From contig JBCCQY010000142.1 of NCBI GenBank assembly GCA_039208735.1, positions 1 through 24,849 on the forward strand: DNA of 24,849 nt. Reading direction: 5' to 3'. The stretch is from Myxococcota bacterium (GTDB lineage: Bacteria > Myxococcota_A > UBA796 > GCA-2862545). The position numbers and the translations under genes are program-made. Every line of letters begins with the position of its first letter. Position 1 is the first letter of the stretch. The notes under the pieces are model-generated. The model made no database searches, was not told where the DNA came from, and saw only the letters and a program-made list of their open reading frames with translations. Shown in pieces: positions 1 to 24,849 of this stretch.

Positions 1-1142
1 AGCCATCGGCGTATTTCTCCGACGACATCCTCACCGATGTTTTCGACCGCATCCAAAATGATGCGGGGAGCCGCGAACTGAAGCACGGGCATAATGGATT
101 CAGTGTGGACTCCGAACGTCTGCGCCACGCGTTGGCGGAGCATCCCGACCTCCGTTGCGTCCCTCACGGAGATCCAGACCACCGCTCGAGTCGTCTGAAG
201 AAACTCAAGGGCAAGCGTGGACTTCCCTACCCCCGGCAACCCGTGGAGATTCACCCAGCGGTGTTCGTCGAGCACCTTTATCCCCGCTGCAATGTCGTCC
301 GAGCGACCAAGAAGCGGTGTCGGGGAATCTTCATGCCAGCATGTGGCCTGAGGAAACCGGCGAAGCTGGCCCGCGCGGAGCCCTAAATGCTGCCGCAAAC
401 GTCCCACTTGACGTGAAACCTCCAACGTAGGTTGCAACGCCCCCCAAACGCCGAGCGACAATGTCGCATCATCGATCGGCACACCAGGATGAGCCTCCAG
501 CAGAGCAAGAATTCGCTGTAAGTCATCGTCCAAAGGCGGATGGGCGGCAGGCTCGACAGATTCCAGCACCAGCCGCAAGCCTCGGCCATACGACGACTGA
601 AGCAAGGTTGGGGTACGCGGATCGGGTTCGATCTTCTTTCGAATTCGATGCAGCGTGTGTGAAACGGTACGAGTCCGGACGTGCATCCGGTAGCCCCATA
701 CCCGGGTCAACAGGTCTTCATTCGACCAAAGTCGATTGGGGTGCGCGGCCAGGAACCTTAGGAGCCGAACTTCAAGATCAGAAAGCCGACAAACGCGACC
801 ATCGTCGCGTTCGGCTACGGAAGTATCAAACCTGATGGTTACACCAGGCAGGCGGATCGCCCCCATGGGACTTCGAACCTGCGTTACGGCTAGCACTACC
901 TCCTCGTCAGTGCAACCTTCCAGCCATTGGAGCGCAACCTGCTTGTCGACGCCAACCAACTCCAACGGAGCACGAAGGACCCCCAGGTCCCACCTGCCCT
1001 GAGGAGGGATGGACAGGGGGGCACACTTCGCTACGTCGTATCCCAACCCCCAAAGCGTGCTGCATAGCGAGCGAGCATCCTCGAGATCCTCACTCACCAC
1101 CAGCACCTTTAGGGGACCCATGCCGGACGTTTCAGTCAGCAT
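1..1142 (-). CDS. Winged-helix/STAND (NB-ARC/COG3903-like) ATPase regulator: pseudo-receiver + two OmpR/PhoB-type wHTH domains + P-loop NTPase; 3' end runs off the window
   Basis: Not in the ORF track because there is no stop in the window. Hand translation is open from ATG 1142 (alternative ATG 1121) to the edge. Receiver-like start KVLVVSEDLEDARSLCSTLWGLGYDV. Trans_reg_C-type wHTH at ~570-790 (LSDLEVRLLRFLAAHPNRLWSNEDLLTRVWGY..TRTVSHTLHRIRKKIEPDPRTPTLLQSSYGRGLRL). Second wHTH-like block LQRILALLEAHPGVPIDDATLSLGVWG..VSRQVGRLRQHLG. Then TPLLGR, Walker A GLPGVGKSTLA (219-242) and Walker B RIILDAVE (~42-65). Confidence 0.9.
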   Translation of the reverse strand, partial: MLTETSGMGPLKVLVVSEDLEDARSLCSTLWGLGYDVAKCAPLSIPPQGRWDLGVLRAPLELVGVDKQVALQWLEGCTDEEVVLAVTQVRSPMGAIRLPGVTIRFDTSVAERDDGRVCRLSDLEVRLLRFLAAHPNRLWSNEDLLTRVWGYRMHVRTRTVSHTLHRIRKKIEPDPRTPTLLQSSYGRGLRLVLESVEPAAHPPLDDDLQRILALLEAHPGVPIDDATLSLGVWGALQPTLEVSRQVGRLRQHLGLRAGQLRRFPQATCWHEDSPTPLLGRSDDIAAGIKVLDEHRWVNLHGLPGVGKSTLALEFLQTTRAVVWISVRDATEVGMLRQRVAQTFGVHTESIMPVLQFAAPRIILDAVENIGEDVVGEIRRW

Positions 1143-1220
1143 GGGAGTAATCTACGCGTTCGACCCTCGGCGCGCGAACGGTCTCACCGGAGTCTCCCCG
1201 TCGATGGAGGCCTCACGCCC

Positions 1221-3677
1221 CTAAGGGGCATCGAAATCGCACTTCACTTCCAGGTCGGCATCCACATCCGCCGCGTACGTGCAAGGTGACGACTGGCAAC
1301 TCACCACACGGACATCGTCCACAATGATTCCAACCTCAGCCCCCGCCCCGGTGAAACTGCACGTCACATCCAAGGTCTCACCAACGCCACACTCAAGGTG
1401 GGTCCAGTCCGGAAGCGAGCCGCCGCTGAGGCTCGCCACGCCGGCTGACGGACACTGCCCCTCGATCTCTGCCCCCGCGACAGGATTCCCGACGCGGTGG
1501 AGGGTCGCATAGCCGACGCCGACTTCACACTGTGCCCCACTTGAGGCATTCCCGGGAAGCCCACTGCCTCCAGGAAGACTGACCGGGAAAGGCAAGTGAT
1601 CAAATGCGAAGGTGTCCTGACCGGGGCCTCCGATGCATTGGTCGAAGCCATCCTGCCCATCAAGGTAGTCATCCCCTTCAAAGGTGTGGATGATGTCATC
1701 GTCCGCACCGGCAAACACCACATCCGGCCCGGGCCCTCCATCGATTTCATCATTGCCGCCGAACGTCAGCGTCCGCGTGGCGCGATTTCCGATATCGTAG
1801 GATTGGTAACGGTAATGGATGGTGTCGTCACTGTCAGCGTCTTGGGTGGTGTTGATGACCACCCGAGTCACGTCCTGGGTATCCGCAGCGGCGAAGTGGC
1901 AACAGATGCCTTCATCGTTGGTGGAATTCACGTAGTCCATGTCACCGAACACGACGATGTCGCCAGTAGCGCCGTAGTCTTCGATAACCGTGATGTTGTT
2001 TTCCACATCGCCCGTGAAGGTCTCACAGATCAAGGACCGCTCTCCATCCGGCCCGACGATGCGGCACCACCGCTTAGCGGGATCCGCATTGATGGCGCAA
2101 TCTTCATTTGAGTAGGCGGAAGGGGCTTCGCCGGTGGCACATGCCTCGCCCGGTACGACGGAGGGCAGCCGGCACGACAGCGCATTTTGGTGTGCCAACT
2201 GCGAGAAGTCGTTGGGGGTCGTCAAGTACGGAGAGTGATGGTCCACGAAGTGGTTGAGAAAATCACACACATCGAGGCAGTTGCTCGTTGGCGTGCTCAT
2301 ATCCTCGAGCGTCTGCCAAACGGACATCAGGCTGACGTGCAGATGGTCTCCGTCGCCGGGCAGATTTGGATCGTCATCCGTCTCGCTATCCACGAGGTCA
2401 CAAAGCACCTTGGTGACGTTTCGAGCGTACGCCCGCCCCGCTCGGACATAGGTCACGGGCTCTTGGGTATCGGGATACTGCTCGGGATCCGCGTTGCAGA
2501 CTTCGCCCGACGGTCCCACGTTCGGGTCGAACGTGATCTCGCTACACCCTCCCTCTAGGCCATCGAGGGTCCAACGTTGGACGAAATCCGCAAACCCCTC
2601 ACGGAACGCGTCGAGGCCAAACTCGAAGCTGCAGTGCTGCCACCGCGCGGATCCGTCTCGTTGATAGGCCTGATAGTCGTCTTCCCCATCGCCGTCACTA
2701 TCGCCCAGGCTACAGATCCCATAGTTGCCCCAGGCCACCCGGTGCATCACATGGCCAAGCTCGTGCATCGCGGTCCGTCCTCCGCGCCACAAGTCGCCGG
2801 TCGCGTTCCCCTGGTCATCTTGGCCGCCAGCCGGGGTTAGATGAACGACGAGGTTCCCAGCATTATCAATCATGAAGTGCGTGTCGGGAAACTCGACCCG
2901 GATTGGATCCGATTCGGTCCACAGCATGTTGTAGCTAAGGTAGACCCTCCGCGTCACGTCGACAACAGATGCGAACACGCTTGCCGCCCGGGCGTTGACA
3001 TCGAAGTCCGTGACCTGGAAGAACATGTCGCCAAGGTCGGTATCGCCGAACATGGCTTGGGGAGCAGCATTCGTCGCTAACGGATGTTCAAGCGAATAAA
3101 TGGGACCGCTGGTTTGCTTGTTGGGCCCGTCCTCACGGACGCCCACACAACGATACTCGTCACAAACCCAGAGCCAAACTTCAATCGCGATATCCGGCGT
3201 AACGTCTTCCGAGCCACACGAATCGTTGGGGGGAATAGCCACGTCAAAGGTCCCGTCTGACTTGACATCTGTGACTCCTACCAGTTGCTTGGCGACACAG
3301 CCGGCCCCTCCCGAGTTGTCGATTTCATAGGCCAGCACGGTGGCATCGTGAGCAGCAAGATAGTTCCGCTCGATTTGGCTTGACTCACCAACAAAGTCGA
3401 CCTGCTGCCCCGGAACCCCACTCGGATCCAAACGCGACGCGAAGCGGCCTACCTTGCGGAAGTCCTCATAAAAGACTCGACCCGAAACGGTAATCGTCGG
3501 CCCGCCAGTCCCACCTCCCGGGCCGCCATTCCACTCTCCCGCCTCCACGGGTGGCATGATCGTACGACCTTGCTCGACGGCCTCTGTGGGTAGTGGGGAT
3601 TTCGATGGCGGCTCACCATTGCAAGCGCCCAGACCTGCGTGTGCAAGCAGGGCCATGGCGAACATAAGAACACGCAT
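1221..3677 (-). CDS. Cys-rich lipoprotein zinc metallopeptidase (gluzincin-like) with hemolysin/RTX-type Ca-binding repeats
   Basis: Start moved from 3737 to ATG 3677 (AAGGAG SD; signal MRVLMFAMALLAHAGLGAC with lipobox LGA-C). HELGH zinc motif plus downstream EGFADF third-ligand motif. DSDGDG Ca loop. Nonapeptide-like repeats GGNDEIDGGPGPDVVFAGADDDIIHTFEGDDYLDGQDGFDQCIGGPGQDTF. Confidence 0.8.
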   Translation of the reverse strand: MRVLMFAMALLAHAGLGACNGEPPSKSPLPTEAVEQGRTIMPPVEAGEWNGGPGGGTGGPTITVSGRVFYEDFRKVGRFASRLDPSGVPGQQVDFVGESSQIERNYLAAHDATVLAYEIDNSGGAGCVAKQLVGVTDVKSDGTFDVAIPPNDSCGSEDVTPDIAIEVWLWVCDEYRCVGVREDGPNKQTSGPIYSLEHPLATNAAPQAMFGDTDLGDMFFQVTDFDVNARAASVFASVVDVTRRVYLSYNMLWTESDPIRVEFPDTHFMIDNAGNLVVHLTPAGGQDDQGNATGDLWRGGRTAMHELGHVMHRVAWGNYGICSLGDSDGDGEDDYQAYQRDGSARWQHCSFEFGLDAFREGFADFVQRWTLDGLEGGCSEITFDPNVGPSGEVCNADPEQYPDTQEPVTYVRAGRAYARNVTKVLCDLVDSETDDDPNLPGDGDHLHVSLMSVWQTLEDMSTPTSNCLDVCDFLNHFVDHHSPYLTTPNDFSQLAHQNALSCRLPSVVPGEACATGEAPSAYSNEDCAINADPAKRWCRIVGPDGERSLICETFTGDVENNITVIEDYGATGDIVVFGDMDYVNSTNDEGICCHFAAADTQDVTRVVINTTQDADSDDTIHYRYQSYDIGNRATRTLTFGGNDEIDGGPGPDVVFAGADDDIIHTFEGDDYLDGQDGFDQCIGGPGQDTFAFDHLPFPVSLPGGSGLPGNASSGAQCEVGVGYATLHRVGNPVAGAEIEGQCPSAGVASLSGGSLPDWTHLECGVGETLDVTCSFTGAGAEVGIIVDDVRVVSCQSSPCTYAADVDADLEVKCDFDAP

Positions 3678-3789
3678 AGGGACTCCTTTTGGCGTTCTGG
3701 TGAAAACGCCTGCCGCTCGTATGCGGTTTGGGACCATTCATTTGTTGCAGGATTGTCCCTGGGGCCAAATCCTTGACGCCCATTGGCCG

Positions 3790-5316
3790 TCAAGACGCCC
3801 TCGAGGCTCGCAACCGTTCGGGAGGCTGGAGGTCTTGCGCCCATCTCTCACCTTGCATGGCGGGATAGGCCGTCTCCGGAACCAGCATGAGCGGCGTCTT
3901 GGGGGCTCTTACACCTCCCATTCCACACCATCGAAGCACCTTCAGCCCGCGGGGCGGCTCGGCAAGGAAACGCTCCAGCTCGGGAGACACCTCGGGCACG
4001 CGGATCGTGACGTCTTCAAGGTATGGAAAATGCTGGATTCCCTGGAGTATTTCGGGCACCGGCAGGTCCGTACCGGTGAGGCGCAGCCGACGCAGCCGCC
4101 GAGCCCAGGGGGCTTGCTGAAGTGCACTCCACCCTTCGAGACCGAGCGGAATGTGTGCGATCGAAAGCTCGACCAACGGACAGTCTTGCTCCGCCAGCAC
4201 TCCAAGCCCTTGAGGGGTCAATCGGTTTCCATCGAGGCGCAAACGGCGAACGTTGGTCATCACCGAGGTCTTGCACAACCGTTCGAACCCCTCGTCCGTG
4301 AGCTTCATTCGAACCAAACTGAGGTCGTCGAGGACCGCAGGTGCTTGGCCCATCGCTTCGATGATGCTTGGCATCTCATCCCCGTCGACCAGTTGCAGGC
4401 TCTGCAAGCCTCTGGCGATGCGCGTGCGGAGACCACCGAGTCCATGTAGACGTCCCCTGAGGCGTAGGTGCCGCAGGCCCGACCATCGATCATCGGCCAG
4501 GGCATCCAGTTCCAAGCGCCCTGGCTGCTCGATCACCAGTTTGTCGAGCAGTGCGCCTTCGGGAACGTCCAGCGCCCGCTCGGCGACGGCCAGGCGATTC
4601 GGGTCGTCGCCAAGGGGCACCCAATCGAGAAACCCTCGATCGAAGGAAGCCTGCACACCGTTTGGAGACGTAAAACGAGGATAGGCCCATGCCTCCCTCG
4701 TCACCCAAGCATGACGAGTATCGTCGTCCAACTCGGCTCGAAGGACCTTGGCGCGTTCAGGATCGAACGCCTCGAGCCAATCCGCCAGGACATGCCATGC
4801 TCCTGGAGGTGCGAAGGCAGGTCCACTCACGTCTTCGAGAAGCTTGGCCCAAGGCTCCAAGGCCTCCTTCCCCAACCTTCGGACTCGACTCCACTCGAGT
4901 CGGGAGGCCGTGGGTAACCAACGATCCCGAAACCGTTGAAGATGGACCAAGAACTGCTGCATCTGCGCATTACCGGCGACGAGCGACGCTTCATGAACTC
5001 GCTCCATGGCGGGGGCCAGGGCGCCGAGCCTCCCGGTTTCCGCCAGCAGTTCGAGCAGGATCTCTCCCCCCGCACTCACCCCGGAACCGTGAAAGACCGA
5101 ATAGGCCGCTCGCAGGAGCCACTGAACCGGGATGGGTCCGCGTGACATCAGCTTTCGCCAACCCGAACGTCCAAAGTCGTTGCAGCAAAACCCGAGACTT
5201 TCGCGGAGAGTGTCCAACAAGTCCGCTTCGACATCGGGACCCAGTCGGCGAACCAGCCACTCCGTCGCCTGCGCTTGGTAGGACGCTTCGACTTGGCGAG
5301 GGTCCAGTTCGGTCAC
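3790..5316 (-). CDS. TIGR02996-like (repeat-companion) domain + leucine-rich repeat protein
   Basis: AWHVLADWLEAFDPERAKVLRAEL and FDRGFLD resemble the TIGR02996 signature (..LVYADWLEE.GD.R.EFIR..FRRGF). C-terminal RI-like LRRs (LSLVRMKLTDEGFERL, VRRLRLDGNRLTPQGLGVL, LRRLRLTGTDL). Start probably GTG 5316 (GAGGTG SD); track start is 5364. Confidence 0.75.
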   Translation of the reverse strand: MTELDPRQVEASYQAQATEWLVRRLGPDVEADLLDTLRESLGFCCNDFGRSGWRKLMSRGPIPVQWLLRAAYSVFHGSGVSAGGEILLELLAETGRLGALAPAMERVHEASLVAGNAQMQQFLVHLQRFRDRWLPTASRLEWSRVRRLGKEALEPWAKLLEDVSGPAFAPPGAWHVLADWLEAFDPERAKVLRAELDDDTRHAWVTREAWAYPRFTSPNGVQASFDRGFLDWVPLGDDPNRLAVAERALDVPEGALLDKLVIEQPGRLELDALADDRWSGLRHLRLRGRLHGLGGLRTRIARGLQSLQLVDGDEMPSIIEAMGQAPAVLDDLSLVRMKLTDEGFERLCKTSVMTNVRRLRLDGNRLTPQGLGVLAEQDCPLVELSIAHIPLGLEGWSALQQAPWARRLRRLRLTGTDLPVPEILQGIQHFPYLEDVTIRVPEVSPELERFLAEPPRGLKVLRWCGMGGVRAPKTPLMLVPETAYPAMQGERWAQDLQPPERLRASRAS

Positions 5317-5389
5317 GCAACACCTCGAGGTGGAATGTAGGCATGCAAGAAAACCGATCGGCACGACGTGAGGACAGCAGGAGGTGCCA

Positions 5390-5794
5390 ATGTGGTTGCC
5401 ATTTCTCGGCCTCTGGTCGGTTGAGGTCTATGCCTCACCGCAGCAGCTCCGGGACCGCCTATCGGCTTCGAAGGACGCGGATGGGGACACCGAGACGCGG
5501 TTCATCGGCCTACGCTGGCCAAGCGGGTTCTTTGTTCACCGCACCAAGACTGGGTTCCGCAATGCCTTCCAGCCCAACTTCTTGGGATGGTACCGACCGA
5601 CCTCTCGCGGCTCGCGCATGTACATCCTTGCCGTGCTCCATCCAATCGTTCTAGCTTTTACGTCTTTCATGCTCTACAATTGGTGGATTGGAGTCACACC
5701 AGAGCGATCCCGATTTGGGCTGGTTTTCCTCACACTTTTGGCCGGGTTCGGATTCCATTGGCCGCTTGGCCAACATTACAGTACCGACAGCTGA
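5390..5794 (+). CDS. Small hypothetical membrane protein (two C-terminal hydrophobic segments)
   Basis: AGGAGG SD at 5379-5384 before ATG 5390. Hydrophobic LAVLHPIVLAFTSFMLYNWWIGV and FGLVFLTLLAGFGF. The true 3' end may be 5841 via a frameshift. Confidence 0.6.
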   Translation: MWLPFLGLWSVEVYASPQQLRDRLSASKDADGDTETRFIGLRWPSGFFVHRTKTGFRNAFQPNFLGWYRPTSRGSRMYILAVLHPIVLAFTSFMLYNWWIGVTPERSRFGLVFLTLLAGFGFHWPLGQHYSTDS

Positions 5795-5918
5795 TGGACG
5801 TTCTGGGGCGAAAGACAAGCCGGGAGACCAGCTCGAGATGACCTGATCCACCTCGGCCAGAGCGTGCTCACTGGGATTCCTCCGACTCCAGGCATCAACG
5901 ATAGGGTACGCTACCGCG

Positions 5919-7781
5919 ATGTGGGCCTCTGTCTTTCTGGCAAGTTGTAGTGCACCCGTCGAGCCGGCGGACCTCTCGACGTTCTGCACCCCCGAAGCCA
6001 GTTCACTCCCTCCAGTGGAGGATGGGGCAGACCTTTCTCCCTATGACCCTGCGGTGTTCACGCAGCTCGGCCATGAGCCTCTCGTGTCCCTACCGAACCC
6101 CTCGGCCCCAAGGCGCCTATGGTCGTCTCGGGGGGCCTATGCCGTACGCGTGCTGGATCTCTTGCACAAGGGTTACGCGCAAGGGTGGCGCCATGTCCAC
6201 GTGGCGGTTGGGGTACCCTCCCCGAGGCCCGAGCGCTTCGCGTACCCGGCACTCGCCGAACTCTGGGCGGAGGTTCCGCAAATCGAGCGTCGCACGTGGC
6301 TCGACGAACGGTTCCTAGAGGCGGGGTGCGCTCCCCACGACGACGTCACGGTGTGTTCCAGTCTGGACGACGTCGCCACATGGGTGCAGACCTGTCGAAA
6401 AGCAACGTCCCCTCAAGCCGTCACGCTGTTGCAGTTTGAGCGGATCCTGGCCAATGGCAGCGCCGGATGGGTGGCCGACCTCCCCATCGATCTGCTCCGC
6501 GAACGGGACCGACCTCCCATCAGCGTTCCCGAGATGACCCACTGGCGGAACACCGAGTGGCAATCGGTGGTGCCTCACCTACGCGAAGCCGATGGTCCGG
6601 TGTGGCCCACATTGGGCCTGCGAAGCATGGCCAACTGCGAACGGGCTCGAGAAGCGTTCGCGCGCAACGGCGCGGCCTGGACTTCAGAGGCCGTCGAGCC
6701 CTACGTCGGCCAAATGGACCGAGCCCTGACCGATTTCGGAGGGCGGATGGGCGGTGGGCCAACGGTAGCCGTACAGACCGAAAACGAAAACCAATGGATC
6801 GGCACGCCGGAGGTCCAGCCCCACTTTTCACTGTCCGACGCTTCGTTCCGCTATGAAGCCACTCCGGTCGGATGTAGCGTCTATTCCCTGACCAACGCGG
6901 GGCCCCAGCGGGGGCAGTTGCGGTACGTGAATGGACCACAAACGGTTCGGGTGACGCGTGCGGGGTTGTTTGTCGCCAAAAAGACGGTGGATCTTTCCTG
7001 GTGGCCGTTTCGAACCGGTATTCCCCTGATCACCCTGCGACATACATTCGAGGCGGAAATCCGAGCGCACCTCGCGCGACGCATCAAACGCCTGCCGCCC
7101 GGTTCGGAGCGTTTGGCTGCGCTGAAGGACCTCGTCTTTCTTGGCGGATTCGATACAGCGGTGGAACTTGCGAAGTCCGTCCGCTTCACTCCCGACGAAC
7201 GCGCATACACCAAAAAGGGATACCCCGGCGATTACATCGTACCCGGACAAACCACAATCCTCGCTCCGCTCCCCCTCCAGGTCCGATTCAATACGGATGA
7301 GTTACCCGTCACGAAGCTACCGTTTGTTCATGGGCGAACCTGGCTACGGTATGGCCGAGTGACCCTCCCCGGTAAAGGCATCGGTCACCTTACACTCCGT
7401 TCATCCAGAGCCTCTTTTGAAGACGCGTTGCTTACGTTTGAACCAGATAAAGTCTTGGTCCTTGGCGACCACCATCCCTTTCCTCACGATATGGATGGTT
7501 CAAATACGGGATGTGTGGTCACGGACATCGAAATGGATCAACGCTGCCAAGAGGCGTCACGTCCGCCGGCGGTAGGAGACATCCTATCTGCGCATACGGT
7601 GTGCTACGGCCGTGATCAAGGCTGGTTTCCTGGAGTCCTGCGGTCCCGACATGACGACCGGACCTTGACGACGATTTTGATGGCTCCCGACGTAGTGCAG
7701 GTCACTTGGGACGGTGACCGCTGGCAAGCCTGGTTCTCCGAACGAAGCTGCGACGAGCGTTACGACACAGATTCGCTCTGA
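5919..7781 (+). CDS. Hypothetical lipoprotein, 620 aa
   Basis: Long ORF with N-terminus MWASVFLAS-C (lipobox LASC). No domain recognised. Confidence 0.65.
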   Translation: MWASVFLASCSAPVEPADLSTFCTPEASSLPPVEDGADLSPYDPAVFTQLGHEPLVSLPNPSAPRRLWSSRGAYAVRVLDLLHKGYAQGWRHVHVAVGVPSPRPERFAYPALAELWAEVPQIERRTWLDERFLEAGCAPHDDVTVCSSLDDVATWVQTCRKATSPQAVTLLQFERILANGSAGWVADLPIDLLRERDRPPISVPEMTHWRNTEWQSVVPHLREADGPVWPTLGLRSMANCERAREAFARNGAAWTSEAVEPYVGQMDRALTDFGGRMGGGPTVAVQTENENQWIGTPEVQPHFSLSDASFRYEATPVGCSVYSLTNAGPQRGQLRYVNGPQTVRVTRAGLFVAKKTVDLSWWPFRTGIPLITLRHTFEAEIRAHLARRIKRLPPGSERLAALKDLVFLGGFDTAVELAKSVRFTPDERAYTKKGYPGDYIVPGQTTILAPLPLQVRFNTDELPVTKLPFVHGRTWLRYGRVTLPGKGIGHLTLRSSRASFEDALLTFEPDKVLVLGDHHPFPHDMDGSNTGCVVTDIEMDQRCQEASRPPAVGDILSAHTVCYGRDQGWFPGVLRSRHDDRTLTTILMAPDVVQVTWDGDRWQAWFSERSCDERYDTDSL

Positions 7782-7945
7782 ATCGCCGAACCCACCTGAC
7801 AGCTTGCCAGTATCAAGCTTCCTGCCCCGCCGAGGCGGTTGCGGCTGCCATCGAATCCTTCCCCGTTCACGTCAGGTGACGCTGAAGTCATGGTCATCCA
7901 ACCGAAGCTCCCCTACCCTCCATTGGGTTGGTCATCGGAGACGCC

Positions 7946-9670
7946 ATGGCGGAGTGGGAACACGACTTTTTCTTGGTTCATGCAAGTCCAGATGCATTCT
8001 TTGCGAAGGAGCTGCACAACGTCCTGGTAGAGCGAGGAAAGCGGGTGTTTCTCGACCAAGAGGTCCTCCGGCCTGGAGAACCCTGGGTTGCCCACATCGA
8101 GGAAGCCCTAAACAAGACCGAGATTGTGGTGATCATCGAGTCCCGATATTCCGCCCACGGCCACTACAATCAAGAAGAAACGCTGATTGCCATCGGGCTG
8201 GCCCGAGGACAAAATCGGAAGTCCGCCGTGATTCCCGTGCTCCTCGATGGTGTGCCCCCGCCCTATGGACTCAAGGGGCTGCACGCTCTGCCAGCCCGAC
8301 GAAGTGCAAGTGAACCCGTCGCGGACAACCTCGTCTGGATCCATGAGGTCGCCCTTGCCGAACGCGAAGGGCGCGAGGTTCCCGAGCGACCCGAACCTCC
8401 CCCCAAGCCCCTCCCCATTCCCATCCGGAACCGCAACATCGCACTGGCCATTACGGGCATGGGTCTTTTCCTCGCGCTAGGCGCGCTCGTCTGGCCCCTG
8501 CTGGCTCCCTACCCCCTTAAGGAGGACGTTGACGGAAACCTCGAAGTGATCGTGGGCTCCAAACATATTCTCGAGAGCAACCTGCTCTGCGCGCTCCTCG
8601 CCATTGTCATCACAGAAGACGCCGACGGCTACACCGCACGTTGCACCTACGACACGGGCGGCGGCGAAACCGCACGGGATGCCCTGATGAAAGGGGACAT
8701 CCATATGTACCCCGACTATTCCGGCACGATCCTACACGAGTACACTGGCGACGGCCCTCGAGAGTGGCTGGATCAATTGAAACGCGCCGAATCGGCTCGG
8801 ACCCTCGATCTCAAAACGCTGAATCAACGGGCTGAAGAATACACCGCATTTCGGCAACGCGACACGAGGTGGCACCAGACCTTTCAACCCAAGGTTTGGC
8901 TCGAGTCGCTCGCCCTCTTTGGATTCGACAACGAGTGGGAATTGCTCTTGTCCCGGGCTTTTGTGTCATTACACCCCGATCTTGCTGCAGAAAAGGAGGC
9001 CCGAGGATTCATCTCACTTGGCACCCTGTTCGGTTCGCCAGCGTGGGCCCAACTCGATGTGTGCTCCTACCCCGAGTTCAAAGACCGCCAAGATGGCCTG
9101 CGTGGCCTAAAGGAGCGCGCACCATCGGGCGACGTTCGAACCGTCGACTTCGCCTCCCCGACCCGACGCTACTGTCGACTGCTTCCGCTTGACTACGATC
9201 GTGCGGAACCAGAGAACACACCCGCACCCTGGTGTGATTTGGTCGATGGCTACGGCACGGACCCAGAGACCGAACTGTTGGTCCACTCTGGCTGGGCGGT
9301 TGCCGTGCGCGACATTCCGATTCGGGGTCGTCACCACTGGCTGACCTACCACCCCGTCGCCCTGTCGCGCAGCGATTTCGTGAGTTCCCACCCAAAGGTC
9401 AAAGAGGCCCTCCAGCTCTTGCACCGCTGCATCAGCAAGGAGGAGATGATTCGGGCCCTCGTGGAACTGCAATACGGGGACGAAGGCGCCACGGAGGAGG
9501 ATGTCTTCAGCGCATGCGTCGATCCGTCACTCATCCACGTGGCGGTCGAGAAGCTGCGGGAAAATGACGAGCTGAAAACCAGGGTGGAGAAGTCCGCCCG
9601 ACGGATGCTGAAGCAGGTTCGTAACAAGGATCGTCAAGGAAACTGCGACCCTGCGCACGTCCCCATCTAG
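7946..9670 (+). CDS. TIR domain - transmembrane helix - glycine betaine/choline-type (OpuAC/OsmF) substrate-binding domain fusion
   Basis: ATG 7946 with GGAG SD. TIR_2 motifs: HDFFLVHASPD, RVFLDQEVLRPGEPW..IEEAL, YNQEE, VIPVLLD. Pro-rich linker, then RNRN and a TM helix at ~8438-8506. SBP motifs: VGSKHILES, AL.KGDIHMYPDYSGT, FGFDNEW, EFKDRQDGL, DGYGTD, TYHPVALSR..HPKVKEALQLL..ISKEEM. Confidence 0.9.
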   Translation: MAEWEHDFFLVHASPDAFFAKELHNVLVERGKRVFLDQEVLRPGEPWVAHIEEALNKTEIVVIIESRYSAHGHYNQEETLIAIGLARGQNRKSAVIPVLLDGVPPPYGLKGLHALPARRSASEPVADNLVWIHEVALAEREGREVPERPEPPPKPLPIPIRNRNIALAITGMGLFLALGALVWPLLAPYPLKEDVDGNLEVIVGSKHILESNLLCALLAIVITEDADGYTARCTYDTGGGETARDALMKGDIHMYPDYSGTILHEYTGDGPREWLDQLKRAESARTLDLKTLNQRAEEYTAFRQRDTRWHQTFQPKVWLESLALFGFDNEWELLLSRAFVSLHPDLAAEKEARGFISLGTLFGSPAWAQLDVCSYPEFKDRQDGLRGLKERAPSGDVRTVDFASPTRRYCRLLPLDYDRAEPENTPAPWCDLVDGYGTDPETELLVHSGWAVAVRDIPIRGRHHWLTYHPVALSRSDFVSSHPKVKEALQLLHRCISKEEMIRALVELQYGDEGATEEDVFSACVDPSLIHVAVEKLRENDELKTRVEKSARRMLKQVRNKDRQGNCDPAHVPI

Positions 9671-9723
9671 AGCGTCGGACGTGGGAACCCTCGAGTTTCG
9701 CACGCTGAGCGACGTTGTCGGGT

Positions 9724-10593
9724 TCAGTACCCATCTTGGACCGTAGCGCCCGATGGCATGCCAAACGCCGATCGTGACAACGCAGGCTGCGCTTGCACCT
9801 CGTTCAGGGTGATTTCCGTCACCTGCTCACCTGGTCCATCTTCCCACGAGAACGTGCGGTACTGTCGGGGCAACCGTAAGTCTTGGACGGTTTGTGCGCC
9901 ATCGTAGGCCATGATCTTCCAAGGGCTGTGTTGCCCCTCCTCGAAGAAGCCTGGGTAAGACACGATGTAGCGCAGGGCGATGACGCGCTTGGTTTCGTTG
10001 GCGATGTAGACGACGTAGGCATCGTCATCGGCATCACCGGTGCCATCGGCAAAACTCACCCGTACGAGGGTGCTCGCCTGTCCTTCGAAGGTGGCAGGCT
10101 CGTCGAGTTCGAGCTGAACCCCCGAATCGGCAAGCACGAACGGGATGCCTACGAAGTAGTACGGCGTGAGGGACCAGAATCGCGGATTGATGGGGAGGGA
10201 CGACCCCTCGGGCACCTGTTGCCATGCATGTTCGCCGTCCCAGCCGAATCGCACGTTGGGATCGGCGGCCAACGTATGGACTGCACGACTACGCCACAGG
10301 TCGACCACCTGGCGGGTGTCGCGGCGAGGCTTGCCATTCAGGGGTCGGTAGTCAAAGTGAAAGGCGAGCGGTGAAGCTCCAAACCAAGCATCCAGTCCTC
10401 CGGCGGCTTCGATGGCAGACCAAACCACCGTTCCGGCCTCGGTGCGGCGAAGGCGAGCCTCGGCTTGCCGAGTTCGCTCTTCGATCCATGCGGCTTCGGG
10501 CCGCGCCAAACCCTCCACGTCGCGGGTCGCCTCGGCCTCGTTTGCGGCGGGTGGCGAAACCTGAGTGCGACACGCGAGCAAAATCATCAGCAT
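9724..10593 (-). CDS. Lipoprotein, DUF6503-like
   Basis: Start moved to ATG 10593 (AGGAG SD; MLMILLA-C). AIEAAGGLDAW, YYFVGIPFVLAD.GV, GTGDADDDAYVVY and LRYIVSY match my recollection of DUF6503 proteins. Confidence 0.65.
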   Translation of the reverse strand: MLMILLACRTQVSPPAANEAEATRDVEGLARPEAAWIEERTRQAEARLRRTEAGTVVWSAIEAAGGLDAWFGASPLAFHFDYRPLNGKPRRDTRQVVDLWRSRAVHTLAADPNVRFGWDGEHAWQQVPEGSSLPINPRFWSLTPYYFVGIPFVLADSGVQLELDEPATFEGQASTLVRVSFADGTGDADDDAYVVYIANETKRVIALRYIVSYPGFFEEGQHSPWKIMAYDGAQTVQDLRLPRQYRTFSWEDGPGEQVTEITLNEVQAQPALSRSAFGMPSGATVQDGY

Positions 10594-10741
10594 CCTGGAC
10601 TCCTGTGGGCTCAACCATGCCTCAAGGTCGTTTGGAGTCTGTCTCCGTTTCAGTCCGCTCATCGATACCAGAACCGCAACGCCAACGCTGAGGACGCCAT
10701 GGTAGACTCCCCATTCCCACCAACGGTAGGGTGGCTGGGAA

Positions 10742-12574
10742 ATGCAAGCTCCTCACACTCCAATCATTCAACGCTCCCACTCGCGATGCGTGGTCAACGG
10801 CCTCGACCCCGCCGGACGGCTGCCCGATCGGCTCACCGCACGCGAGCTTGCCGAACAGCGTGAGGGATTTGAAGCGGTCGTGGGCCCCGCGTTCGCCGCG
10901 GTCGAAGACCTTCAGGGGGTCGTGGAGCACTCGCGGTGCGCATTGCTCATCGCCAACCGTGAGGGCGTCATCGTGCATCGCACCGGGCGCAATCGCGAGG
11001 CGACAGCACTCGGACCAGCCATCGATGTGGGCTCGGTATGGACGGAAGACCTGGCCGGTACGAACGGAGTAGGCATCACCCTGTCCGAAGGGGTCCCGGT
11101 CACGGTGAGCGGCACCGAACACCTTCTCGAGACGCTCCATCCCTTCAGCTGCACGACCGTTCCGCTGCTCGATGCCCACCAACGCGTCTTTGGCGTCGTC
11201 GACCTCACGACATGGTCCGCGACCCAGCCCGACATTCCCTTTTTGGCGGACGCGCTGGAGCGTTTGGCCCATGACGTCCATTTTCGTTTGTTCGCGAAGG
11301 CCCATGCCAATGCGTTCCTCGTCGACCTGTCGCTTGAGCCGCCAACCGAGCTTGTGGCGCCGCGGGCCCTCGTGGCCGTGAAACAGGATGGCTCGATTGC
11401 GGGCTTGTCTCAACCCGCGATGCAGCTTCTTGCCTCGATCGCCCCGGAACCTGCCACGACCGCGCTGGGAAGTTTGCTCCGCGAACGATTTGGCGCGGAC
11501 CTCACCGCACTGATGGCATCGCCGGTCCAGGCGGTCAACCGAGCCATGTCCGTGTTTCTACGTATGGTTCGCGCCCCTCGGCAAACGCGCCGCCCTCGTC
11601 AACCTCTCAGCACGGTCCCAACGTCCACGACGCTTGAAGCGCTTGCGGGTCGTGACCCCGTGATGCAGCGTCATGTCGACCTGATCGAACGGGTGCGAGA
11701 CCGGAACCTGCCGCTCTTGCTCCTTGGGGAAACCGGAACGGGTAAGGACGCCCTCGCGAAGGCCATCCATGCGTCCGGGGCCCGGCGCGACAATCCGTTC
11801 GTCGCGGTGAATTGTGCCTCCCTACCCGAATCGCTGCTCGACAGCGAGCTATTCGGCTACGCGCCAGGCACCTTCACCGGAGGCACCAAAACAGGAAAGA
11901 TTGGCAAAATCGCCGCTGCTCACCGCGGGACGTTGTTCCTCGACGAGATTGGCGACATGCCGCTGCCCCTCCAAGGCCGACTGTTGCGGGTCCTCGCCGA
12001 GGGCGAAGTGACCCCACTCGGGACCGTCGAACCCATCGCGGTCGACCTGCAGGTGATCAGCGCAACCCACCACGACGTCGAGTCGCTGGTCGCGCAAGGA
12101 CGCTTTCGAGAAGACCTCTATTACCGGCTGAGCGGCGCTGCGTTCGAGCTGCCCGCGTTGCGTGACCGTGCCGACCTGCCGGACCTCGTTCACCGCATCC
12201 TGCACGCGGAGGGCCTCGGAAGCCCGGCCGTAGGCATCCATCCCGCGGCCATGGCGTGCCTCGTGGCCTATCCGTGGCCCGGCAACGTGCGCCAACTCCA
12301 ACAGGTGCTTCGCTTTGCGCTCGCGTGTGCAGGCGACGACGACATCAACGTGGCCCACCTGCCGGAGCGCGTCCAAAGCGCCTCCCGGCCCCCGAAACGG
12401 TCGCTCGACGAAGTTCGCGAAACCTCCGAGCGCGACGCCGTCCTCGCCGCCCTCGAGGCCTCGGCGTGGAACGTATCGGCAGCCGCCGTCCGACTCGGGG
12501 TCGCCCGCACAACGGTGCACCGCAAGATGCGGGCATTCGGGATTGCCAGACCGGGCCGCAGCTCCAAGCCCTGA
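10742..12574 (+). CDS. acoR: Sigma54-dependent transcriptional activator, AcoR type (GAF - AAA+ - Fis HTH)
   Basis: N-terminal SHSRC..GLDP and W.E..AGTNGVG (GAF). Walker A GETGTGKD, SELFGY..GTFTGG (GAFTGA variant), LFLDEIGDMP, FREDLYYRL, WPGNVRQL. C-terminal NVSAAAVRLGVARTTVHRKM. Lies directly upstream of acoA/B. Confidence 0.9.
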   Translation: MQAPHTPIIQRSHSRCVVNGLDPAGRLPDRLTARELAEQREGFEAVVGPAFAAVEDLQGVVEHSRCALLIANREGVIVHRTGRNREATALGPAIDVGSVWTEDLAGTNGVGITLSEGVPVTVSGTEHLLETLHPFSCTTVPLLDAHQRVFGVVDLTTWSATQPDIPFLADALERLAHDVHFRLFAKAHANAFLVDLSLEPPTELVAPRALVAVKQDGSIAGLSQPAMQLLASIAPEPATTALGSLLRERFGADLTALMASPVQAVNRAMSVFLRMVRAPRQTRRPRQPLSTVPTSTTLEALAGRDPVMQRHVDLIERVRDRNLPLLLLGETGTGKDALAKAIHASGARRDNPFVAVNCASLPESLLDSELFGYAPGTFTGGTKTGKIGKIAAAHRGTLFLDEIGDMPLPLQGRLLRVLAEGEVTPLGTVEPIAVDLQVISATHHDVESLVAQGRFREDLYYRLSGAAFELPALRDRADLPDLVHRILHAEGLGSPAVGIHPAAMACLVAYPWPGNVRQLQQVLRFALACAGDDDINVAHLPERVQSASRPPKRSLDEVRETSERDAVLAALEASAWNVSAAAVRLGVARTTVHRKMRAFGIARPGRSSKP

Positions 12575-12577
12575 TCG

Positions 12578-12595
12578 TGTTCCACCTTCGCGACA
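12578..12595. promoter_or_regulatory. Candidate upstream activator sequence for the AcoR-like protein (TGT-N12-ACA)
   Basis: TGTTCCACCTTCGCGACA lies about 75-90 bp upstream of the -24 element. Its dyad shape is typical of Fis-HTH enhancer-binding protein sites. Confidence 0.4.
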
Positions 12596-12666
12596 GTCGC
12601 TTGCACACGTGATGCAGGTTTGCTTCACCCGCGACGGGTGAATCGACCGAATCTCGATTCTCGGCT

Positions 12667-12683
12667 TTGGCATGCCGGTTGCT
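12667..12683 (+). promoter_or_regulatory. Sigma54 (-24/-12) promoter of the acoA operon
   Basis: TTGGCATGCCGGTTGCT: GG (12669-70) and GC (12681-82) are 10 nt apart, a near-consensus TGGCAC-N5-TTGC. Sits ~35 nt before ATG 12718 and next to a sigma54 activator gene. Confidence 0.9.
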
Positions 12684-12717
12684 TTCGCATCCAATGCACA
12701 CCGGACCGGGAGTGGGG

Positions 12718-13713
12718 ATGGAACCGACCCGCGAACAGAAGCTGTGGATGTACGAAACGATGGTGCTGAGTCGGCGCTACGAAGAGGCGATCGAGACGAT
12801 CTACCTCGAAGGAAAGACGCCGAGGTTCGATATGGCGGCAGGGCCCATCCCCGGGGAGATGCATCTGTCAAACGGTCAGGAACCCGTGGCCGTCGGGGTG
12901 TGTGCCCACCTCGAACCGACCGATGTCGTCACCGCTACCCATCGTCCTCATCACCAAGCCATTGCGAAGGGGGTTGACCTACGCCAGATGACCGCGGAGA
13001 TCTTTGGCAAGTCAACCGGGCTTAGCGGTGGTCGGGGCGGTCACATGCACCTGTTCGATCCGCGGGTGAACTTTGCCTGTTCCGGCATCATCGCCCAAGG
13101 CATGGGACCGGCGGTTGGGGCCGCATTGTCTAGAAAGATGCAAAACAAGCCGGGCGTTGCGGTCTCGTTTATCGGAGAAGGCGCTGTCAACCAAGGCGCC
13201 TTCCATGAAAGCATGAATCTTGCTGCACTTTGGCAGTTGCCCGTCATCGTGGTGGTGGAAGACAACGATTGGGGCATTTCGGTGTCTAAGAAGGACTCCA
13301 CCGCGGTAGCTCGCAACGACGTACGCGCCGCGGCCTACGGGATTCCCGGTCACTTCGTCGCTGACAACGATCCGATCGAGATCTTCCGCGTCGCTGGCGA
13401 GGCCATTCAACGCGCCCGAAACGGTGGAGGGCCGACGCTCATCGAAATCGAGACCTACCGTTTGGCCGGCCACTTCATGGGAGATGCGGAACAGTACCGA
13501 CCCAAGGGCGAAAAGGATGCCCTCTTTGCCAAGGATCCAATTCCGAAACTGCGGCAACAGTTGATGGCCCAAGGTGACCTCCACGAAGCGGAAGCCACCG
13601 CCATCGATGAGCGCGTCCAGGCCCGGGTGGACGATGCCATCCAGTTTGCCAGGACGAGCCCCGATCCGCAGCCCACCGATGCGCTGACCCGCGTGTTTCA
13701 CCCCCTCACCTAG
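12718..13713 (+). CDS. acoA: TPP-dependent dehydrogenase E1 alpha subunit (acetoin dehydrogenase-like)
   Basis: GEMHLSNGQE, HRPHH, GRGGHMH, TPP motif GEGAVNQGAFHESMN..EDN, TYRLAGHFMGD. Start ATG 12718 (GGGAG SD); the track TTG at 12667 lies inside the promoter. Confidence 0.9.
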   Translation: MEPTREQKLWMYETMVLSRRYEEAIETIYLEGKTPRFDMAAGPIPGEMHLSNGQEPVAVGVCAHLEPTDVVTATHRPHHQAIAKGVDLRQMTAEIFGKSTGLSGGRGGHMHLFDPRVNFACSGIIAQGMGPAVGAALSRKMQNKPGVAVSFIGEGAVNQGAFHESMNLAALWQLPVIVVVEDNDWGISVSKKDSTAVARNDVRAAAYGIPGHFVADNDPIEIFRVAGEAIQRARNGGGPTLIEIETYRLAGHFMGDAEQYRPKGEKDALFAKDPIPKLRQQLMAQGDLHEAEATAIDERVQARVDDAIQFARTSPDPQPTDALTRVFHPLT

Positions 13714-13731
13714 TCCCACGGAGGAGCCAAC

Positions 13732-14751
13732 GTGTCAGAACAAGGTCGAAAGCTTACGATTGCAAGAGCCATGGCTGAGGCCATCGCTCAAGAGATGCGA
13801 ATCGATCCCACGGTGTTCGTGATGGGAGAAGACATCGCGGCGCTCGGTGGCGTGTTTGGGAACACGCGCGGACTGCTTGAAGAATTCGGTGCAGAACGCA
13901 TTCGCGACACCCCGATTTCGGAAACCGCGTTCATGGGAGCGGCGACGGGAGCCGCGTCGGACGGCATGCGACCCATTGTGGAACTCATGTTCGTCGACTT
14001 CTTTGGGGTGTGTTTCGACGCCATCTACAACTCGATGGCCAAGAACACCTATTTTTCGGGCGGCACCGTGAAGGTGCCGGTGGTCCTCATGACCTCCACG
14101 GGAGGGGGGTACTCCGATGCAGGACAACACTCTCAGTGCCTGTACGGAACCTTTGCGCACCTGCCGGGCATGAAAGTGGTGTCCCCTTCGAACGCCTACG
14201 ACGCCAAAGGTCTCATGACCGCCGCGATCCGAGACGACAATCCCGTGGTGTTCATGTACCACAAGGGCCTGCAGGGCATGGGGTGGCTGGGCACCGAAGC
14301 GAGGTCCATCGTGACCGTGCCCGAGGAGTCCTTCACCCTCGAGATTGGCAAGGCCAAGGTGGTTCGCGAGGGCCGGGATGTCACAGTGGTGGGCCTGGCC
14401 ATGGGGGTGCACCATGCCCTTGACGCGGCCGAACAGCTGGCCGCACGAGGCATCGACGCCGAAGTCATTGACCTTCGCTCGCTCGTACCCCTCGATCGGC
14501 AGACGGTGATCCAATCCGTCCAGAAGACGGGGCGGCTGGTCGTGGTGGACGAGGACTACCACAGCTATGGTGTCAGCGGTGAAATCATCGCATCGGTGGC
14601 CGAACATCGTGACGGAATCCTGAAGTCCGCGCCGCGGCGGGTCACCTACCCCGATGTGCCCATTCCATTCGCCAGGGAACTCGAGCAATTCTGCCTTCCC
14701 AACGCCACCAAGATCGTGGCCGCCGTCGAAGCGATGGGAGCCCCTGCATGA
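13732..14751 (+). CDS. acoB: TPP-dependent dehydrogenase E1 beta subunit (acetoin dehydrogenase-like)
   Basis: GGAGGAG SD and GTG start. VFVMGEDI, RIRDTPISE, ELMFVDF, GQHSQ, EVIDLRSLVPLD, SVQKTGRLVVVDE. Confidence 0.92.
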   Translation: MSEQGRKLTIARAMAEAIAQEMRIDPTVFVMGEDIAALGGVFGNTRGLLEEFGAERIRDTPISETAFMGAATGAASDGMRPIVELMFVDFFGVCFDAIYNSMAKNTYFSGGTVKVPVVLMTSTGGGYSDAGQHSQCLYGTFAHLPGMKVVSPSNAYDAKGLMTAAIRDDNPVVFMYHKGLQGMGWLGTEARSIVTVPEESFTLEIGKAKVVREGRDVTVVGLAMGVHHALDAAEQLAARGIDAEVIDLRSLVPLDRQTVIQSVQKTGRLVVVDEDYHSYGVSGEIIASVAEHRDGILKSAPRRVTYPDVPIPFARELEQFCLPNATKIVAAVEAMGAPA

Positions 14752-14993
14752 ACACTCCTGTCGTCGTCCCCATGGACCTATGGGACGAAGAAGAGGCCGA
14801 GGGTGTGGTGACCGCCTGGATGTTCGACGATGGGGCGTCGGTGTCGAAGGGGGCCATCGTGGTCGAGATCATGGAAGGAAAGACCCAGCATGAGATCGTC
14901 GCGCCCGCCGACGGCATCCTCCGCATCGTTGCAAAAGCGGACGAGATCATCACCAAGGGCGCCACGCTCGGGACCATCGAAGCCCCCTCGTGA
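14748..14993 (+). CDS. Stand-alone lipoyl-domain carrier protein (81 aa)
   Basis: EGVVTAW..DG..V.KG..VVEIMEGKTQHEIVAPADGIL: a biotin/lipoyl attachment fold with Lys at the hairpin. ATGA overlap with the acoB stop. Confidence 0.88.
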   Translation: MNTPVVVPMDLWDEEEAEGVVTAWMFDDGASVSKGAIVVEIMEGKTQHEIVAPADGILRIVAKADEIITKGATLGTIEAPS

Positions 14994-15619
14994 TCGTCGC
15001 CTTCGCGGATCCTGCGGAGGCGTTCGAGATGGAGCGCCAGCAGTTTGGCGCTCCCAAGGGCCAGTGGGTGGTCTGGACAACGCCACAGTGCTTGGTTGTG
15101 CCTCGCTCGCTAGCGAATCGTGCAAACTTCGAGGCGGCGAGAACCGAACTGCGGCGAGCAGGCTGGCCCATCCACGTTCGAAGCAGTGGGGGGAGCGTCG
15201 TGCCTCTTGGACCCGGCATTATCAACGTGACCCTTGCGCGGCCGCCGTCGCCCGAAGTGGCTACGATCGCCATGGCCTACGAACATCTCTGCGCGCCCCT
15301 ACTGTCTTGGCTCGAAGAATTGGGAGAACCTGGAGCGTTTGGTGCTGTACCAGGAAGCTTCTGCGATGGTTCGCACAACGTCATCGTACGAGGCCTCAAG
15401 GTCGCGGGGACCGCACAGCGGCGAGGTAGAAGCGGAGTGCTGATGCATCTCAGCCTCACCGTAAACGCCGATCTTGAGGCGGGGGTTGAGGCCGTCCGGA
15501 AGTTCAATCGTGCCCTCAATCATCAGGAACACGTATCTGCCGGGTCGCACCTCAATCTGGCGGAGATCATCCCTTGCACCCCTGAAACGGTGGGTCGCGA
15601 ACTGCTGCTCCGGGTCTAG
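14990..15619 (+). CDS. Lipoate-protein ligase/lipoyl-transferase family protein (BPL/LplA/LipB catalytic domain only)
   Basis: VRSSGGSVVPLGPG, SFCDGSHNV, KVAGTAQRR. GTGA overlap with the lipoyl-domain stop. Confidence 0.85.
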   Translation: MIVAFADPAEAFEMERQQFGAPKGQWVVWTTPQCLVVPRSLANRANFEAARTELRRAGWPIHVRSSGGSVVPLGPGIINVTLARPPSPEVATIAMAYEHLCAPLLSWLEELGEPGAFGAVPGSFCDGSHNVIVRGLKVAGTAQRRGRSGVLMHLSLTVNADLEAGVEAVRKFNRALNHQEHVSAGSHLNLAEIIPCTPETVGRELLLRV

Positions 15620-15626
15620 TTCGCCC

Positions 15627-16565
15627 TTAGCCTTGGTGGCGCCTCCGGTATTGGCTAGGCGAGCAACCGTATGACGAACGAAACGCTCGGCTGAAATGTG
15701 CGGCGTCGCTGAATCCCCAGCGAAACGCGATCTCCGAAATGGAGGCGCGTCGGTCGAGCAGCAGGTCACGGCGGCAGCGTTCAAGGCGAGCGCCCCAGAC
15801 GAATCGCCCGACCGTCCGACCGTGTTCGGCAAAGGCCCGGTCCAGTCCCCGCCGGGACAAGCCCAGGGTACGAGCCAGCAAATCGGCCGAAAGTGCAGGA
15901 TCGCCCAGATGCTCCAAGATGTGCCGCTCCGCGCGAGCCACAACGCGTTGCGCGGTCGTTGTGGGCTCTCCCGATTGGGTCGAGATCGCGGCCGCAAGCA
16001 GCTCGGTCGCACTCTTGAGCGCCGCATGCTGGCTCGCCGGCTCGAGGCCTTGTCGAAGCGCGGCCAAGGTGCGCAGTTGGGCGAGGAGCAGTGCGCCGCA
16101 ACCCGCCTTGGCGTCAAAGCGCTGGCCCAGGTGGCGATCGCGGAATCGTAGAGTCGGCAGCAGCAATTCTGGGGGCAACATCAAGGTCAGCTTGCGGAGC
16201 CGAACCGGCACCTCGAATGCCGTGGGCCGGGTGGTGTCCCAGAGCGTGAACTGTCCCGCCTCCAAGACGACGCTTCCTCCCGGCTGTTCGATCCGCTCCC
16301 TCCCCGTGACCACGAACAACACGCCCACCTGGTGCCGGGCCGTCTGCGCGAGTTCAGCCGGTCCACGATGGCCCCTGCAAGGGTCACACACGCAGGACAA
16401 CACCCGGCCCAACCCCACAGACCGTTCCTGCACAATGCCGTGGAACGCACCATCACGGCGAATCGGCATGTCCCACGACTCATGGGTGGACCGTACGGCC
16501 TCCCGCCAGTGGTCATACTGGCGGGCGCTGGGGATGCCATCTGTCGTAAGTGGTGCATTCGCCAT
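15627..16565 (-). CDS. AraC-family transcriptional regulator, FeaR/NitR-like
   Basis: N-terminal TTDGIPSARQYDHWREAV (FeaR-type ligand domain). C-terminal HLGDPALS..LA..LGLSRR.L..F, RLERCRRDL, SISEIAFRWGFSDAAHFSRAFR..YGCSP. Start ATG 16565 (track TTG 16571). Confidence 0.92.
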   Translation of the reverse strand: MANAPLTTDGIPSARQYDHWREAVRSTHESWDMPIRRDGAFHGIVQERSVGLGRVLSCVCDPCRGHRGPAELAQTARHQVGVLFVVTGRERIEQPGGSVVLEAGQFTLWDTTRPTAFEVPVRLRKLTLMLPPELLLPTLRFRDRHLGQRFDAKAGCGALLLAQLRTLAALRQGLEPASQHAALKSATELLAAAISTQSGEPTTTAQRVVARAERHILEHLGDPALSADLLARTLGLSRRGLDRAFAEHGRTVGRFVWGARLERCRRDLLLDRRASISEIAFRWGFSDAAHFSRAFRSSYGCSPSQYRRRHQG

Positions 16566-16620
16566 GGTCAACGAACGACGATACCGCAGGTTCTATCCTC
16601 GCGCTACCGCCCGTTTGGGG

Positions 16621-17040
16621 TCAGGCTTGACCAGCCATTTGTTCGGCTTGTTTGTCGGCAAAGAACTTCCAGTCCAGCATCATGGCCACCGACCCATCGG
16701 GATTGACGAAGGCCACGGGGCCATGGTTTGTAAAGAGCAGCTCGGTGTCTTCGAGGAATGTCGTCGACTCGTGATACACGCCGAGCGGCTCGTAGCCGTA
16801 GTCTCCAGAGACCGCGCGGCCCGCTCGGTAGTCCATCACCCCTTTCAGCATGAGGTATTCCCCCGCGCCATGGTGGTAGTGCGGAGGAAATCCGGACCCC
16901 TTGTCGCAGCGGAAGAGAACCGTCCAAACACCGGTTTCGGAGCTGGTCCGAAGCACTTTGTAGGAGATGCCGTCCCCGAATTCGATCCAGGGGAGTTCTG
17001 AGGTCCGGCAGAGCACATCGGCAGGGTTTTCATGGTTCAT
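16621..17040 (-). CDS. Cupin dioxygenase, Dke1 (acetylacetone-cleaving)/2,4'-dihydroxyacetophenone dioxygenase family
   Basis: Start moved to ATG 17040 (GGAG SD), 139 aa. GISYKVLRTSSETGVWTVLFRC..GSGFPPHYHHGAGEYLMLKG..YGYEPLGVYH..T.F..GPVAFVNPDG..LDW aligns by eye over its length with Acinetobacter Dke1. HxH plus a distal His gives a 3-His Fe site. Confidence 0.85.
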   Translation of the reverse strand: MNHENPADVLCRTSELPWIEFGDGISYKVLRTSSETGVWTVLFRCDKGSGFPPHYHHGAGEYLMLKGVMDYRAGRAVSGDYGYEPLGVYHESTTFLEDTELLFTNHGPVAFVNPDGSVAMMLDWKFFADKQAEQMAGQA

Positions 17041-17075
17041 CAGCGACTCCATGGGTCGATCGTCGTGCATCGACG

Positions 17076-17140
17076 ATGCTACCTGCGCGATGCGGGAGCT
17101 TCTTGCCTGGACCGGACACATCCCTGGTCTGTGTCGGACA
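17076..17140 (-). promoter_or_regulatory. Candidate AraC-activated promoter of the cupin gene: two direct repeats plus a -10-like hexamer
   Basis: Minus strand TGTCCGACACAGACCAG (17140-17124) and TGTCCGGTCCAGGCAAG (17118-17102) are 12/17 identical with a 22-bp period. TAGCAT (17081-17076) lies 20 nt downstream, so the proximal repeat overlaps the -35 position. Confidence 0.5.
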
Positions 17141-17282
17141 GTCCACAAACGGCGGACGCCCGACAACTGCCTACGCCAGCTCTGCGTCACCGGTTCCGAC
17201 CTTTTCGACCCACGTTCCAATGGACCCTCATCCGTTCGCGGGCCCCTACGATCATCCCCCCGATGCCGACTTGTCTACAGAT

Positions 17283-18710
17283 TCATGGAATTTGCTGAAC
17301 AGCTCGGAAGAACTTCCACTTCAGGTTGAGACGTTCAAAGCGACCAAGTTGGTCCCCAACGGTTTCGCCAGGTCCCAGGAAAAGCGTCCCTCCCTTGGTT
17401 TGAAGACCAAAGGACAGTCGACGGACGACGGAACGCTGGGCCCCCGGGCGCAAGTACATCAAGAGGTTGCGACACACCACCAAATCTAAGTTTGAATAGG
17501 GCGGATCCGTTAGCACATCGTGAACCCCGAACGTAATCATATTTCGAACAAAGGTTCGGATCCGCCACTCTGTGGCCGTTCGCTCGAAGTACTTCGAGCG
17601 ATAGGCCTGTGGCACACTCTCGATGTCCGAATCAGTGAAACAACCCAGTTTCGCACGTTCGATGGCCCCCCGATCCGCATCGGTTGCGAACAGACGAAGG
17701 AGGGACCGGCCTCGGGAGAGGTTTCCCTCCGTCGCCTCGAGCAATGCGATGGCAAGGCTGTAGGCTTCCTGCCCCGTTGAACAACCCAGAATCCAGATCC
17801 GACGGGCTTGTTCGACCCTCCGATATTCAGGAAGCACGTGTTCACTCAACCAATGCCATGCCTCTTGGTCCCGAAAGAAATCCGTTGTTCCAGTCAGAAA
17901 ATCCAACGTGAGGGCAGACAGCTCTGCCGTGTCTTCTTGAAGACGACTCGCATATCGTTCAACCTTGGAAAGGTCCGCGAGCCTCATTCGCCGGTAAATC
18001 CTTCGGGCGAGCGGGCTCTCTTTGTACAAAGAGAATTTAATGCCTGAAACGTCAGCGACCGAGGCAATGATGCCTTGAACGGCTCGCTCCGACTCGTCGA
18101 CTGGCCTTGGCGCCAAGCCAACCATCTTCTGCACCAATGCGCCAGGACTGAGAACAAAGTCGGCCTCTCCGGCCTCGATCGTGCGCCGGGGCATTCCGGT
18201 GGATTCCGCGGTGAGAGGGTCCTGCACCAGTACAACGCCACCGTGACGGCGAATCCTGGTCACCCCACGGGTCTCTTCCCCGCCTCGGCCCGAAAGAACC
18301 ACCGCGATAGCGCGTTCGCCCTGGGCATCCGCGAGACACTGAAAGAACAAGTCCACGGGCTGGGGACTGCCCACCACCCGTTCGCTTAGCGTTAGTCGTT
18401 GTCCAATGAAGCGCACGCGCTTGCTGTGGGGCAGCACGTAGATGACTCCGGGCACCACCATTGTGCCGTCAACCGCATGGGTGACCTCAAGGAGCGTCCA
18501 CGTCTGAATCTCCTCCGCCGACGTCGGGCTCATCTTAGGGGAGGGGTTTTCAATGATGAAATAGGCTAACGTGCGTTCAATGGGCAGCCGACGAACGATG
18601 TCCTGCAGCGCTTTGATCTCACCCGCCGACGATGCGATCCCTACAATTGGAAAGGGTGTCGCAAATGAAACAGGACTGTTGCTACCGGGGGTCTCTGACA
18701 TTGTTGACAT
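17283..18710 (-). CDS. CheB-like (degenerate methylesterase) - CheR methyltransferase fusion
   Basis: CheB-like IVGIASSAGE, PVDLFFQCLA, AVVLSGRG, GGVVLVQDP..GMP. CheR motifs TDFFRD, IWILGCSTGQEAYSLAI, FATD, HDVLTDPPYSNLDLVVCRNLLMY, LFLGPGE. Start ATG 18710 or 18701. Confidence 0.88.
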   Translation of the reverse strand: MSTMSETPGSNSPVSFATPFPIVGIASSAGEIKALQDIVRRLPIERTLAYFIIENPSPKMSPTSAEEIQTWTLLEVTHAVDGTMVVPGVIYVLPHSKRVRFIGQRLTLSERVVGSPQPVDLFFQCLADAQGERAIAVVLSGRGGEETRGVTRIRRHGGVVLVQDPLTAESTGMPRRTIEAGEADFVLSPGALVQKMVGLAPRPVDESERAVQGIIASVADVSGIKFSLYKESPLARRIYRRMRLADLSKVERYASRLQEDTAELSALTLDFLTGTTDFFRDQEAWHWLSEHVLPEYRRVEQARRIWILGCSTGQEAYSLAIALLEATEGNLSRGRSLLRLFATDADRGAIERAKLGCFTDSDIESVPQAYRSKYFERTATEWRIRTFVRNMITFGVHDVLTDPPYSNLDLVVCRNLLMYLRPGAQRSVVRRLSFGLQTKGGTLFLGPGETVGDQLGRFERLNLKWKFFRAVQQIP

Positions 18711-18901
18711 GCTCCCATGGGAGTACGCCAGCAAAGTGGACAGTTGTGGTAGGCATGGTTCTCCTGGCTTTGTTTGTTGCGAGTAGACCACACTCGGCCC
18801 ACAACGGAAAGGAAAATTCCCAACTTTCGCCCAAGAGTGCCCTGGCCGCCACGACCCTGTGGGCGAGGACTGAAATAGGCGCGAGGCTTGGATTGAGGCG
18901 C

Positions 18902-20107
18902 TTAGAATGCTTCGCCAACGTACAGGTAGAAGCCAGGGCCATCTTCACTGATCCCGAATTCGACCCGCGTGTAGATGTCGGAGGAGGGAAAGGTCAGCAC
19001 CCGCAGTCCGCCGCCGGCGGTGTAGAGTGGCCGGGCGTCGCGAAGCTCCGACCAGCTCGGGTAGACCGTCCCGCTGGCGACGAACGCAGCCAGGCCGATG
19101 CGTCTGGTAAAGCCGAGCGGCAAAGGAAGAATCCGAAGTTCAGCCTGCGCGGCGACGAGATGCCGATCTCGGTAGCGACCTCGGTAGTAGCCGCGCATCA
19201 TCCCATCGCCTCCAATGAGGCCAAGCTCATTGAACGGAAGGTCACCGCCACCGAACTGACCGAGAATCTGTCCGGCGAGGATGACGGACCGGTCGCGCGA
19301 AACGGGTCGATACCCACGCAGGTCTAGGTAGACATTGTGAAACGAGTACTCGCTGAGCAGTCCCGCGCGACTGGCGAGGATGGCCAGCTCCGCAAATGCT
19401 CCGTCACGGACATTGAGAGGGTTGTGCCGAGTATCGTAGGCAAGCCCAAGACCAGCGGTGACGTTCGTCGTGCCATCCCCCCCACGGGGAAGCGGCACCT
19501 CCCGCCCGTCCTCCGCCTCGAAACGCACGGCCCCCAGGCTCGAGATGCCGACTTCAGGCCCGAGGTACCACTCGCTCTGCCCCAACCGAAACAGCACCCG
19601 CTCCCGCGCAACGAGTTGGCGGGCGAACACCACCACCGAATCGTCGTAGCGCGCATCCAGACCGATGCCGTAGTACAGCAGTGGGAAATTCGCGATGATG
19701 CCTTCACCGAGGAAGGATCGGCGACTTCGATTCGAGAAGATGGCGTGTTCGAAGGTCAAGCCGTACTGACGGTTGAGCGTATAGAATACGTAGAGTGGGA
19801 CTTCGCTTAGGCGATTGTTCACATCGCCCCGGCTATGGAACAAGACCAGGCCCGACAGTCCGACCTCGAGGCGGGTCTCTGGAGCATAGGCCAGCACGGG
19901 GTAGGCGAGGAACTGCGGCTTTCCAGGATTCTCCGGTCCGTAGAGCAACGTGTAGACGTAGCGAGCCACCCCACGGTCCGGCCGCTGCCACTTCCGCTCG
20001 GTCTCGCCCTGCGACTCTGTCGAGTGTTCAGAGGGCGTTGCGCCGTCCGTTTCTTGAGAATGGGAGACGGAGGCCAGGCCAATGAGCGCTGGAAGGAGCC
20101 AGGTCAT
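18902..20107 (-). CDS. Omp85/BamA-TamA family outer-membrane beta-barrel protein without POTRA domains
   Basis: Signal peptide MTWLLPALIGLASVSHS from ATG 20107. YAPET, YDTRHNPLN, GG..MMRGY (lid-loop RGY motif) and C-terminal beta-signal FYLYVGEAF. Confidence 0.85.
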   Translation of the reverse strand: MTWLLPALIGLASVSHSQETDGATPSEHSTESQGETERKWQRPDRGVARYVYTLLYGPENPGKPQFLAYPVLAYAPETRLEVGLSGLVLFHSRGDVNNRLSEVPLYVFYTLNRQYGLTFEHAIFSNRSRRSFLGEGIIANFPLLYYGIGLDARYDDSVVVFARQLVARERVLFRLGQSEWYLGPEVGISSLGAVRFEAEDGREVPLPRGGDGTTNVTAGLGLAYDTRHNPLNVRDGAFAELAILASRAGLLSEYSFHNVYLDLRGYRPVSRDRSVILAGQILGQFGGGDLPFNELGLIGGDGMMRGYYRGRYRDRHLVAAQAELRILPLPLGFTRRIGLAAFVASGTVYPSWSELRDARPLYTAGGGLRVLTFPSSDIYTRVEFGISEDGPGFYLYVGEAF

Positions 20108-20330
20108 GGAGGAGGGTAAGACGAACGCGAGCGGGACGGCCAGAGGGAATTCTCCGATGGCCTTCACATCCTCGACGCTTGCCCCAGGACGCGATCAGCG
20201 CTCCGGGTGGGCAGCCACTCGCGCCCACCGCCGATCCATCCACCCTCTCGCGTGATCGCCGACCGTCGCCCGGCCATCGTTCACGTAGGTGCCCGGTAGA
20301 CTTCTGGAGGTCACGTCCACGGGAGGACCG

Positions 20331-20965
20331 ATGGCAACCCAATTGCAAACGCATGCGCTCCTCGCCCGACTGGAGCAGTTGGAAAGACGGGAGGCTCAGC
20401 GGAGGTCACGCAACCGAACGATCCGATGGGGCCTACTGCTCTGTGCTTTCGGGAACTTGGAAACGCAGTGATTCCCGCGGGAGCGCTGGTCTACTTCAAG
20501 AGCAAATCCTGCCCGGAAGGGTGGGGGGAAGCAACCGAAGGGTACGGCCGCACCATCGTGGGCATGGTCGGTTCTGCAGGCTCGCTAGCTGCTCAGGTTG
20601 GTCCTGCCCTCATCGATCAGGAAGCCCGCGTCCACGCGCACCAGGTTGACCCAGCCACTGCGACCACCGAGGACGCAGGCAGCCACAATCATCAGTGGTT
20701 CGAAGACGGTCTGCACACCTACACCAACACCGGAGCCGATCAGGGTTTGGTCCTGATGTTCCCGGATGGCGGAGGCACAAATCAGAGAGTGCTCCTAGAT
20801 GTTGGTGGCGTAGACTACTTTACCGACCAGCACGGGACCCACAACCATGCGTTCGATCAAGGCTCGTCTACCACCAACCCGTTGGAGCCCGAGCTTCGTT
20901 CTAGCGACTTCACAACGCTACCCTACATACAGTTCCTGCTTTGTGAACGACTTCCAGACTCTTGA
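20331..20965 (+). pseudogene. Split gene: coiled-coil/TM leader + phage tail-collar/tail-fibre-tip-like domain
   Basis: GGGAGG SD and ATG 20331 give MATQLQTHALLARLEQLERREAQRRSRNRTIRWGLLLCAF, which stops at 20471. An overlapping different frame (20426-20965) carries IPAGALVYFKSKSCPEGW..GRTIVG, three HxH motifs and LPYIQFLLCER. Confidence 0.6.
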
Positions 20966-21149
20966 AACCGAATCGGTGAATCCAATGACCTGGAGGGCAC
21001 CCAGCCGCTAAACCCGATGGCTGACGATCGAGAATGTGACTCGCATCCATTGTATGGAGTGGCCCATCCACCTGCTTGCCGTAACGTGCTCCCCGGAAAG
21101 TAGACCAACTGTATTTTCCAGTGAGGACAACCCATTTGGTCTCTGGGTC

Positions 21150-22040
21150 TCAAAGCCCGTTGCCTCCCAGTGCGCCTGGCTGTGCGATCGACGCGCGACC
21201 CATGTGGTCCATGAACGCGCGTACACGCTGATTGCTTCGTAGTTCGGCGAGCGTCAGGAGCCAGAGGTCCCGTCCAAACTCCTCATGCACGGGTCCTATT
21301 TGCTTCAGGTCAGGAAGTGTCGCTGCGTAGAAGCAGGGAAGAAAGTGCACGCCAATTCCGGCGGCAATCGCACGCCGTAGAACCATTGCACTCCCATCGA
21401 CAGAAAACACGATTTTGGCGCCAGCGGCATGCCGCTCCATCCATGCCGTCATCCAAGACGGAGAGGGTGAGCGAGGATCACGGCCGATCCATGGAAATTC
21501 TCCGTAGTCCGAACCCATGCCAACAGACTCGACCAAGACGGTACTGCCGTAGACAGCGAACTCTACCCTGCCCACGCGACGGCCAACGAGATGTTCAGGA
21601 GGACCGTTGGATAGACGTAGCGCTACGTCGGCCTCACGGCGTGACAGGGAAACCTCCCTGTTCTCGGCGCTAAGCGTGAACTCCACGCTAGGGTAACGGC
21701 CGCAGAATTCGGAGAAGTCTTCATAGAAGCTTTCGAACAAGAAATCGAGCGTCGAGACGCGCAGCGTTCCGCTAAGTTTGGTGTCCCCACCCAGCACGCG
21801 ACCCTCTGCAGCCAGAACCTCACCCTCGAATGCCGACGCAAGGTCTACGAGTTCTTGCCCCGCGTTTGTCGAAACGTACCCCTGTGGCGTTCGATCAAAC
21901 AAACGTACGCGTAGCTGCTCCTCAAGGGAACGAACGCGCCGACTGACCGTGGTGTGCGTCACGCTAAGCGAAGATGCTGCCTTGTTGAGGCTGCCATGGC
22001 GACCAACGGCAAGAACGTAGCGCAGACTCTCCCAGTCCAT
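21150..22040 (-). CDS. LysR-family transcriptional regulator
   Basis: MDWESLRYVLAVGRHGSLNKAASSLSVTHTTVSRRVRSLEEQLRVRLFDR HTH, followed by a LysR substrate domain (SLSRREADVALR, AGIGVHFLP, RVRAFMD). Confidence 0.95.
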   Translation of the reverse strand: MDWESLRYVLAVGRHGSLNKAASSLSVTHTTVSRRVRSLEEQLRVRLFDRTPQGYVSTNAGQELVDLASAFEGEVLAAEGRVLGGDTKLSGTLRVSTLDFLFESFYEDFSEFCGRYPSVEFTLSAENREVSLSRREADVALRLSNGPPEHLVGRRVGRVEFAVYGSTVLVESVGMGSDYGEFPWIGRDPRSPSPSWMTAWMERHAAGAKIVFSVDGSAMVLRRAIAAGIGVHFLPCFYAATLPDLKQIGPVHEEFGRDLWLLTLAELRSNQRVRAFMDHMGRASIAQPGALGGNGL

Positions 22041-22124
22041 TCGTCACCTTGGTTCACATGGTTTCTCGACTCTATTCCCGTGACGGTGAGTCGGTGTTCT
22101 TCCATGCCCCACGCACCCTGTTCG

Positions 22125-22379
22125 CTAAACTGACGGCTTGTGGGCGACCCATGCATTCAGTAGCACAGAGCGGTATACGAGTGCTGGTTCGTCGAACCCC
22201 GTCGACTGGATGAGTCGCGCCACCGCCGCGCTCGGCCATAGCGACATTCGACCTGACATCTCTTCGAATCGATCAGCCGGAAGGCGGTGGTATCGTAGTG
22301 TGTCGAGCCAGATTTCCATCAACGCACTGGAAGATGGTTCGTCTTTGTCGAATGCGAGGTCCGCATTGATCAACAATGC
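22125..22379 (-). pseudogene. 3' fragment of a class I SAM-dependent methyltransferase (CmoA-like)
   Basis: ALLINADLAFDKDEPSSSALMEIW..LWPSAAVARLIQSTGFDEPALVYRSVLLNAWVAHK* resembles a typical methyltransferase C-terminus. Upstream of 22379 the frame is antisense SDR sequence and has no SAM-binding motif. Confidence 0.65.
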
Positions 22380-22986
22380 CGGCCTACTCGCGCGAGATCT
22401 TTCCAGTTCGGTCGACGGTCTTGAAATGAACTTTGCCGTGAATGTAGCCGCCCCATGGTGGCTCACACACGCTGTTCTACCTGCACTTCGGCGCTCGACG
22501 CATCCACGGGTGGTCAACGTGACAGGGGGTGCGCCATTTGGCGGACTGGACGTCGACAACCTCCAGGCCGAAAAGGGATTTCTCGGGCTGAGCACCTACT
22601 CCATGGCCAAACGGGCGATGGAAGCAATGTCACAAGAACTCCGGCGTCGACTCGAGCCCGATGGCATCGACGTGGTGGTCGTATACCCGGGTGGAGCATC
22701 CACATCGATGACCCAGGGGATGAGCGCAGGACTGTTGCCTTGGTGGATGCGCCCGATGTGGCCCGTCTTCGCAATGTTCAGCAGGGACGACGGTGGCAAG
22801 AGTGCGAAGAAGGCGTCTCGCTCCTCCGTGTGGGCTGCCACGACCCGTGAGCTCGGCGTTTCTTCCGACGAGTTTGTGCGGCCGGACAAGACCAAGAAAC
22901 GACTTCACAAGACGGTCCTGGATCAGGATGCCCAGCGGACCGTCATCGAAACCATCGAATCGGCACGAAGCAACGCCGGAAGCTAA
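22366..22986 (+). pseudogene. 5'-truncated short-chain dehydrogenase/reductase (retinol-DH-like)
   Basis: LINNAG, DGLEMNFAVN, RVVNV, catalytic YSMAK and YPG are present. The N-terminal TGxxxGxG Rossmann motif is absent; 22138-22365 in this frame is antisense of the methyltransferase fragment. Confidence 0.8.
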
Positions 22987-23139
22987 TCCGATCAAGTGGA
23001 CAGATCGTAGTTGATGTCTCAGGTCGCCTGAGGCATTGGTGAGCGGGAGCCGAGAGCCTTCGAATTAAGAATTAATGCCGCAGTTTGCCTCAAACGACTG
23101 GGTATTCCTTTGCATCAAGGTCTAGCCCTTGGGGGAAAC

Positions 23140-24027
23140 GTGTTGCATTGGTGGAGTTCGGTGTGGACCCTCATGGCGTGCGCGCCGCCGGATGCCGAAG
23201 ATGTTCCAGTCGAAATCGAGGAGGCGACGGAGTTTTTGTTCGCGCATATCGACGATGAAGCGCCCGACACGCTCCAGTTGGTGATCGAACAGACGATCCT
23301 GCCGTATGTCCAGGCAAAACTCGACGCGGTGGTCGATCCATCCGACCCCTTCGATCCTGGCTACTTTACCGACCTTTCGCCGCTCACCGAGGCGAACCTC
23401 GGGTCCCTGTCGTTGCCTGAGGGCACGCTCGCCGAAGACCAGCGCGTTCCCGTCGCCCGCGCCTACCGCTCTCGCCACGCGACAGCATCCTTCCGTCAAC
23501 TCGCCGCCGTTGCGGATCGAACCTGCATCGAGCCCGAAACCACCCATTGGGCCCAGCGGGAGTACACGACCGACCCCGATTGCTACGCGAATGGCGAATG
23601 CACCTGGATCGCTGCGATTCAGCCAACGCTCAAGGTCAATCCCCTTGCTGCAATCTGGTACGACCAACACCTCGAGCAACGCAAACTGTCGATCGAGGTC
23701 GAGGACGAACCTTGGGACGTCATCGTCTCGAGAAGCTTCCTCACCGAATCCTGGGCTTCGAAAAACGGCAACAACCATTGGGACCAACTGTGGACCCTGG
23801 ATGTGGTGGTCGATCAGCCCGACGGCGCGGTCACTTGGAGCGCATACTGGAGTGCGATGCGGGTTCAGTGGCTAACCGATGGGATTTTGGCCACGAGCGT
23901 GCGGGCAGGCATGGTCGAGGCCAGCGCTTGGGCGGACCACTTCATTGCGCAAGGCACTCCGCACCCAGACTGCCCGCATGTCCGCGGCGCCCCCATGCCC
24001 GAACGTTGGCCCAACGGCTCGGAATGA
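23140..24027 (+). CDS. Hypothetical lipoprotein
   Basis: GTG 23140 after GGGGGA gives MLHWWSSVWTLMA-C (lipobox LMAC). Acidic body with several Cys; no domain recognised. Confidence 0.7.
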   Translation: MLHWWSSVWTLMACAPPDAEDVPVEIEEATEFLFAHIDDEAPDTLQLVIEQTILPYVQAKLDAVVDPSDPFDPGYFTDLSPLTEANLGSLSLPEGTLAEDQRVPVARAYRSRHATASFRQLAAVADRTCIEPETTHWAQREYTTDPDCYANGECTWIAAIQPTLKVNPLAAIWYDQHLEQRKLSIEVEDEPWDVIVSRSFLTESWASKNGNNHWDQLWTLDVVVDQPDGAVTWSAYWSAMRVQWLTDGILATSVRAGMVEASAWADHFIAQGTPHPDCPHVRGAPMPERWPNGSE

Positions 24028-24046
24028 GGGTGCCGAACTTGATCGT

Positions 24047-24659
24047 CTACGTCTGAACGGGTGAGGCGCCCTCTGTCGAGGAGGAGCGCAGCCACCAGGC
24101 GTACAACGAAGGCACGACGACCAAGGTGAGGCCCGTCGCAGCGATGAGACCACTGATCATGGACCACGCCAACGGGGGCCACAACGGGCTGCTCGACAAG
24201 GCCAACGGCAACATGCCCGCGAGCGTGGTCGCCGTCGTGAGAAGGATCGGTCGGTAGCGCCGCTGGATGGCGTCGCTAACCGCCTCCTTGATGGAAGCTC
24301 CCTGGTCGCGACGAACCTCGACCACGTCGATCAACACAATCGCGTTGTTCACGACGACACCCGCCAAGGCCACCACGCCCAGTAGCGACATGAAGCCGAA
24401 CGGCTGGCCCGACAAAGCGAGGCCAGGCAGCACGCCCACCACCACGAGCGGCACGGTGGCAAGGACAATCCCTACACGTCGCAAGCTGTCGAAGGCCAGC
24501 AAGAGGAACAACAGCAGCAAGCCAAGGCCAACGGGCAGCGTTTGCAGCAACGCCACATTCGCCTCAGATGAACTTTCGCGCTCTCCCCCCACCACGACCC
24601 GAACGTCGTCGGGGACGGCACGCTGGAGTTCACCGAGGAACTGCGACGACAATGCGGCC
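24047..24659 (-). pseudogene. C-terminal fragment (last TM bundle) of an RND/AcrB-family efflux permease
   Basis: GGERESSSEAN, FDSLRRVGIVLATVPL, PFGFMSLLGVVALAGVVVNNAIVLID, RYRPILLTTATTLAGMLPLA, WPPLAWSMISGL, LTLVVVPSLY. Only ~200 aa of a normally ~1000-aa protein; the upstream sequence is unrelated. Confidence 0.85.
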
Positions 24660-24696
24660 CGGACTGCTTTCTCTCGGACTGCTTTCTCTCGGACTG
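24660..24696. repeat. 15-bp tandem repeat (about 2.5 copies) at a gene-fragment junction
   Basis: CGGACTGCTTTCTCT-CGGACTGCTTTCTCT-CGGACTG read directly. Confidence 0.9.
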
Positions 24697-24849
24697 TGTG
24701 TGAGCCTGCATTTTGTAGCGGCGATAGCTCAGTATCCAGACAATCAGTGCGATCGCTAGCCACAACAGTCGATTCCAAATCAGCAGTCCGCCCAGCGAGG
24801 GCATCAGCGTATTATGCTCAAACACTGTCCAGCTCAGCGTATTAGACTC
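24697..24849 (-). pseudogene. Internal fragment of an ABC-2 permease / M1-aminopeptidase-fusion type membrane protein, entering from the right edge
   Basis: Frame open from the edge: ESNTLSWTVFEHNTLMPSLGGLLIWNRLLWLAIALIVWILSYRRY matches the recalled WT..E.N...P...LL.NRLLWL motif of that family. After the tandem repeat it continues out of frame over AcrB sequence. Confidence 0.6.

Follow-up and report, generated by a model that had tools for sequence, protein, structure and literature searches.

What could a bacterium do with a single protein that carries a TIR domain at one end and a betaine-type binding domain at the other? The question is raised by an open reading frame at positions 7946..9670 on the forward strand (+) of the window, i.e., the whole 24,849-nucleotide stretch of DNA analysed here, which is at the same time a whole contig (C142) of the genome G000 (9.4 Mb in 288 contigs, 92.7% complete, 6% contamination). 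The frame encodes 574 amino acids without an internal stop (protein P0001), and a GGAG resembling a ribosome-binding site (7937..7940, +) has the ATG 5 nt downstream. The original prediction had read the frame as TIR domain, linker, membrane helix and binding domain in one chain, and this order was borne out by the translation, Pfam and a structure model: namely, TIR_2 at residues 8-120 (7967..8305, +), a Pro-rich linker at residues 146-159 (8381..8422, +), an RNRN basic patch with a single membrane helix at residues 161-187 (8426..8506, +), and a full binding domain with insertions at residues 199-563 (8540..9634, +). As argued below, P0001 may be an apparently undescribed bacterial receptor by which an external small molecule raises an internal alarm.

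A fusion of this sort can also arise as an assembly chimera, from one gene for a TIR and another for a binding protein, and the 288-contig bin with its 6% contamination, together with the low GC content of the contig (0.61 against 0.639 for the genome), would fit with such an origin. The tetranucleotide profile of the contig is nonetheless normal for the genome, and an independent full-length orthologue, P0002 (545 amino acids), is present in another genome of the same genus (G001), with 32% identity to P0001 over 96% of the length. P0002 possesses both Pfam domains of P0001 and retains the Glu and pocket residues described below, while the Pro-rich linker is absent from it. Four further TIR fusions were found in the family; a search for the architecture in other genomes had been proposed at the outset. 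As for the continuity of the DNA over 8300-8600, a Logan contig of the run X1 covers 6500-10470 with no difference or joint, albeit X1 is possibly the source of the window and hence not an independent witness; runs X2 and X3 had no coverage of the frame. We consider the chimera largely refuted and scarcely credible. P0001 is a real, conserved fusion, and a rare one, occurring in two of the 182 genomes of the class. A scan for promoters and terminators gave nothing beyond chance level, and the listing of holders of this DNA contained no RNA dataset; its sole entry was a marine metagenome.

The TIR domain matches Pfam TIR_2 with an E-value of 9.3e-17 (62.1 bits against a cut-off of 28). Furthermore, Glu78 (8177..8179, +) shares an alignment column with the Glu of PdTIR (WPQKE), TcpB (WPARE) and Roq1 (WCLEE), which we take to be the catalytic Glu of TIR NADases, and this column is occupied by Glu in all six TIRs fused to a binding domain of the subfamily described below. 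Both the N-terminal TIR_2 and the Glu encoded at this codon had been predicted and were confirmed. With a profile match above the cut-off and Glu at the catalytic position, the domain would be classified as an enzyme-type TIR_2, and bacterial TIRs must oligomerise for NAD+ cleavage. The TIR of P0001 groups loosely (80-86% support) with TIRs from the same order, five of which reside in frames also matching an EAD-like profile. The fold search with the whole protein was saturated by matches of the binding domain, and the TIR fold was outside its reach.

Which side of the membrane each half occupies can be predicted from the single hydrophobic stretch at residues 165-183 (Kyte-Doolittle 2.17), which follows RNRN and is flanked by three Lys/Arg residues before and one after; a helix is also modelled at residues 163-182. 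Taken together, hydropathy, charge count and model predict one helix in the N-in/C-out orientation, with the TIR domain in the cytoplasm and the binding domain in the periplasm, in agreement with the original claim of one membrane segment and a cytoplasmic TIR. Consistent with this orientation, 20 of the 27 membrane-helix-bearing members of the subfamily have more Lys/Arg before the last helix, which places the binding domain outside, and so do all five TIR fusions for which a helix was called.

We then consider what the outside domain binds. Pfam OpuAC matched only residues 201-286 of P0001 (E 5.6e-9, 36.4 bits; cut-off 21.2), which covers a part of the HMM. Residues 194-574 were modelled with AlphaFold2 at a pLDDT of 89.4 and a pTM of 0.91, however, and this model aligned with EgtUC (7txk) at Z 29.3 and an rmsd of 2.2 (271 of 272 residues) and with AfProX (1sw1) at Z 27.9 and an rmsd of 2.5 (270 of 270 residues), so the domain is modelled as complete despite the short HMM match. 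The cluster F-III binders, which include AfProX, Streptococcus pneumoniae EgtUC, and Bacillus subtilis OpuBC and OpuCC, share the two-lobed type II fold with P0001 over the whole domain. In this comparison, the model resembled the tyrosine-cage AfProX/EgtUC/OpuCC type at Z of 26-29 and the tryptophan-type lactococcal OpuAC and Escherichia coli ProX at Z of only 14-18; a full OpuAC/OsmF-type binding protein had been predicted, of which the completeness holds while the type is that of AfProX, EgtUC and OpuCC. P0001 differs from the cluster F-III binders in having neither a permease nor a lipoprotein anchor, in the TIR domain fused through a helix, and in about 100 extra residues.

The pocket residues of P0001 span 8561..9349 (+) and were mapped by profile and family alignments rather than by superposed coordinates: K242, F293, T296, N339 and Y341 of EgtUC correspond to K206, Y258, T261, N329 and W331 of P0001, and E375, R379, D381, Y419 and Y443 to E377, R381, D383, Y436 and Y468. 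According to the available part of a study on EgtU (PMC9732360), the cage of EgtUC is composed of F293, Y341, Y419 and Y443 with N339 as the base, and the carboxylate site of K242, T296 and R379, with E375 and D381 also named; the same part describes backbone contacts replacing the lysine in OpuBC and OpuCC. Insofar as that source goes, an aromatic cage with an Asn base and a Lys/Thr/Arg carboxylate site are common to the cluster F-III binders and P0001. In P0001, the cage would consist of four aromatic residues (Y258, W331, Y436 and Y468) on the base N329, with Trp in place of one cage Tyr, and the carboxylate-site residues K206, T261 and R381 all appear to be retained. AfProX has four Tyr in the cage and a Phe at the position of EgtU Gly244, where P0001 has an Ile; Ile208 and Trp331 are hence unlike both AfProX and EgtUC.

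As judged from these residues, the pocket is predicted to be intact for a trimethylammonium (or sulfonium) carboxylate, and a carboxylated betaine is our best guess for the ligand; a betaine-type ligand in general is rather likely. Choline, which had been listed among the ligands in the original prediction, is a poor candidate because Lys206, Thr261 and Arg381, whose counterparts bind the carboxylate in EgtUC, are kept. An ergothioneine binder of the EgtU kind was also rejected, since Gly244 and Phe293, the defining residues of EgtU, are replaced by Ile208 and Tyr258 in P0001. Nucleotide sensing as in SAVED and STING was dropped as well, given the intact betaine pocket and the placement of the domain outside the cell in most members.

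The relatives of the outside domain inform on whether such a pocket still serves transport. When 1.84 billion representatives were searched with this domain by phmmer, 79 matches were obtained, 54 of which were scanned with Pfam, and in a first tree of 67 rows the transporter-type rows were split from the rest. Profiles were then built from the two sides; of 220 sequences, they assigned 217, 40 of them to one subfamily and 177 to the ordinary relatives, although for the rows that had gone into the profiles the outcome is partly built in. A larger tree comprised 83 rows, with two subfamily fragments left out and 30 of the 45 ordinary rows being random draws, and in it the subfamily forms one side of a branch with 95% SH-aLRT support (38 orphan or fusion rows against 45 transporter-type rows). 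The branch leading to the clade of the window is long and drew a long-branch warning, and the tree has no fixed root; whether all of these rows form a single unit is therefore not certain. Features independent of the profile sorting separate the two groups further: none of the 40 subfamily rows has a fused permease, as compared with 101 of 177 ordinary relatives, and a lipobox-like motif is likewise missing from all 40, as compared with its presence in 44 of 71 on the ordinary side. A TDP motif is present in 28 of 36 distinct members (i.e., the 40 rows minus two duplicates and two fragments) against 2 of 45 ordinary rows, and the C-terminal tail is longer where comparable (71-106 residues against 60-65). 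Among the 36 members, furthermore, conservation peaks in the pocket columns, with Y258 in 36, R381 and Y468 in 35, K206 and T261 in 34, and N329 in 33, while the median conservation of a column is 28%. These sequence features suggest a distinct subfamily of binding domains that has ceased to partner an ABC permease, and we regard a sensor role outside transport as probable.

The size of the subfamily, at least 40 rows and 36 distinct members, is a lower bound, given the shallow word-index homologue searches: one such search found two proteins among 7999 scored candidates, and another gave five matches at E<=1e-10 while missing most rows of its own alignment. Three more members were noticed among the 120 of 232 matches listed. 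A scan of genome contigs gave 67 loci, two with subfamily genes, and in a search of the phylum, in which 95 of 401 genomes matched, the 29 other loci read proved to hold ordinary transporters. Scanning for the DGYxTDP motif returned no stretch in viral contigs and 26 stretches in metagenomes, namely one known subfamily gene, two ordinary transporters and otherwise unrelated sequences. A tblastn search of plasmids gave only six weak records, three of them labelled as ordinary betaine binding proteins, and a feature-based Atlas search with whole P0001 gave nothing above 0.75. Among the named relatives of the binding domain, the closest are assigned to Myxococcota. Given that public labels call the subfamily members ABC substrate-binding proteins, a sensory subfamily may have been concealed under the name of "glycine betaine ABC substrate-binding protein" and so far escaped recognition.

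These labels, as well as the transporter-type fold and pocket, would also suit a membrane-tethered binding protein that feeds a distant ABC permease or a BCCT carrier, with the TIR domain as a regulatory appendage. A BCCT carrier is indeed present in G000, and with the genome 92.7% complete a permease could be unassembled. Five queries for an osmoprotectant-type permease nonetheless gave no match in G000 at E<1e-3, and a permease profile gave two weak matches (22-31 bits) among its 14 ABC permease genes. The only other OpuAC-family gene of this genome itself belongs to the subfamily, bears a single helix and adjoins no transporter; in G001, neither a second OpuAC gene nor a match to a permease fusion was seen; and two other carrier genomes (G505 and G506) gave only weak permease matches (24-28% identity) against a full-length match of 42% in the control genome G004. 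No cognate permease was hence found in the four carrier genomes, nor was any permease seen next to the subfamily genes at the five loci read, and some members have no export signal at all. The fused or neighbouring permease and ATPase by which osmoprotectant ABC transporters (ProU/Opu/OsmU) are recognised are also missing around P0001, the Pfam scan having found neither among the 20 frames of the window, just as had been claimed. With a fused permease likewise absent from all 40 rows, we consider a transport role very unlikely.

In place of a permease, the subfamily has other partners. The N-termini of the 36 members comprise TIR_2 in six (P0001, P0002, P0018, P0023, P0026 and P0072), EAD or EAD-like domains in four, DUF4062 in one, Rho_N in one, alpha/beta-hydrolases in two plus two probable truncations, and membrane anchors only in 20. 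The four closest relatives after P0002 (P0203 and P0004-P0006) all carry an EAD or EAD-like domain: P0203 has EAD1 above the cut-off together with membrane helices, and P0004 is EAD7/EAD1-like by Atlas features (0.93), with neither a Pfam EAD match nor a membrane helix in P0004-P0006. The three EAD-like fusions and P0044 have no membrane helix; together with the 20 members that have anchors only, they indicate that the subfamily is not obligately a one-chain receptor. The 20 members without a recognisable effector inside the cell also speak against any need for a fused effector.

Is the joining of the two halves then accidental? Domain shuffling in genomes rich in TIRs could have produced P0001 incidentally, its halves functional but uncoupled or its TIR domain a mere interaction tag. 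In favour of such a by-product, G000 has 30 TIR_2 matches with many different partners, and at least three other TIR-TM-X proteins are among them. The occurrence of the fusion is also patchy, and its gene context is not shared: no conserved neighbourhood was found across five loci, and P0001 was the only gene of the window matching the five other loci. That all four carrier genomes are TIR-rich (30 matches in G000, 57 in G001, and 8 and 11 in the other two) we count in favour of a receptor; G002 has 20 matches, G003 five and G004 none. Uncoupled halves are nonetheless hard to reconcile with a fusion kept across two species at 32% identity with both sites intact, and the same layout arose repeatedly. 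A single clade of the six TIR-fused binding domains was rejected (p-AU 7e-84), for a group defined by Pfam at a time when earlier trees had already been seen, and the TIRs of the six fusions require at least two origins (starred branches). This repeated assembly argues for coupling between the TIR and the binding domain, and we consider mere shuffling distinctly improbable.

Monomer and oligomer models had been proposed as a check in the original prediction; beside the monomer noted above, a homodimer model of residues 160-574 passed, with a score of 0.49 against 0.00 for the best of three controls, a mark attained by 20 of 30 solved homodimers and one of 23 single chains. The runs had at least 55% of contacts in common with pLDDT of at least 77. 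While the fold resembles many solved structures and memory is possible in such a prediction, the model supports pairing. The predicted interface includes the strand 398-404, which forms the two-fold centre at F402 (9137..9157, +), H207, 245-249, 371-380 and an insert at 527-540 (9524..9565, +), the last being confined to the six closest relatives; it thus lies on both lobes beside the cleft, and the membrane helices were absent from the confident contacts of this model.

We propose that P0001 is a stand-alone single-pass receptor of the inner membrane. A betaine-type molecule in the periplasm would close the two lobes; glycine betaine, proline betaine and bulkier analogues are candidates, whereas choline is improbable and EgtU-like binding of ergothioneine is not expected. 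Because the predicted dimer face extends over both lobes where the cleft opens, the closure may alter the pairing of the outside domains. The altered pairing would then cluster or re-space the tethered TIRs and thereby switch NAD+ cleavage on or off, with an ADP-ribose-type signal or the loss of NAD+ as a possible output inside the large TIR/EAD conflict network of the cell. The earlier reading of P0001 as a receptor had included choline, which is now disfavoured, and the OpuAC type, which does not stand; its core gained support from the conserved orthologue, the transporter-free subfamily with an intact pocket, the repeated TIR fusion and the passing dimer model. We lean slightly toward a receptor made of a single chain, with the clustering of its NAD-using TIR under the control of an external carboxylated betaine, and give a narrow preference likewise to control of the TIR by the ligand.

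The same dimer, predicted as it is without ligand, would also suit an outside domain that serves as a scaffold or a surface-binding module, i.e., a constitutive dimer or a binder of a methylated amine on a protein, a glycan or an invader, with the TIR set off by contact, proteolysis or envelope damage instead of a free osmolyte. The sizeable insertions and the cysteines kept among the six closest relatives, the departure of Ile208 and Trp331 from the characterised pockets, and the 20 of 36 members with no inside effector could be accounted for in this way. Against a scaffold, K206, T261, R381 and the whole cage are retained as in small-molecule binders, and the best fold matches of the model are closed, ligand-bound forms, where training bias is possible. 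We consider a scaffold unlikely, and ligand-controlled clustering remains the preferred reading.

How new would such a receptor be? To our knowledge, the bacterial TIR enzymes known so far are switched by cues inside the cell. In TIR-STING, TIR-SAVED (CBASS), the Pycsar TIR and Thoeris ThsB, ligand-driven assembly activates the TIR, and the nucleotide ligand is made inside by a neighbouring cyclase. P0001 shares with these effectors an enzyme-type TIR with the Glu and a small-molecule binding domain but differs in the membrane between sensor and TIR and in the betaine-type pocket; no cyclase, ThsA or nucleotide-sensing domain adjoins it in the Pfam scan of the window, which sets it apart from CBASS, Pycsar and Thoeris. 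Animal Toll-like receptors have an LRR sensor, the opposite direction of the chain, and a TIR that is a scaffold rather than an enzyme. They have in common with P0001 the outside sensor, one helix and inside TIR, by analogy only; the "Toll-like" label of the original prediction thus fits the layout, whereas the N-terminal LRR ectodomain and C-terminal TIR of those receptors are not found in P0001, the TIR of which is N-terminal and of the enzyme type.

The closest grammar, an effector inside, a membrane helix and a sensor outside, is that of the EAD-coupled and EACC1/EACC2 conflict systems of multicellular bacteria. In the available parts of Kaur et al., caspase proteins with membrane helices and a downstream PBP domain are noted (2020; PMC7159879), as are forms with a membrane helix and CHASE2 (2021; PMC8195603), and EADs are described to couple effectors through homotypic contact (PMC7159879). 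The layout of P0001 is therefore of a known kind. P0001 is distinguished by its TIR effector, betaine-type sensor and solitary gene, with none of the EACC, VMAP, MoxR and GAP1 partners seen. The words "OpuAC" and "betaine" are absent from the searched parts of PMC7159879 and PMC8195603, the source architecture data of which may list the fusion; a TIR joined to an AfProX/EgtUC-type domain was not reported in the literature searched, a body that lies apart from subscription papers and InterPro, and no paper there combined "TIR domain" with "OpuAC". Novelty had been claimed for the whole architecture and, as far as these sources go, narrows to the combination of a TIR with this betaine-type binding subfamily, which is apparently undescribed.

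EADs are carried by about 10 other frames of G000 and joined to TIRs within the same order, and P0001 itself has no EAD, with no ternary or EACC partner adjoining in the window scan. Because its closest relatives have a death-like EAD adaptor instead of a TIR and EAD-TIR proteins exist in the same order, P0001 looks as though a sensor and an effector that are elsewhere brought together by EADs had been fused directly. No defence gene was seen as neighbour or partner, and PADLOC and NCBIfam gave weak generic TIR matches far under the cut-off; a role in defence is therefore suggested by the domain partners and not by the neighbourhood. A broader and more tentative proposal, to which we give rather less than even weight, is a family of cell-surface immune receptors in which a betaine-binding fold, once used for transport, acts as a danger sensor and has been coupled, on several independent occasions, with conflict effectors including TIR NADases and death-like adaptors. 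In such a family, osmolytes from lysed neighbours or prey would trigger TIR signalling across the membrane. As a precedent for the danger signal, with no claim of homology, the available part of PMC10914755 describes NspS-MbaA of Vibrio cholerae, in which a periplasmic binding protein detects an abundant cytoplasmic metabolite released by lysis and signals via a membrane protein; as described there, this system differs from P0001 in its two proteins, polyamine ligand and c-di-GMP output. Lysis of neighbours or prey as the actual trigger is doubtful. Since betaines are common in marine settings such as that of the sole listed metagenome, furthermore, a simple lethal switch seems unlikely.

If the proposed mechanism is true, P0001 would be a bacterial TIR enzyme switched from outside. 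TIR-rich bacteria have dozens of TIR-TM-X proteins, and in P0001 the ligand class of the X pocket can be read from solved structures, which makes transmembrane small-molecule gating of bacterial TIR enzymes testable. Apart from these considerations, a disulfide between C215 and C233 was set aside as evidence in view of other cysteines persisting in forms without a membrane helix. C233 itself is present in three close relatives that bear a membrane helix and absent in three that do not.

Directly upstream of the gene for P0001, the 574-aa TIR-TM-binding-domain protein, lies a 620-aa ORF on the same strand (window 5919-7781, +) with a lipobox-like start, for which no match was found in Pfam, PADLOC, or NCBIfam, no paralogue was found, and no counterpart was present at the locus of the P0001 orthologue in the same-genus genome G001. 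Further upstream, a 524-aa protein with LRR-like repeats (3790-5364, -) has no Pfam match and one paralogue, on contig C196, and a gene truncated by the contig end (3-1142, -) encodes a Trans_reg_C domain with a weak STAND/AAA match. Downstream, a GAF/sigma-54 activator, E1 alpha, E1 beta, a small lipoyl-carrier-like ORF, and lipoate ligase (10742-15619, +) constitute what we take to be an acetoin-dehydrogenase-like operon, and are followed by a CheB-CheR fusion (17283-18791, -) and a protein without a Pfam match (23110-24027, +), of which the genome holds four paralogues (identity 33-67%). The window closes with a C-terminal fragment of an AcrB-family gene (24047-24849, -), which overlaps another open frame where the contig ends and looks broken or misjoined.

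We also noticed further genes of the binding-domain subfamily. The second one in this genome (C64:42584-43594, -) encodes a single helix and the binding domain, with no effector in the protein and no transporter adjoining the gene; a co-receptor role is conceivable. Two subfamily genes (P0021 and P0025) form a tandem pair (L096:5788-8176) in a bin assigned to Pseudomonadota, which has 11 TIR matches, and their nearest relative, P0018, is TIR-bearing. P0072 from a Gammaproteobacteria bin (L092:5380-8133) is a single polypeptide with TIR, a helix, and two binding domains, one of this subfamily and the other SBP_bac_3. Furthermore, GC3 of the P0056 gene (L174:123-1262) is 0.34 as against 0.73 in adjoining genes, which suggests a recent acquisition.

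Within the single genus, TIR_2 matches range from 0 per genome (G004, which carries ordinary betaine transporters) to 57 (G001). In the genome of the window, pentapeptide-repeat/TIR fusions are expanded, with TIR loci on C111, C120, C18, C4, and C104, among which the Pfam scan covered C104 only. Sequence reading by eye suggested a ParA-like P-loop domain joined to TIR (C271:191-1588, +); ParA in immunity is reportedly the topic of a 2026 preprint. In another protein (C206:2606-3946, +), TIR is followed by a region that appears SAVED-like. An adaptor-TM-sensor layout is again found at C19:74944-76518 (+), where an EAD-like (death-like adaptor) domain, a helix, an outside region assumed to be CHASE2-like, and more helices are arranged in this order.
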